The notes under the pieces are model-generated. The model saw nothing but the letters and a program-made list of their open reading frames with translations. It searched no databases and had not been told where the DNA came from. This document shows positions 1-64,000 of a DNA stretch of 64,000 nucleotides, piece by piece. This stretch comes from Candidatus Latescibacterota bacterium. GTDB taxonomy: Bacteria > Latescibacterota > UBA2968 > UBA8231. Each line of letters starts with the position of its first letter. The stretch's first letter is position 1. The stretch is from contig CBDAOB010000003.1 in the NCBI GenBank assembly GCA_965197905.1, positions 992,001 through 1,056,000 of the forward strand, given 5' to 3'. Both the position numbers and the translations under genes were made by a program.

Positions 1-1
1 A

Positions 2-385
2 CGCGCCTGTGACGTGCCGCATTTCAAGCTCAAGGTTTTTTTCATTGTAGATGATATCGGCTATGACACCGCGCCGTTTAGTGTTGTTCCGGGCAGCCAC
101 CGATTTTCAGAAGCACCGGATAGGAGCAGACCTCTCGATGCGATGCCCGATCACCTGCGCATTACCGGCCCGGCAGGCAGTGCCATCATCTGGAACGGAT
201 CCCTATGGCACACGGCGATGGACAACACCGATACCAGGGCGCGGCGGATGCTACTGTACAATTACACGCACTTTGGCTCAGGCCAGCGGGAGCAGTACAT
301 ATTGCACGGAGAGTTTCGTGAACGTATGCGTCGCGAGCGATCGCCTTTTTGCCGGCAAGTGCTCGGTATCGACCCCATGCGCTAA
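2..385 (+). CDS. PhyH-family Fe(II)/2-oxoglutarate dioxygenase, 5'-partial
   Basis: Frame is open from the window edge. Has VVPGSH, distal His (GSAIIWNGSLWH) and the downstream RR motif typical of PhyH. Confidence 0.8.
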   Translation, partial: RACDVPHFKLKVFFIVDDIGYDTAPFSVVPGSHRFSEAPDRSRPLDAMPDHLRITGPAGSAIIWNGSLWHTAMDNTDTRARRMLLYNYTHFGSGQREQYILHGEFRERMRRERSPFCRQVLGIDPMR

Positions 386-465
386 GAGCCCCGCTGGGGA
401 TGGATTCTTTGACAACCGCGATAGTCTACGATGTGGGGTTGGCAATACAGCTATCCGACTATTAG

Positions 466-1182
466 ATGTCCCTGATAATCGTAATTGGTCGCGGCCATTC
501 CGGTACGCGCGCCATCTCCCATACCCTCTACGCCAGCGGCGTCTATATGGGCAGGCTCCTGAATCGTTCCGGCGACAAGGTGCCGCCCGACGCCTTGTAC
601 GACGCCTGCAGACTCATGGCCAAGCAGGTGAACTGGCTGGGCGGACTTTCCTGGGACTTCTCCGAGCTCAACAAGGGACAGATCGATCCGGAATTCGACA
701 GGCTCATAGACCGTTACTTGCAGGACATCCTGGGCGATTCATCCGAGCAGAAGGGGTGGAAGATTCCAGAAACAACACTGGTCTATCCCTGGATCGCGCG
801 AAGGTTCCCCGAGGCGAGATATATCCACTGGATTCGCGATCCCCGCGACAGCATCATCGGGCCGCACAACACCGATGATCTCGGGGAATTTGGAATACGG
901 TATCCCGCAACCGACGATGTTCGCGAGCGACGGGCCATTTCGTGGTACTATCAGTATCAGATTGTGAAGGCGACGCCCGATCCCAAAAACCTCATCACTA
1001 TCCGCTTCGAAGATTTCGTAGCAAAGCAGGAAGAGACACTAGAGCGACTGGAGTCGTTCCTGGGAATTTCGCTGGCTCGCATTGTCGTCCGTCGCGAACC
1101 GGTGGGACGCTGGAGGACGGACCACGAGCAGCATTACTTCGATTTCTTCGAAGCGGCGATGGCTGAACAGGGTTATGCCTAG
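466..1182 (+). CDS. Sulfotransferase family protein
   Basis: N-terminal GRGHSGT PAPS-binding loop, GWKIPE, IHWIRDPRDS and IRFEDF motifs. Confidence 0.85.
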   Translation: MSLIIVIGRGHSGTRAISHTLYASGVYMGRLLNRSGDKVPPDALYDACRLMAKQVNWLGGLSWDFSELNKGQIDPEFDRLIDRYLQDILGDSSEQKGWKIPETTLVYPWIARRFPEARYIHWIRDPRDSIIGPHNTDDLGEFGIRYPATDDVRERRAISWYYQYQIVKATPDPKNLITIRFEDFVAKQEETLERLESFLGISLARIVVRREPVGRWRTDHEQHYFDFFEAAMAEQGYA

Positions 1183-1232
1183 GCGCACCAGGAATTGGCA
1201 GGTTTGATCGCCGGAAGAGGAGATCACTAGCC

Positions 1233-1998
1233 GTGATTGAAGAGGAGATCTACGAGTTCGACCTAACCGGTTACATCGTTTACCCCGATCTCATCACACC
1301 TGACGATGTCGATCGCATGAACGATATTATCGATGCCAATCTCACCGATCAGATGAATCCCGGCCATTTCGGCTTTTTCCCCGGCGACGGAGCCAGATCG
1401 GATACCTGTTTCCTGGAGCTGATGGCCCATCCACGCACGCTGCAGATCATACGTGTGATGCTTGGGGACTGGCTGCGGCTCGACCATGCTTATGCCATCC
1501 AGATGGCGAAAGATTCCGACGTCCACGAGAATCTGCATGGAGGTTTGCGGGAGAATCAGGGTGAACACCAGTATCAGTGGGTTTACAACACGATGTATAA
1601 CGGGCTGATCGTTGTCATGTACGCGCTCGGGGGATGTAAATCCCGGAGACGGCGGGTTCATCTGTGTGCCTGGAAGCCACAAGGCAAACATCAACTCCTA
1701 CAAACCTTCGGTCTACTCGCACCTTGTGGCCAACCCCAGCCTCAATGCTGGCGACATGCTGATTTTCACCGAAGCCCTAGTCCACGGTACCCGGAAATGG
1801 ACCTCTGACAACAAGCGACGGTCGCTTCTTTACAAATACTCACCCGGATATTCTACGTGGGGAGATCCCGGAAAGTTGGAGCGTTCGAGGGAATTGGCCC
1901 AGAACGATCTGCAGCGAGCCCTCCTGCGTCCGCCGTACGTGGGAGAACGCACCCCTCTCGAATTCCCCGAAGTACCCGACACCTGGAAGCTGAGCTAG
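1233..1998 (+). pseudogene. PhyH-family dioxygenase (LHGG type), +1 frameshift in a G5 run at 1629-1633
   Basis: ORFs 1233-1808 and 1612-1998 join as VVMYALG-DVNPGDGGFICVPGSHK if one G is removed. Could be a sequencing error. Confidence 0.8.
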
Positions 1999-2029
1999 CG
2001 AAAAACGCACGTCTGCAACAGAGTGTTAT

Positions 2030-3022
2030 TCACGCCGATCCCAATGCCGGCCACGGCACCGGAACATCCAAAGGCCTGGCGATTTCTTCCAGCAGACGGC
2101 AGGTCTCTTTCGCGAGCGGAATCCCCTCCCGCTGATACATTTCCTGTCTTTCGGCCTCGAGCATGCCGGGCAGCATGGCTCGATCACTCCCGGGCATGGG
2201 CCGCATCTGCGTGCAGATCTCCGAGATAAACCGATCCACGATCCCGCCAAACGTGGAGGCAGAGGTGAAATGGCCCACATCGATGGCCAGCACGAACGCG
2301 CCGATGCCGGCCGCGGGCCAGGCGGGCGATGGCTCCTCTGTATACCTCTGCATCTGACCGCTGAGACCATCCCCAAGGAGCTTGGCCACAACGGTGAATC
2401 CCAGGCTCATGAAGAATGCGGACGGGACCTGGTCAAAGAGGTCCAGATCTTTCTCCCGGAACAGGTTGGCGCAGCCGTCGACGATAATGGGCGGCCGCTC
2501 GCCGGCAGGGATCGCAAAGCTGATGGGACGCGATCCCCATAGGGCGATCGGCACATCGGGGAAATCAAATCCCGAGACCAACCCTTGTACGGAAAAGCCG
2601 ACACAACCGGCCTCTGCGCACATATGGGTATAATGGCTGGCAGAGCCGTAGTGCCCGATATGATGCAGTGAACCGACTGCCACGCCGCAATCCCGCGCCT
2701 TCGAGATTATCTTCTCCGTCACGTGTGCGGTCGGGAGATAGCCCAGACCGCCGTCGCCGTTGACGACCAAATGCGCTTGCTCCTCGCGCACGACCTGTAT
2801 GTCAGGCGTCGGGTTGATCGAACCCTCCTGTAAATTTTGAACGTAACGTTCGATCTGCGGTGCGCCGTGGCTATGAATTCCTCGCAAGTCCGCCCAGGTC
2901 AGACGTCTGGCAATGTGCTCGGCATGTTCATCCGCCAGCCCGCACTTTTTCAGGCAAGTCTCCAGGAACTGCTGGTGGGCCTCCGGTTCGATGCGGAGAA
3001 AATCGTTGGGTGGCTGATTCAT
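2030..3022 (-). CDS. Ldh_2 family (malate/L-lactate/ureidoglycolate-type) oxidoreductase
   Basis: ADLRGIHSHG, DGGLGY, HIGHYG, FVLAIDV and MLPG motifs. Start set at MNQPPND. Confidence 0.85.
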   Translation of the reverse strand: MNQPPNDFLRIEPEAHQQFLETCLKKCGLADEHAEHIARRLTWADLRGIHSHGAPQIERYVQNLQEGSINPTPDIQVVREEQAHLVVNGDGGLGYLPTAHVTEKIISKARDCGVAVGSLHHIGHYGSASHYTHMCAEAGCVGFSVQGLVSGFDFPDVPIALWGSRPISFAIPAGERPPIIVDGCANLFREKDLDLFDQVPSAFFMSLGFTVVAKLLGDGLSGQMQRYTEEPSPAWPAAGIGAFVLAIDVGHFTSASTFGGIVDRFISEICTQMRPMPGSDRAMLPGMLEAERQEMYQREGIPLAKETCRLLEEIARPLDVPVPWPALGSA

Positions 3023-3163
3023 GTCGTGCTCCTTTGGCCGTAGGATCGGATGGTGTATACTGTGCGTAGAAACTGCCAAGCTTCAAGGAGCCGCGCCAGC
3101 CCTTTGCGGCTCTGACGAGGGAGGAGAATACGAGCTTGGCTAATGGTGGCTGACGCAGGCTGA

Positions 3164-4435
3164 ATGAGAGAGCTCTTGAAAAACTGGGCGGGCAACCTGG
3201 AGTTCCGTGCCCATAAGCTTCACGCGCCCAAAACCGTAGAGCAGGTCCAGGATCTGGTCAAAAGTCGCGACCATCTGCGGGTGCTCGGTTCACGTCATTC
3301 ATTCAACGACATCGCCGACTCTACACATGATCTGATGTCGCTGGAGCATCTCCGTCAAGACTTCGTTCTGGATAGTGAACGCAACCGGGTAAGCGCCGCT
3401 GCGGCGACCAAGTACGGGCACTTGGCGCAGTTCCTCTTCAGTGAAGGTTATGCGCTGCACAACATGGCTTCTCTGCCGCATATCTCGGTCGCCGGCGCCT
3501 GTGCCACCGCCACCCACGGTTCAGGGGATAACAACGGGAATCTGGCGACGGCGGTATGCGGGTTGGAGTTCGTCACCGCCGCGGGAGAGTTGAAGGTGCT
3601 GACCCGAGACCAGCATGGAGAGCAGTTTCAGGGCGCGGTCGTCTCGCTGGGCGGTCTTGGTGTCGTCACCAGGGTCATGCTCGAGCTCTCGCTGACCTTC
3701 GATGTGGCGCAGTCGATCTACGAAAATCTTCCAGCGGCGAGCCTGCAAAACCACTTCGACGAGATCATGTCCAGTGCCTACAGCGTCAGCCTGTTCACCG
3801 ATTGGCAGCACGACACTATCGATCAAGTCTGGGTAAAGAGAAGGGTTGAAACCGCCGACTCTTCGGAACCGGAGCCCGAACTGTTCGGTGCGACCCTGGC
3901 ACAGCGGGACCTCCATCCGATCGCCAACCTGTCCGCGGAGAACTGCACGAAACAGATGAGCGTCGCCGGTCCGTGGCACGAGCGCTTGCCCCATTTCCGC
4001 ATGGAGTTCACCCCAAGCAGCGGAGCAGAGCTGCAAACGGAATATTTCGTCCCCCGACAACATTCGATTTTGGCATTGCAGGCGGTCGGCAGCTTGCGCC
4101 AGCAGCTGGCGCCCCTGCTGCTGACCTCGGAAATCCGCTCCATCGCCGGCGACGACCTATGGATGAGCCCTTGTTATCACCAGGACTGCATCGCCATCCA
4201 CTTTACCTGGAAACCGAATTGGGCCGAAGTCAGCGAGCTGCTGCCGGAGATCGAGCAGCAGCTCGCGCCGTTTGATGCCCGACCACATTGGGGGAAACTC
4301 TTCACGATGCACCCGGAACGCCTGCAATCGCTCTATGCGAGGTTGCCCGACTTCCGAGAGTTGCTCGGTTATTACGATCCGGAGGGGAAGTTTCGCAACA
4401 ACTTTCTCGAAACCTACGTATTTGGAGGACGGTAA
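3164..4435 (+). CDS. FAD-linked alditol/xylitol oxidase-like protein
   Basis: NWAGN, GSRHSFN (covalent-FAD His), NMASLPHISVAGACATATHGSG and C-terminal RPHWGK. Confidence 0.9.
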   Translation: MRELLKNWAGNLEFRAHKLHAPKTVEQVQDLVKSRDHLRVLGSRHSFNDIADSTHDLMSLEHLRQDFVLDSERNRVSAAAATKYGHLAQFLFSEGYALHNMASLPHISVAGACATATHGSGDNNGNLATAVCGLEFVTAAGELKVLTRDQHGEQFQGAVVSLGGLGVVTRVMLELSLTFDVAQSIYENLPAASLQNHFDEIMSSAYSVSLFTDWQHDTIDQVWVKRRVETADSSEPEPELFGATLAQRDLHPIANLSAENCTKQMSVAGPWHERLPHFRMEFTPSSGAELQTEYFVPRQHSILALQAVGSLRQQLAPLLLTSEIRSIAGDDLWMSPCYHQDCIAIHFTWKPNWAEVSELLPEIEQQLAPFDARPHWGKLFTMHPERLQSLYARLPDFRELLGYYDPEGKFRNNFLETYVFGGR

Positions 4436-4450
4436 GCACCAGCCGCACGC

Positions 4451-5686
4451 ATGCACCCAATCGAGGCCACATCTGACTACGAGCTCTTTTGCCGATCCCG
4501 TCTGGCGGATCCTTATCCCTTCTATCACCGACTCAGAACCGAAGATCCCGTCCATTTCAGCGATACTCTCCAGACGTGGGTGCTCACCACCTACGACGAC
4601 GTCGCCGCGGCTACCCGCGATGCCCGGTTTTCTTCCGATCGAATGCAATTCTACCTGAATCCAATTCCAGCGGAATCTCGCCCAAAACTGGCCTCCCTTT
4701 GTGAGTACATGTCCCGGTGGATGAGCATGAAAGATCCGCCGGATCATACCCGTCTGCGGGGGTTGATCAACAACGCGTTTACTTCGCGGTCGGTTGAAGA
4801 GATGATTCCACGTATTCGGGAGATTTCGCGAAACATGATCGCTGATTTTGGCGAAGGAGGAAGGGTCGACCTGATCGGACAGTTCGCCTATCCGCTGCCT
4901 GCTACCGTGATCTGCGAGATGCTAGGTATCCCTTCTGACGAGCAGACGCAGTTTCGCCAATGGTCCAATGACATCGTTGCCTTTTCAGCGGGCAGCGGTC
5001 TGCTGCTTGAGGAGGTGGCGGCATGCGCGCAGGAAAGCCAGCTGGCATTGGTCGAATACTGCCGTCGAATCATCGATCAGCATCGGCGGCAACCACAGGA
5101 CGATCTGATCAGCCGGCTGATATCGGTTGAACAGGAGGGGACGCAGCTGAACGAGCTCGAGTTGTATGCCATGTGCGTCCAGCTGTTCGTCGCCGGGCAC
5201 GAGACTACCACCAATCTCATCGGAAACGGAGTACTGGCACTCCTGCACCATCCTCGGGATTTCGAGCACCTCCGAACGCACCCCGAACTGCTCGAATCCG
5301 CCGTGGAGGAATTTCTCCGCTACGACAGTCCGGTGCAACGCGCCGGCCGCATCGTCCATGAAGATCTGGAGATACGCGGCAGGCGGATCGAGAAAGGACA
5401 ATCGGTAATGCTGATGTATGGCGCGGCCAATCGGGATCCCGACCAGTTCGCCGATCCCGATCGCCTGATTCTCAGCCGCCAGCCCAACCGACATTCGGCT
5501 TTCGGCCGCGGTCCCCACTTCTGCGTCGGGGCCCCTCTTGCCCGGCTGGAGGCGCAAATCGCTTTCGAAACGATTTTTTCCAGATTGATGGAGATTCGTC
5601 TTTCGGATCGTGAGCTTAGATGGAGACCGAGCATGGCGATGCGGGGGCTGGAGTCCCTAGAGGTTGAGTACTCGCTGCGCAGATGA
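4451..5686 (+). CDS. Cytochrome P450
   Basis: DPPDHTRLR, I-helix AGHETT, ExxR (EFLR) and heme motif FGRGPHFCVG. Confidence 0.95.
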   Translation: MHPIEATSDYELFCRSRLADPYPFYHRLRTEDPVHFSDTLQTWVLTTYDDVAAATRDARFSSDRMQFYLNPIPAESRPKLASLCEYMSRWMSMKDPPDHTRLRGLINNAFTSRSVEEMIPRIREISRNMIADFGEGGRVDLIGQFAYPLPATVICEMLGIPSDEQTQFRQWSNDIVAFSAGSGLLLEEVAACAQESQLALVEYCRRIIDQHRRQPQDDLISRLISVEQEGTQLNELELYAMCVQLFVAGHETTTNLIGNGVLALLHHPRDFEHLRTHPELLESAVEEFLRYDSPVQRAGRIVHEDLEIRGRRIEKGQSVMLMYGAANRDPDQFADPDRLILSRQPNRHSAFGRGPHFCVGAPLARLEAQIAFETIFSRLMEIRLSDRELRWRPSMAMRGLESLEVEYSLRR

Positions 5687-5837
5687 TATGATTGGTCGTC
5701 TTTGTCGCAGGTGCGGATCCATGGAGTAGTTGTCATACGATACTGCTCAACGACGGGCAGATGCGCGACTCTGTGTCAACGTAACCTGTGCATAATCACC
5801 GCGGCAACACGCAACAAGGCGAAAGAAGGAGTTGAGA

Positions 5838-6254
5838 ATGGCCGCCAGCACTCACGGAACCGACGAGTCCTCCACATCGTTCAGATCGGCGATTCCGATA
5901 CTGAACGTGAAAAGTGTGGAGGCGAGCATCGAGCACTACACATCGGTTCTCGGTTTCAAGAAGGACTGGGACTGGCCTGATGAAGAGGAGATCAAGACCT
6001 TTGCCTCTATTTCGAACGGCAAGGCGAACCTTTTCCTTGCCAAAGAGTCACAAGGGGTTCGACCGGTCTGGATCTACTACGATGTCGGCGACATCGACCG
6101 GCTGCTCCAAGAGTACCAACAGGCAGGGGCGACCATAAAGAAGCTGCCCGAAGACAGACCATGGGGCATGCGTGAGATGCTCGTGGAAGACCTGGACGGC
6201 CACGTGCTGCGGATAGGCGGTTCTACCGAGGAGCACCATGAAGATGGGAAATAG
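5838..6254 (+). CDS. VOC/glyoxalase/bleomycin-resistance family protein
   Basis: YTSVLGF and PWGMREMLVEDLDGHVLRIG motifs. Confidence 0.85.
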   Translation: MAASTHGTDESSTSFRSAIPILNVKSVEASIEHYTSVLGFKKDWDWPDEEEIKTFASISNGKANLFLAKESQGVRPVWIYYDVGDIDRLLQEYQQAGATIKKLPEDRPWGMREMLVEDLDGHVLRIGGSTEEHHEDGK

Positions 6255-6283
6255 GTGCCTATCGTTCGGGAGGCGAATCTGAG

Positions 6284-6967
6284 ATGGCCGCTCCCGACCT
6301 GCAACAGGCGCTCGAGGATGCGTTTGCGGAGGCGCGCCGTCGCTACCAGGAACGCGGCTTCCAGCGGCGCGTGGGCTTTGGCAAAAAGCCGGCCATGATC
6401 AACGTCGATCTGGCCAATGCCTGGACCCGCCCCGGAAATCCCTTTACTTGCGAGAACGTCGACGAACAGATAATACCGAGCGTCCGGCGCCTTTTGGATG
6501 CCTTTCGCAGCAACAAGCATTTGGTGGTTTTCGCGACCACCTGCTATCAGAATACCGATCGCAACGATCCTCATACTGACATGGGGCTGTGGCATCACAA
6601 GATCCCCTTAGAGGCTGTTCCCCAGAACCAGCCGGAGCTTTGGGCCATAGATGATCGCATTGCGCCCATCGATGGCGAGCCGATCGTAATTAAAAAACAT
6701 GCCAGCGCTTTTCATGGAACCTTCCTGGCGGGGTTTCTAAGAGCAGCCGGTGTCGACACCATTCTGGTGACCGGGGTTACCGCCTGCGCCTGCGTGCGTC
6801 AGACCGTCTGCGACGGCCTGGCCGAAGGTTTTCGCCCTATCGCAGTCAAGGAGTGCATCGGGGATCGCGTACCAGGCGCGGTGGAATGGAATCTATTCGA
6901 CATCGACGCGAAATTCGGCGACGTCGAATCTTTGGAACACTGTATCGAGTTTCTCGATCGGCTATGA
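6284..6967 (+). CDS. Isochorismatase-family cysteine hydrolase (N-carbamoylsarcosine/maleamate amidase-like)
   Basis: Catalytic D (VDLANAW), K (KKHASAFHGT) and C (TACACVRQT). Confidence 0.88.
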   Translation: MAAPDLQQALEDAFAEARRRYQERGFQRRVGFGKKPAMINVDLANAWTRPGNPFTCENVDEQIIPSVRRLLDAFRSNKHLVVFATTCYQNTDRNDPHTDMGLWHHKIPLEAVPQNQPELWAIDDRIAPIDGEPIVIKKHASAFHGTFLAGFLRAAGVDTILVTGVTACACVRQTVCDGLAEGFRPIAVKECIGDRVPGAVEWNLFDIDAKFGDVESLEHCIEFLDRL

Positions 6968-6980
6968 GACGATCTCAGCA

Positions 6981-7865
6981 GTGAAAACCTACACCTACAA
7001 GCAGGTCGACGGGCTGGCGATAAGAGCGAACGTCTACGAGCCCGAAAGGTCGAAGGCAGGTTCGGTGGTGGTGTGGATTCATGGCGGCGCGCTGATTATG
7101 GGCTACCGCGACGGCATGATCGACGAATTGCGCACCGGACTCTTGGATGCCGGTTGCGTCGTCGTATCTATTGACTATAGGCTGGCTCCCGAATCAAAGC
7201 TGCCAGAGATCATCGCGGACGTGGAAGATGCGTTCGCCTGGATCCGGGAGGCAGGTCCAGGCCTGTTTGGCGCCGATCCAACCCGCATGGCGGTAATCGG
7301 AGGCTCTGCCGGCGGGTATCTGACGCTCCTGACCGGGTATCGCGTTCAGCCACGACCGGCAGCGCTGGTCTCCCTGTATGGATACGGTGACCTGATCGGC
7401 CCGTGGTATAGTGAATCGAGCCCCCACTCGCGGCACCACCAGATAAGAATGAGCCGTGAAGAGGCATTTCGACAGGTGAGTGGACAACCGATTTCTGATT
7501 CACGAGATCGGTCGGGTGACGGGTCGGCATTTTATCAGTTTCTACGACAGAACGGTCTGTGGCCCAAGGCGGTCTCCGGTTGGGACCCTCGCAGCGAATG
7601 CGAAAAGTTCGCACCCTTCATGCCGCTCGAAAACGTAACGTCGGATTACCCACCTACGCTGCTCATTCATGGCACCGCGGATACCGACGTGCCGTACGAA
7701 CAGTCGATCCTGATGGCAAAGGCGTTCGAAATACATGGAGTTGAACACCGATTGATCACCCTGGAAGGCGTGGAACATGGCTTGGCGGGCGCCGGGGACG
7801 AACAAAAAACTGAGGTGTACGGTGCAGCCGTCGCGTTTCTCGCAGAAGAGCTCAAAGGAAAATGA
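6981..7865 (+). CDS. Alpha/beta hydrolase (HSL-like esterase)
   Basis: HGGA oxyanion motif, DYRLAPE, GGSAGG nucleophile, HGTADTDVP and EHG. Confidence 0.9.
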   Translation: MKTYTYKQVDGLAIRANVYEPERSKAGSVVVWIHGGALIMGYRDGMIDELRTGLLDAGCVVVSIDYRLAPESKLPEIIADVEDAFAWIREAGPGLFGADPTRMAVIGGSAGGYLTLLTGYRVQPRPAALVSLYGYGDLIGPWYSESSPHSRHHQIRMSREEAFRQVSGQPISDSRDRSGDGSAFYQFLRQNGLWPKAVSGWDPRSECEKFAPFMPLENVTSDYPPTLLIHGTADTDVPYEQSILMAKAFEIHGVEHRLITLEGVEHGLAGAGDEQKTEVYGAAVAFLAEELKGK

Positions 7866-7878
7866 AGAACGGAGGACC

Positions 7879-8265
7879 ATGGCGATACGAATCGTAAGAC
7901 TCGGAACTCCGAGGGCAAAAGGCGAGGGGCTTCGCATCGGCACCGTCAGGCGGCCTCCCCGCGGTATCAAGAAGGCGGATTATGCGGCCAAGGACATTTT
8001 TGACGTGTGGTTCCCCAACCTTTCGCCCAGCGAGGCCTTGCTGAAGGAGGCCTCGCCCCTAATAGAGGGGAATCCATGGAAGGTTTTTGAGCGAAGGTTT
8101 CTGGCGGAGATGAAGTCGCCCGAAGCGAAAAGAGAGCTGGAACTTCTGGCGGCTCTTTCCCACCAAACCAACTTCGCACTCGGTTGCTACTGTGAAGACG
8201 AATCTCGATGCCACCGGTCTATATTGCGGACGTCGCTAGAAAAATTGGGAGCCGACCTCAAATAG
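7879..8265 (+). CDS. DUF488 family protein
   Basis: IGTVRRPPRG, WFPNLSPS and GCYCEDESRCHRSIL motifs. RBS ggagg upstream. Confidence 0.8.
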   Translation: MAIRIVRLGTPRAKGEGLRIGTVRRPPRGIKKADYAAKDIFDVWFPNLSPSEALLKEASPLIEGNPWKVFERRFLAEMKSPEAKRELELLAALSHQTNFALGCYCEDESRCHRSILRTSLEKLGADLK

Positions 8266-8288
8266 GGAGCGCACAAACGGGGGATAAT

Positions 8289-9380
8289 ATGGCAATTTTT
8301 AATGGTTTGGGGATGTCTCTCGGTAACCTGTCACGCCTTTCTGACGCGAAGACTCGCTCCATTAGTGGAGAAAACCCGACCGGTGAAAAAGGCAAGGGCG
8401 CCATGGCGACGGAAGGCTCCGGAGCGAAAATGGCGCGCGAGCTGGGTCAAGGCTGGAAGGTAAACCCATTCGTCAAAATCGAACCGGGAGAGACCTTTAC
8501 CTTCGCCGAAATCGACGGGCCGGGCGCGATCCAATCGATGTGGTTGAGCGGTTCGGTTGCCAAGAGCGGACCGCTCACCCGTTTTTACATCCTGCGCATA
8601 TACTGGGACGATCAGGAGCAACCCGCGGTGGAGTGTCCGGCGGCGGATTTCTTCGCCTCCGGATGGGGGCAGTACGCTCAGATCAACTCGGTACCGGTCT
8701 CGGTCAATCCGAACCGTTCCTATAACTGCTTTTGGGAGATGCCGTTCCGCAAGCGCTGCCGCATGACCTTGGAAAACCGGCACTTCGAAACGATATGTTT
8801 CTACTTCCAGGTGAACTATACATTGACCGAGGTCCCCGACGACGCGGCTTACTTCCACGCGCAGTTTCGCCGTGTGAACCCCCTTCCGTACAAGGAGGCG
8901 TTTACGATCGTCGATGGCATCAAGGGAAGAGGTCATTACATCGGCACCGCAATGGCCTGGGGTGTCAATAGCGGTGGCTGGTGGGGCGAGGGAGAGGTCA
9001 AGTTCTACATGGACGGCGATTCCGAGTTTCCCACTATATGCGGTACCGGCACAGAGGATTATTTCGGCGGTGCCTACGATTGGGATGTGGACGGGGAGTA
9101 TGTAACCTACTCCGGTCCGTTTCTGGGCATGCACCAGGTGCTTCAACCTGATGGCCTTTATCAATCGCAGCAGCGTTTCGCCATGTACCGTTGGCACGTC
9201 ATGGATCCAATCCGGTTCGAACAGGATCTGCGGGTGACGATTCAGGCGATCGGAATCAGAGAGGGAGGGCGGTGGGAAGCGCGACAGGACGACATGGCCG
9301 CGGTGGCATACTGGTATCAGACGCTTCCTACGGCACCGTTCCCGCCGTTGCAGGACAGGGACGACCTGGAGATCATGTAG
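8289..9380 (+). CDS. DUF2961 / glycoside hydrolase family 172 protein
   Basis: TRSISGENPTGEKG, WWGEGEVKFY, CGTGTEDYF and YRWHVMDPI motifs. Confidence 0.88.
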   Translation: MAIFNGLGMSLGNLSRLSDAKTRSISGENPTGEKGKGAMATEGSGAKMARELGQGWKVNPFVKIEPGETFTFAEIDGPGAIQSMWLSGSVAKSGPLTRFYILRIYWDDQEQPAVECPAADFFASGWGQYAQINSVPVSVNPNRSYNCFWEMPFRKRCRMTLENRHFETICFYFQVNYTLTEVPDDAAYFHAQFRRVNPLPYKEAFTIVDGIKGRGHYIGTAMAWGVNSGGWWGEGEVKFYMDGDSEFPTICGTGTEDYFGGAYDWDVDGEYVTYSGPFLGMHQVLQPDGLYQSQQRFAMYRWHVMDPIRFEQDLRVTIQAIGIREGGRWEARQDDMAAVAYWYQTLPTAPFPPLQDRDDLEIM

Positions 9381-9403
9381 ATGACAAACGGAGGTTATCT
9401 GTC

Positions 9404-9754
9404 GTGATCACGGGTGCCCACGCCGTTATCTACAGCACGGATCCGGCAGCGGATCGCGCTTTTCTGCGCGACGTACTGAAGCTGGCCAACGTCGACGTAG
9501 GGGACGGATGGTTGATCTTTGGATTGCCACCGTCTGAAGTGGCCGTGCACCCATCGGACGCCAACGATGTTCACGAGTTCTTTTTGATATGCGATGACGT
9601 CCATCGGTTCGTCGAAGAAATGCAGACACACAAAGTGTCCTGCCAACCGGTTCAGGACAAAGGCTGGGGCTTACTGACCCACCTCGAGCTTCCGGGAGGT
9701 GGAAAGCTCGGCGTGTACGAACCCAGGCATGCACGCCCCGAACCGATGAGGTGA
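9404..9754 (+). CDS. Small VOC-fold (extradiol dioxygenase-like) protein
   Basis: ITGAHAVIYS..ADRAF, GWLIFGLPPSEVAVHP and LPGGGKLGVYEPRH. GTG start with ggagg RBS. Confidence 0.8.
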   Translation: MITGAHAVIYSTDPAADRAFLRDVLKLANVDVGDGWLIFGLPPSEVAVHPSDANDVHEFFLICDDVHRFVEEMQTHKVSCQPVQDKGWGLLTHLELPGGGKLGVYEPRHARPEPMR

Positions 9755-9833
9755 TAAGACTGAAGGGCTGCAGCACTGCCCAAGGCAGCGCTCGACGAAC
9801 TCTAGTTTCTAAACACCTGGATAGCCACCACCC

Positions 9834-10580
9834 GTGCCGAACCTGCCAATCACCGTTCCGGATAATTTTCGCATCATCGCCCACCGAGGAGCATCTGCCT
9901 ACGCACCTGAGAACACTCTGCCCGCGTTCGAGCTGGCGCGCAAGATGAGGGTCCGCGAGGTCGAGGTCGACACCCAGCTTGCCACCGATGGCGTAGTCGT
10001 ACTGTGCCACGACGATAACCTAGAACGATATGGTCAGGGTGATCGGATCGTGGAGCGGTTGTCGTCAGCAGAGCTCTTGTCCACCGATGTGGGCTCCTGG
10101 TTCTCGCCATTTTTCTACGCCGATACGCCCATGATGACGCTGAACAGCCTGCTGCACAGGTTCGCCAGGGACTTCGTGTTTCACATTGAGCTGAAGGGGA
10201 AATCCCCGGACCTGTCGGCGAAGGTCTTCGCCCTGCTCGATGGTCACAACTTGATTCAGGACTCGATCGTGACCTCGTTCTCATGGGAACAATTGGTTCG
10301 GATGCGTCAGAAATCGGCCTCCTGCCGCCTGGGCTGGCTGGTGCACGAATTCAATCCGCAAACACTCGACCGTGCCGCCGAGTTGAATCTCTTTCAATTG
10401 TGTCCCCCGGCGCGGGAAGTGACCGAACAGCTTGTAGAGCTGGGGCATGGTGCCGTGGAGGAGGTCCGCGTTTGGGGCATGAGTGGTCCCTCTCCGGAGG
10501 TGCGGTCGCTCATTCGGAGAGTTGTAGACTGCGACTGTGACGGCATGACCATCAATTGGCCAGATTGGGCCACACATTAG
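9834..10580 (+). CDS. Glycerophosphodiester phosphodiesterase (GDPD)
   Basis: IAHRGASAYAPENT, EVD, CHD, IELK and TSF motifs. Confidence 0.9.
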   Translation: MPNLPITVPDNFRIIAHRGASAYAPENTLPAFELARKMRVREVEVDTQLATDGVVVLCHDDNLERYGQGDRIVERLSSAELLSTDVGSWFSPFFYADTPMMTLNSLLHRFARDFVFHIELKGKSPDLSAKVFALLDGHNLIQDSIVTSFSWEQLVRMRQKSASCRLGWLVHEFNPQTLDRAAELNLFQLCPPAREVTEQLVELGHGAVEEVRVWGMSGPSPEVRSLIRRVVDCDCDGMTINWPDWATH

Positions 10581-12146
10581 GTGATGTACGACGTTGTCAT
10601 AGTTGGAGGTGGGTCGGCCGGAGCTGTTCTCGCGGCGAGACTCTCGGAAGATTCCAGCAGATCGATCCTGCTGCTGGAAGCAGGTCCGGATTTCGGACGC
10701 ATGGACCAGCTTCCGAAGGTTATTCGCGAGGCTTACGGAGGACGGAACCATTTGGCACACGCGTTTGGTCCTGCTTCAAAATACGGCTGGGGGTACCGGG
10801 CTCGGTCCACCGACAGCTCTCCCTCCATATTTGCACCCCGGGGGAAAATCATGGGCGGCTCGAGCGCGGTGAACGCACAGATTCTTCTTCGCGGCGTTCC
10901 GGAGGACTACGATGGTTGGGCGGAAGCGGGGAACGATATGTGGAGCTACGAGCAACTGTTGCCATTCTTCTGCGCGAATGAGGCCGATCCCGACTTCGCC
11001 GATTCCTACCACGGGGCGGACGGTCCCATCCGTCTTCAACGATTCAAGAAAACGGATTGGAGCCCCGAACATCGAGCGTTCTACGAGGCGTGCCGTGCCG
11101 CCGGATTCCCCGATTGCCCGGACCACAACCACCCGGACTCCACGGGAGTAGGACCACTGCCCCTCAACAACGCGGATGGAGTCCGTTGGAGTGCGTCGAT
11201 CGGCTATCTGGATCCGGTTCGGGGACGTACGAATCTGAACATCAAGAGCGACTTTCTGGTGCATCGCGTCTTATTCGAAGACAGGCGGGCGGTGGGAGTG
11301 GAGGTGGAATCAAATGGGGAGGTCTCGAAAATCCGGGGAGGCGAGATTCTCTTATGCGGCGGCGCCATCGGCTCGCCGCACACACTGCTGCTTTCGGGCA
11401 TCGGGCCAGCAGATCATCTCGAGGAAATGGGTATTCCCATTATCGCACACGTTCCTGGCGTGGGCCAGAATCTGCGAGACCATCCCCAGGTTCCGATTGC
11501 TCTGCGGTCGAAGCCGGAGATTCTTGGAGATGGCTCCGAGCCCAGACTGCAGGTAGGGCTGCGCTATACGGCGAAGGGATCCGACCTGCGCAACGATATG
11601 TTCGTGCATTCCTACTCGTTCGCCACCGAGGAAGGACCCTACATCGTATCCGATTCCCAACCGTTCGGATTCGGTCTCACCGCCTGTATCTATCTGGCCG
11701 CAAGCAAAGGGGAGATAAAGCTCGCATCCGCCGACGCGCAGGCGAGTCCGGTCATAGATTACAATTTCCTCGAGGAAGCGGTTGACCGCCAGCGGTTGCG
11801 CGACGGTGTGAGAATGGTCATAGATTTGCTCCAGCACGACGCCTTCAGGGAGATCGTAACCGAGCGTATCAAACCGACCGACGCTGAACTCGCTTCCGAC
11901 CAAAGCATCGACGCATGGATGGAAAGAGTGGTTGTAACCAGTCATCATATCTCGGCCACGTGCAAGATGGGGTGCAACACGGATTCGATGGCAGTCGTCG
12001 ATCAACACGGCAAGGTTCGCGGTGTGGACGGCCTGCGCGTGGCAGACGCCTCAATCATGCCCGACTGTATCCGCGCGAATACGAACGCCACCTCTATGAT
12101 TATCGGGGAACGGATTGCGGATCTGATGACCAATGAGAATCATTAG
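10581..12146 (+). CDS. GMC oxidoreductase (choline dehydrogenase-like)
   Basis: GGGSAG FAD motif, GKIMGGSSAVN, GVGQNLRDH and GLRVADASIMP..ANTNAT. Confidence 0.92.
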   Translation: MMYDVVIVGGGSAGAVLAARLSEDSSRSILLLEAGPDFGRMDQLPKVIREAYGGRNHLAHAFGPASKYGWGYRARSTDSSPSIFAPRGKIMGGSSAVNAQILLRGVPEDYDGWAEAGNDMWSYEQLLPFFCANEADPDFADSYHGADGPIRLQRFKKTDWSPEHRAFYEACRAAGFPDCPDHNHPDSTGVGPLPLNNADGVRWSASIGYLDPVRGRTNLNIKSDFLVHRVLFEDRRAVGVEVESNGEVSKIRGGEILLCGGAIGSPHTLLLSGIGPADHLEEMGIPIIAHVPGVGQNLRDHPQVPIALRSKPEILGDGSEPRLQVGLRYTAKGSDLRNDMFVHSYSFATEEGPYIVSDSQPFGFGLTACIYLAASKGEIKLASADAQASPVIDYNFLEEAVDRQRLRDGVRMVIDLLQHDAFREIVTERIKPTDAELASDQSIDAWMERVVVTSHHISATCKMGCNTDSMAVVDQHGKVRGVDGLRVADASIMPDCIRANTNATSMIIGERIADLMTNENH

Positions 12147-12195
12147 TACTGGCACGGGATAGTATCCGCTTCTCAGAGGTAGCGGCGCACCAGTA

Positions 12196-12815
12196 TCAGC
12201 CACTATTCGCCAGAATTGCATCAGTTTGTGGGCAAGTTGTGGGCAAAACCACAGCCGCCAACTCCTCGACGAAGGGCCGCACGGCTTCTGAGTCGTAATT
12301 CACGTATACATCCGTCACGCTCTGGCCTCGATGCCGTAATGCTGCTTTCACGACCTGACGAGGCGCGTGCAGTTCCGTTTCCATAATGGTCGCGCCCGAT
12401 TTTCTCAGGGCGTGTTCGCTGACGTATCGCACTCCTGCTGCCTCAGCGATGCGCTCACCCAAACACCTGCCTTGAATTTTCCTCGTGAACCAAGTGTAAT
12501 ACATCGGTGTGCCTTTGTTCGTGCAGAAGATCAGATCGTTGTCCTCCCACTCCCTCATCTTCAACCGCATCGTTGCCTGATTTTTGCGATGCTCCCGTAG
12601 GGTGTCGAGGAGTAGGTTTGGAACGGGGACCTCTGCTTCCGTACTTCGTTGTGGTCCAGCCGTGTTTGCGTGATTGCTGGCGTTGGATGCTCAACACTCT
12701 CCGTTTCTCGTCCAAGTCCTGCCATTTGAGTCCTCTCAATTCGCCGTCTCGCAACAGGAGAAGGACGAGAGCGAGTATATGGGGCCTATATTCATCGGGT
12801 GTGTGGACGAGGCAG
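12196..12815 (-). pseudogene. Tyrosine recombinase/phage integrase remnant (catalytic domain only, frameshifted)
   Basis: Frame A reads LRDGELRGLKWQD...TTK. Frame B reads WEDNDLIFCT...HALR...LRH...TDVY. No N-terminal domain or start is present. Confidence 0.8.
12226..12246. repeat. Direct repeat TTGTGGGCAA x2 at the integrase 3' end (possible arm-type site)
   Basis: Identical 10-mers at 12226-12235 and 12237-12246. Confidence 0.45.
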
Positions 12816-13086
12816 CATGAAATGGCCTAACCCCAAGAGGCACAAATGAATTCAGTTTTGATAATCTGCCGCGCACTCGACAGCTGATCACTGTGGTAGC
12901 CGACCTCGCGATCCGAAGCATCGGCGAACTGGCGTTGGACTCATCTCTGGCGTTTACCAGTGGTCAGTAGAGATCGGGACGGCGGCGCACGTGTAACCGA
13001 CAAACGGGCACGGCAGATAACGCAAGATAGAGGTCATCGATGGATTTACGTTGCGTGGCTCCAGGTTGATTTAGGCTTGTTTCCGA

Positions 13087-16000
13087 TCAAATGGGACGGC
13101 CGTAGTCTGAAAAGCCGACCAGGGCGCGCACGAACAGACTCATGCCGTCGAAATCCCGTCCGTCGCGGAATTTAGTGTCGTACTCGCGCTGGTCCTTGTT
13201 GAGACCGAGAATGGTCACGAGCTCGTAGCCGAAATAGCCGCTGCGATTGGTGATCGTCACGAAGGCGGTGCGCTGCTCGTAGCTGTTGCGATCGGCAGTG
13301 TCGTCGGTCAGGCGGTAGGGAAAGGGTCCGATGCCCTGAAAACCGGCCCGTAGCGACGTCCGCGGCATCAGCGGATACTCTGCCCGCAGGATCGGGATCG
13401 AGCGGATTTCTGACAGCAGATTCGTGCCGCGCTCCTGATCCCGCAGGCGCAAAAACATAAACTTGTACTGGGGTGTCACTTTCAGCTTGCCCCAGCTCCG
13501 GGCAAACTCCACCCGCGTCACCGACGTCCAAAACTCCAGCCGCCGTTTCTGCTGGAAGATCTTGTTGTAGAGCTCTCCTCCCTGCTGCCAGTTGAAACGC
13601 GCTCGCAGATTCTGATTGACCTTCAGCGTCGAAATCGGGTTTATCCGCAGATCGAGGTAGGTCTCGTTCACATAGCTGTCCTGGTAATTCCGCAGGTCGC
13701 GGACCGAGCGGTTGCTGAATATGGGCGGATAGTCCCGGACGTAGGCCTCGGCGCAGTTGCACCTTCCCAGGCCGCGAAAACTGAATTGGTTGGTCCGGCT
13801 GGGAATCTCCTGAATGACGATGTAGGGATCCTGAATATCGTCCTGAACCGCTCGAAAATGGTTTTCGAGAAAGAAAAGGCGACGTCCCCCGAATCCGCGA
13901 ATGTCCAGCGTCACCAACCCGTAGGTGCTCCGGTTGCGTCCCGAGCCGGCGACCTGGCTCACCGCGTAGCGCCCCGCCGCGAACGACAACTGTGGCGTCA
14001 GATCGAACTGGGCAAACAGGTGATACCCCCGCTGGTCCGGATCGTACGGGTAATCCACGTCGCCGTCGTCTTCGCGCCGGTCCGGCTCGTCGTTGTTGTT
14101 CCGGTCCAGCCCGTAGACGTAGATGTTGGGCTCCACATCGTACATGAGGAACGGTTCTTCGTAGTCTGGAACCGGATCGCCGTCGCGATTGGTATCCGGA
14201 AAGCCATCGTTGTCTTCGTCCTGGTCCAGATTCACGCCATCCAGATCATAGTCTTGGCTGTCGTTGGTGAAACCGACGATGTTGCCCAGCCGCCGGTCCG
14301 GGAGGCGGTCAGCGTCGTCGTTGTCTTCCACCAGATCCCAATAGATCGTTTCGTTGAGCATCCCGAGGAGATGGGAGTGGCCAAAATTCTCCTCGTCCAG
14401 ATACGTACGATACGTGGTCGTAAAATCTGGATTGATGGAGAAGGCCTCGGCGCCTACCCGACCCCCTTTGAACCAGCGCGTCGCGTTGATGAAATAGGCG
14501 TCGTCCTTCTGCGAGAAACGGGGGCTCCCACCAGGGTTGATCACACCGCCGTCGTGCGCCGGATAACGCCCCCACAGTGCCGACCGGGCGTACTCCGCGT
14601 TGAGCTCGAAACCCACAAGGGTCAAATGGGCATCGGCGCCGTAGACGAAGACACCTGTATCTTCGCCCACGTGAAATCGCACCGGCTTTAAGTTGGTGAG
14701 GTCCCGCACGTTGTCTCGCGCGCGGAGCACATTCTTGTAGAATGTGGTGGAGTACCGGGCGTGGTAGGTCTTCCCTCGCGGATTTACTTCGTACAAGGTG
14801 GCCACGTCGACCCGGTAATCGTTTCCGAGGAGAGCCTGGATCTCCACCGACTCCACCGCTGGTTCTTGGGAGAGGTCGTAGAGGAAGGCGATCTCCGATT
14901 CTCCGTTCGCTTCCAGCATGCCGGCGGGGGACTCGATGCGAAAATTCTCCACGACCCCTTCGAGATTCGAAACCTTGCTGATGTCTTCTCCGAGCTCGTG
15001 ATCCCGGCGCAACAGGTAGTCGGAATAAAGGGGCAGATCGTCTCGTCCGCGGTAAAAGCGGCGGTGCCCGGAGAACAGGGTGTAGTCGACCGCGCGAAAG
15101 CGACCCGTGGCGGAGGAAACCGTACCAACCTGCGGCCGAATGCCGGCAGGGTTGCTCACCACTAACGGCACGATATCCGGACGGTCTTCACCGTTGAGGA
15201 TGAGTCGGACATCCTGCAGGTGGGCTCCGCCAGTGCCGTCGTCGGGCGAATCGTCGGAAAAGCGCACAATGACCCAGTCCATCAGTGGTTAGTCGGGACG
15301 AAGCACACCTTTGAGACTGCTGTTTTCCTGGGTGCTTCGATACACGTGGGAATTGATGGCATTAATTCCGAGACTTCCCAATCCGACGTCCATCTGCAGC
15401 CGGCTCCCCAAAAGAAGGGTGGAGTCGTCAGCGAAGTGGGTCTTGCCGATCGCCCATATGGTGGGCACCTCCTGATAGGTGTGTGGTCGCTCAATACGCG
15501 ATGCTAGGGTGGTGATCTTGAACAGAGGTGTCGCGATGTCGAAACGCAATCCGTTGAAGCTGGTCATGGATAGGGTCAAAGGCGAAAACCGCGCGATCAG
15601 GTTGTCGCCGACGATAAAGCTGTAGCCCCAACCACCGTACCCGTCTCGCATCACCGCCACCGAGTTGTAGACCTTCTCCCAGGGATGATTGTACATCTCG
15701 TTCGGCTTGAAGATCGAACTGCCGTAGGCCTGACCGGGGGTGCGAACCTCCTCCCAGAAGTAGAGGTCGTAGCCGGTGGTCAGGTAATCTCCCATGGGGC
15801 CGTAGATGGTGCGCGGCGCATCATCGTAGGGCAGGGCGTGGTTGGCGTAATTGGTGAAATTCTGAAGCGCGTAGTTATGGTACTGCGGCCTTTCCCATCG
15901 AAGGAATGGGCGGGATTCGTAAAGCTCAGATGTACCAGAGATGCGGGTTTCCTGCGCTGACGCACTGCAAATCGCCACGAGGACTGTGACTAAGGCAATC

Positions 16001-16131
16001 TGGATACGGGTCGCGACCGAAAGACGTATAATCTTGTAAATAATAAACTTAAGTGAATAAAGACTGGTTGCTACGGGAGTCGTGAAGCGCTCGATATACT
16101 CGATATAGAGGTTTATACTGGTATTCCCCAT
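13087..16131 (-). pseudogene. Large (~1000 aa) secreted/outer-membrane protein with Asp-rich Ca-binding-like loops, interrupted by an in-frame TAA at 15289-15291
   Basis: ORFs 15289-16131 and 13087-15282 share a frame (RPD*PLMDW). Signal-like segment IALVTVLVAICSASA, DxDxDG/DxNxDG loops and a beta-rich C-terminus. True start is uncertain because ATG 16131 lies in an IS end. Confidence 0.7.
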
Positions 16132-16836
16132 ATCAAAATCAGTTGGGGTTTAGATTGAACTCGACTCTGTTTGATAATAAGGAATGGCCGTCCACTTTGC
16201 TCCACGGACAAATTTCTGCATCAAGAACGGCCTTGTTCTTCCGAATTATCACGATCTGCACGCGTACATTCACCGATTAGAGACAGGTATCCATTGCTTT
16301 ACTTTGGAAAGTGATGTTCTAGACAGAATCATTACGTAAGCGCTTGATTCGGGCCAAGATCTCGGCAAATTAACGTCTGGTCTATCGCCACCGCGGTCGA
16401 TCCCAACTGCCGGCCTGATACCTGAACTCGGGCCAGCAGATTATCGGCTTTTCGGGTGGTCGGCCCACCGGTCGAGTCAGCAGGGGTCGTATCTGCTCAT
16501 GGAGGAGCTCGTTGGCAGGCAAGATGGATTGGCGCAACAGGGTCGGCATCGCATGTTGGATGTTACGGCCGGTACGTTGGTCCGATAAAACAGTTGAAAC
16601 AGCATCGAATAATCCCAGCGCATCATCAAGTTCACGATACGCTAAAAGACCCCCGTCAGAGGTCACCTTTGCCCCATGAAATTCTAGCTTTATTCCACCA
16701 TCAAAACCCATTCTCATGCTTTCACCCTCGGGATGACCCATGTTCATCGGCCAGAAACGATCGTTATTATATTGTCTAATAACATCTTATGGCACCTTTG
16801 AAAAGCGTTTTTCAAGTTTCATATAGGGAATGGAGG
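16118..16836 (-). mobile_element. Internally deleted IS1380-family element
   Basis: ORF 16382-16747 has the IS1380-like N-terminus (FDGGIKLEFHGAKVTSDGGLLAYRELDDALGL) joined to RPVGRPP..FRYQAGSW. A C-terminal piece FAEILARIKRLR lies near 16320-16375. Imperfect IRs ctggtattccccatatcaaa / cctccattccctatatgaaa. Confidence 0.8.
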
Positions 16837-17047
16837 ACCTGTATTCTCAGCCCCCCCATTTGGGTCCTTACTTGTTGTTTTGATTGAGGTTGGGATCCAG
16901 CGCTTTAATTCGCTAGCGTGCGCACCACTTTTTGGTTCGCAGTGCGCACTTTGGCCAGGTTCAGTGTCGATAGGTAATTATAACGGAGACAATAAGATAA
17001 GTCGTACGCGGATCGGACCCCTAGCGCGAACAAAAGTGCGCACCGGG

Positions 17048-18308
17048 TCAGATGGTATACTTCAGCGCCATCAATAGAAATCCAGTCCCCAGCATTGCCG
17101 CGAATCCGAATCCTATCCAAACACCGAGATGACGACTGCCGTATCTCCAAGCAAGGACGAATTTCAACAAGGCGTTCATCAAGACGGCGATGAAGATAGC
17201 ACTCCAGGCGGTCACGACAGAAAGCGAACCATGGCTCACTAGCTTGGCTGCAGAAAGAGAAATGGCGCTCGCGTCACCTAGCCCCGCGATGGCACTCGTC
17301 AGATAGATCCCCCGGTCGCCGAATTCAACAGTGGCTATCTTGGCCAATAGGGTTACCCCTACGAAGAAGAGTCCGAACTTCAAAGCCGGCATCAAAGAAT
17401 ACGGGTTCTGCACCAGGAGATCGGTCGCAGAATCTTCTATTTTCTCGTTTTGAGCACGCCATAGAAACCAAGCACCGATTATTCCTACAGCACCCATTCC
17501 AAGCAGCGGCGCGGTAACGAACGCTCCAAGACTCCGATCCACAACCCAAACCAGCAACAACAATCGCGGAAACTGTACGGCATTAGCCATCACTCCGGCT
17601 ATGCCGCAAGATCGAGCGAACTCGGGGTTTTGTCGCACCCGGCTTGCAAGGCTGGCCGTCACAGCCGTGGTCGACACTATTCCGCCCATCAGAGCGCTCA
17701 GCAACAACCCCCTCTTGTTACCCAGGATGCGGCTTAGAACATATCCCACGTAACTGATCGTAGAGACCAAGATGATCAACAACCAAATATGGGTGGGATT
17801 GAAGAACTGATACGGTCCGATGCTCCGATTGGGCAACAACGGAAGCACCACGAACACGACGGCCAGAAACTTGAGAGTGTCGTATAATTCGATCTCCTTA
17901 ATGGTCTCCCTCACGAAATCGTGCAGTGCTCGCTTAGATGCTAGGAGAATCACGAGGACAATAGCCACACTGATTGCCAGCGATTCATGGTCACGCATCA
18001 TATATCCGAGCCAGAACGTCAGAAGCGCTCCAGTCTCCGTGGTAATCCCCACGCTTCCCCCCTCGGAGTGTCGGTAGTATCCCACGCACAGTAGAACGAT
18101 GAGCGCACCGAGCGTCATCAGCGTATAACTCAAGGGGAGCAATCGACAAACAGCGCCGAGAAGTGCAAAGATTGTGAACGTCCGTACACCTGCTTGTTTT
18201 CTTTTCTCCTGGAAGCCGGTTCTTGTAACGTTCCACGCCGATTAACAGCCCGATGGCAAGCACTTCCCCGAATGTCTTGAACGTCCCAATGTTGAATTCC
18301 ATGGTCAT
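17048..18308 (-). pseudogene. MgtC/SapB-DUF4010 family membrane protein, frameshifted near 18195-18205
   Basis: LAIGLLIGVER (one frame) continues as AGVRTFTIFALLG..GITTE..LPLLPN..FNP..GGIVSTTA (other frame). The shift lies in an A-rich run. Confidence 0.8.
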
Positions 18309-18529
18309 CGACCTCGCGTTTCCAACTTAGATCATGTTGGGTTTGAATCAGGAGCGCAAGTATTCCTAACGAGATAACCGTCAGAATCATGAAGCTGCCA
18401 CATAGATGTCCGTCTTGACAGAGAGGACACCCCCGTCTTAGTTAACGATTGAAACATCTTCAACGAGATACAACGGGTGCCGTCACCAGCGTGCGGTGCC
18501 CGTTTTCACGTTCTGGGATACCGGGAAGG

Positions 18530-18905
18530 TGACGGCTTCCCGGTAGCTTGACTCACCAACGGCATAGTCGTGGAGGCGGCGCAGCAGCAAGCCCGCCCGC
18601 CCAAATGCGCTTACGGTGTCAGACGCTGCAAAACCGGCATCGCGCAACGGCGAGCCAGAAACCGCAGTCAATAACAGTCCCGGGTTCTCAGGGCGGTCGA
18701 ATACCGCGTAAAGGTCAGGGATGTAAGGCGCAAACGCCTCGGACCAGTTGCGGTAAGCGAATACTTCACTCGCCCAACGGTTGCGGCGACGGTTGATTTT
18801 GAAGAAGAAATCACCGTTGTCGCTCCGAATACTCCACACACCCGTCCGCGTGCTGCTTGACCGGTACGCGCGGAGAACCTCGTAGTCCCCGAGCTTGGAA
18901 GTCAG
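18530..18905 (-). pseudogene. Aminoglycoside phosphotransferase/kinase-like N-terminal fragment
   Basis: LGDYEVL..RTGVWSI..FFFKI..EVFAY..LLLTAVSG..AGLLLRRLH. No start codon and no HGD catalytic motif. Confidence 0.55.
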
Positions 18906-18913
18906 GGGTCGCT

Positions 18914-20215
18914 CTACTCATTATACATGCGGCCGACTTTCTTGGTCAGTCGAATGAGGCCCACGCTCATTAGCGCCACGATGAACATCGTGACCGCTGA
19001 CACCCCAAAAGTACCGGCCCCAACAGACGCGTACAATAGCCCGCCGGTTACCAATCCGGTTATGCTGGCGAGGCTGCCAAGGCTGCCGGCCAATCCCTGC
19101 ACATATCCCTGGTATTGCTCACCGGCCTGGTTGGAAAGGATCGATTGATAGCACGGCCACATCAAACCGTTGCCAAGGGCAAAGAGCACGGCAGCGGCGT
19201 ACGCCAGCGATCGGTCGGGAATGGTCAGGAGCAGAAAACAGAAGCCCAGCAAGATGCTTCCTACAATCACCAAGGTCGCGTTGGAGAAACGTGCTGTCAT
19301 CCACTTGAGCACCGGACCCTGGACGATCGCCATCATAAGACTGAGGCTTGAAAGATAGATCCCCAGCTCTGTAACCGGCCACTTCAAACCGGCTGACGCG
19401 TGCACGGGGAAGGCGGTATAAAAGAAATTGAATCCGAGAAAGATGGCGAAGTACACCAACAGCAGAAACGGAATACCGGGGATGGCGAGTAGATGTTTTA
19501 GCGCGTGCTTGTCAGCCGGCGGTTGAAAACAATCCTTGAGCTCCTGCCCAAATACCTTCTCAATTCGCTCCTCGTCGTGCTTCTCGATTTCACAGGGGCG
19601 CACGTCGGGCAGGTAAAGGAATATTGTCACCAGGGCGGCGGTTGAGATCAGAATCGCCGCCAGCACGGGTAGGGTTTCCTGCAGGGCGGTGGCGCTCAAA
19701 AGACCAGCCAGTACCGGTCCCAGTACAAATCCGAAATTGGCTGCAATCGACATCTTGCCATAGTTCCGGCTTTTGTCTTCCTTCGTCGAAATGTCCGACA
19801 AATAGGCGTTGGCCACCGATATATTGCCACCGGTCAGGCCGTCTAACGCACGCGCAAGAAAGAGCACGGCGATCGGCAAGGTCAGGATGGTCGTGCCGGT
19901 CCACTCACTGTCGAATTCCACCAATACTTCAACGGGCATATACAGGCCCAGCAGGAAGACCCCCCAGGAGAGCAAGGTGCCCAGTTGGCTGAGAAGCAGG
20001 ATGCGCTTGCGTCCGTATTTGTCGGACCACTTGCCCAGTATGGGGGCACCGATGAACTGAAACGCAGGGTATGTAGCGCCGAGCAGGCCGTATACGAATG
20101 AATTGCCCTGAAAGCGCTCGACGATGAAGACCAGAAAGGGCAGAATGATACTGAAGCCGAGCGTACCGACGAAGTGGACGCTCAGGAGCGGAGTGAGATA
20201 GCGGTTCTGGCTCAT
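18914..20215 (-). CDS. MFS transporter, DHA1/TetA-like
   Basis: About 12 hydrophobic segments. Motif A GKWSDKYGRKRIL, ARALDGLTGGNISVANAY and GFVLGPVLAG. Confidence 0.9.
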   Translation of the reverse strand: MSQNRYLTPLLSVHFVGTLGFSIILPFLVFIVERFQGNSFVYGLLGATYPAFQFIGAPILGKWSDKYGRKRILLLSQLGTLLSWGVFLLGLYMPVEVLVEFDSEWTGTTILTLPIAVLFLARALDGLTGGNISVANAYLSDISTKEDKSRNYGKMSIAANFGFVLGPVLAGLLSATALQETLPVLAAILISTAALVTIFLYLPDVRPCEIEKHDEERIEKVFGQELKDCFQPPADKHALKHLLAIPGIPFLLLVYFAIFLGFNFFYTAFPVHASAGLKWPVTELGIYLSSLSLMMAIVQGPVLKWMTARFSNATLVIVGSILLGFCFLLLTIPDRSLAYAAAVLFALGNGLMWPCYQSILSNQAGEQYQGYVQGLAGSLGSLASITGLVTGGLLYASVGAGTFGVSAVTMFIVALMSVGLIRLTKKVGRMYNE

Positions 20216-20534
20216 GAATAAGAAGGAGTTGCCGACGGCGGCCTTTTGTCAAGCGGAGCGTCTACTACAAATGGCATCCCTTCGCCGAGAGCACCGGCGC
20301 CGCCCGGGGCTCCGTCGCTCCGAGTATTCGCTGGTGGCCGAACGTGTGGTCCTCTCTCGACGACGATCGTTTCGTATACGAGAGTTCGATCACTGGGCAG
20401 CAGGAGGTCCACGAGGCGTCCAACATCGGATTCGGCAACACACCCTTCATCGTGAACGTCAGTGTGAGCTACGTATTCGGCTTGTAGCCGCAGTTGCGAA
20501 GACTGAAAATGGTGCCGAGGACCCTGAAAGGAGT

Positions 20535-20939
20535 GTGACAGCAACGCGGTATCCAATCTACACTTTTGCCGGGCTCGGATTTGTGCTCACCACCCTGCTC
20601 CTCGTCGGACTGATTCTCGATTTTCGCGACTTTGATAGGACGGAGGGCGGGTATGAACCGCCGTATACGGACTTCACGGGACCACCCGTCCACGCTGGGC
20701 GCGTGTGGCAGCGTTTGCACCTGTTGGCTACGAGCCACGATATCGCCATGCAACCGCTCACCAGCCGGTGGAATGGTAGACCGGGAGCGGGAGCTGAGGA
20801 AGAGGCCCGCCCTACGCAGGTACTCGCAGCTCTCACCGGTGATCCGAGGTGGAAGCCTACCTTTGCTTTTCGTGCGGGCTATTCGGAAAGGGAGGCCTTG
20901 GCCAGCCCTCGGAGAGAGGTGGAACAGGTAATCGCCTGA
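20535..20939 (+). pseudogene. Chimeric remnant: N-terminus of a small membrane hypothetical fused to the C-terminus of an Acg-type nitroreductase
   Basis: GTG with aggag RBS, a TM helix and FDRTEGGYEPPYTDFTG, then an abrupt switch to AGRVWQRLHLLAT..AMQPL..FAFRAGY..SPRR. Confidence 0.5.
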
Positions 20940-21437
20940 GAAGCCTATAGAGCCTTGGCGCAAGTGCGGGCTGGGCGGACGAGAGCTACATTAACACCAG
21001 CCCAAGCGGAAGGGATCCTGAAGATAGCATCGGAATCCCCTTTTCTTCTTCACAGTTGTTCCTACGCCTGGCATCGTGCGATTGGCATTGGAGGTAGGAT
21101 TTTTCACATTCTCGACCTGGGCAATTCAAGATGTTGGCTCGAAACCTCTGGCTATCGGTTTTGGAGGTGCCGCTGTTTTTCACTATGCGGTGTCATACAA
21201 GCGCGTGCTGTGGCTTCTCAATCATGCGAAGGATCTGTAGCTTTAGAGCATCCAACTTCCCAACCTTCCGAACAAGCAACTTCGGGGAGGTGAGGACGTC
21301 ATCGGGCCATTTGGGGCGACGATTCTCCGAAAATGGGCGCAAATCCTTGCTGAGGAAACTGGACGACGGCTTCGTGACTCTTCGAGGCGCGGGCGCTTTG
21401 TACGTCTCCGTTGACCTGACTGTCATGGTAGACTGCG

Positions 21438-23072
21438 CTAGTCGGCTGAAGAGGTCCGAGCCTTGTACTCACTCTCCGTCAGCGTCATCGGCACTACAAG
21501 CGTGAAGGTCGTGCCCTTGCCGACTTCGCTGTCGACGAGAATATCGCCCTCGTGAGTTTCGAGGATCTGGTAGCATATCGACAAACCCAATCCCGTACCG
21601 ACCCCGACGCCCTTGGTGGTGTATCCCGGGTCGAAGATCTTCTGCAGGGATTCTTCGGGTATCCCCATCCCCGTATCGCTGATCTGGACGTGGACGTTGT
21701 CGCCTTCACAGAACGTCGTGATGGTGATCGTGCCTTTGTTTTCGATAGCCTGCACCGCGTTGATGAGCAGGTTCACGTAAACCTGATTGAGCTGGCGGGG
21801 GTTGCACGAGATCGGCGGTAGGTCGCCGTAACGGCGCTCCACCACGGCCTTGTTCTTCAACTCGTGGTGGACGAGCAGGAGAGTGTCCTCGATGCCTTCG
21901 TGTAGGTCGACAGTCTCGAACTCGGCTTCGTCGAGGCGGGCGAAGCTGCGCAGGCGCTGGACGATGTCGGTAACGCGCGCCGTGCCTGACGCGATCACGC
22001 GATTGGCATCCTCGATGACCTTGAACATCCTCGCTGTTTTCCGGTGTTGCTCTGATTCGCCGGACTCCGAAGCGTCGACCATCGATTTGAGTCTCTCTAT
22101 CGCCCTCACCAGCGTGTCGTAGGAGCTACTGATGGCGCCCACCGGGGTATTGATCTCGTGGGCGACGCCGGCGACGAGCATGCCGAGGGATGCCATCTTC
22201 GCGGATTGCACCAGCTGCCCCTGGGTCTGCTTGAGCTCACGCTCGGTTTGCACGCGTTCTTGGATCTCCTGGGTGAGTTGCTCGTTCGCATCCGTGAGCT
22301 CGGAGGTGCGCTGTCGCACGAGCTCCTCGAGATGCCGTTCATTCTCGCGCAGAGCGGCCTCGGCACGGTCTCGCTCGCTCTCCCGGTCGTTCAGCTGCTG
22401 CAGCATGTTGTTGAAACCGTCGTAGAGAGCACCGATCTCGTCGTCGCCGGTTTTCTGCACCCTGACGGAATAGGTGTTTTCGGCGGCGATGCGCCGCACG
22501 ACGCCGGCGAGGTCCAGGATGGGACCCGAAATGACGCGCTCGAAGCGAACCGCTAGCAGGACCGCTACGACGATCAAAGCGACCATCACCACCAGCATGT
22601 ACAGCACGCGACGCACGATCTTCTCGTGCAGTGAATCCGTGGAGGCCTGCAGATAGATGACGCCGTAGTGGTCGCCTTCGTAGACGATGGGTTCGTGTAT
22701 GAGCAGGCGATCCCGCTGGAATTCGCTGACGGCCTCCCGCGCCCCGTGCGCTACGGGGACCGCTTCAGGGTCGAGCGCCGCAAAAAGGTTGCCCTCCGCG
22801 TCGTAGACCGCGGCGTTGGTGATCGAGGGGATCGCGTTGAGCTTCGTCAGCATGCCGGCAGCGCCCTCTCTGTCGTCGAAGGCCAGCGGGGTCACGCAGT
22901 AGTCGCCGATGCCGCGCGCGGTGGTGGTCGTGCGGTCGACCATGTCACGCTTGAATGACGTGATGTCGGCGATGATGACGAGGGCGAAGCCACAACCCAG
23001 CGCTATGATCGTCACGGCCAGCATCATGGCGATCAGCTTACCCCTGATCGAGAGGTCCTGGAAGGTTTTCAC
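21438..23072 (-). CDS. Membrane sensor histidine kinase (periplasmic sensor, HAMP, HisKA, HATPase)
   Basis: Two TM segments, HAMP DEIGALYDGFN, H-box AGVAHEINTP, NLLINA, DTGMG and GTGLGL. Confidence 0.92.
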   Translation of the reverse strand: MKTFQDLSIRGKLIAMMLAVTIIALGCGFALVIIADITSFKRDMVDRTTTTARGIGDYCVTPLAFDDREGAAGMLTKLNAIPSITNAAVYDAEGNLFAALDPEAVPVAHGAREAVSEFQRDRLLIHEPIVYEGDHYGVIYLQASTDSLHEKIVRRVLYMLVVMVALIVVAVLLAVRFERVISGPILDLAGVVRRIAAENTYSVRVQKTGDDEIGALYDGFNNMLQQLNDRESERDRAEAALRENERHLEELVRQRTSELTDANEQLTQEIQERVQTERELKQTQGQLVQSAKMASLGMLVAGVAHEINTPVGAISSSYDTLVRAIERLKSMVDASESGESEQHRKTARMFKVIEDANRVIASGTARVTDIVQRLRSFARLDEAEFETVDLHEGIEDTLLLVHHELKNKAVVERRYGDLPPISCNPRQLNQVYVNLLINAVQAIENKGTITITTFCEGDNVHVQISDTGMGIPEESLQKIFDPGYTTKGVGVGTGLGLSICYQILETHEGDILVDSEVGKGTTFTLVVPMTLTESEYKARTSSAD

Positions 23073-23076
23073 GATA

Positions 23077-23619
23077 CTATCTCACCGGATGGACGATGCG
23101 GGCGAGGTTGAGCAGGAGGTAGGAGAAGGTCAATCCGGAAGCGTGCACGGCGCGTTCGTTAATCTCGAATTTCACTTTCCCTTTCTGGCGATGGAAGTTG
23201 ATGAGGACGCCGCGCTCGGCAAATCCTCTCGTATCGGCCACGGTGAGTATCGGCCTGTCGCGCGTGCGCACGACGATGTCGGCAAGCCGGTCGCCCGCCG
23301 AGTCGGTGATGAACAGGAGATTGCAGGCGGCGATTTCGTCCAGCTCTGCGAGGTAGCGTATATCGACGGGTGAGCTCTTTATCCTGCGCTCGGCATAGAT
23401 CTGTTCGAGCAGCGTGCCGAAAGGGCTGTCACCGATGACGCCGATCACAAACGGACGGGTCGTGTCGGCGACAGTCGAGGTTTCCGGCCACTGGACAAAG
23501 CGCGTGAACTTGTCCAGAAACACGGCCTTCATCTGGTATTCCCGGTACTCGCCCGTGGTGGAGGGAGGGACCACTAGCATGACGCAGAAAAGGATCGAAC
23601 AAGCCCTGTGAACGGTCAC
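23077..23619 (-). CDS. yfiR: YfiR/HmsC-family (DUF4154) periplasmic protein
   Basis: EYQMKAVFLDKFTRFVQWP, CNLLFI, ILTVAD and KVKFEIN..LLNLA. Adjacent to a HAMP kinase. Confidence 0.85.
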   Translation of the reverse strand: MTVHRACSILFCVMLVVPPSTTGEYREYQMKAVFLDKFTRFVQWPETSTVADTTRPFVIGVIGDSPFGTLLEQIYAERRIKSSPVDIRYLAELDEIAACNLLFITDSAGDRLADIVVRTRDRPILTVADTRGFAERGVLINFHRQKGKVKFEINERAVHASGLTFSYLLLNLARIVHPVR

Positions 23620-23847
23620 GTGTTATCCTACGACGGATTATTGGGAGAGCGCGATAATCTAAGATTCTCTCCAAAATATACCACCGCGGTCAGGGGTGCA
23701 CCGGCACCATGCGATAGAAAACCTGGATAATCGGGCGCCGCTTCCATACTGTCGATCGGCACGAGCAAGTTATACCAAATGGTAAACGCGGGGGAGATAC
23801 CGGCGTTCAAGTTGGGCGTGAATACTCTGTTCGAACAGAGAAGTGCT

Positions 23848-23900
23848 CCTCCATTCCCCATATGAAACTTGAAAAACGCTTTTCAAAAGTGCCATAAGAT
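23848..23900 (+). mobile_element. Isolated 53-bp copy of the IS1380 left end
   Basis: cctccattccccatatgaaacttgaaaaacgcttttcaaaagtgccataagat matches the reverse complement of 16784-16836 with 2 mismatches. Confidence 0.8.
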
Positions 23901-24215
23901 CGGACCAACGTACCGGCCGTTCGGACCTCAATCCTTAACTTGCCCATCATGCCGGGTTCAGCTTCTTCTTCCATCGGCTCGTAGTCGTCGGGCAGAAGCC
24001 AGAGATTACTCATGTTTTTTCTCCGTGTTTGCGGTATGTAGGATTTCCTTTGTAAATGGAGATACAGCCAACTTTCGCCGACCCTCCCCCTTTGCGCTAT
24101 CTTCTGGGAGATTTTGGCAGATTCGATTGAGTTTGTGGGGTGTTTTGTGGGCAAGCCCTCCAAAGGCAAATTTCCAACTAACTGTTTTCACAAGAGTTAA
24201 GTTGCGACACCCCTA
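23901..24215 (-). mobile_element. Possible end of a second IS with a truncated ORF start (family unclear)
   Basis: AT-rich stretch beginning gggtgtcgcaacttaac on the minus strand. Short ORF MSNLWLLPDDYEPMEE.. with an RBS, cut off at the IS1380 end. Confidence 0.3.
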
Positions 24216-24228
24216 ACAGAGATGACCA

Positions 24229-27200
24229 ATGAGAATCATAGGTGATACGGTTCATCTCGCGGCCACGGACCTGGCCAACCATCTATCCTGCCGCTACCTC
24301 ACGCACCTTGAAAAAGCCGCCGCTAGAGGAGAGGCCCGTCGCCCGACGTGGACAGATCCGGCAGCGGAGGTTCTGCAGCAAAAAGGGTTCGAGCACGAAC
24401 GCAATTACCTCGAACATCTGAACGCCGGCGGTCTCGAGATTGTCGGAGCCGGCGATGGTGACGGATCGGCTTCCCAGAGAGTTCTCGAGCTCATGCGCGA
24501 AGGTGTCGACGGCATCGCGCAGGCGGTTCTCGAGGCCGGGCGCTGGATCGGGCGCGCGGATATGCTGCTCAGGGTCGATCGACCGAGCAACCTGGGGAGC
24601 TGGTCGTACGAAGTAGTGGACACGAAGCTGGCGGCCGAAACCCGCGCCGCCACGATCCTGCAACTCTGTCTCTATTCCGACCTCGTGAGCCGGCTGCAAG
24701 GCTGCTATCCCGAGCTAATGCACGTGGTCGCGCCTGGTGGTGACTTCCAACCAGAAACGTTCCGTACCTCTCATTACCTCGCTTATTATCGTCAGGTGCA
24801 AAAAAGGCTGGCGGAAGCTGTGGATGTCGATGGGAGCGAGAAGCCCTATCCGGAGCCGGTGCCCCACTGTGAACTCTGTTCCTGGTGGCGTCACTGCGAT
24901 CAGCGCCGGCACGACGACGACCACTTGAGCCTCGTAGCCGGGATATCGCGGAGCCAGCGGGACGAACTGGAGGAGTGGGGCATTAGATCGCTAGAAGCCC
25001 TGGGCGAAACGCCCCTCGAGGCCGATCGGCGTCCCAACCGCGGGGCGCGGGAAGCGCTTGAGCGGGCGCAGGATCAAGCCCGCATGCAACTGGAAGGGCG
25101 CCGTCGTCGAAAACCATACCGCGAGACTATTCTGCCAATAGAGGACGAGGCCGGACTCGCTCGTCTTCCGGAGCCGCATCCTGGTGATGTGTTCTTCGAT
25201 ATCGAAGGGGATCGGTTTGTAGGAGCGGGAGGATTGGAATATCTGTTGGGTTGGGCGATGAAGACGGACGGCGAGAAGGCGTATCGCGCGGTCTGGTCGT
25301 ACCACGGCGATGAAGAGCGAGTAGCGTTCGAGCTGTTTGTGGATCAGGTGATGAAGCAATGGCGAGACTATCCCGGCATGCATATCTACCACTTCGCTCC
25401 GTACGAACCGGCGGCATTAAAACGTATGATGGGTCGCCACGCCACCCGTGAGGAGGAGGTGGATCAGATGTTGCGGGGCGGTTTATTTGTCGACCTCTAC
25501 GCAGTAGTCCGTGAAGGAGTACGTGCCAGTGTCGAGAGTTATTCCATCAAGCGGCTAGAGCAGTTCTACGAATTCTCGAGAGCGGTGGGGTTGGAGCAGG
25601 TAGGGCTTCCCAAACGCAAGCTGGAGGCCATGCTGGAGCTGGGGCATGGCACCGCGATTCCCGCAGCGTGGAAGGAGGTGGTCGAGCGCTATAACGAGGA
25701 CGATTGCTGGTCGACACTGGAGCTGCGCAATTGGCTGGAAAAAGTGAGATGCCAGGCCGAGCAAGATGGGACGACAATCCCCAGGCCTCCGGTTCAGGAG
25801 CCGGAGGCTCCGGAGCAAATCCAAGAACGGGAGCGCAAGATTCAAATGGTCAGAGAGAGCCTTCTGAGGGAGGTTCCCCTAGAATCGGAGGAGCGTACGA
25901 GTGAACAGCAGGGCCGCTGGTTACTGGCTTACATGCTGGACTGGCATCGGCGCGAGGAGAAGGTGTCCTGGTGGGAGTATTTTCGTCTTCGGCAAATGCC
26001 GGACGATGAGCTATTGCACGAAAAAGCAGCCATCTCCGGGTTGCAGTTTGTGCAGGCGGTGCCGGGCGCAGGCCGCACCCCAACCCACCGCTACCGCTTT
26101 CCACAACAGCTCACCGAGATTCGCGAGGACAAGAAGCTAAAGGATGGAGCAGGTGAGGACTTTGGTACGGTGGTGGCGGTAGATCCGATGGAATGGACCA
26201 TCGATATTAAAAAGACCAACCGTGCGACGGATCAACATCCGTCAAGCGTATTTGTTTTCGAGTTCATCGGCGGGGGAACGATCGCCCAATCCCTTATGCG
26301 CCTGGGTGAATGGGTGACAGAGCACGGGATCGACCAGCCTGGACCTTGTCGCGCCGGCAGAGACCTGCTGCTCCGACACCGTCCCCGTCGTACGACCGAA
26401 GGGACTTCGACGCTCCGGGCACAAGAGGAACCTTCCTTGGATGCTGCACGGCGGTTGGTACTTGAACTCGGCGAAGGTCTGTTGCCGATCCAGGGTCCGC
26501 CCGGTGCCGGCAAGACCTTCACTGGAGGGCAGATGATTGTCAAGCTGGTAAAGGCTAACAAGCGGGTCGGTGTAACGGCGGTCAGCCACAAGGTAATTCG
26601 CAATCTGTTGGAATCTGCGGTCAAGACTGCAAATTCAGTAGGCGCTGGCGAGATTTCTGGATTGGCCTGCGTGCACAAGGTTGCTTCTCGTTCAGAAGTG
26701 CCGAGCCAGGGTATTCTGGAAACAACCAGCAACGACGAGGCGCTGGCGCTGCTGGAGGCGAAAAGGGTCCAGGTTGTGGGTGGCACGGCCTGGCTCTGGT
26801 CCCGTCCGGAGTATCGCGAGGCGGTGGACGTTCTGTTTGTCGACGAAGCGGGGCAGATGTCGCTGGCCAATACCGTGGCGGTCGCACAGGGCGCGAGAAA
26901 TCTGGTGTTATTGGGAGACCCGCAACAGCTGGAGCAACCTCAACAGGGCAGCCATCCCGAAGGGACCGACGTTTCCGCGCTGCAGCATGTCCTGGGGGAC
27001 GCGCCGACTATGCCCAAGGATCGCGGCCTGTTTTTGGAGCGGACCTGGCGTCTGCATCCACAAATCTGCGCGTTTACCTCAAGCCAGTTCTACGATGACA
27101 AACTGGCTTCTCGGGAGGGTCTCGACAGACAGGTGCTGTGGCGGTCCCGACGGTTCAATGGGGCTGGCCTGTTCGTCTTGCCGGTCGAGCATGATGGCAA

Positions 27201-27639
27201 TCAGAGCGCATCCCGAGAAGAGGTAGACTGCGTCGAGGAAGTCATGCGGGAGCTGTTGTGGGGAGGTGTGACCTGGACGACCGCCGAGGGCGAGGAGAAA
27301 CCGCTCACCAACGATGACATTCTGATCGTAGCGCCGTACAATGTGCAGGTCGCGGATCTACAAGCCCGATTACCGCAAGCCCGAGTGGGCACCGTGGACA
27401 AATTCCAAGGCCAGGAGGCGGCAGTTGTGATCTACTCGATGACCACCTCCTCGGCAGAAGAAGCCCCGCGTGGTATGGAGTTTCTCTACAGTCTCAATCG
27501 CTTGAATGTCGCTACCTCGAGAGCCCGGTGCGTCTGTATCCTGGTAGCGAGTCCACGGTTGTTCGAGCCGGACTGCAAGAGTCCGAGGCAGATGCGGTTG
27601 GCGAACGCGTTCTGTGAATATCTGGAGCGGCAGAATTGA
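24229..27639 (+). CDS. TM0106-family RecB-like nuclease fused to an RNase H-like domain and an SF1 (DNA2/NAM7-like) helicase
   Basis: GRADML..YEVVDTK..LQLCLY nuclease, FFDIEG..HFAPYE..YSIK..YNEDD RNase H-like region, Walker A QGPPGAGKT, DEAGQ, LLGDPQQL and GTVDKFQGQE..NRLNVATSRA. Confidence 0.9.
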   Translation: MRIIGDTVHLAATDLANHLSCRYLTHLEKAAARGEARRPTWTDPAAEVLQQKGFEHERNYLEHLNAGGLEIVGAGDGDGSASQRVLELMREGVDGIAQAVLEAGRWIGRADMLLRVDRPSNLGSWSYEVVDTKLAAETRAATILQLCLYSDLVSRLQGCYPELMHVVAPGGDFQPETFRTSHYLAYYRQVQKRLAEAVDVDGSEKPYPEPVPHCELCSWWRHCDQRRHDDDHLSLVAGISRSQRDELEEWGIRSLEALGETPLEADRRPNRGAREALERAQDQARMQLEGRRRRKPYRETILPIEDEAGLARLPEPHPGDVFFDIEGDRFVGAGGLEYLLGWAMKTDGEKAYRAVWSYHGDEERVAFELFVDQVMKQWRDYPGMHIYHFAPYEPAALKRMMGRHATREEEVDQMLRGGLFVDLYAVVREGVRASVESYSIKRLEQFYEFSRAVGLEQVGLPKRKLEAMLELGHGTAIPAAWKEVVERYNEDDCWSTLELRNWLEKVRCQAEQDGTTIPRPPVQEPEAPEQIQERERKIQMVRESLLREVPLESEERTSEQQGRWLLAYMLDWHRREEKVSWWEYFRLRQMPDDELLHEKAAISGLQFVQAVPGAGRTPTHRYRFPQQLTEIREDKKLKDGAGEDFGTVVAVDPMEWTIDIKKTNRATDQHPSSVFVFEFIGGGTIAQSLMRLGEWVTEHGIDQPGPCRAGRDLLLRHRPRRTTEGTSTLRAQEEPSLDAARRLVLELGEGLLPIQGPPGAGKTFTGGQMIVKLVKANKRVGVTAVSHKVIRNLLESAVKTANSVGAGEISGLACVHKVASRSEVPSQGILETTSNDEALALLEAKRVQVVGGTAWLWSRPEYREAVDVLFVDEAGQMSLANTVAVAQGARNLVLLGDPQQLEQPQQGSHPEGTDVSALQHVLGDAPTMPKDRGLFLERTWRLHPQICAFTSSQFYDDKLASREGLDRQVLWRSRRFNGAGLFVLPVEHDGNQSASREEVDCVEEVMRELLWGGVTWTTAEGEEKPLTNDDILIVAPYNVQVADLQARLPQARVGTVDKFQGQEAAVVIYSMTTSSAEEAPRGMEFLYSLNRLNVATSRARCVCILVASPRLFEPDCKSPRQMRLANAFCEYLERQN

Positions 27640-27640
27640 A

Positions 27641-28714
27641 TCAATCCGGTCGCGAATAGAACACCAGCTTGTCAGGATCCAACTCGATCCCGTGGCCGGG
27701 CCGGTCGGGAGCGATCGCGTGCCCGTCCTCGAATCGCACCGGCTCCTGCGCGAGGTCGTTCCATCTCAAATCGGAAAATTCCATGTAGAGGCATTCCGGG
27801 AGACTGGCGGCAAGATGGACGCCAATCTCGAGAATGGTGTTCCCCAACGAAACCGGCACACCATGATCCCCTGCAAGCCGAGCCGCGGCGCGAGACATGG
27901 TCACCGATCCGTGAATATTGAGCACGTCGACGGCGTTGCGTTCCAACAATTTGCGTTTTCCCGAATAGCCAACGTATTCGCCCGTATTGACCCGCGCAAA
28001 GAACAGTTCGTTGCAAAGAGATGAGTAACCCGCGTAATCTTCGCGAGTGATCGGGTCTTCGACCCAGAAGATCTCGAATCCGGCATCCCGATACCGGTGC
28101 AATCGCACCAGGGTTTCTTTGACGGACCACGCTTCGTTGGCATCGATCATCAAGTCGCCCTCACTCCCGAGGACCTCCCTGGCGATTCCCAGCCGACGCA
28201 GATCCCAGCTGATGTCCGGATGCGCGACTTTCGTTTTCACGGAAGAGAATCCCATATCGCGAAAGCGTTGGAGCTTTTCGCGGTACTGATCGTCGTCCAG
28301 CCGGAAATCCAAGGTGCTGGCGTAGGCGCGCACGCGAGGGTCCCCGCCACCGAGGACTCTGTAGAGCGGCTGACCCTGCTGTTTTCCGATCAGGTCCCAG
28401 AGGGCGGTCTCCACCTGCAGCGAGAGATCTCCCGAGCCGACGTTTCCGCCGCGAGGACGCGTAATCCGATTGACCAGTGCCAAGGGCGACTGACCCTTCA
28501 GGCTGGTCCAGGCAGAGCCCTCGAATTTGGCGTTCATCTCCTCCAGGAGAGGAGTGGGGACCGTACTGGTCTCAAATCCGATCCCCGTGTGTCCCTCGTC
28601 CGTGTGCAGCTCCAGCACCGTCGTCCAAAAACGGTCCACCCGCACCTGCGAATCGCCAATGGGTTCCCGCAGGGGAATTAGTGTTCGATGAAAAGTGTAG
28701 TCGGTAATCTGCAT
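27641..28714 (-). CDS. Mandelate racemase/muconate lactonizing enzyme family
   Basis: ALWDLIGK, KTK, MIDANE, WVEDP, TGE and PDRPGHGIE. Confidence 0.9.
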   Translation of the reverse strand: MQITDYTFHRTLIPLREPIGDSQVRVDRFWTTVLELHTDEGHTGIGFETSTVPTPLLEEMNAKFEGSAWTSLKGQSPLALVNRITRPRGGNVGSGDLSLQVETALWDLIGKQQGQPLYRVLGGGDPRVRAYASTLDFRLDDDQYREKLQRFRDMGFSSVKTKVAHPDISWDLRRLGIAREVLGSEGDLMIDANEAWSVKETLVRLHRYRDAGFEIFWVEDPITREDYAGYSSLCNELFFARVNTGEYVGYSGKRKLLERNAVDVLNIHGSVTMSRAAARLAGDHGVPVSLGNTILEIGVHLAASLPECLYMEFSDLRWNDLAQEPVRFEDGHAIAPDRPGHGIELDPDKLVFYSRPD

Positions 28715-28785
28715 GGGAGAATCTTCTCCACGTTTTGTGTAGAAACTGCGTTGGCCGCGCCGGAACCCAGCGGCCGATCACGGGC

Positions 28786-29868
28786 TTACGGTCTCAAGCG
28801 ATAAAAGGAGGCATCGGGGGCGCACGAGAAGCAGCCGAGGACCCACGGATACTCGTCAGTCACGTAATAGCCGTACTGGCCGTCGACGACCATGCCGTTG
28901 CATTCGTCAAGATCGCCGACGCCGGCCGAATATTCGTAGTCTCCGCGAAACTGGCCGTCGTAGTTCGAGCTGGCGACTGCGCCCTGGCCGGCCGTAGGGG
29001 TACCGTATCCGTCGACATTCTGCCTAGGGCCAGCCCCGTCCTTGAGCACGTAGCTGGATAGCGCCTTGCGCACCGTTCCATCGTCCTCAAAGCACGAACC
29101 GTAGATAGGAAACCCATCGGCCGCGAACCCGATGACCGGTGAAACCCTTCCAACAGTCTCGCAGTCACTTTCAAACATAGCCATAGGATTTCCGTGATAA
29201 TGGTAGGTGCCGTCGGGTTGCGTGTGGGCGTTGTTGCGATCGGTGCCGAAATCGTTCAACGGAGACATCGGATCGTAACGCCAAGGGTTGTCGATCTGGT
29301 CCTGGCCGCAGCCGATCTTTTCCCGGCCCAGCGGTTCGGGTCCAACGTCGTAACATGCGGCAGCTAGCAGGTCCAGCTTGACGCCATTGAGAAAGATCGC
29401 GTCATCACCGAGTATCAATGGGGTCGTGTTGGTGGAAACCGACGGCATTGCCGCGACCTCGTATCGGTCCGACTGCTCAGCCACCGGGTGCGCGAAGCGA
29501 CCGCCATCATTGAAGTCGTGGTTGGGTATGGCATTGGTTGCGAAAACACATTTACCTTCCGGCGACCGGGTGATGGACAAGGACCCTGAAAAGTCCAGGC
29601 CGCGCTGGACGTCGGTCACATTCGATACATAGATGTCGGTGTAGTCTCCACAGTACCCGTCGAAATTGTTGAAAATAGCATTGGTGATGTCGATACTGGT
29701 GGAACCTGATTCCTGTTCGTTTTCTGAATCTGTGCCCTCGTTTGTCGCTGGCTGCGATTCCCCAGTGTCGGCTGAGACCGGATCTTCATTCCCCGTACCG
29801 GAGGAGCTGTCTCCACAAGCGGACCAAAACAACGAAAAGAGCAGAATGATCGGTAGCGTCGGAGTCAT
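28786..29868 (-). CDS. YHYH-domain lipoprotein
   Basis: Lipobox-like WSAC, NAIPNHDF, NAHTQPDGTYHYHG, GFAADGFPIYG and DLDECNG. Confidence 0.85.
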   Translation of the reverse strand: MTPTLPIILLFSLFWSACGDSSSGTGNEDPVSADTGESQPATNEGTDSENEQESGSTSIDITNAIFNNFDGYCGDYTDIYVSNVTDVQRGLDFSGSLSITRSPEGKCVFATNAIPNHDFNDGGRFAHPVAEQSDRYEVAAMPSVSTNTTPLILGDDAIFLNGVKLDLLAAACYDVGPEPLGREKIGCGQDQIDNPWRYDPMSPLNDFGTDRNNAHTQPDGTYHYHGNPMAMFESDCETVGRVSPVIGFAADGFPIYGSCFEDDGTVRKALSSYVLKDGAGPRQNVDGYGTPTAGQGAVASSNYDGQFRGDYEYSAGVGDLDECNGMVVDGQYGYYVTDEYPWVLGCFSCAPDASFYRLRP

Positions 29869-29919
29869 CTTTCTCCCATCCGTAGCCCAAGTCATCAAAC
29901 CTTCGGAACGCAAATAAAC

Positions 29920-31370
29920 ATGAACCACAATTCCATATCAATACCGTTAGGCGAGCGCCAGCTCTTCCTCGACGATCACGTCGTGAAAGAGGTGGTGAAT
30001 CTCACCCGCACGATGCATTCGCCCACCAAGAGAGGGACCGTCATTCGGCCAGATGCGGGTGAACATGCGGTGCAGACTCGCTGTGTACCCTTCTGGGACC
30101 CCGACGACAAGGTATTCAAGTACTGGGTCGGCGGCTATCGCGAGAGCCATGATGGACTGAACTGGCACAAGGTTCCCCACGAACAGAACACGGAGGTGGC
30201 ACGCTGCGTGTTTTACGACCCCGTGGATCCCGACCCGACGAGACGTTTCAAGGCGTGGCAACCCGATGCGTTTCACGTTTCGGACGACGGCTTTACGTGG
30301 AGGGAGCTGGATGTGAAACCGATTCCCGCCGGTGATGACTACAATTTCTCGCTTGACGAGCAGAACCGCCTTTACATTGCCACGGTCAAACATTCCGCCA
30401 CCTACGGGCGCTCCATATGGCTTTCGACCAGCATTGATTTCGAGGAGTGGGCTGAGCCCGAATTCATTTTCGAGGCGGACGAGCTGGATCAGGAACTGGC
30501 AAGACAACGCATCGCTGAATGGTTTGAAGATCCGACGCGTCCTCATCCCTACATCAACGTTCCCGAACACTACGGTGTCGATATCTACAACATGGGGGCC
30601 TTTCGGTACGAGGGACTCTACATCGGGTTGCCCTCCTTCTTCCATCACAGCGGTACCGTTCGCCCGGATTGGCCGGGGTACGCGGACATGGATCTGGCGC
30701 CGGCCGCTCGGGAGTACATCGCCGAGTACGGTGACTACAGCGGTTTTCACCACGTGCAGCTGACCTGCAGCCGCGACCTGCGGAATTGGCGACGTTTGGG
30801 AGATCGTCAACCGTTCATCGATTGCTCTCCGCTTAGAAGTGGTGCTCACGACCTTTCGTCGGTGAGGCCGGCATCGAACGTTCTCATCCGCGATGACGAG
30901 CTCTGGTTCTATTATACAGGTATACAGGCGGTAAATACTACGAGATCATTCGCCTTGGAGAGGCCGATTGTTACGCAATCTGCCTAGCGGTGTTGCGCCG
31001 GGATGGATTCGTGTCACTTGATGCGAATGAAGAGGTCGGGAGCGTGACAACGCGAGCGATCGAAGTGCCTTCCGGAGCACGGCGCCTTTTTGTCAATGCA
31101 GATCTTTCGGACGGCGAGTTGCGGGCGGTAGTTCTGGAGCCTGGAGGCCGGCCGTGGGATGACTTTACCGAGCCGCAGGTCGTGCTGGTGCCAGGCAAAA
31201 CGACGGAGACCTACTATCTACCCCGTTACAGCAACACCATTACCGGTGACCAGACCAAAGCAGAGCTTGTTTGGGACGGTCACAAGGATTTAAGCGTTCT
31301 TGCCGGGTGCGAGATCAGCCTGCGCTTCGCTTTAACCAACGGAAGTCTCTACTCCTTCTGGTGCGAGTAG
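29920..31370 (+). pseudogene. Five-bladed beta-propeller glycosidase-like protein, frameshifted by an 8-bp tandem duplication
   Basis: RQLFLDD, YRESHDGLNW, QLTCSRD and ELWFYYTG. Deleting one TATACAGG (30913-30928) gives YYTGGKYYE..AICLAVLRRDGFVSL, continuous with ORF 30990-31370. Confidence 0.85.
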
Positions 31371-31396
31371 CCGGTAGTCGCGAACCCCGCTTGACT

Positions 31397-32542
31397 CTAT
31401 ATATACCCCGTCGCACCATCGGGCCGGGTTGGGCTACTCCGTTCCCAGTGCACGTAGTCTGCCCTGAGTCTATCCTCGTCGATCTCCACACCCCAGCCTG
31501 GCCGGTCAGGCCGCAGCTGCAAATATCCATCGGTGGGCAAGTACGGGTCTTCGAGCCAGTCCTCGACTCCAGGAGATTCGCTCGGCAGAAGATACTCCAA
31601 CACCTTGAAGTTGGTCGTTGCGGCACTGAAGTGGAGGTTCACCGCCGTCGCCAGTGGTCCCATAGGGTTGTGCGGCGCGATCGACACGTAATGTGCCTCG
31701 GCGATTGCAGCAATCTTGCGCATCTCCAGCAAACCGCCGCAAATACAGATGTCGGGCTGAATGATGTCGGCGCCGTCCTTGGACATCAGGTCGAGGAACT
31801 CGAAGCGCGTGTAGAGGCATTCTCCAGTAGCTAACGGAACCTGCATTTGCGCGCGAAGACGGGCCCAGGCATCGCTGTTTTCCGGGCGCAGCGGCTCCTC
31901 GTAGAAGAACGGATCGTAGGGTGCCAGGGCGTTCGCCAGCTGCAGCGCCCGCACCGGCTCGAAGATCTTGGCGTGCGGGTCGAAGGCGAACTCCCATTCC
32001 TCGGGGCAGCGCTTGCGCAGTCCTTCGAAATACTCCGCCGCCTTCTTACAGACGACCCCCCAACGGTGCTCATCCGGCGGTACCTGGAACGGGCCCGTTT
32101 TGAAGATTGTAAATCCGTAATCATCGTGCAGTTTGTGAGCGACGTCGGCCGCTTCCACCGCATCCTTACCTCCGATACTGCGGTAGACCTGGACGCGATC
32201 CCTCACGTGTCCCCCCAGCAGCATGTACACAGGCAAACCCGCAGCTCTGGCGCTGATATCCCAGAGCGCATGGTCCAGACCGGACATGGCTGACAGTCCG
32301 AGGGCGCCGGGGGGAAATCGAAACTGTTGGAACAGCTTCATCATGATGAACTCGATACGGCGTGGATCGATTCCCTTTACAAGCTCGAAGATGTAGTCGA
32401 GGGTCGGTCCTATCGCCAGGTCCGGTCCAACGTTGTAGCACTCTCCCCAACCGCTGATCCCTTCGTCGGTCTCTACCTTGCACAGCGAACGAGGCCGGTT
32501 TCCGACTCTCATCATGAAGGATTTGATCGCAGTGATTTTCAT
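31397..32542 (-). CDS. Mandelate racemase-family sugar-acid dehydratase (DgoD-like)
   Basis: VETDEGISGWGE, DHALWD, DPH, YEEP, ATGE, IIQPD, APHNP and RPGWGVE. Confidence 0.9.
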   Translation of the reverse strand: MKITAIKSFMMRVGNRPRSLCKVETDEGISGWGECYNVGPDLAIGPTLDYIFELVKGIDPRRIEFIMMKLFQQFRFPPGALGLSAMSGLDHALWDISARAAGLPVYMLLGGHVRDRVQVYRSIGGKDAVEAADVAHKLHDDYGFTIFKTGPFQVPPDEHRWGVVCKKAAEYFEGLRKRCPEEWEFAFDPHAKIFEPVRALQLANALAPYDPFFYEEPLRPENSDAWARLRAQMQVPLATGECLYTRFEFLDLMSKDGADIIQPDICICGGLLEMRKIAAIAEAHYVSIAPHNPMGPLATAVNLHFSAATTNFKVLEYLLPSESPGVEDWLEDPYLPTDGYLQLRPDRPGWGVEIDEDRLRADYVHWERSSPTRPDGATGYI

Positions 32543-32543
32543 C

Positions 32544-33344
32544 TTATATGTGTGCCCGCAACATCGGACGAGAGAAAGTCACGGCTAGGTGTTCGGGAAT
32601 GCGGCGCTCTCCCGATTCATCGTCCGGATCCACAACGAGCCTTTGGGTACCGGGCGGCATAAAATGTATGGCGAAGGCGCGGCGCAGCCGGTCGGTGCGG
32701 TTGGGAGGCGTATAGTGGGCCGTTTGGCAATGGTGGAACATAACGCCGCCGGCGGGCAAATTGATTACGACGTTTTGGTCTTGAGGAACAGCCTCGCCCA
32801 CATCGAACAAGGCGTTGGTCGATGAAGATTTCTCGTGCTCGACGAGCCGGTGGTGGGATTGGGGTATAACGTGCATGGCGCCGTTCTCCTTGTCCACATC
32901 GTCCAGGGTCAGCCAGCAACTGACCATGTTGGGCGGTTTGCAGCGCCAGTAGCCGTTGTCCTGGTGCCAGAATACGGCGCCACCGTCGCCTGCAGGTTTG
33001 TACAGCGCTTGATCGTGGAAAAGCTGGATATTAGGACCGATCAGGTCTTCGACGATGTCGAGAATCCTGTCGTCGTACAACAATTTTCGATAGAGTATGC
33101 TGCGCTCGCACATCTGCACGATCTGCAGCATTTTTCGGTCGGCATTACGCTTCTCTTCAACATCATCCGTATTGTCGATCGCGAGATTGCGGTAGCGGCC
33201 ATCCTCACCTGCCTCAGCAAACAACCGGTCGTACTCCGAACGCAGCGATGCCACCAGGTCGTCGTCCAGCAGCTTGCCGATGGGCAAATAGCCCTGATCC
33301 CAGAAATCATCGATCTGTGGTTGGGTAAGAGACTTGTGTTTCAC
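32544..33344 (-). CDS. PhyH-family dioxygenase (canonical HxD)
   Basis: FWDQGY, WHQDNGYW, NGAMHVIPQSH, distal H and RRAFAIHF. Confidence 0.92.
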   Translation of the reverse strand: MKHKSLTQPQIDDFWDQGYLPIGKLLDDDLVASLRSEYDRLFAEAGEDGRYRNLAIDNTDDVEEKRNADRKMLQIVQMCERSILYRKLLYDDRILDIVEDLIGPNIQLFHDQALYKPAGDGGAVFWHQDNGYWRCKPPNMVSCWLTLDDVDKENGAMHVIPQSHHRLVEHEKSSSTNALFDVGEAVPQDQNVVINLPAGGVMFHHCQTAHYTPPNRTDRLRRAFAIHFMPPGTQRLVVDPDDESGERRIPEHLAVTFSRPMLRAHI

Positions 33345-34225
33345 TCTTCCTCTAATCGTCTGATTCGACGTTCCATTCTGAATGCGAGAAATTCAAAGGG
33401 ATGCCATTTGGAGTAATGTTTCAGGATCGTCTCTTCCCTCGACGAAAGTCCGATCTCCGCACAGTAACTTCGCACCTCAGAGTCTACGGGAATCTGCGAA
33501 AACTCACCAAGCAGAATGGCGATGTGATTTATGCAGTAGGGACCGAGACCTTTCACCTGGCTGAGTTTGTCGACAATCTCCCGCGGCGGGCGCTTTTCCA
33601 GCTCGCCATTCTCGTGGAAGGCCATCGCGACATTCCGCAAGTACTGGGCACGGTATCCCAGTTTGCACTTGTTCATCAGATCCGAAATCCTCATCTCTCG
33701 AACCATCTCGCAGGTCGGAAAAAACTCGTGTCCGTTCTTTGCGATCCTGCCGGTGCATTCGGCAACCAGCCGCTGACACATCTGCCGTGTAAACGCCCAG
33801 GACGCATTGGTTGTAAACAGGGTCTTGACCACATCCTCAAAGAGGGTGGACCCCCTCAACATTCGCGCGCCACCATCTCGAGCAAAGCGATAAATCCGCT
33901 GATCCAACGACCGGGCCCGCTGGATGAACTCGTCAAGATCGATCTCCAACCCGAGCATATACGTCGATCGCTGCCGCAGCATCTTTTTCTCGGCTGCCGT
34001 TAAAACCCGTTTCGATCTGCACAAGACCGAGGCACCTCTCGCAGATTGTTTAACACTAAGATGTGCCAGTTTGCCGTCGAGGTTCTCGTGCCGGCCCAAG
34101 ATTCCGCGCTTGTCATCCCAGGTAAAGGGAGAAAGGCGCACCCATCCATGCGATTGTACGAGCAGGCCGAGGTCGAAGTGGCTCGCGGGCAAACTAAACC
34201 TGGTTATCTGTTTTAACTCCTCCAT
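33341..34225 (-). CDS. HhH-GPD DNA glycosylase (AlkA/Ogg-like)
   Basis: SHGWVRLSPF, LFEDVVKTLFTTN, KLGYRA, HhH VKGLGPY and IPVD. Confidence 0.85.
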   Translation of the reverse strand: MEELKQITRFSLPASHFDLGLLVQSHGWVRLSPFTWDDKRGILGRHENLDGKLAHLSVKQSARGASVLCRSKRVLTAAEKKMLRQRSTYMLGLEIDLDEFIQRARSLDQRIYRFARDGGARMLRGSTLFEDVVKTLFTTNASWAFTRQMCQRLVAECTGRIAKNGHEFFPTCEMVREMRISDLMNKCKLGYRAQYLRNVAMAFHENGELEKRPPREIVDKLSQVKGLGPYCINHIAILLGEFSQIPVDSEVRSYCAEIGLSSREETILKHYSKWHPFEFLAFRMERRIRRLEEE

Positions 34226-34281
34226 GGTCGAGACCAGTGATGGAAGAAAAGTTCGTTGGTAGCGTTCATGTATTGGTTCCG

Positions 34282-35373
34282 TTATTGAATCGACTCTAAC
34301 AGCTGCAGCAACTGTGACTGTGTGAATTCGCGCGGGTTGTTCTTGAGTCGTTCCTGATTGACACTTGCGGCGATCTGGACTCGCGCCTCCGCCCCGATGC
34401 CTAGTGAGCTCAATCGCGTCTGGCACCCAATCGACTCCATCAATTCGGTGATCTTTGCCTTTGCCTCGTGGGCATCCCGGACACCTAGTTTTGAGAGAAT
34501 AAGATTGATCATTTTCTGGAGGTGCTCAACTCCCCGCTCATCTGCCACATCCTCTGCGGTAGCGCCGGCATTGAAGGCCAGTACCGGCCCCAGGGTCAAG
34601 CAGACCGCGTGGCCATGCGCGACGCCGAACTCGTGGGTGATCCTGTAGGAGAGCGCATGGGGCGCGGTCGTCTTCCCGATATTGATCGCTTTTCCGGCGA
34701 GATGGGAGGCGCCCATCATAGCTGCCCGGTCTTGAGGTGTCGGGTGGTGCACGGCAGAAACCAAATGGGAGAGGACCAGGTACAACGCCTCCGTAGCGTA
34801 GGCAACGGACTCTTCGGTGGAGTTGACGTTCCAGATCGACTCAATCGACTGGCACAGAGCATCGAGTCCGGTCTCGGCGGTTGTTTGCGGGGGAAGAGAC
34901 TGAGCTAACCGCCAATCGACCACCGCTACGTCTGGAAGAATCGATAGATGGGTGACCGAGTGCTTGACCCCCCCGCGATAGAGCACGGCAAATTGCGTTG
35001 CTTCGCTGCCGGTTCCGGCCGTCGTCGGAACCGCAATCAACGGACAGGCCGCTTTCTCGATGAGTCTGCCGTTGGCGAGGATGTCAGCTGGTTCGTCGGG
35101 TTGTCCGGCAAAACAACGAATCAGCTTGCCGATGTCGATCGCGGTGCCGCCACCAACCGCAACAATGACTTCACACGGCGCTCGTCGAAACTGTTCGAGG
35201 CCCGCAAGAGCATCTTCGAATCTGGGGTTGCTTTCAAAAGCATCGAATTCGCGAACCTCCCGATTCTCCCAGTGGGGTTCCAGCTCCGCCTGCGCTCCCG
35301 ACAGTTGGTAGGCCGAGCGGTCGACTACCAGAAAGACGGACTTCGGGTTGAGGCTGGAAAGCGCCGTCTCCAT
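34282..35373 (-). CDS. Iron-containing alcohol dehydrogenase, phosphonoacetaldehyde reductase-like
   Basis: AVGGGTAIDIGK, PTTAGTGSEAT..VLY..KHSV, DALCQSIES, GKAINIGKTTAPHALSY, HGHAV and ERLKNNP. Confidence 0.8.
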   Translation of the reverse strand: METALSSLNPKSVFLVVDRSAYQLSGAQAELEPHWENREVREFDAFESNPRFEDALAGLEQFRRAPCEVIVAVGGGTAIDIGKLIRCFAGQPDEPADILANGRLIEKAACPLIAVPTTAGTGSEATQFAVLYRGGVKHSVTHLSILPDVAVVDWRLAQSLPPQTTAETGLDALCQSIESIWNVNSTEESVAYATEALYLVLSHLVSAVHHPTPQDRAAMMGASHLAGKAINIGKTTAPHALSYRITHEFGVAHGHAVCLTLGPVLAFNAGATAEDVADERGVEHLQKMINLILSKLGVRDAHEAKAKITELMESIGCQTRLSSLGIGAEARVQIAASVNQERLKNNPREFTQSQLLQLLESIQ

Positions 35374-35520
35374 CTGGGAACCACAATCAGCTTGTGTTAG
35401 ACGGTTGCTCTTCGGAAGTGTTGGTCTAATCGCCGGACCTTTAGTTATTTTCAGACAGTCCCACCAACCCGCGAACCGGGAACCGGGTTGCGGGAGCTGT
35501 GAAAATCTGGAGGAGATCTC

Positions 35521-35895
35521 ATGAGCGATTATACCCTGCTTGTCGTGTTCCTAGTCCTGCTCTCTCTGGCGGCAGGCATGGTGTTCTTCAGGAGGAAGTT
35601 CAATCACGACGTCGTGTTCGACTCGAAGCCTATAGATTACACCATTACCATGTGGGCGGAAAGAAGCGAGGGGCCAAAATCCGGGCCAGAATCGCTCGCC
35701 CAAGGACCCCACAAGATTACGGCTGAGTATTACGTCACGTTTCAGGCCGAGTCGGTCGAACAACAACGCCAACTTCGAGGGGACTATGCCCATCAGGCGC
35801 AGGCGGATTTTCACCGCCGCCTTACTCCGATGCTGGGTGATTTCAATATCGGAGCCTTGCGTTTCGAGCCAACTGACGAAATCGAGGAGGGATAG
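35521..35895 (+). CDS. Hypothetical membrane-anchored protein
   Basis: Strong ggagg RBS and an N-terminal TM helix. No family recognised. Confidence 0.6.
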   Translation: MSDYTLLVVFLVLLSLAAGMVFFRRKFNHDVVFDSKPIDYTITMWAERSEGPKSGPESLAQGPHKITAEYYVTFQAESVEQQRQLRGDYAHQAQADFHRRLTPMLGDFNIGALRFEPTDEIEEG

Positions 35896-35983
35896 CCCGA
35901 CTTCGAGGTCCAGCGGGCCACGAGATAGGTAATATTTCGACTACATATTATATTTGCGAGTGCGTTCCATGCTCCGTAACTAG

Positions 35984-36856
35984 ATGCAAAAGAAGGAGTT
36001 GGCTCGATCTGCAGAAGTAAGGTCCACTATGGAAGACGACACAAGTTCTAGCATGATCGCAAAGTTAAAACCCAAGATCTTCGACCTCATGGAGAATGAC
36101 GAGCTGGTCATGGCCAGGATCATCGACATTTTCCTGCTCATTTTGATACTGCTCAACGTCATCATGGTAGTACTGGAGTCCGTTTCCGGTCTAGACGACA
36201 GGTTTGGCACATTCTTCGTAGAGTTCGAGTTCTTTTCCGTGATGGTCTTCACCGTCGAATACCTCCTGCGAATTTGGGTCTGCACCATGCGCGACGAATT
36301 TAACGGTGTGGTGAAGGGCCGGTTCAGGTACGCCCGCACCCCGATGGCGATGGTCGATCTGATCGCCATCGCGCCTTTTTACCTGCCGTTGCTGTTCAAC
36401 TTCGATCTGCGCATGCTGCGACTGCTCCGGCTATTCAGACTCATGCGTTTGCTCAAGGTCCTCCGGTACTCGGAGTCGTTGCGGGTCTTCAGCGACGTCT
36501 ACAGGATGAAGAAGAGCGAACTCGGCATGTGTTTCATGGCTATTCTTTTTCTGCTTGTTATGGCGTCGGCAATCATCTACCACGTCGAGCACGAGGATCA
36601 GCCGGAGGCCTTTTCAAGTATTCCGGCCGCTATGTGGTGGGGGGTTGCTACCTTGACTACCGTCGGATATGGAGACATCTACCCGGTCACCCCGTTGGGC
36701 AAATTCTTTGGCGCTATCATCGCTTTGCTCGGGATAGGCCTATTCGCACTGCCCGCCGGAATTCTTGGTTCCGGGTTCGTCGTCGCATTGCGGCGCAAAA
36801 CCAGCAGCAAATTCTACTGTCCTCATTGCTCCGAAGAGATTACCAGGGAGTCGTAG
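35984..36856 (+). CDS. Voltage-gated potassium channel-like ion transporter
   Basis: S4 Arg ladder RMLRLLRLFRLMRLLKVLRY, filter TTVGYGD and C-terminal CPHC. Start may be 36029 or 36053. Confidence 0.92.
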   Translation: MQKKELARSAEVRSTMEDDTSSSMIAKLKPKIFDLMENDELVMARIIDIFLLILILLNVIMVVLESVSGLDDRFGTFFVEFEFFSVMVFTVEYLLRIWVCTMRDEFNGVVKGRFRYARTPMAMVDLIAIAPFYLPLLFNFDLRMLRLLRLFRLMRLLKVLRYSESLRVFSDVYRMKKSELGMCFMAILFLLVMASAIIYHVEHEDQPEAFSSIPAAMWWGVATLTTVGYGDIYPVTPLGKFFGAIIALLGIGLFALPAGILGSGFVVALRRKTSSKFYCPHCSEEITRES

Positions 36857-36872
36857 CGACAAAGCCGGCACG

Positions 36873-37970
36873 ATGTCACGCGTGGTGATCTGCGGTGGCG
36901 GTGTTATCGGGACCTCAATCGCCTATTTCCTGGGCATTAGAGGCGTCGAAGCCGTCGTTGTCGAGCGCACCGGCGTCGCCAATGCTGCCTCCGGCAAATC
37001 GGGCGGGTTTCTGGCGCTCGATTGGTGCCGGGGAACGCCGGTCGACGAGCTGGCGCGACGGAGTTTTGCCCTTCACGCAGAGCTCGCTTACACCCTATCC
37101 CAACAGCTGAACCTCGACTGGGGGTACCGTCGTCTGGACACCCTCAGCGTGGCTGCCAGCCAGCGGCGCGACTTTTCATCCTTGAATCGGATGGAGCCTT
37201 TGGGCTGGCTCGGTCCCGCTGCCGCAGTGTGCGATCAGATCGGCACCAAAGAAACGACGGCGCAAGTGCACCCTGCCCTTTTTACCCGAAGCCTCATGAA
37301 GGCCGCCGAAGCGCGAGGGGCGCAGCTCCTGCTTGGGACGGTGGAAGGCCTGTCCTTGACGCCGACAGGGGACCGCATCGACGGCGTCATGATCGATGGG
37401 GAAATCCTCGGGGCGGATGCCGTCGTGATTGCCATGGGACCCTGGTCGATCCTGGCTTGTCGGTGGCTCCAACTTCCGGCGGTCTATGGATTGAAGGGCC
37501 ACAGCCTGATCTTTCGCTATAGTCCGCAGGATCCACGGGCACTGTTCGTCGAACTGGAAACTGCCTCTGGAGTTTTTGAAACCCCCGAGGTCATGCCCCG
37601 TACCGACGGAACGACTTATGTCTGCGGTCTTTCCAGTGAGGACGCTCTTCCCGTCGATCCAAGTGACGTGAGTGTCGACAAGGGATATCCAGAGCAGCTT
37701 CGCTCCATGACGGCAACGATTGCTCCCGAGCTCGGTGCCTCCGAGCTGCTTGCGGTACAGGCATGTTACCGCCCGGTGACCGCGGACGGCATTCCGTTGA
37801 TAGGGCCGGTTGCGGGCGTGGAAGGCGCGTTCGTCGCGACCGGTCACAGCGTGTGGGGCATGCTGAACGGCCCCGCTACCGGAGAAGCGATAGCCGAGCT
37901 GATTGTCGATGGGGCAGCGAGCACCGTGGATATCGCACCTTTCGATCCGGCACGGTTACCAGTCGGATAG
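36873..37970 (+). CDS. FAD-dependent oxidoreductase, DAO/glycine oxidase family
   Basis: GGGVIG, ASGKSGGFL, QACYRP and ATGHSVWGMLNGPATG. Confidence 0.9.
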   Translation: MSRVVICGGGVIGTSIAYFLGIRGVEAVVVERTGVANAASGKSGGFLALDWCRGTPVDELARRSFALHAELAYTLSQQLNLDWGYRRLDTLSVAASQRRDFSSLNRMEPLGWLGPAAAVCDQIGTKETTAQVHPALFTRSLMKAAEARGAQLLLGTVEGLSLTPTGDRIDGVMIDGEILGADAVVIAMGPWSILACRWLQLPAVYGLKGHSLIFRYSPQDPRALFVELETASGVFETPEVMPRTDGTTYVCGLSSEDALPVDPSDVSVDKGYPEQLRSMTATIAPELGASELLAVQACYRPVTADGIPLIGPVAGVEGAFVATGHSVWGMLNGPATGEAIAELIVDGAASTVDIAPFDPARLPVG

Positions 37971-38067
37971 CAGTGCTCGCGCGATTCTGACCATCCTGGA
38001 GTCCGCCAAATCGGCCTCGTATATTCTTTTCTCGTAGCACACAACAAATCACCGGGACGCAGTTGCC

Positions 38068-39063
38068 TTGGAGTACCGAGAGCTTGGCGGCACCAACATC
38101 GAGGTTTCCGTTGTCGCGCTGGGGTGCTGGTCCTTCGCCGGTGACGTGTATTGGGGGCCGCAGGAGGACCACGATTCGATCGCAACGGTGCACGCTGCTC
38201 TGGACGAGGGGGTGAACTTTTTTGACACCGCCGAAAGCTATGGCGCCGGACGTTCCGAATTCGTTCTCGGCAAGGCCCTCAAGGGGCATCGAAACGATGC
38301 CGTAATCGCTACGAAGGTCAGCCACGGTAGTGGCGCGCCGGGCGAGATCGAAGACGCCTGTGCCCGGAGCCTCCAAAATCTCGACACGGACTATATCGAC
38401 CTTTATCAGATCCATTGGCCCTTCCGCGATACTCCGGTCGAGTCGACGCTGGATGTTATGGAGAAGCTGAGGCGGGAGGGGAAGATTCTCACGTGTGGTG
38501 TCTGCAACTTCGGAGCACGAGATCTGGCCGAGCTGGCACAGTTCGCGGATTGCGCAACGAACCAGCTGCCGTACAGCCTGCTGGCCCGCGCTATCGAATA
38601 CGAGATCCAGCCACATTGCGTTGAGCATGACATAGGTATCATATGTTACACTCCATTAGCTCAGGGTTTGCTGACGGGCCGCTACGCCACGGCCGACGAA
38701 GTGCCGACTCCAAGAGCGATCAGCAGACATTTCGATGGACAGCGAAATGGGGCGCGTCACGGTGAAGAAGGCTGCGAGTCAGAGGTATTTGAAGCCCTGG
38801 GCAAGATCGCGGGGATGGCCCGAGGTTTAGAAGAGCCGATGGCTGCAGTGGCGTTGGCATGGGTGCGACAGCAAGCTGGTGTGACAGCCCTGTTGACCGG
38901 CGCCCGCAACCCGGACGAATTGCGGGAGAACATTCGGGGGGCCGATCTCCACCTCGACGTCGGCACCACGCAGGCGCTGGACGAGGTTACGCTAGAGGTC
39001 AAAGAGAAGCTGGGTGCCAACGCCGACCTGTGGTCATCGAGCACCGAATCCAGAATTCGATAA
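38068..39063 (+). CDS. Aldo/keto reductase
   Basis: FDTAESYG, IATK, DYIDLYQIHWP, NQLPYSL and PLAQGLLTG. Confidence 0.93.
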   Translation: MEYRELGGTNIEVSVVALGCWSFAGDVYWGPQEDHDSIATVHAALDEGVNFFDTAESYGAGRSEFVLGKALKGHRNDAVIATKVSHGSGAPGEIEDACARSLQNLDTDYIDLYQIHWPFRDTPVESTLDVMEKLRREGKILTCGVCNFGARDLAELAQFADCATNQLPYSLLARAIEYEIQPHCVEHDIGIICYTPLAQGLLTGRYATADEVPTPRAISRHFDGQRNGARHGEEGCESEVFEALGKIAGMARGLEEPMAAVALAWVRQQAGVTALLTGARNPDELRENIRGADLHLDVGTTQALDEVTLEVKEKLGANADLWSSSTESRIR

Positions 39064-39099
39064 GGTGGGGGATAGATCCGTGACGCCCGAATTAGATCT

Positions 39100-39939
39100 A
39101 TGATACTTGGACTCGCTTTGCCTACCTATGCCGGTGTTATGCCGGAGGCCAAACCCCTGCATTGGCTTCTCGATCGCTGTGTCGAGTACGAACTTGGGGC
39201 CCTGGAGGCTTCTCTTCCTCTGGACGGAAGCGAAGATCCGCGCGACGTGGGCCGCAAAGCAGCTGATTTCGGGATAAGTTGGCTCGGTTACTGGAACAGC
39301 GATTTCGTCACCCCGGTTGGCGGAGCTGTAGGGCTCGTCGACCAGGCCCACCGCGCATTCGACGTCGCGGTGAAAGGAGACGTGAGTACGGTGATTGCGT
39401 TTGGAGCCGGAGGCAAACACAACCGTTTTACGCGGGAACCTGTGTTGGCGGAACAACTACAAAGAGTTGCCGATCATCTGAGCCCGGTCGTCGAGGCGGC
39501 CGCAGAACGCAGCTTGCGGTTGGCGCTTTTGCCCCATTTGGACTACCGCGCCGCCGAAACGCTGCAGGTGATCGAGCAGGTGAATCATTCCGCTCTAAGA
39601 ATGGCGTTCGACTCCGCGAACCCGTTTCCAGTCTGCGAAGAGCCAGTCGACGCAGCGAAGGTGGTGCTGCCCCATGCAGCGGCGGTGGCCTTGAAGGACG
39701 TGCAGATTTTCCCGTACCGCTCAAATGACGTCACCATCCGGGGGACGCCGCTGGGCCAGGGGTCGGTGGACTTCGATCAAATCCTTCCGCTTTTGGAGGA
39801 ACTGTTGCCCGAGCCAGACAAGACCACAGTGTGCATAAAGCTGCGATTGCCGCCGGATTCCACCGAGCACGCAGCCTGGATGGAGGCGAGCCTGGGATAT
39901 GTTCGCGCCCATCAGGCGCTTGCCGGAAAGCTTCCATAA
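39100..39939 (+). CDS. Sugar phosphate isomerase/epimerase (AP-endonuclease-2 TIM barrel), atypical metal ligands
   Basis: AFDSANP..EEP, LKD and LGQGSVDF. The usual E-N-H motif appears as LPH. Confidence 0.7.
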   Translation: MILGLALPTYAGVMPEAKPLHWLLDRCVEYELGALEASLPLDGSEDPRDVGRKAADFGISWLGYWNSDFVTPVGGAVGLVDQAHRAFDVAVKGDVSTVIAFGAGGKHNRFTREPVLAEQLQRVADHLSPVVEAAAERSLRLALLPHLDYRAAETLQVIEQVNHSALRMAFDSANPFPVCEEPVDAAKVVLPHAAAVALKDVQIFPYRSNDVTIRGTPLGQGSVDFDQILPLLEELLPEPDKTTVCIKLRLPPDSTEHAAWMEASLGYVRAHQALAGKLP

Positions 39940-39981
39940 ATACAGACACGTCCTCTGGTTCGCTGTTCGAAGGAAACAATC

Positions 39982-42177
39982 TTGCCGACGAATCAGTTCT
40001 TTGCTACGACCTCGAGAGGAACGGAGCCGCTTCTCGCTGCGGAATTGCCCGCCCTGGGAGCAGCATCTGTATCGTCAGGTCGCTCGGGCGTTTCCTTCGA
40101 AGGCGGGATGGAGGTGGCGTATCGAGTCTGTCTCTGGTCGCGTTTTGCTAGCCGCGTACTGATGCCGTTGAGTGGCTTCGCGGCCGCTACGCCCGAGGAT
40201 CTGTATGCCGGAGTCCGCACCATCGACTGGTCCCAGCACATTTCAGCTGACGGGACGCTGGCGGTCGATTGTCATTCCGCGGAATCGCACATCGATCATA
40301 CACATTTCGCCTCCTTGAAGGTGAAGGATGCCATCGTCGATCAGATACGGGAAGCTTCCGGTATCCGGCCGTCGGTAGACCTCCAGCGACCTGACCTGCG
40401 GGTAAACCTCTACCTCTATCGCAACGAAGCCACCGTCAGCATCGACCTGGCCGGCGAGGGATTACACAAACGGGGATACCGCCTACACGGTGGCCAGGCG
40501 CCGCTCAAGGAGAATCTGGCTGCCGCTATTCTGGCGCGCGCCAACTGGCCGGAGATCGCCGCGGCTGGCGGCGGACTGATCGATCCCATGTGCGGGTCGG
40601 GAACCCTCTGCATCGAAGCCGCCATGATGGCCGCCGATATCGCTCCCGGTTTACGGCGGAGCTACTTCGGATTTCGTCGGTGGAAAGGGTTCGATGCTGA
40701 GCTGTGGGAAACGCTGCTGGAGGACGCAAAGAAACGTCGGTTAGAGGGACTCCCCAAACTTCCGCCGCTGCTGGGTTGCGACATCGATCCAGATGCTGTG
40801 CGCCTCGCACAGGCAAACGTAGATCGTGCAGGCCTTGGTGGAATGGTGAAGATCGAACAGTGCGAACTAGCCAACGCCACACCAGAAAAAAGCTCGAGCG
40901 ATGGCGCTGGGCTGCTGGTCGCTAATCCACCATACGGCGAACGCCTTGGTGAACAGAAAACGATCGAGCCGTTGTATGCTCGGCTCGGAAGCACCCTCAA
41001 GGCGCATTTCGGCGATTGGCAGGCTGCCGTGTTTACCGGAAATCCCAAACTGGCCGGGGCGCTGCGCCTGCGGCCGCACCGCAGCTATTCGCTCTACAAT
41101 GGGCCGATCAAATGCCGTCTGTTGTGCTTTTCCATAGGTCCGACTGCCCCCGCTCACGACGGAGGGCACCGTGTCGATAGCGAGCCTGGGGTGCAGACAA
41201 AGGCGTCCTCGACCTCGAATACCGGTTGTGAAATGCTGGCTAACCGACTGCGAAAGAACCTGCGTATCAAGAAACGCTGGTCGCGCCGCGAAGGGATTAC
41301 CTGTTATCGGCTCTACGACGCCGATCTGCCTGAGTACGCCTTTGCCGTGGATCTGTATCAAGGGGAGGAGCTTTACCTGCACGTTCAGGAGTACGAGCCG
41401 CCGGTCTCGGTGGATTCCGAACGCGCGGAGCGCCGGCGCGAGGAAGGACTGCAAACGATCGCGGCAGTACTGGAGGTGCCGTCGTCGCGAATCTACTTCA
41501 AGATGCGGCGGCAACAAAAGGGCACGTCACAGTATGACCGCCAGGGGGCCACGGGTGGGTTCATGGAGGTCGCAGAAGGCAGCTGTCGATTCTGGCTAAA
41601 CCTCTCGGATTATCTGGACACCGGTTTGTTTCTCGATCAGCGTCTCAGCAGGCGACTAATCCAGCAGAGAATCGGGGGCGGACGTTTCCTGAATCTATTC
41701 GGTTACACCGGTACTGCGACCGTTCATGCAGCCGTCGGGGGTGCGGCGTCAACTACGACCGTCGATATGTCGAATACCTATCTGGACTGGGCGCGGCGCA
41801 ATTTGGAGCTGAACAACTGCACTGGCGAGAAGCACGAGCTGATTCGCGCTGACTGCATCGAGTGGTTACAGGATCCGGGTGTGAGGAAGACCCGAAGATT
41901 CGAGATGATATGGCTCGATCCGCCCACCTTTTCGAACTCCAAAAGGATGGATCGTGAGTTCGATGTGCAGCGGGACCACGTGGAGTTGATCCGCAACACG
42001 GCTCGCCTCCTTACAGCTGGTGGCGTCATCTTTTTCGCCACGAACTACCGCCGCTTCAAGCTTGACGAAGCAGCCTTGACGGGGCTGAAGGCCAAGGACA
42101 TCTCCGCAGCCACTCTACCACAGGACTTTGAGCGTAGGAAGCGGATGCACAACTGCTGGGAACTCACGGTAGGTTGA
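39982..42177 (+). CDS. rlmKL: Bifunctional 23S rRNA m7G2069/m2G2445 methyltransferase
   Basis: THUMP region, LHKRGYR..APLKENLAA, DPMCGSGT, NPPYGER, second MTase YLDTGLFLD, LNLFGYTG and DPPTFSNSK. Confidence 0.95.
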   Translation: MPTNQFFATTSRGTEPLLAAELPALGAASVSSGRSGVSFEGGMEVAYRVCLWSRFASRVLMPLSGFAAATPEDLYAGVRTIDWSQHISADGTLAVDCHSAESHIDHTHFASLKVKDAIVDQIREASGIRPSVDLQRPDLRVNLYLYRNEATVSIDLAGEGLHKRGYRLHGGQAPLKENLAAAILARANWPEIAAAGGGLIDPMCGSGTLCIEAAMMAADIAPGLRRSYFGFRRWKGFDAELWETLLEDAKKRRLEGLPKLPPLLGCDIDPDAVRLAQANVDRAGLGGMVKIEQCELANATPEKSSSDGAGLLVANPPYGERLGEQKTIEPLYARLGSTLKAHFGDWQAAVFTGNPKLAGALRLRPHRSYSLYNGPIKCRLLCFSIGPTAPAHDGGHRVDSEPGVQTKASSTSNTGCEMLANRLRKNLRIKKRWSRREGITCYRLYDADLPEYAFAVDLYQGEELYLHVQEYEPPVSVDSERAERRREEGLQTIAAVLEVPSSRIYFKMRRQQKGTSQYDRQGATGGFMEVAEGSCRFWLNLSDYLDTGLFLDQRLSRRLIQQRIGGGRFLNLFGYTGTATVHAAVGGAASTTTVDMSNTYLDWARRNLELNNCTGEKHELIRADCIEWLQDPGVRKTRRFEMIWLDPPTFSNSKRMDREFDVQRDHVELIRNTARLLTAGGVIFFATNYRRFKLDEAALTGLKAKDISAATLPQDFERRKRMHNCWELTVG

Positions 42178-43043
42178 ATCTTGCCAAATACATTTGATGT
42201 AGTGGTAGTCGGTGCCGGCATCGTAGGTACGTTTCATGCCTATTTCGCGGCGCAGCGCGGCCTCAAGACGCTACTGCTCGACCGGGACCCGGCGCCGCGG
42301 CAGGCGACGGTGCGCAACTTCGGCATGATCGTCACCGGGACGATTGCGGCGCCGGGAGAGTGGGATGGTTTCGCGCGGCGAACCAATGAGCTGTATCGGC
42401 AACTGGGCGACGAAAGTGAGAAAGACCTCACTATTCGACCCCGAGGTTCGCTTTACGTCGTCGAGACCGAGCTGGAGGACCGCGTAATCAGAGAGTTCGC
42501 CGATCTATCGTCTTCTCTGGGAAAACGCGCAGAGTACCTTTCCGCAGCAGACATGACCAAAAGCTATGCCTTCGTAGACCCCGAGTACGCTCGTGGCGGG
42601 TTGCTCTTTCCCGACGATATGGGCGTTGACCCCAGACGTTTCATTCACCTGATCCTTGAACAGCTTTCGCGCGACAAGGACGTTACCTTCAAACCCGATA
42701 CCTGCGTCGTCGGCATCGAAGCTGAGGCCGGCGGCTGTAAGGTGACCGATAGCTCGGGCAATCAGCTTTCGTGCGGTCGGGTTGTGGTGTGCAGTGGTAT
42801 CGAATACCGCATCTTATATCCGGATTTCTGTCGCGAGAGCGGCATGGAGATCTGCAAGATCGACATGCTGAGAACGGAAGCCCAGACCAACCTCGACCTG
42901 CGTCACAACATCCTCTCCGGGCTCTCGGTGCGTCGTTATCCCGGTTTCGAGGTCTGCCCATCTTACGAAAAATTGAAGGCGGCCCCGATCGGGCAGGAAT
43001 ACCAAGAGTGGGGTATTCATCTGCGCAATCAGTGTTTTAGGGC

Positions 43044-43072
43044 TTGACATTCAGTCCCTTGTTTGTTATCTT
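43044..43072 (+). promoter_or_regulatory. Sigma70-like promoter for the transposase, -35 in the left TIR
   Basis: TTGACA-N17-TATCTT with extended TGn. Confidence 0.65.
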
Positions 43073-43107
43073 AAGTATAAGAAAAACAACCAATAAGGGA
43101 GCGGAGA

Positions 43108-43989
43108 ATGAACTTGATAACCGTGACAGAGAGATTTCCGACGCAAGAATCCTGCATTGCTCATCTGGAGCAGGTCCGCTTCGGCAATGAGCCGTTTTGT
43201 CCCTTGTGCGGCACGGTCGGGGAGTGCGCCCGCAAGAAGGAAGGGAATAGAATCGGGCGCTGGAACTGTCACGCCTGCAAGGCCAGCTTCAATGTCTTGT
43301 CCAAGACGATGTTTCAGGGCACGCATCTTCCCTTGCAGAAGTGGTTCTGCGCCATCGCCCTGATCGTGAACGCCAAGAAAAGCCTGTCCAGTTGCCAGCT
43401 TGGCCGTGACTTGAACCTGAATCAGCGCGCCGCCTGGTACATGCAACAGCGCATTCGGGCTGAAATGGCTACCAAGCAGGGAAGAATCAGGCTAAGTGGA
43501 ATCATCGAAGCCGATGAGGTCTATTTGGGCGGGCGCCCCAGGAAGCGCAACAGGCGCGATGACGACAAGTCCAACCGCAGAGGACGAGGAACGCGCAAGA
43601 CCGCGGTTATCGGCGCTGTGGAGCGTTCAGGGAAGGTTGTGGCCGAAGTCGCCGACGATCTGTCCAGTAGGGGCGTGCTCGCCTTTATCAAGCGCGCCAT
43701 CGATCCTGACGCCTCGACGCTGGTTACGGACGAATACGGAGCTTACAACGCGGTGCGGCGGATCATGGATCATTGTGTGATTCAGCATTCCACGCACTAC
43801 GTCGATGGCGCGCTCCACACAAACACGATAGAAGGCGTCTGGTCCCTGCTCAAGCGCGCCTGGTACGGATCGCATCACCACTACACGAAGCAATACACGC
43901 CGCTTTACGTGGCCGAGGCTTGTTTCAAGTACAACCACCGCAAGAACGATAACACCTTCTATTCTTTTATCAAGGAGTGCTTTGCATAG
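43108..43989 (+). CDS. IS1595-family (ISXO2-like DDE) transposase
   Basis: Zn-ribbon CPLC..CHAC, IIEADEVY, LVTDEY and HTNTIEGVWSLLKR. Confidence 0.95.
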   Translation: MNLITVTERFPTQESCIAHLEQVRFGNEPFCPLCGTVGECARKKEGNRIGRWNCHACKASFNVLSKTMFQGTHLPLQKWFCAIALIVNAKKSLSSCQLGRDLNLNQRAAWYMQQRIRAEMATKQGRIRLSGIIEADEVYLGGRPRKRNRRDDDKSNRRGRGTRKTAVIGAVERSGKVVAEVADDLSSRGVLAFIKRAIDPDASTLVTDEYGAYNAVRRIMDHCVIQHSTHYVDGALHTNTIEGVWSLLKRAWYGSHHHYTKQYTPLYVAEACFKYNHRKNDNTFYSFIKECFA

Positions 43990-44001
43990 GGAATTACATA
44001 C

Positions 44002-44223
44002 ATGAATAGACAGGACGGCGGAAAACTGAAACCTGGCTGGAGGGAGGGGATCGAGCGTTTGATCGAGAGAGATCAGCTAACCGAAACCGATGGAACCCTT
44101 CCCGGGACGTTCGAGGATGCTGACTCTTTCTACGAGAGAATGGACCAGATCTTCAAGGCGCTTGAGTTGGGCTTCGAGCGCATCAATGCGCTCCGCAAAG
44201 CCGCCGGTCTCCCATCCCTCTAA
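44002..44223 (+). CDS. IS passenger, small hypothetical protein (73 aa)
   Basis: ATG 12 nt after the transposase stop. Helical composition. Overlaps an antisense ORF. Confidence 0.45.
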   Translation: MNRQDGGKLKPGWREGIERLIERDQLTETDGTLPGTFEDADSFYERMDQIFKALELGFERINALRKAAGLPSL

Positions 44224-44334
44224 CTCTTTCAATTTTTCAATCACGGCAAGTTTCTCGGTTACTGAAGTCACGGCTGAAGAAACCAGGTGCTTTAATTCAA
44301 ATATTATTTCCTCTTTGGTTTTATCGTTTGCCAT
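44077..44334 (-). CDS. IS passenger, coiled-coil protein ending in IGFG (85 aa)
   Basis: RBS aaggag. Heptad-like RIDALEAQLKRLEDLVHSLVERVSILE. Confidence 0.65.
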   Translation of the reverse strand: MANDKTKEEIIFELKHLVSSAVTSVTEKLAVIEKLKELEGWETGGFAERIDALEAQLKRLEDLVHSLVERVSILERPGKGSIGFG

Positions 44335-44359
44335 GATGCGCTCCTTTTAATGTGAAAGG

Positions 44360-44719
44360 CTATTCCGATGACTCAACCGCCACCCGATGAGCGCGAACCT
44401 CAGCAAGTATTTTCTGTTGAATCGGTTCCCCAAGAAAGTGTAGAACGGATTCTGCAAGGCGTACGAGATCTTGCTTCTCTAATTGAAAGAGAAGCGCATG
44501 AGGCTTTTCCCGAGTGTAGTGAACAAATATCAGGACACTTCCATTCGAGGCTTCTGTCCATAGAAGGTTATTACACTCGAAACAGTATACACCTGCTTCA
44601 CGAAGTGCTTCGATGGTGGAAAGGTCGGCATGATGGGAGTCCTCACTACAGGGATCCCTTACCAGGGGTTGGAGAAGTTCCTTAACGAGGTTTTCTATGC
44701 GCTGTGAGTCCTGGTCCAT
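44360..44719 (-). CDS. IS passenger, hypothetical protein (119 aa)
   Basis: RBS aggag upstream. Co-directional and closely spaced with its neighbours. Confidence 0.6.
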   Translation of the reverse strand: MDQDSQRIENLVKELLQPLVRDPCSEDSHHADLSTIEALREAGVYCFECNNLLWTEASNGSVLIFVHYTREKPHALLFQLEKQDLVRLAESVLHFLGEPIQQKILAEVRAHRVAVESSE

Positions 44720-44797
44720 TTGCCGCTCCTATCGGTTCACCGGTTGCTATATCCAAAACACTCCCGGAAGTGATCGTAAAGAGTCGCTTCATTTAGT

Positions 44798-45013
44798 TCA
44801 TTTTAATGGTCCAAGAATCCGAGAGCCCCGGTTTTTACCACGCAATCGCCAAACGTCCCCGGTTTTGGTGTCCAGCACGCAGGTGTCTTTCAAAATACCC
44901 CGAAACCGGCCAATTTCCCCTTTTTCTAGCTGGTTCACCACCAGAAAGACAGAAACCACCAAAGCCGCGGCCACAATTAAGGCCTGCACAATCTGGATTA
45001 TTGGGTCTTTCAT
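44798..45013 (-). CDS. IS passenger, small membrane protein (71 aa)
   Basis: MKDPIIQIVQALIVAAALVVSVFLVV TM helix followed by LDTKTGDVW. Lies just downstream of the right-TIR promoter. Confidence 0.6.
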   Translation of the reverse strand: MKDPIIQIVQALIVAAALVVSVFLVVNQLEKGEIGRFRGILKDTCVLDTKTGDVWRLRGKNRGSRILGPLK

Positions 45014-45029
45014 AATTAGCTTTCGGCGG

Positions 45030-45058
45030 AGGATAGCGATGTTCAGGCGGGAAGTCAA
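45030..45058 (-). promoter_or_regulatory. Sigma70-like promoter for the passenger genes, -35 in the right TIR
   Basis: Minus strand TTGACT-N17-TATCCT, 16 nt upstream of ATG 45013. Confidence 0.6.
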
Positions 45059-45499
45059 GCCCTAAAACACTGATTGCGTTCATCTGTTGTTCAAACAGGC
45101 GGACGACAGCACCCTAATCATTGGTGACTCTCATCAGTATTTTCCACTCAGTGAACCAACTGGATTCGACAATCATGCCGAGGTGCGGGACGCGATCCTT
45201 GCGTACGGAAAGCGCATCGTACATCTGGACAACTGGTCCATCGGCAAGTCCTGGGCGGGTTACGTCATGAGCCACCCCCACGAAGATGCAGTGGTTGGCC
45301 AGGTAGCTCCTTCCGTTCATGTGGCCCTGGGGATTGCAGGGAAGGGAATGAGCACCGCGCCCGGATTCGCGCAGGCGAACATCGCGCGGATTCTGGATAT
45401 CACATAACGACGACGTGGCTTGCGCCTCCCACGTTGCACATGAATTTTGATCACAGGCAAAAAGAACCGTCACCAACCAATCACAAAGGGGGAAGCAAC

Positions 45500-46474
45500 A
45501 TGAGGTTGAAGTACCTGTGGTACATAGCGCTGGGCATGCTGGGAATAGGATCCATCGATAACGCCACGGCCGCCGAAAGAAAAATCAAAGGCTACATGTT
45601 CGGGGATTACTACTACGCGGTCAGCGGTCCCGACGAAAAGCGAAATGCCTTTCAGCTCCGTCGTATCTACCTGACCCATGATATCAAGTGGGACGATTCG
45701 TTTTCGGGGCGCGTGCGCTTCGAGGCCAAGGATGCCGGTTTCGGCAGCGGTGGGACCATGGACCCATTCGTAAAGGACGCCTACCTGCGCTACCAGTGGA
45801 ATGGCCGTTCTATCTATGCCGGCCAGTCGCAATCACCCACATGGTCTGTCTCGGAACAGGTCTGGGGATACCGCGCGGTTGAGAAGATGGCTATGGATCT
45901 GAATAAGATCGGATCCTCAAGAGATAACGGCATCGCCTTCAAGACCGGCTTGGGCGGCAGCGACAAACTCAACCTCCATCTCATGGTCGGCAACGGCAAC
46001 AGCACCAAGAGTGAAAAGGACAACGACAAGAAATTCTACGGCTTGTTGCACTTGAAGCCGGCCGGCGACACGGTGGCGACCGCCTACGTCGACTGGCAGA
46101 GTCAACCGAAGGATCAGGACCAGACGACCTTCGCCGTCATGGTCGGCACCAAAAGTGAGGATCTGCGCGGCGCCGTCGAGGTTTTTACCCAGACGAGGAA
46201 GAATGCCGCTGCCGGCAAGGATGTGACCAGCCAGGGGGTATCCGGGTTCGGTGCAAAGAGGCTGCGGGAAAGAACCAAAGCGTTTGCACGCGTCGACCTC
46301 TTCGACCCGAATAATGACGTCGATGACGACGGCAACCTTCTGCTGATGGGTGGTTTGGACTGGATGCCCACGAAAGGAATCCACATCATGCCGAACGCCC
46401 AGGTCGTTATTGACAACGCACCCGGCGTCGACACCGAGGTGGTGCCGCGCGTAACCGGAGTGGTCAAATTCTAG
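45500..46474 (+). CDS. Outer-membrane porin-like beta-barrel
   Basis: Signal peptide (..ATA), FQLRRIYL, FVKDAYL, amphipathic strands and C-terminal Phe. Confidence 0.75.
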   Translation: MRLKYLWYIALGMLGIGSIDNATAAERKIKGYMFGDYYYAVSGPDEKRNAFQLRRIYLTHDIKWDDSFSGRVRFEAKDAGFGSGGTMDPFVKDAYLRYQWNGRSIYAGQSQSPTWSVSEQVWGYRAVEKMAMDLNKIGSSRDNGIAFKTGLGGSDKLNLHLMVGNGNSTKSEKDNDKKFYGLLHLKPAGDTVATAYVDWQSQPKDQDQTTFAVMVGTKSEDLRGAVEVFTQTRKNAAAGKDVTSQGVSGFGAKRLRERTKAFARVDLFDPNNDVDDDGNLLLMGGLDWMPTKGIHIMPNAQVVIDNAPGVDTEVVPRVTGVVKF

Positions 46475-46565
46475 CGGTGTATCGGAACCTTCATCTGAAT
46501 GTCAATTGGCTGTAACACGAAGGCCGCACGCGCGAGGGATTTCGTCTCCATGCCGGCTGCGGGTC

Positions 46566-47459
46566 TCATACACTCTCCAAGAACGACAGGACCTCGACCA
46601 GCGCCTCATCGGGCATCTCTTCCGGAATGAAATGACCGCAGGGAAGAGACCGGCCGCGCACGTCGGTTGCGCGGTCGCGCCAGGCGGAAAGCATGTCGAG
46701 CCCTCCACCGGTCTGCCATCCCGGCCGCTTGGGCATGTGGCCGGCCCAGAGAACTAGCACCGGGCATGCAAGCTTGTTTCCGCGGTCCGCATCGTCGTGT
46801 TTTAGGTCAAGCTCAACCGCGCGATAATCGGCGCAGGTTCCGCGAATCATCTCGGGATTGCTGAAGCAGCGCCAGTACTCGGCGTAGGCTTCCTCGGTTA
46901 TCGCGCCCTCGACGGCGGTCCAATGTTCAAAGATGAAATCCAGGTAGACTTGCGCGCTGTTGCCGATCATGGTTTCCGGGAAGGGCGCTGGTTGCCGCAT
47001 CAGATGCCAGTGAAACCAGGAAAACGCGAGCGGGGTGTCCATGTTCTCGAACGCCGCCTGTGATGGCATGACGTCGAAATTCGTCAGCGATAGAACCCGC
47101 TCGGGATGATCGAGGGCGAGGCGCTGCCCGACCCGCACGCCGCGGTCGTGACCCAACAGGTGAAACTTCTCGAATCCCAACGACGTCATGACCGCGGCCT
47201 GGTCCTGGGCGGTCGTCCGTTTGCAATAAACGCTGTGATCACCCTCCGGAGCGACCGGTTTCTCGCTGTCGCCGTAACCGCGGAGATCGGGCACAACCAC
47301 CGAATACTCTTTGGCCAACTCCGGCGCCATCTTGTGCCACATGACGTGGGTTTGGGGATAGCCGTGCAACAGTAGCACCGGAGGTCCGCTGCCGCCATGC
47401 CTCAAATTTATAGAGACCCCGTTGGCAGTAATCTGTGTCAGCGAGAATCCTTCAAACAT
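46566..47459 (-). CDS. Haloacetate/fluoroacetate dehalogenase-like alpha/beta hydrolase
   Basis: LLHGYPQTH, PDLRGYG, GHDRGVR, FHW, CADYRA and GHFIPEE. Confidence 0.85.
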   Translation of the reverse strand: MFEGFSLTQITANGVSINLRHGGSGPPVLLLHGYPQTHVMWHKMAPELAKEYSVVVPDLRGYGDSEKPVAPEGDHSVYCKRTTAQDQAAVMTSLGFEKFHLLGHDRGVRVGQRLALDHPERVLSLTNFDVMPSQAAFENMDTPLAFSWFHWHLMRQPAPFPETMIGNSAQVYLDFIFEHWTAVEGAITEEAYAEYWRCFSNPEMIRGTCADYRAVELDLKHDDADRGNKLACPVLVLWAGHMPKRPGWQTGGGLDMLSAWRDRATDVRGRSLPCGHFIPEEMPDEALVEVLSFLESV

Positions 47460-47476
47460 GGCCTTCACTACGGCTG

Positions 47477-49090
47477 CTAGTAACGCACCTGCAGTTGAAC
47501 GCTGCCCAGGGACAGGGGTTTCGTTACTGCCGGGTCGCGTCGGTGTAACGCCAACGCTACTTCGTTCCTGCCCTGCTTCACCTGCGATGGCTCCAACATG
47601 GACTGAAGCCATCCGCCACCGCTCGACTCATCCGGCGGCCCTTCCAAAGTCGGTCCGGTCAACTCGGAGCCGTTCAGTTTAACCTGCAGTTCATCAGCCT
47701 GACCCTGTTCCCACAAGTAGATGCGCAACAGGAGCTCGGAGATCGATCCGCTGTTCGGGTTCTCACCCATCTGGAAATGAGCCTCCACCGCCTCTCCCGG
47801 CTGGAGCATCGGTTCCGCCTGGTCGCCTATGCCGCTGATACTGGACTCACCCCCGAACCGGTCGACCCCGAACACCTTGTCCTTGCCGGCCATGGTGACC
47901 GGATCGCCGATCTCATCCCAAATCTCCGGCCCGGAAAAGAAACCGTTGAAGGTGTAGATCCCGTCCGCTCCTGCATCGAAGAGATTGGTGGCCGCCCCGC
48001 GCCAGGCCCCCATGGTCCCGGGCCAGGAATTGATGCCGTCGCCGAAGTAGGTCTTTTCAGCCCGCAGTGCCTCGATCCACTCGTCGAAGGTTCGCAGCCG
48101 CCCTGCCGCCAGATCGAGGAAGGACCAGTCCTTGCTGAACCCCCACCCGATACAGGGGTAGACCGGCAGGCCGTGGTCATGCCCGAGGGCGATTATATCG
48201 GCAAAGGTCTCGGTCATGTGTGATTCCGCCCCCCCGCCGGGAACCAGCAGATCCAGTAGCTCCTCCTGCAGCCAGCCCTCCAGATCAAGCCCGACAAAGC
48301 GGGCATCGTCCACCGAGAAGGGGGTGCGTGCGGCAAGCAGCAGGGGCCGTCCGCGCTGTGCGCCCACGTCGTCGGCGATGGTGCGGACGCGGCGCACCAG
48401 GTTGGTCATCATATCCAGCTGCTCTTCCGTTACCGGTTGCATCTCGCGGGTCGGCAGGAAATAGGGATAGGTGCGGAGGAAATCCATCTCCAGGCCATCC
48501 ACGTCGTAATTCCGTGCGACCTCTTCGATGTGGGAAACGACGTGATCGCGAACCTGGGGAAAGCTGAAATCCATGCCCGACCAGACCTTCCTGGACTCAT
48601 CCTCCCCGTACCAATCCTCCAGCTTACCGAACAGAAACTCCGGGTGATCCAGCTTGAACGGCGCTAAACCGTAGTCGCTCCACCGGCGGTCTCCGGGCGG
48701 GTGGGCGTCGTGGACGTCGTTCATGCGCAGCGACCAGAACGCTTCCATCCCGTGACCGTGGACGAAGTCCGTCTGTATGTCGAGGTTGTCGCGGCCGTAC
48801 TTCTGGACCAGATCGAGGGGCAGGCCGTCGTTGCGGAATCCCCCCAGCTTGGTGTGGTGGGAGAAGATCTGGCCGCACATGCAGGTCGCGTACCAGTTGC
48901 TGTCGACCTGGGTGCCGACCAGGGGAGCGGTTCGGGTATCGAGAAAATCGGCCATCAGGTCGCCGGAATCCGCTTCCATCAGACCTTCGGTCACCTCTCC
49001 CTTGGCGGTCACGCGCACGACATCATTGCCGTCGTTGTTGTAGATGATGCGGCGCTTGCGCCAGCGGGCTTTTTCTCTCGCTGCGTCCAC
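47477..49090 (-). CDS. Glycosyl hydrolase-like (GHL10-type TIM barrel) protein
   Basis: RRIIYNNDG, SLRMNDVHD, EEVARNYDVDGLEMDFLR, GADGIYTFN and a C-terminal beta-sandwich. Confidence 0.7.
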   Translation of the reverse strand: MDAAREKARWRKRRIIYNNDGNDVVRVTAKGEVTEGLMEADSGDLMADFLDTRTAPLVGTQVDSNWYATCMCGQIFSHHTKLGGFRNDGLPLDLVQKYGRDNLDIQTDFVHGHGMEAFWSLRMNDVHDAHPPGDRRWSDYGLAPFKLDHPEFLFGKLEDWYGEDESRKVWSGMDFSFPQVRDHVVSHIEEVARNYDVDGLEMDFLRTYPYFLPTREMQPVTEEQLDMMTNLVRRVRTIADDVGAQRGRPLLLAARTPFSVDDARFVGLDLEGWLQEELLDLLVPGGGAESHMTETFADIIALGHDHGLPVYPCIGWGFSKDWSFLDLAAGRLRTFDEWIEALRAEKTYFGDGINSWPGTMGAWRGAATNLFDAGADGIYTFNGFFSGPEIWDEIGDPVTMAGKDKVFGVDRFGGESSISGIGDQAEPMLQPGEAVEAHFQMGENPNSGSISELLLRIYLWEQGQADELQVKLNGSELTGPTLEGPPDESSGGGWLQSMLEPSQVKQGRNEVALALHRRDPAVTKPLSLGSVQLQVRY

Positions 49091-49113
49091 CTGACCGCCC
49101 CTTTTTCTATTTC

Positions 49114-50004
49114 CTACATCTCGTGGATCTTGCGCGGAATGTGCGGTTTCGGTTCCTCGCCGACCCTCACCACGGTTTTCCCGTCGTCTTCGATGAGCGG
49201 TCTGTTGTTTATATAGGGTGGCTCGAGGGCGGCTTGCTGGGCTTCAGTCAGCTCCTTGGTCCATTCCGGCATTTTGTGCTCGCCGTAGTTGTGGGATCCC
49301 CATTGCATATGTCGGGGGCAGTAACGATAGAGCAGGGAACGACGCTCGTGGTCGGCGGTCCACGGCAGGGCGCCGTGGATGGTTGCCTCCATGAAGATCA
49401 CCAGGTCACCGGCTTTGCAGGCGACGTTGTAGACACACTCGCGATCTTCATTGTAGAGCATGATGTCTTCGGGGCATTTGAAGTTCGCCTTGTGGCTGCC
49501 CGGAATAACCGTAATACCGCCGTCGCCCGGATTGATGTCGGCGAGCTGGTACTGAAACACGGTCAACCCGGAACGAAACTGGCCGTTGGCAAAATTGAAG
49601 TTCTGGGCCCCGTCGACGACTCGGGCGGTGTTGCCATGGAGCCCGTGTCCGCCCTTGCCCTTGTGCGCCCGGATGCAGCCGGGCGTGTGGTCCAGCTTCC
49701 ATCCTCGTCCGAAGATGGAGTTCAGGTAGGGGATCGCCTTCGGATGCGCGAGCAGATCCCTGAACGGCTGGCAATACGGCTGCGGCCATTCGAGGACTCC
49801 GCCGGCGCCGAACTCGGAGTCCTTGCCGGCCATGCCACCGCCGTACGGGTTCGGGCCGGTCCACTTGTCTTCGCTCCAGGGTTCGGCGTTAACGTCGATG
49901 GCTTCGTTCATCGCCTTCACTTCTTGGGGCGACAGGATCTGCTTGACGACGAGAAAACCTTGAAGGTCGAAGAGGAATTTTTCGCGATCGCTCATTTGAA
50001 GCAT
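49114..50004 (-). CDS. PhyH-family dioxygenase (LHGN type)
   Basis: FDLQGFL, LDH, GLHGN, DGGITVIPGSHKAN, EATIHG and RRSLLYRY. Confidence 0.9.
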   Translation of the reverse strand: MLQMSDREKFLFDLQGFLVVKQILSPQEVKAMNEAIDVNAEPWSEDKWTGPNPYGGGMAGKDSEFGAGGVLEWPQPYCQPFRDLLAHPKAIPYLNSIFGRGWKLDHTPGCIRAHKGKGGHGLHGNTARVVDGAQNFNFANGQFRSGLTVFQYQLADINPGDGGITVIPGSHKANFKCPEDIMLYNEDRECVYNVACKAGDLVIFMEATIHGALPWTADHERRSLLYRYCPRHMQWGSHNYGEHKMPEWTKELTEAQQAALEPPYINNRPLIEDDGKTVVRVGEEPKPHIPRKIHEM

Positions 50005-50255
50005 ATGAAATACTCCTTTTGTAAATAAGTCAGTTGCCTGGGATTGACTGTGGGATTGTCGCGCTGTGATCCCTCAATTGTCCCTCAATGGGCTGCAATC
50101 CGACGAAATCCGCTCGAAAACATAAGCAATCCGGCACGCCGGAACAGCCGGATCAACTGCAGCGATCGGATTCCCCGTCAAGAGGGATAGCTGTCGCAAG
50201 TTGGATCGGAATCGAACTATAGAGCATCTTCAGGCCAGCCCAAAATCGACTTCGC

Positions 50256-52304
50256 ATGAGTGACGCTGACAGATCGAGAGATAGCTCCGTCCCCGACGGG
50301 ATCGCAGCTGCAGAGGCCGAACCGAGCGCCTCCTCCGCGCTGGACACGGCCGACACGGAAGAAACTCCGGACGCCCAACCGCCACGTATCCGCTGGCGCG
50401 CCGTGCTGCTCTCGATGCTGTCGATCGGGGTGATGTTCTTCTACGCGATCCAGGTTTCCGAGCGCCAGCGGTCCGGCGCCTTCGCCCATTCGCAATACCC
50501 GCTCACCGCATTTATCCCGTTCGTGGTCTGGTTGACCGCCAACATCATCCTCAAGCGGGTATGGCCCCGCATTGCGCTGAATCGGGGCGAACTCCTGACC
50601 ATATTCACCATGACCTGGGTCGCCGGGGTCATTCCGTCCTGGATCAAGAGCTGGGCTTCGGTCCTGACCACACCAACGGTATTCGCATCCCCCGAGAACC
50701 AGTGGGAGCTGATCTTCGATTTCTTGCCCTGGCACGTACTGGCGCCCCCCACGCCCGAGGTGGTGGTGAACTACTGGTACGGTCGGCCCGAGGGAATGGA
50801 TATCCCCTGGGCGCAATGGCTCGGTCCGCTCTTCCAGTGGTTGAGCGCCACCACCGCCGTGGTTGTGTTCGGCTTTTGCCTCGTTCTGCTGTTCCAGAGA
50901 CAGTGGGAGCGCCACGAGAAGCTCACCTTTCCGCTGGCCCAGCTGCCGCTCGATCTGACCCAGGGGTTAGACGGACGCCGGCGCATGCCCGATCTGTTCC
51001 GCTCCAATCTGTTCTGGATCGGTTTCTTCCTGGTGCTGATTCCGATGGGATACCGGATCACCACCTATTTCATGCCCAGCCTGCCGGAACTGGACATCCT
51101 GTGGAGACACTACAGTCTGAGCTGGGGAGACGGCGGGCTGGTCTTTCGGGTGATGCCGGTGGCGATGGCGGTGGTCTACCTCTGTCCCCTGGATATCATG
51201 GGAAGCATCGCTCTCTTCCACGTTCTGGGCGCGGTCAAATACGGATTGATGCGGCGTTACGGAGCGCCGGACTTCGGTTTTTCCGGGTCCACCGTGAATC
51301 CCATCTTCCCCGACTCGTTTCAAGTCCTGCAGGGCGAGAGCTACGGAGCGGTTGTTTTCATCGCCTTGTGGTCGATCTGGCTTGCGCGCCGACATCTCAA
51401 GGATGTTTGGCACCAGGTGCGGAATGGCACGGGCGATCGGGCCGATCTCTTTCGATACCGGTTTGCCCTGATCGGAATGTTACTATCGGGAGCATATGTG
51501 ATCGGTTGGGCGATCTTTATGGGAGTGCATCCATTGGCGGCGACCCTGACCTTCCTGCTCATGGTGCTGGTCTATTTCGTCACCGTGAAGCTGGTTGCCG
51601 CCACCGGGTTCGCCTACCTGCTCCCTAACCGACCTCACTTGAAAGGCGAGTTCCTGGTTCTCGAGATGATCGGGTCGGCGTACATGTCGGCGCGCAATCT
51701 CGCCGCATACAAGGTCTTCACGAGTTATGCGTTTTTCGGTCACATCCTCATACCCGCGTGGCCGGCGCTGCCCCACCACCTGCGCATCTTCTCCTTTCGA
51801 AGGCAGCCCAAATGGGTTCTTGCTACGGTACTGATCGCGTTCGTGGGAGGGTTTCTGGTGGCGTTCTGGGCGCTGCTGGATATGACCTATCAGGAGGGGG
51901 CGATTATCCTCGCCGGCAACAGGATACCGCGCGACTACAACGTCGCCGTCAACCTGATGAACCACCCGATCGAATTCCGTTGGGAGAAGTGGGCGCTCTG
52001 GTTTATCGGATTCTTCGAGGCGGCGTTTCTGGCCTTACTGCGCACCCGTTACCATTGGTTTCCCATACACCCGATCGGTCTCGCCTTTCAGATGACGATC
52101 GGCACGTGGGTCTACTGGTCGACCCTGTTCATGATGTGGATGGTGAAGATTACCTTGCTGCGCCTGGGGGGTGTCAAAGCGTACATCGCCGGCAAGCCGT
52201 TTTTCTACGGCATGGGCATCGGTTATATGATCGGTGTGATCGCTGGCACGGTGGTCGATTTGATTTGGTTCCCCGGCGCCGGCCACCGCATTCACTGGTG
52301 GTAA
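50256..52304 (+). CDS. DUF6785/DUF6784-like polytopic membrane protein (OPT-like transporter)
   Basis: Many TM helices. QWERHEKLTFPL, WFPIHPIG, KITLLRLGG and PFFYGM motifs. Confidence 0.7.
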   Translation: MSDADRSRDSSVPDGIAAAEAEPSASSALDTADTEETPDAQPPRIRWRAVLLSMLSIGVMFFYAIQVSERQRSGAFAHSQYPLTAFIPFVVWLTANIILKRVWPRIALNRGELLTIFTMTWVAGVIPSWIKSWASVLTTPTVFASPENQWELIFDFLPWHVLAPPTPEVVVNYWYGRPEGMDIPWAQWLGPLFQWLSATTAVVVFGFCLVLLFQRQWERHEKLTFPLAQLPLDLTQGLDGRRRMPDLFRSNLFWIGFFLVLIPMGYRITTYFMPSLPELDILWRHYSLSWGDGGLVFRVMPVAMAVVYLCPLDIMGSIALFHVLGAVKYGLMRRYGAPDFGFSGSTVNPIFPDSFQVLQGESYGAVVFIALWSIWLARRHLKDVWHQVRNGTGDRADLFRYRFALIGMLLSGAYVIGWAIFMGVHPLAATLTFLLMVLVYFVTVKLVAATGFAYLLPNRPHLKGEFLVLEMIGSAYMSARNLAAYKVFTSYAFFGHILIPAWPALPHHLRIFSFRRQPKWVLATVLIAFVGGFLVAFWALLDMTYQEGAIILAGNRIPRDYNVAVNLMNHPIEFRWEKWALWFIGFFEAAFLALLRTRYHWFPIHPIGLAFQMTIGTWVYWSTLFMMWMVKITLLRLGGVKAYIAGKPFFYGMGIGYMIGVIAGTVVDLIWFPGAGHRIHWW

Positions 52305-52509
52305 TCCAAAAACGCGATGATGAACCGAACCTTCGAACCACCGTTTCCACGCGGGTCTGAGTCCGTCACCGTGAAACGTGCCAGGCGCTGGCAAAACTCC
52401 TGTTCGGACCGGAACTGATCAGTGAGTTTGCCCGAAGCGTGCGACGTCGTCGACGTGATGCCCCTGCTCCGAGGAGAGTCCGACGGCGTGCGCGACCACG
52501 CATTGCGTC

Positions 52510-52534
52510 AGGGGGCGTTTTCAAACTGCCCCCT
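52510..52534. terminator. GC-rich hairpin between convergent genes
   Basis: AGGGGGC...GCCCCCT stem 4 nt past the stop of the minus-strand gene. No clear U-tract. Confidence 0.4.
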
Positions 52535-52538
52535 CTCA

Positions 52539-54788
52539 TTAGCGCTTTTGCTTCGGTGAAGCCCAGAAGTTCCGTTGCGGATCCATGTAAACCCACGTTC
52601 GAGATCCGCTACGATAATGGAGCGGAACAGCGTCTGCGTCGATAGCTCCCAGAGCCACCCTCGCACTCTCGATATCATCCAGAAGTTCTGAGCAGAAGCT
52701 GATCGCATTGCCGATCTCGAAAGTGCGGCCATAGAGGGAGTAGGCCGGCCGCCCAAATCTTCCTCCCCAGGTTCGCAGCAGTTCCGGTCCTGGCTCCCCG
52801 TCGACCCAGGATTGCAGGGCATCGCGCGCCCTGGCATGGTTGTCGGCGTTGAAGTACTGACCAAATTCCTCGATCGCCGGTTTATCGTCAAAGTCTGTTT
52901 GCGGTCGGATGCCGCGCCAATCCCAGTAGACCGGGCCCGACTCGCGATCCTCCAGAGCAGTTCGAATAGCCACGTCGTACCAGCGTTTGCGGCCGCCCTT
53001 GGGTTCTGAAATAGGATGCATCTCGAAGTCGATGGCTTCCAACGGCTGGCCGCTCTCCGGATCGTACCAGAGATAACCTCGGTGGGATTCGGGTACACTC
53101 GCGAGCCACCCGAGCACTCTCTCCAAAGCCTGCATATAGCGTCGGTCGGCACTCAGATCGTAGGCCAGGAGCAGACCTCGATAGGCCGCGCGGATGGCCT
53201 GTTCGGAAATCGCCGGAGGTTCGGTAGACCGATTCCAGATCATGTTGAACTCTTTGTCATATTGATCTGCCCAACCATAGGTGGGCGGTCCGGCCTGAGC
53301 TCGTAAAATCCACTCCGCGCCCTTTAGAATCGGTTTCAGGTAACGCTCGTCTCCGGTGGCGCACCAGATCACGAAGAGATCCTCCATGGCTTGCGGTGTT
53401 ACGGCATCGTTGAGGGCGTAGTTGCCGAACGGTTCGTTTTTCCCTTCAGGATAGGAATGCCAGTTCCAGGCTCCTTCCGGATGCTGGATATTCACCAACC
53501 AGTCGCCGGCGCGGCGAACCGCCTCCCGGTATCGTTCATATCCGAGCAAACGGTAGATCAAGCAGAGAAAGCGAATTTGATTGCTCTGCATTGACTGGGC
53601 GATATAGGCACTCCCCCACGGAAGAAATTCGCCACGGCTGTAGGTGTAGTGGTAAGCCCAACTTCCGTTTTCCCACTGTAGGTGACTGAACAGATCGGCC
53701 GCTTCAATCGCACCGTCGAGATAGCGGTCATCACCCCAGATCAACCATCCCCGTAGCAGGTCGTTGCCGGCGTTGGCCGAATGGGGATACCACAGATCTA
53801 CACCGCGACCGACGAATTCCCACCCGCCAGGCAAGAGATTTGGCCAGGTGTAACCCGCCGCCAATCCACCCTTGAACTGCAGTTCGAGTAGCTTATCGAG
53901 AACAGCCCGAGCGAGGTCTTCCTCGTGCAGCAAACGCTGCTCATCGATCGAAGATTGGTTGGGAACCGCGCTACTCGCGAGGCGCGAAGCCGCAGAGGTC
54001 TCCTGGAGATGTAGCTCGTCGAGATCGCAGTCTGCGGAGATTTGCCAGAAGCCGCCGAAGAACAGGTAAATGCCAGGATTGGGCAGTAAGGCGTCCGACC
54101 GCCGGTTTAACGAAGCAGTTACACCTTCACCGTCTATCAGCAACCAGACCCGTCCTTTCCCTCGCAAGTCCCACGACACCAGTATGTGGTGCCAGTCGCC
54201 TGCATTCAGTTCTGCAACGGGAAGGCGAAGAATCGAAGCCTCCTCCTTGGTCAGGCTTCCGTAAGCCCGGTACATGGCAAAGCGGAAGTCCGTCAGCCTC
54301 AACTCTAGTTGATTGTCCGCCGTTTTGCGCAATGCGATGGCGTGGGGAGTGAGACCGTAGCGCTGACCTGGGACACTGCGCTCGGGGAATAGCACCGCAA
54401 ACCAATGCTCGCGGCCATCGCTCCAGACCGGCTCTTGCGGTCGCGAACGGGCCCAGAATTCCAACGTTCCAGTAGTGAAGTTGATATTGTCCAGACCGGG
54501 ATACATAAGCCGATCGGGCTGCAGCTCCGAGTCGACGACCGCTCCGAGACCGAACTTCCCCGGGGTGGACACCGGCAACTCCACCCCCACTTCGGTTGGA
54601 TCTACGCGGGCGTAATCGGCATTCCAATCGTCGCTATCGTCGAAATGGACGAGGAGAGTCGTGTCGAAGTCGCGGGTTGGCGGATGTTCAGGGACGGAGC
54701 TCAACCGACAAGGGTCGCCGTCAAGCAATGCGGCATAGCCCATTGATTGCAGGAACATACTAAGGACGATGGGAGCATGGCGTCTCAC
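52539..54788 (-). CDS. Secreted protein: LamG-like domain plus (alpha/alpha) pectate lyase PL10-like domain
   Basis: Signal-like MRRHAPIVLSMFLQSMGYA, TTLLVHFD..GTLEFW..WHHILVSW, then LNDAVT, GWADQYD and RSTEPPAIS. Confidence 0.6.
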   Translation of the reverse strand: MRRHAPIVLSMFLQSMGYAALLDGDPCRLSSVPEHPPTRDFDTTLLVHFDDSDDWNADYARVDPTEVGVELPVSTPGKFGLGAVVDSELQPDRLMYPGLDNINFTTGTLEFWARSRPQEPVWSDGREHWFAVLFPERSVPGQRYGLTPHAIALRKTADNQLELRLTDFRFAMYRAYGSLTKEEASILRLPVAELNAGDWHHILVSWDLRGKGRVWLLIDGEGVTASLNRRSDALLPNPGIYLFFGGFWQISADCDLDELHLQETSAASRLASSAVPNQSSIDEQRLLHEEDLARAVLDKLLELQFKGGLAAGYTWPNLLPGGWEFVGRGVDLWYPHSANAGNDLLRGWLIWGDDRYLDGAIEAADLFSHLQWENGSWAYHYTYSRGEFLPWGSAYIAQSMQSNQIRFLCLIYRLLGYERYREAVRRAGDWLVNIQHPEGAWNWHSYPEGKNEPFGNYALNDAVTPQAMEDLFVIWCATGDERYLKPILKGAEWILRAQAGPPTYGWADQYDKEFNMIWNRSTEPPAISEQAIRAAYRGLLLAYDLSADRRYMQALERVLGWLASVPESHRGYLWYDPESGQPLEAIDFEMHPISEPKGGRKRWYDVAIRTALEDRESGPVYWDWRGIRPQTDFDDKPAIEEFGQYFNADNHARARDALQSWVDGEPGPELLRTWGGRFGRPAYSLYGRTFEIGNAISFCSELLDDIESARVALGAIDADAVPLHYRSGSRTWVYMDPQRNFWASPKQKR

Positions 54789-54793
54789 AGCGG

Positions 54794-55822
54794 CTAGAAC
54801 TCCCCCGATCGCGATTCGTATCCAGTAGGTTTTCCCAGCGTCCGACCCCCGTTCATCACCCAGTGGGCCACCCACTTCACCAAGGTCTCAGACGAAACCA
54901 GGGGCCGGCCCAGCCGTTCGAATAAGGCGGTCGCGTCACCCAACAGGGCCGTCTCGCTTTCTGCGCCCCGGAAGATCGGTTCAACATTCATGATTTGGCC
55001 CAGCTTCCACGACAACGCGCGCACCGAGAGCACCTCCTCACCGGTCATGTTGATCACACGCGCGGGGCTGTCGCACAATGGAAACATCTGGGCCACGTAG
55101 GCATTGGCGTCACCCTGCCAGATCTGATTCACGTATCCCATCTCCAGATTGATCGGGATCCGGTTCCATATTTTTTGGGCCAGGTCCAGCACGATGCCGT
55201 AACGCAACTCGCTGGCGTAGAACAGGCGCACGATGCACAGAGGCGTGCCGTTGCGCTCCGAGCAGTGCTCGGCCAACCGCTCGCCTCCCAGGCGGGATTG
55301 GGCGTACTCGCCGACCGGCTCCACCGGATGCGACTCGCTCGCGCCATTTCCACTCACCGGCGTAAAGGGGTACACGTTGCCCGACGAGACATAGATGATC
55401 TGCGACTCGGGAAACCGCTGCAGCACTCTTGCTGGTAACAATGCATTTGCCGCCCAGGTACCCCAAGGATCGCCGGAGCTACCGAATTTGAAGCCCGCCA
55501 TCAGCACGATGTGAGCAGCATCTGGCAGTTGTCTCAGGTCCCTATCGTTCAAGAGATCACACTGTATCGCGCGCACGCCCCGTTTCTCCAGATAGGCCTT
55601 GTCCCCTGGATTCGAAAATCTGGACACCCCCACAACTTCGGGCGCGCCGGCGCGCACCAATAACTCGCCCAACGACGGCCCCATCTTTCCAGCAACCCCC
55701 AGAATCATCACCTTCCCCTGCAGCTTTGCCACCGCTTCGGTGACCGCCGGCGATGGTGTGGTCATCCGGTCGATGAGATCTGATTCGGTTTCGATCGGGT
55801 CAGTGAAATTTATCGGTGCCAT
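54794..55822 (-). CDS. NAD-dependent epimerase/dehydratase
   Basis: GVAGKMG, SSGNVY, YAQSR and RYG..NQIWQGDAN. Confidence 0.88.
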   Translation of the reverse strand: MAPINFTDPIETESDLIDRMTTPSPAVTEAVAKLQGKVMILGVAGKMGPSLGELLVRAGAPEVVGVSRFSNPGDKAYLEKRGVRAIQCDLLNDRDLRQLPDAAHIVLMAGFKFGSSGDPWGTWAANALLPARVLQRFPESQIIYVSSGNVYPFTPVSGNGASESHPVEPVGEYAQSRLGGERLAEHCSERNGTPLCIVRLFYASELRYGIVLDLAQKIWNRIPINLEMGYVNQIWQGDANAYVAQMFPLCDSPARVINMTGEEVLSVRALSWKLGQIMNVEPIFRGAESETALLGDATALFERLGRPLVSSETLVKWVAHWVMNGGRTLGKPTGYESRSGEF

Positions 55823-55877
55823 TATTCAGGATGAGATCAACCCCGTGATGTTGAATCCAAGCGAAATCGGAGGTTAG

Positions 55878-57137
55878 ATGATGGCTGCAGCCATAAACGT
55901 AGCTTCGGACACGATAGTTTCAACCAGGGGATCAACCAGGGCGACTCTCTACAACTGGACCAACAAGATTCTGACCCACGAAGGCAAGACCTTCATCACC
56001 TGGCAGGACTTTCTCGCCGCCAACCAGATCAAGACTCTCGACCGCAAAACCGGTGAGTGGAGCGACACGGACACGGTCGGTTGTGGCATCGACAACCACT
56101 GCGGTCCGGCTCTCTCCGTGGACAGCGAGGGATTCCTGCACTTGGTCACCGGGGCCCACTCCCACACCCCGTTCCAGCACCGGAAGAGCCGCCATCCCTA
56201 CGATCAGTCGGAATGGATGCATTACCGGCCGACCGGGGTTAACTCCACTTATCCAAGCCTGGTCTGCGACCGGGAGGACCTTCTCCACCTGACCTATCGG
56301 GGTTGCGCGTGTCGGGCGTATTGGATGGAGAACGACCCGACCTCCCACCTGATGTATCAGCGGGCGCAAGCGAGCGGCGGCGACTGGTCGTTACCGGTTG
56401 ACCTGGTTCGCACCGAGGAGCCCTTCGGTTACACCCAGTACGGCAACGCGCTGTGCATCGACCGCAAAAACCGCATCCACATGGTGTTCTTCATGATCGA
56501 GGGATACCCGGAGGAGCGGGGGCTCAGGGTGGGTTACATGCGCACCGAAGATGCGGGACTGACCTGGTTGAAAAGCGACGGCGGGCGCACCCCGATTCCG
56601 TCGTGGAAGAAGACCTTCGAGGTAATCGAAGAGGTGGAGCAAGGGCGCCTGCGCACTACCAACGTCGCCTGCGATCCGAACGATTGTCCATACCTGGTGA
56701 TCTTCGATCGCGACGATGGAGATGGTCTGCTGATGTGGCACGATGGTGACAGTTGGAACAAACGCCTCCTTTTGGAGGAGATCCGCCAGGCGCGCCCGAA
56801 CGGTTTTATCGCCGCCGACGGTACCGTGGCGTTCGATCGCGAGGGTGGGCTCTATATTGCGCTCCACACCTCAGCGAATTCGGACGATTGGGGTGACCCC
56901 GGGGCGGAGGTCGTGTTGCTCTTTTCGGACGACGGGGGGCAGAACTTCAGTGCGTGCCATATATCGGAACCGGGGGACTCGGTACCCTGCTGGCAACCTT
57001 CCCTCGAGATGGTCTCCAGCTTTTACCAGGCCACACCGGAGGTTCCGACCATGACCTGGACCCGCGGCGGCAAGGGCACGGGCTTGTTTTCGCGGGACTA
57101 TTCGGAGGTGCACTTCACGGTGCTCGACCGGAACTGA
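55878..57137 (+). CDS. BNR-4 repeat / sialidase-like beta-propeller
   Basis: DNHCGPAL, TYPSL and Asp-boxes TEDAGLTW and SDDGGQNF. Confidence 0.75.
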   Translation: MMAAAINVASDTIVSTRGSTRATLYNWTNKILTHEGKTFITWQDFLAANQIKTLDRKTGEWSDTDTVGCGIDNHCGPALSVDSEGFLHLVTGAHSHTPFQHRKSRHPYDQSEWMHYRPTGVNSTYPSLVCDREDLLHLTYRGCACRAYWMENDPTSHLMYQRAQASGGDWSLPVDLVRTEEPFGYTQYGNALCIDRKNRIHMVFFMIEGYPEERGLRVGYMRTEDAGLTWLKSDGGRTPIPSWKKTFEVIEEVEQGRLRTTNVACDPNDCPYLVIFDRDDGDGLLMWHDGDSWNKRLLLEEIRQARPNGFIAADGTVAFDREGGLYIALHTSANSDDWGDPGAEVVLLFSDDGGQNFSACHISEPGDSVPCWQPSLEMVSSFYQATPEVPTMTWTRGGKGTGLFSRDYSEVHFTVLDRN

Positions 57138-57269
57138 TAGTGACATTCGTTCTCGGCGACCGAGTTCGGTCGGAGCCGTCCGTCCGACAGAGAAGGTCAG
57201 GCACGCGTCGGCGCGGTAGACGATTCAATTGCGGACTGCCTCCGACACCTCAGCCGATGATTCCGGCGC

Positions 57270-57323
57270 GGCCGACGCCGATGGACGCCAATCGTAGTCC
57301 CGGCGACTCGGCTGGATACGCGA
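57270..57323. repeat. Non-coding tail duplicated with the SBP genes (second copy 58953-59010)
   Basis: ggccgacgccg.tggacgccaatcg....ccggcgactcgg.tgga.acg in both places. Confidence 0.75.
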
Positions 57324-58937
57324 TCACCCATCGCCGGCGAGGTCTTCCCTAGGCGTCGGGTCCACGACATCCCATTCGTGAAACCGCATCGCAGTAGGGT
57401 AGCCGATCGTATCCGCCATCGGTCCGATCTTGAGCCGCTTGCTCTTCGCCATCAGGCCCAACGGGTGAATGATCGGGAAGTAGACCACGTCGTCCCAGAC
57501 CAGCTCCTGCATCCTCAGGTATAGCTTCCGAAGCTGTTCGTGATCGGAAGTGGTGTCGACGCGTGCGGCCAGGGCGTCCACCTCCGGGTTCAGATAACCG
57601 TACGCGGCCTTGTAATGCCCGTCGCTGCGGAAGTTGGTTATGCTCAAGGGCAGGACCCCACCCCAGCCCCCAACGTAAAAATCGAACTCGCCGCGTAGCA
57701 TGCGTTCGCCGAGTATGGCGGCTTCCACCGCCTCGACTTTTACGTGAACGCCCACCCGCTTCCAATAGTCCTGGACGATGGTGGCGATGTCGAGACGGAT
57801 GCCGGCCATATCGATATCCCGCATCACGATGGTCAGCGGGCGCGACGGGTGCCAGCCGGCCTCCTGCAACAACGCTTTTGATTTTTCCGGGTCGTACTCC
57901 ATGCGGGGCAGGTCGAGGTGGCGCCAATCCAGGGCGGGCATAACCGTCACCGGCACCTCGGCGCCGCCGTAAGCTCCGTAGATGTTCTGGGAGATCGCTT
58001 CGCGGTCGATAGCATGGAAAAGGGCGCGGCGCACCCGCTGGTCCTGTAGTTCCGGGAGCGAGACGTTCATGGACACGTGGACGTTGGCGTTGTTGCGCAA
58101 CGGCACGATCTCCATGTGGGGCAGGGCGCCGATCTCCGATGCCGATGTTGGTGTCGGGGGGAAGCCAAGATCGAGCTGGTTGTTGATGGCGGCCAGCGCT
58201 TCATCCTTGTCGTGAAAGATAACCTCGTCGAGCTTGGGCGCTCCTAGGTGATAGTCGCGGTTCGCCTCCAGGCGCAAAAACTGGAAGGGCTGGGATTCCA
58301 CCAGCTTGAACGGTCCGGTGCCTACCGGATGGCGCCAGATCGGGTGCCCCTCCACCTTGCTGCTCTTGCCGACGATATCGAGCTGGTGTTTCGGCAGAAT
58401 TGAGATGACGCCGATGTTCCAGAAGAAGAAGGGGGAGGGACGGGCTAGGACGAAGCGGATGGTGTGGTCGTCCAGGACTTGAAGTCCGAGGATCTTGTCG
58501 GTCTTCTTGGCTAGGTAATCCTGATATCCAACCAGATTGTGGAATTGCCCGAGGCCGGCAGGTGAAATCAGGTATCCATCTAGAATGGTAAGAAAAGTGG
58601 CTTCCACGTCGCGGGCCGTGAACGGCACTCCATCGTGCCAACGCACGTCGCGGCGCAGGTAGAAGGTGTGAATGAGCCGGTCCGCGGTCGATTCCCAATG
58701 GGTGGCGAGGTTCGGGTACCGCGGTTGGTGCAGAACGTCGTTGTCGAGCAGGCGATCGTAAACGAACCACCAGGTGGGCCAGTGGCCGTCGTTGCGGTGG
58801 TGATACGGGGGCGGTGTCCAGACCTCGTTGAGCAATCGCAGCCGAATCTGGATGCTCTTCTTGACGGGCCGCGAATCGTCGCTTTCCTGATCTGCGCAGC
58901 CGGCGGCGAAGGCGACGAGAAGAAGAAAGACCCTCAT
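57324..58937 (-). CDS. ABC transporter substrate-binding lipoprotein, family 5
   Basis: Lipobox AAGC, LATHWE, WHDGVPFTARDV, GTGPF and VRRALFHAIDRE. Confidence 0.92.
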   Translation of the reverse strand: MRVFLLLVAFAAGCADQESDDSRPVKKSIQIRLRLLNEVWTPPPYHHRNDGHWPTWWFVYDRLLDNDVLHQPRYPNLATHWESTADRLIHTFYLRRDVRWHDGVPFTARDVEATFLTILDGYLISPAGLGQFHNLVGYQDYLAKKTDKILGLQVLDDHTIRFVLARPSPFFFWNIGVISILPKHQLDIVGKSSKVEGHPIWRHPVGTGPFKLVESQPFQFLRLEANRDYHLGAPKLDEVIFHDKDEALAAINNQLDLGFPPTPTSASEIGALPHMEIVPLRNNANVHVSMNVSLPELQDQRVRRALFHAIDREAISQNIYGAYGGAEVPVTVMPALDWRHLDLPRMEYDPEKSKALLQEAGWHPSRPLTIVMRDIDMAGIRLDIATIVQDYWKRVGVHVKVEAVEAAILGERMLRGEFDFYVGGWGGVLPLSITNFRSDGHYKAAYGYLNPEVDALAARVDTTSDHEQLRKLYLRMQELVWDDVVYFPIIHPLGLMAKSKRLKIGPMADTIGYPTAMRFHEWDVVDPTPREDLAGDG

Positions 58938-59010
58938 TGTCGTCAACGGCGAGGCCGACGCCGGTGGACGCCAATCGCAATTCCGGCGACTCGGGTGGAC
59001 ACGAGGGCGA

Positions 59011-60750
59011 TCACCCATCGCCGGTGAGGTTTCGCCTCGGCGTCGGGTCCACCACATCCCATTCGTGGAACCACATCGCGGTGGGGTAGTTGAGAGTGTC
59101 CGGCATCGGCCCGATCTTGAGCCGCTTGCTTTTGGCTATCAGAACCAGCGGATGGAGCAGCGGAAAGTAAACTACATCATCCCAAACCAGCTCCTGCATT
59201 TCGAGGTAAAGCTCCCGCAGCTCTTCCCGATCAGAGGTGGTGTCGACGCGGGCGGCAAGGGCGTCTACTCTGGGATTGAGGTAACCGTAGGCGGTCTGGG
59301 AGGGTGCATTGCTGCTGAAGTTCACCATGTTGAGGGGGAGAATGTCGGTCCATCCTCCTAGGTAGAAATCGAATTCCCCGCGCAACATTTGCTCGCCGAG
59401 GATCGCGGCTTCTATCGCTTCGACTTTTACGTTTACACCCACCCGTTTCCAGTAGTCCTGCGCGATAGTGGCCAGATCGAGACGGATCCCGGCCATATCG
59501 ATGTCCCTCAGTACGATCTTCAACGGCCGCGAGGGATTCCAGCCGGCCTCCAGCAACAACGCTCTCGCCTTTTCCGGATCGTACTCCATGCGTGGTAGAT
59601 CAAGATGGCGCCAGGTCACGGCAGGCATCACCGTCACCGGCACCTCCGCGCCCCCGTACCTACCGAAGATCCCCTGGGAGATGGCCTCCCGATCGATGGC
59701 ATGGAAGAGGGCGCGGCGCACGCGGACGTCTTGAAGCTCGGGCAGCGAGACATTCAATTTGATGGTGGCGTTGGAGTTGCTGTGCATCGCGAGGATTTCC
59801 ATGTGGGGTAGGGCGCCGATCTCGGCTGCCGCCGACGGTGTCGGAGGAAACCCTAGATCCAGCTGATTGTTGATGGCAGCCAACGCCTCATCCTTGTCGT
59901 GAAAGATGACCTCGTCGATCTTCGGTCTCCCGCGGTGATAATCGGCATAAGCCTCCAGTCGCAGGAACTGAAAAGGTTGGGTCTCCGCCAGCTTGAACGG
60001 TCCGGTGCCGAGCGGCCCTGGATCGCGCCAGATCCTGTGGCCCTCCACCCTCTTGCTTTCGCCCACGATGTCGAGCTGGTGTTTCGGCAGGATGGAGACG
60101 ATGCCGACGTTCCAGAAGAAAAAGGGAGCCGGCCGCGTCAGCTCGAAGCGGATCGTATGGTCATCCAGGACCTGGAGCCCATCGATTTTCTTGGTCTTCT
60201 TGGCGCGGTAATCGTCAAAGCCAACCAGCAGATAGAATTGGCCTAGACTGACCGGCGCAATGAGGTAGCCATCCAGAATAGTGAGGAAGGTAGCTTCCAC
60301 GTCGTGGGCCGTGAACGGTTTGCCGTCGTGCCAGCGGACGTCGCGGCGCAGGTGGAAGGTGTGTTTGAGCTGGTCGGCGCTCGTTTCCCAATGGGTCGCC
60401 AGGTTGGGATACTGCGGCTCGTGTTGAAGGTTGTTGTCGAGCAGCCGATCATAAACGAACCACCAGGTGGGCCAGTGGCCGTCGTTGCGGTGACTGTAGG
60501 GAGGAGGGGTCCAGACTTCGTTCAGCAGCCGGAGCCTCACCTGGATGCTTTTCTTAGGGGGCCCAGAGACCTGGTTTTCCTGGCGCGCGCAGCCAGCGGG
60601 GAACATGGCGAGCAGGAGGCTTGCCGCGATGAGCAGTCGCACTCGGTCCACAACCCGATCAATCGCTGACCGATTTTTGGATGCCAGCGCAAGGCGCTGT
60701 GCTGGTAATTGCGTTGCGGAACTTATGTTTCCGCCGGCATGGTCCGACAT
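59011..60750 (-). CDS. ABC transporter substrate-binding lipoprotein, family 5 (tandem paralogue)
   Basis: Lipobox PAGC. Long identical stretches shared with 57324-58937. Start may be a downstream GTG near 60650. Confidence 0.92.
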   Translation of the reverse strand: MSDHAGGNISSATQLPAQRLALASKNRSAIDRVVDRVRLLIAASLLLAMFPAGCARQENQVSGPPKKSIQVRLRLLNEVWTPPPYSHRNDGHWPTWWFVYDRLLDNNLQHEPQYPNLATHWETSADQLKHTFHLRRDVRWHDGKPFTAHDVEATFLTILDGYLIAPVSLGQFYLLVGFDDYRAKKTKKIDGLQVLDDHTIRFELTRPAPFFFWNVGIVSILPKHQLDIVGESKRVEGHRIWRDPGPLGTGPFKLAETQPFQFLRLEAYADYHRGRPKIDEVIFHDKDEALAAINNQLDLGFPPTPSAAAEIGALPHMEILAMHSNSNATIKLNVSLPELQDVRVRRALFHAIDREAISQGIFGRYGGAEVPVTVMPAVTWRHLDLPRMEYDPEKARALLLEAGWNPSRPLKIVLRDIDMAGIRLDLATIAQDYWKRVGVNVKVEAIEAAILGEQMLRGEFDFYLGGWTDILPLNMVNFSSNAPSQTAYGYLNPRVDALAARVDTTSDREELRELYLEMQELVWDDVVYFPLLHPLVLIAKSKRLKIGPMPDTLNYPTAMWFHEWDVVDPTPRRNLTGDG

Positions 60751-60754
60751 ATAG

Positions 60755-61825
60755 TCAGGCCGGCCCCTCGTTCTTCCACCAGCGCAACTCATTACCCCCA
60801 CTGGCGGCAACGACAGCCAGATCGAGCCGGCCATCTCCGTCCAGATCGACGAGTATCGGTTGGGTGACACCGGCCCAGCTCTCCTTCAGTACCTGCATCT
60901 GCCACAGCCCACGAGGATCACCTTCATGTTTGAACAAGGCAACCCGTCCCTCGCCGACCGAACTGGCGACCACTTCCATCTGACCATCGCCGTCGACATC
61001 TCCGGCTACCGCCTCGAACGCTCCCGGGAAATCACCGATCAGATGTTTGTCCCACGGCGTTGCCTCAGGTGAACCGTCATTCTCATACCAGACAATCGAT
61101 CCGCTGTGATCCTGCCTGTCGTGAAACGCCATTACAACATCGGTTTGGCCGTTGCGGTCGATGTCGACTGGATGACCGTGATAGGGCCCGATCGCCTCGT
61201 CGATGACATGCTTCTGCCATTTTAACCCGGTCTCATCCCCGAGGTTTCTATACCAGACCACCTGATTCCCCGTGCAGGCCGTGCCCAACAGGTCGATGCG
61301 CCCGTCGTCGTCGAAATCGGCGGCACAGATCGTGCGAGTCTCGCCCATGTTCGTGTCGACGAAATGGCGCTCCCACTGCCCATTGCGGCGCTTGAACCAG
61401 CAGAACTGATTGCCGATGCGCCAGCCGGAAGCCGCCAACTCCAGCTCTCCGTCACCATCCAGGTCGGCCACCGTGACATCCGAGACATAATAGTTTCGCC
61501 ACGACGAAATTTCTCGAGGATTGCCGTCGTACTCGAAGCAGATCAAACAGCCGTTGATATTGTCGACGGCGATGATCTCCCACCTGCCGTCCCCGTTGAG
61601 ATCGACAAGGATATGCCGCTCCAGCCATTCCCCACCCCGACGGTGGATCAGATGCCGGGTGAAGTTGCCGTTGCCGTTGTTCTCGAAAAGATTCAAACCC
61701 GTATTGAGATCTCCAACCATCAGATCGAGACTGCCAGTACCGGTGAAATCGGCGGCGGAGACGCCGTAGGAGTAGGTGAATCCGTCTTGGATCAGGTGTT
61801 CGGAAAAGCGTACGAACTCGACCAT
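60755..61825 (-). CDS. FG-GAP/VCBS repeat beta-propeller protein
   Basis: Seven DxDxDG-type repeats (e.g. DLNGDG, DLDGDG, DFDDDG, DVDGDG), each followed by W/F-x-x/E-N. Confidence 0.88.
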   Translation of the reverse strand: MVEFVRFSEHLIQDGFTYSYGVSAADFTGTGSLDLMVGDLNTGLNLFENNGNGNFTRHLIHRRGGEWLERHILVDLNGDGRWEIIAVDNINGCLICFEYDGNPREISSWRNYYVSDVTVADLDGDGELELAASGWRIGNQFCWFKRRNGQWERHFVDTNMGETRTICAADFDDDGRIDLLGTACTGNQVVWYRNLGDETGLKWQKHVIDEAIGPYHGHPVDIDRNGQTDVVMAFHDRQDHSGSIVWYENDGSPEATPWDKHLIGDFPGAFEAVAGDVDGDGQMEVVASSVGEGRVALFKHEGDPRGLWQMQVLKESWAGVTQPILVDLDGDGRLDLAVVAASGGNELRWWKNEGPA

Positions 61826-61840
61826 CTCAGGATAATGCTT

Positions 61841-62293
61841 TCAAGCGGAAGGGCGCGTGAATCTATTGTTGCCCGTGGCGAAGTAGGCGTCCATGGGTAG
61901 GAAATAGGACTCTTCCCACCAGGGTGCCGAGAATCGAGTCTGCTCCGCGGGCAAGCCGGAATGGTGAATTATGATCGTGGTGCCATCATCGTGGGGGAAA
62001 CCTATACCGCCGTAGTTCTGACCGGTTGCCAGCGACCACTCTATCCGCGACTCGGCAGTGCCACCCTCTGGCAGGGACACATGCCACCTCTGCGCGATCC
62101 GGTGGTACGGCTCTATTTCGACATTCACGCCGGTGATCTGCGCGTCAAGTGTGTTGAACTTATCGCCGGCTGTTGCGGTTATATCAGCGGCGGCTCCAGT
62201 CATGGCGGAATGTTCCCGACTGTCCAGCCACGCTTCGAACAGGCGCTTGGGAGAGGCACGCACCACGCGGCGGGTCTCGTATTCACCGGCCAT
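61841..62293 (-). CDS. SRPBCC/AHSA1 domain protein
   Basis: ASPKRLFEAWLDSREHSAMTG, RIAQRW and WEESYFLPM. Confidence 0.85.
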   Translation of the reverse strand: MAGEYETRRVVRASPKRLFEAWLDSREHSAMTGAAADITATAGDKFNTLDAQITGVNVEIEPYHRIAQRWHVSLPEGGTAESRIEWSLATGQNYGGIGFPHDDGTTIIIHHSGLPAEQTRFSAPWWEESYFLPMDAYFATGNNRFTRPSA

Positions 62294-62392
62294 ACGTCAT
62301 TCGACCTTTGAATCGTGTCCAGGTCGAGCTGAAAGAGCCACCAGGCAGTTACAGATCAGGGCGTCCCTTGAGTCTGAAACCGCAGTTGCTCT

Positions 62393-63247
62393 TCACTCCG
62401 GCGCAGTGCGGTTCTTGATATCGATACCATTGCCGCGCTCCTCCACGATATCCTTGATGGTCTCATAATGGGCCATCGCGGCCATCTCCAGGGTCTCGGG
62501 CGAAAGGCGGGCGCGGATCTCCTCGGAGAATGGCTCAGACGAGCCGCCCACGTTGTACTGCAGGTTGTAACGCATGATCAGAAATCGCCGGTCCCGATCC
62601 TCTGGCTTCCAGTTAAGCACGCCGTGGATCGTGCGTTCGGATATGATCACCACGTCACCAGCCTTCGGGGTAATGTTGGCCACGCCCGGAGCCACGTAAT
62701 CGGCCACGAACCCATCATAGTAGGTGCTGGAGTAATAATAATCCTTGGGAAAGAGGAACTCGCTCTTGTGTGAACCGGGAATCACCACCAATCCGCCATC
62801 GCCTGGGAAGACGTCGGTAAGGTAGAAAAAGAAGATGAAATCGGTACAGCGGATCTCACCGTTATTGATGTAATAGCGCCGGGTGTCGGGCTGTTTGCCG
62901 ACCGTCCAGCCAGCATGCAACGGGTGAAAGCAGTGGTGGTGGGTATTGTAGCCCAACGTGCCGCTCCCGAATCGGGGCCGGTAATTGGTGAACTCCATCA
63001 TGATCGGCCAGGTGGTCGGGTGCACTACAAGCTGTTCTAGTGCTTTGTCGAAGGCGAAACCGTGCTGATAGCCGGTGACATCCTTGCGTTCCAGGTCGGC
63101 GCCGAATCCGGCAGGCCATTCCGCGGGTGGCATCGTGATGTAGCGGTCGGCCGCTGCCTGGGCACTTTTCAACTCCTCCTGGCTGAGGACGTTTTCCACG
63201 TGCAGATATCCCGCTACGTCGAAGAAATACCGCTGTTCGGGTGTCAT
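62393..63247 (-). CDS. PhyH-family dioxygenase (LHAG type)
   Basis: YFFDVAGYL, PLHAG, DGGLVVIPGSHK, ERTIHG and RRFLIMRY. Confidence 0.88.
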   Translation of the reverse strand: MTPEQRYFFDVAGYLHVENVLSQEELKSAQAAADRYITMPPAEWPAGFGADLERKDVTGYQHGFAFDKALEQLVVHPTTWPIMMEFTNYRPRFGSGTLGYNTHHHCFHPLHAGWTVGKQPDTRRYYINNGEIRCTDFIFFFYLTDVFPGDGGLVVIPGSHKSEFLFPKDYYYSSTYYDGFVADYVAPGVANITPKAGDVVIISERTIHGVLNWKPEDRDRRFLIMRYNLQYNVGGSSEPFSEEIRARLSPETLEMAAMAHYETIKDIVEERGNGIDIKNRTAPE

Positions 63248-63402
63248 CTTGGCTCCAATCGAAGTTGACAGTAGGCGCTATTTAGAAGTCTACCTTTAGC
63301 TGTATTCACGGTCAAGCAACCCAGTCGCCCAACGCCAATCAATGGGCTCGACTAGCTTAATCGACTATATTGCCGGCGCCGTGGATGCCAACCCTCAGAG
63401 GT

Positions 63403-63431
63403 TTGACGACACACACACCCCAATCTATATA
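63403..63431 (+). promoter_or_regulatory. Possible sigma70-like promoter
   Basis: TTGACG-N17-TATATA upstream of the last gene. Confidence 0.35.
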
Positions 63432-64000
63432 TGGGACGCAACGCTAGACTGTTGAACTACCTTTATACGCGCGTTCTTTCGTCGAAATTGCCAGCACTAC
63501 TCCGATTCGCGATTGCAAGCCACGTCTCACTGTTGGTGGCCGCCGGAATTTGTCAGGAGAGACTGGTCCAGGGACCCGAGAGTATCGAGCCGTCCGCGAC
63601 CTATCTGAAACGCCCGGTGAGATCTTACACCAACTACGCCGACCAACCTTACCTGAATTACCCGAACCATTCTTTCCCGTACGCCGACATAAGACAGACG
63701 TTCTACGGTCCTATGGGCGACTACCTCGCCAACGGTTTCGATCTCTACTCCTGGACCGAGACCCGCAGGCCAGAGCAGATTTACGGCAGCGCCATTTTCA
63801 CGGACATGGGTCGCATGCGTGGCATCATGGAGCACGTCGTCAGCGTCCGCGATGGCTACGGTCGCTGGGGATACACAGCGATCGTTGGCGATGGCCTCAT
63901 GGCTCGCTTCACACCCCTTACCCTTTCGAAGTCAGATTTTAATGGCGTGCGGCTGGACCTGGCCGCACCCGCTCTGCAAGTAACCTTCTTGGGTTCGCGC
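63431..64000 (+). CDS. 3'-partial paralogue of the large protein at 13087-16131 (absent from the ORF track)
   Basis: Manual translation: YTNYADQPYLNYPNHSFPY..FYGPMGDYLANGFDLYSW..RDGYGRWGYTAIVGDGLMARFTPLTLSKSDFNGVRLD. Start is ATG 63431 or a downstream TTG. Confidence 0.85.
   Translation, partial: MGRNARLLNYLYTRVLSSKLPALLRFAIASHVSLLVAAGICQERLVQGPESIEPSATYLKRPVRSYTNYADQPYLNYPNHSFPYADIRQTFYGPMGDYLANGFDLYSWTETRRPEQIYGSAIFTDMGRMRGIMEHVVSVRDGYGRWGYTAIVGDGLMARFTPLTLSKSDFNGVRLDLAAPALQVTFLGSR

Follow-up and report, generated by a model that had tools for sequence, protein, structure and literature searches.

A recent IS1595-family insertion: a transporter IS with a mosaic cargo arm and a likely inward-facing promoter at its right end

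The 64,000-nt stretch of Candidatus Latescibacterota DNA analysed here (the window) contains a recently inserted member of the IS1595 family, a transporter IS (tIS) that transposes together with its cargo. The reading that we consider probable is that a conserved left arm is joined to a mosaic right arm, with the cargo likely read from two inward promoters located at the inner ends of the terminal inverted repeats (TIRs). Transporter IS are already known, as are promoters that overlap inverted repeats; the kind of system is a known one, and the new part is likely to be the right-TIR promoter together with a chimeric cargo carried on opposite strands.

The two TIRs (left, 43024..43048, plus strand; right, 45054..45078, minus strand; the family core is positions 1-22) are complementary at 25 of 25 positions, and the whole 2055 bp is enclosed by two copies of an 8-bp target-site duplication (TSD), TTCATCTG, at 43016..43023 and 45079..45086. 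TIRs of approximately 25 bp with an 8-bp target duplication are what defines IS1595 ends. The insertion interrupts a gene for a TIGR03364 (HpnW-like) FAD oxidoreductase, of which the 5' part lies at 42181..43023 and the 3' part at 45087..45407, both on the plus strand. Excising the element and one TSD copy in silico leaves a single open frame of 387 codons. The two halves match profile positions 2-271 and 272-364, the split gene is the best TIGR03364 match of its own genome, and the gene is uninterrupted and above cut-off in both of the two genomes of the same genus. One sequencing run, X3, has the empty (unoccupied) site and also a variant with a deletion in the cargo (44057-44389); the split host gene and this apparent polymorphism in one run imply that the process is recent. 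The preliminary description of an intact and recent IS1595 insertion, with perfect 25-bp TIRs and an 8-bp TSD, is thus borne out by identical ends, restored frame and empty site. A sister element is present in two copies, 99.6% identical, with TSDs that differ. Mobilisable tIS of the MTnSag1 type are marked by a circular intermediate and an oriT on which a conjugative element acts; here no end-to-end joint (circular form) was found among the contigs listed, a listing that is unable to prove absence.

The transposase gene (43108..43989, plus strand) is an unbroken frame of 293 aa that encodes an ISXO2-like DDE transposase with the N-terminal zinc ribbon of the IS1595 family; its matches to PF12762 (129 bits), PF12760 (31.8 bits) and NF033547 (181 bits) all exceed the cut-offs. 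The predicted transposase promoter (43044..43072, plus strand) reads TTGACA-17-TATCTT, with the -35 at 43044-43049 and the -10 at 43067-43072. Among 55 elements that were compared, TTGA is present at 47 left ends and a strict -10 at 41, making this motif, as sequence, a family-wide one. The left arm of ~960 bp (TIR, promoter motif and transposase) is common to sister elements, and the similarity ends at the transposase stop. Only in read-through RNA is the promoter spacer predicted to fold onto the transposase ribosome-binding site (RBS) as a hairpin (43050..43105, plus strand), with RBS pairing of 0.78 vs 0.41 in the element's own transcript; RBS sequestration as a family-wide trait was rejected (mean pairing 0.53 vs 0.48 in shuffled sequences; clear in nine of 49).

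Beyond the transposase stop the picture changes: sister copies are 87-90% identical, yet their cargo differs from that point on. Here, as in other tIS, the space from the transposase to the right TIR is taken up by passengers unrelated to transposition. There are four such ORFs, all with homologues, and three show coding-type substitution patterns. Three are on the minus strand (71 aa, 44798..45013; 119 aa, 44360..44719; 85 aa, 44077..44334), the last two with AGGAG RBSs, all as first described. That description was otherwise correct about the element but omitted two plus-strand features, a 73-aa ORF (44002..44223) and a relic from another IS1595 subfamily, 'B', whose right TIR it matches at 22 of 24 positions (43989..44012), so that its three-gene minus-strand cargo holds for the ORFs and fails as a single unit. 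The relic begins GGGAATTA, is the sole match at five mismatches or fewer in the 6.7-Mb genome, and supplies the ATG of the 73-aa gene. The order of the cargo is the B right end with the 73/85-aa pair, then the 119-aa gene, then the 71-aa gene. Two intact B elements have the 73/85 pair too, immediately inward of their right TIR, and the pair also occurs in an IS1-type element; the second TSD copy that a clean nested insertion of a B element should leave is absent. The four cargo genes do not travel together, the neighbours of each differing among relatives. The relic TIR and the antisense 73-aa gene together mark the cargo as chimeric, with reading likely from both ends. As a source of cargo, local host DNA was considered and rejected: of five cargos in the element's own genome (G000), none has a match elsewhere in it.

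The 73-aa ORF, of a family recognized by its GGKLKPGW block, and the 85-aa gene, which encodes a three-helix/coiled-coil protein with a C-terminal IGFG, overlap antisense and in register over 49 codons (147 nt), and are likely to be two small genes on opposite strands, judging from their patterns of substitution. In the N-terminal part of the 73-aa frame outside the overlap, the variable columns at the three codon positions number 4, 2 and 10 of 12 (six sequences), and pN/pS is 0.21, vs 0.65-1.97 in the five other frames. The corresponding values for the 85-aa gene are 0.37 and 0.36 in blocks outside the overlap; within the overlap the pair of frames gave 0.42 and 0.81. In these small blocks (short, selected for alignability, 4-6 sequences) purifying selection is seen on both frames, as an antiparallel pair demands. 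We regard it as rather unlikely that the 73-aa ORF only shadows the 85-aa gene, or is a conserved DNA signal at the B end, with a plain three-gene minus-strand operon as the cargo. Shadow frames are common enough, an open in-register antisense frame being expected about half the time with host codon use (P ~0.5); a comparable 105-aa frame on the plus strand opposite the 119-aa gene, tried as a second case of dual coding, did turn out to be a shadow (0.48-0.86 for the minus and 0.83-2.71 for the plus frame in six pairs). In one relative, L166, the 85-aa gene is present and the 73-aa N-terminus absent; another, L170, is frameshifted. A shadow does not explain, however, why the conserved GGKLKPGW block, which lies past the stop of the 85-aa gene, varies mainly at third positions, nor why the block turns up, preceded by AGGAGG and an ATG, at 300 bp from the end of an unrelated IS1-type element, and also internally in L184, paired with a different partner.

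Inspection of the B elements by eye revealed no clear promoter for the 73-aa gene. The 85-aa family was present in one of 49 genomes reached through other loci; no 85-aa relatives were found in viral contigs and no 73-aa matches in plasmids. The predicted structure of the 85-aa protein has three helices (pLDDT 79.8) and gave nothing in Foldseek at E<=0.001, with no sign of a new fold; its family alignment (10 rows) yielded only scattered coiled-coil matches. A predicted complex of the two proteins scored 0.01, which counts neither way.

The 119-aa protein belongs to a small family that is present in sister elements. Its gene is under purifying selection in all six pairs compared, and so has been expressed somewhere; its predicted structure is poor (pLDDT 56.8; best Z 3.9) and gives no sign of a new fold. 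The 71-aa protein, a membrane-anchored one, has an N-terminal hydrophobic helix (mean Kyte-Doolittle 2.92), and its gene, with a short leader that lacks a Shine-Dalgarno sequence, starts with an ATG 16 nt past the predicted right-end -10; an alignment search among 168 genomes matched only G000. The cargo had been called unrecognised, and the searches agree: no cargo ORF matches Pfam or NCBIfam at curated cut-offs or belongs to a toxin-antitoxin family there, the best PHROGs match has E=0.013, Rfam has no match at E<=1, and the structure comparisons that had been proposed brought no identity. The accompanying suggestion of a dedicated anti-phage or toxin-antitoxin operon did not fare well and we find it doubtful. 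Sister elements do carry genes of defensive flavour (N6/N4 methyltransferases, an HsdR N-terminal domain protein, Panacea antitoxin, DUF5678 and MT-A70), but none of five cargo ORFs of the window matches PADLOC 2.0 at E<=1, and the changing neighbours of the four genes speak against it.

The predicted cargo promoter (45030..45058, minus strand; -35 at 45058-45053, -10 at 45035-45030) reads TTGACT-17-TATCCT. Both TIRs end in TTGAC and both promoter motifs are present, as the preliminary description had it, each -35 having five of its six bases inside its TIR. A motif scan is by itself not beyond chance (four sites vs 1.7 +/- 1.5 in shuffles), so that the support for the promoter is comparative. 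TTGA occurs at the right end of 17 of the 55 elements and is absent from 38; a correctly spaced -10 accompanies it in 14 of the 17, vs three of the 38 without it. At 25 shifted control positions, 0-3 of the 17 have a -10, and the background rate for the right-promoter rule is 26 in 1640 windows. The spacing is 16-18 bp, the spacers are only ~5/16 identical, and the invariant TIR core stops at CTT (position 22). The proposal that the inner end of the TIR doubles as a -35 box is supported to this extent, although not as a constant feature: the cargo does vary, as predicted, but behind a conserved left arm and not behind a constant right promoter, which among relatives is an optional trait of the sequence. 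Where the motif is present, as in the window element, the right end is likely to serve as a second promoter that faces inward and drives exchangeable passengers. An ATG lies 6-10 nt past the right -10 in L146, L103 and L104, and L146 and L152 have TIR and promoter in common over 55 nt and diverge beyond. Methyltransferase cargo is accompanied by a right promoter in four of five antisense vs one of 23 co-directional cases, a contrast with Fisher p=0.0012 without tree correction and no signal in a tree-aware comparison (two independent pairs). By the rule used, no right promoter is found in several elements with minus-strand cargo (G0c, L095, L086 and L107), and L083 has one alongside plus-strand methyltransferase pieces. 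Exact cargo pieces of 154 and 245 nt occur in two RNA runs, in unstranded contigs that are possibly DNA. The host flanks are without RNA cover in X1 and X2, which is not counted as evidence.

Left and right TIRs resemble one another more within elements than between them (mean mismatches 1.3 vs 6.2), and the right end of L145 agrees with a left-end promoter at 22 of 30 positions; both observations favour the two-promoter reading. In several elements the left/right identity is perfect up to positions 25-29, and the right TTGAC might be a by-product of left-to-right homogenisation of TIRs, the -10 inherited or due to chance, and the cargo silent or served by host read-through, an account that we consider distinctly improbable. 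Promoter-bearing right ends cluster on the tree (eight changes vs 17 in shuffles), in keeping with it, as is the tree-aware test of right TTGA against -10, which is not significant (five independent pairs, of which 3.9 in the same direction; median p 0.125). Homogenisation does not account for so regular a -10 behind mostly unrelated spacers, nor silent cargo for the selection on the 119-aa gene. That the right promoter is mainly an antisense brake on the transposase, comparable to pOUT of IS10, with the cargo ORFs incidental, is very unlikely: it does point toward the transposase gene, with no terminator beyond chance in between (a candidate at 44767-44790 was rejected; five sites vs 3.0 +/- 1.8), but it is missing in 22 of 23 elements with co-directional methyltransferase, and the three relatives already mentioned have their ATGs at the predicted start site.

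Siguier, Gagnevin and Chandler (2009) is reportedly a reference on IS1595-family tIS, and Machida et al. (1984) are said to have described an inward promoter in the right end of IS1. The window TIR begins CGCAATC, unlike the CGGAAT of its relatives, which we take to be ISNha5-type ends; the relic B start is presumably of ISNwi1 type (both IS1595 subgroups in ISfinder). IS1595-family tIS such as MTnSag1 and tISCpe8 carry passenger genes after the transposase; the window element resembles them in its DDE transposase, 25-bp TIRs, 8-bp duplication, size (~2 kb), placement of passengers and, among relatives, AT-rich targets (PMC5704250). It differs in that its passengers are small uncharacterised genes, mostly antisense and likely driven from the right TIR, and in that cargo of its type differs among 87-90% identical copies, includes another IS end and has no resistance gene. 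The promoter of IS1, a related DDE family, partly overlaps IRL and is InsA-repressed, which is like the predicted transposase promoter in the left inverted repeat here; cargo and a predicted right-end promoter set the window element apart from IS1 as described there (PMC12428005, PMC12903888). IS6/IS257 likewise has a -35 hexamer in each terminal repeat, forming hybrid promoters with flanking host DNA, whereas the -35s of the window element face inward with the -10 inside the element (PMC7986276). The literature covered, with subscription journals mostly outside it, yielded nothing about IS1595 cargo being driven from the right TIR, nor about a 73/85 pair; thin as it is, it constitutes weak evidence of novelty.

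In the two-promoter reading that we prefer, the transposase and the 73-aa gene would be transcribed from the left, and the 71-, 119- and 85-aa genes from the right promoter, so that two transcripts would converge over the 147-nt overlap. Transposase bound to the TIRs would cover both -35 boxes, damping both transcripts. The right -35 may have arisen by copying of the left end onto the right, or its re-use there, and may have been retained where antisense cargo needs a promoter. The cargo might grow when other IS, with passengers of their own, nest in the AT-rich 3' end of the transposase gene and deletion follows. For the small genes, the likeliest role is that of selfish or accessory passengers drawn from a pool common to several IS families; among them, the 73/85 pair would be the foremost candidate for a module of mutual antagonists. 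A bolder and rather improbable extension makes a clade of IS1595 elements an integrase-free platform for gene capture and expression, with promoter-bearing right ends, nested cassettes, convergent expression of both strands, and the 73/85 pair as two proteins that form a novel module for addiction or regulation, the IGF tail of the 85-aa protein possibly docking on ClpP.

If the preferred reading is true, it explains how passengers that face away from the transposase are expressed in small transporter IS, and it makes other IS ends, not local host DNA, the source of those passengers, with a testable 70-bp promoter prediction for each element end. The 73/85 pair would then be a rare bacterial case of a protein pair encoded in register on opposite strands for 49 codons, with selection visible on both members, and one that moves between IS1595 and IS1-type elements.

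The IS1595-family element at 43024-45078 is real and recently inserted. Its 25-bp terminal inverted repeats (TIRs; 43024-43048 and 45054-45078) are complementary at 25/25 positions, both flanks carry the 8-bp target-site duplication (TSD) TTCATCTG, and excising the element in silico makes a 387-codon TIGR03364 oxidoreductase frame whole again, all of which bears out the preliminary description; that gene is uninterrupted in both of the same-genus genomes searched. The 293-aa transposase is assigned to the IS1595 family, its nearest relatives being in records of Candidatus Latescibacterota. One contig of sequencing run X3 contains the exact empty site, 43015 joined to 45079 (depth 5, short side of 22 letters only, likeness set to 90), which suggests that the insertion is polymorphic; X3 is possibly the source sample, so that the empty site is not independent support. 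Host gene and transposase have the same orientation. A 731-aa gene (39982-42177), which we take to resemble RlmKL, lies upstream, and the interrupted oxidoreductase begins within 3 nt of its end, making read-through into the left end of the element likely. In host-gene read-through RNA, a hairpin at 43050-43105 would mask the ribosome-binding site (RBS) of the transposase (paired 0.78 vs 0.41); across the family, the test of this hairpin gave a weak signal.

The source genome holds no second copy of the element. It does hold four TIR-bounded relatives, with 87-90% identity across the first ~960 bp but essentially no similarity to the element past the transposase stop, so that the cargo (the genes between transposase and right TIR) differs between copies, as had been anticipated. 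Two of the four are a 99.6% identical pair at separate sites, and there is one further, more distant element. L014 and L017 (contigs C2:362986-365180 and C3:784944-787144) are near-identical sister elements whose cargo has an 85-aa ORF, then a retropepsin-like ORF with a DTGA motif and a frameshift in each copy, as well as a remnant of a methyltransferase N-terminus; at locus L068, a DUF5678 gene lies ahead of a similar DTGA protein. On its minus strand, a 3.4-kb sister element (C5:1661331-1664753) without a clean TSD has a 532-aa ORF predicted to be lipoprotein-like; by eye, this element resembles an IS1-type end past its transposase stop. Truncated same-family transposase fragments lie at C4:35538-35946 and C4:2147899-2148314, near opposite contig ends, and at C5:1469689-1470311.

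Examination of 140 stretches (134 loci and 6 from the source genome) yielded 81 with a TIR pair, 58 without a left or right end and one without a transposase match; the 81 reduce to 54 distinct right ends, and an own-genome element added by hand makes 55. Left and right ends are matched per element (1.3 mismatches within vs 6.2 between elements). The TIR model spans positions 1-22 only and so does not select for a -35 or -10. TTGA stands at positions 21-24 in 47/55 left ends, and TAnnnT follows at 16-18 bp in 41/55. A cargo-facing promoter had also been proposed for the right TIR; it is not constant, since just 17/55 right ends have TTGA, but a spaced -10 accompanies 14 of these 17, compared with 3 of the 38 others (in two of the three, the -35 is TTGC). 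At 25 shifted positions the score of these 17 ends is 0-3, and their spacers have on average ~5/16 bases in common, those of L146 and L152 being identical. The right promoter is thus optional within the family and likely to be real where present. L146 and L152 share 55 nt before their cargo diverges, and the right end of L145 is like a left-end promoter at 22/30 positions; these likenesses fit the re-use or copying of left ends as right ends, which may be how such ends arose. At the right ends of L146, L151, L155 and L103, a cargo ATG lies 6-7 nt past the predicted -10, suggesting that the right TIR promoter yields leaderless mRNAs. L085 and L089-L092 are 1028-bp family members of the same TIR type with neither cargo nor right promoter. 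In other IS1595 subfamilies (L058-L060, L142, L187 and L188), inspection by eye finds that TTGAC also marks the inner boundary of the left TIR or falls immediately inside it; L142, L187 and L188 have a spaced -10 as well.

The most frequent family cargo is an N6/N4 DNA methyltransferase. When the rule is relaxed to allow a start at positions 21-36 (background 26/1640 windows), the right promoter is found in 4/5 elements with an antisense methyltransferase vs 1/23 in which the methyltransferase follows the transposase. Several results weigh the other way. On the tree, presence or absence of the right promoter switches just 8 times; tree-independent pairs (n=5) give a median p of 0.125, and the orientation contrast itself gives no signal across two tree-independent pairs. 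The right promoter is absent in 11/27 elements without a methyltransferase match, some of which have minus-strand ORFs, and is present in L083 although the methylase pieces there are on the plus strand.

Of the three-gene cargo operon that had been proposed, the minus-strand ORFs (85, 119 and 71 aa) stand and have relatives, but the cargo is a mosaic that includes a foreign TIR and a plus-strand 73-aa ORF. Positions 43989-44012 agree at 22/24 with the TIR of another IS1595 subfamily (B; transposase 30% identical to that of the element). This is the sole B TIR match in the source genome at <=5 mismatches; a search of 168 genomes for the pattern gave 9 places in 7 of them (reversed control, 0). 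The complete B elements L187 and L188 have the same 73/85-aa pair directly inside the right TIR; it was not found at three other B ends. The pair also lies within an IS1-type element (L186) and, inverted and frameshifted, in sister element L170. Relative to L187, an 18-nt deletion in the window takes out the usual 73-aa ATG, and the GTG of the TIR reads as an in-frame ATG. The block at ~44324-44762 shares 82.6% identity with L067 and L115, in which the same RBS stands before a different gene; an X3 variant omits 44057-44389 (depth 6). A comparison of five own-genome cargos with the rest of the source genome gave no match. We infer that the cargo arose by nested insertion and then deletion; the second TSD copy that would prove nested insertion is absent. 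Nested IS (IS1595, IS5, IS256, IS66 and IS3-like) lie within the cargo of L115, L088, L098, L119, L144, L151 and L160. At L184, in another genome (G012:C85:20496-20690), a B element contains a second ORF of the 73-aa family (GGRLKPGW); this ORF overlaps a different antisense ORF and has a DNA methyltransferase alongside.

The 119-aa gene has two database relatives and paralogues in sister elements, with pN/pS of 0.48-0.86 in 6/6 pairs; the 105-aa plus frame under it was rejected as coding (0.83-2.71). The 71-aa gene has one relative, alike in start and helix. The 85-aa gene has five database relatives, and 4 of 168 genomes, not counting its own, contain a match. Its family ends in IGF or LGF in 7/10 aligned rows, a tail presumably resembling the ClpP-docking loop of ClpX. 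The 73-aa ORF is antisense to the 85-aa gene, in register, with overlap at 44077-44223. The 73-aa N-terminal block, which sits past the 85-aa stop, has 4, 2 and 10 variable columns of 12 by codon position (6 sequences) and pN/pS of 0.21; for two blocks of the 85-aa family that lie clear of the overlap, the values are 0.37 (4 sequences; that of the window was left out for its differing N-terminus) and 0.36 (5 sequences, that of the window among them). These substitution patterns make dual coding of the overlap quite probable; we go no higher because the blocks are short and were picked as alignable, and because L166 is without the 73-aa N-terminus. A run X5 contig covering 43845-44358 is another allele of the cassette; it shows 29 differences as well as a 9-nt insertion, and among the differences listed, the two that fall in the 73-aa-only part read as synonymous. 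Exact, unstranded contigs at 44385-44629 and 44767-44920 come from two RNA runs labelled as sponge metagenome and are a weak hint of cargo expression.

Family and fold searches with the cargo ORFs gave no identification. The cargo of relatives includes methyltransferases, an HsdR N-terminal domain, Panacea antitoxin, DUF5678, exonuclease and nested IS, with any Pfam match in just 15 of 82 scanned ORFs (one methyltransferase, and 81 picked from 119 candidates other than methyltransferases). The 73/85 pair is a candidate antagonistic module.

Transporter IS are known in general, and IS1595 examples with 25-bp TIRs and 8-bp duplications have been described (PMC5704250), as have -35 boxes at both ends of IS257 (PMC7986276) and an IS1 promoter overlapping IRL (PMC12428005, PMC12903888). 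In the portions of the literature searched, we found no description of an optional right-end promoter tracking antisense cargo, of the captured end of another IS1595 subfamily as cargo, or of a mobile antisense gene pair. Promoters embedded in the TIRs would generate two convergent transcripts and, by analogy with IS1 (PMC12428005), transposase bound at the ends may damp both. Cargo would be exchanged among IS ends, and our best guess is that it consists of selfish or accessory passengers.
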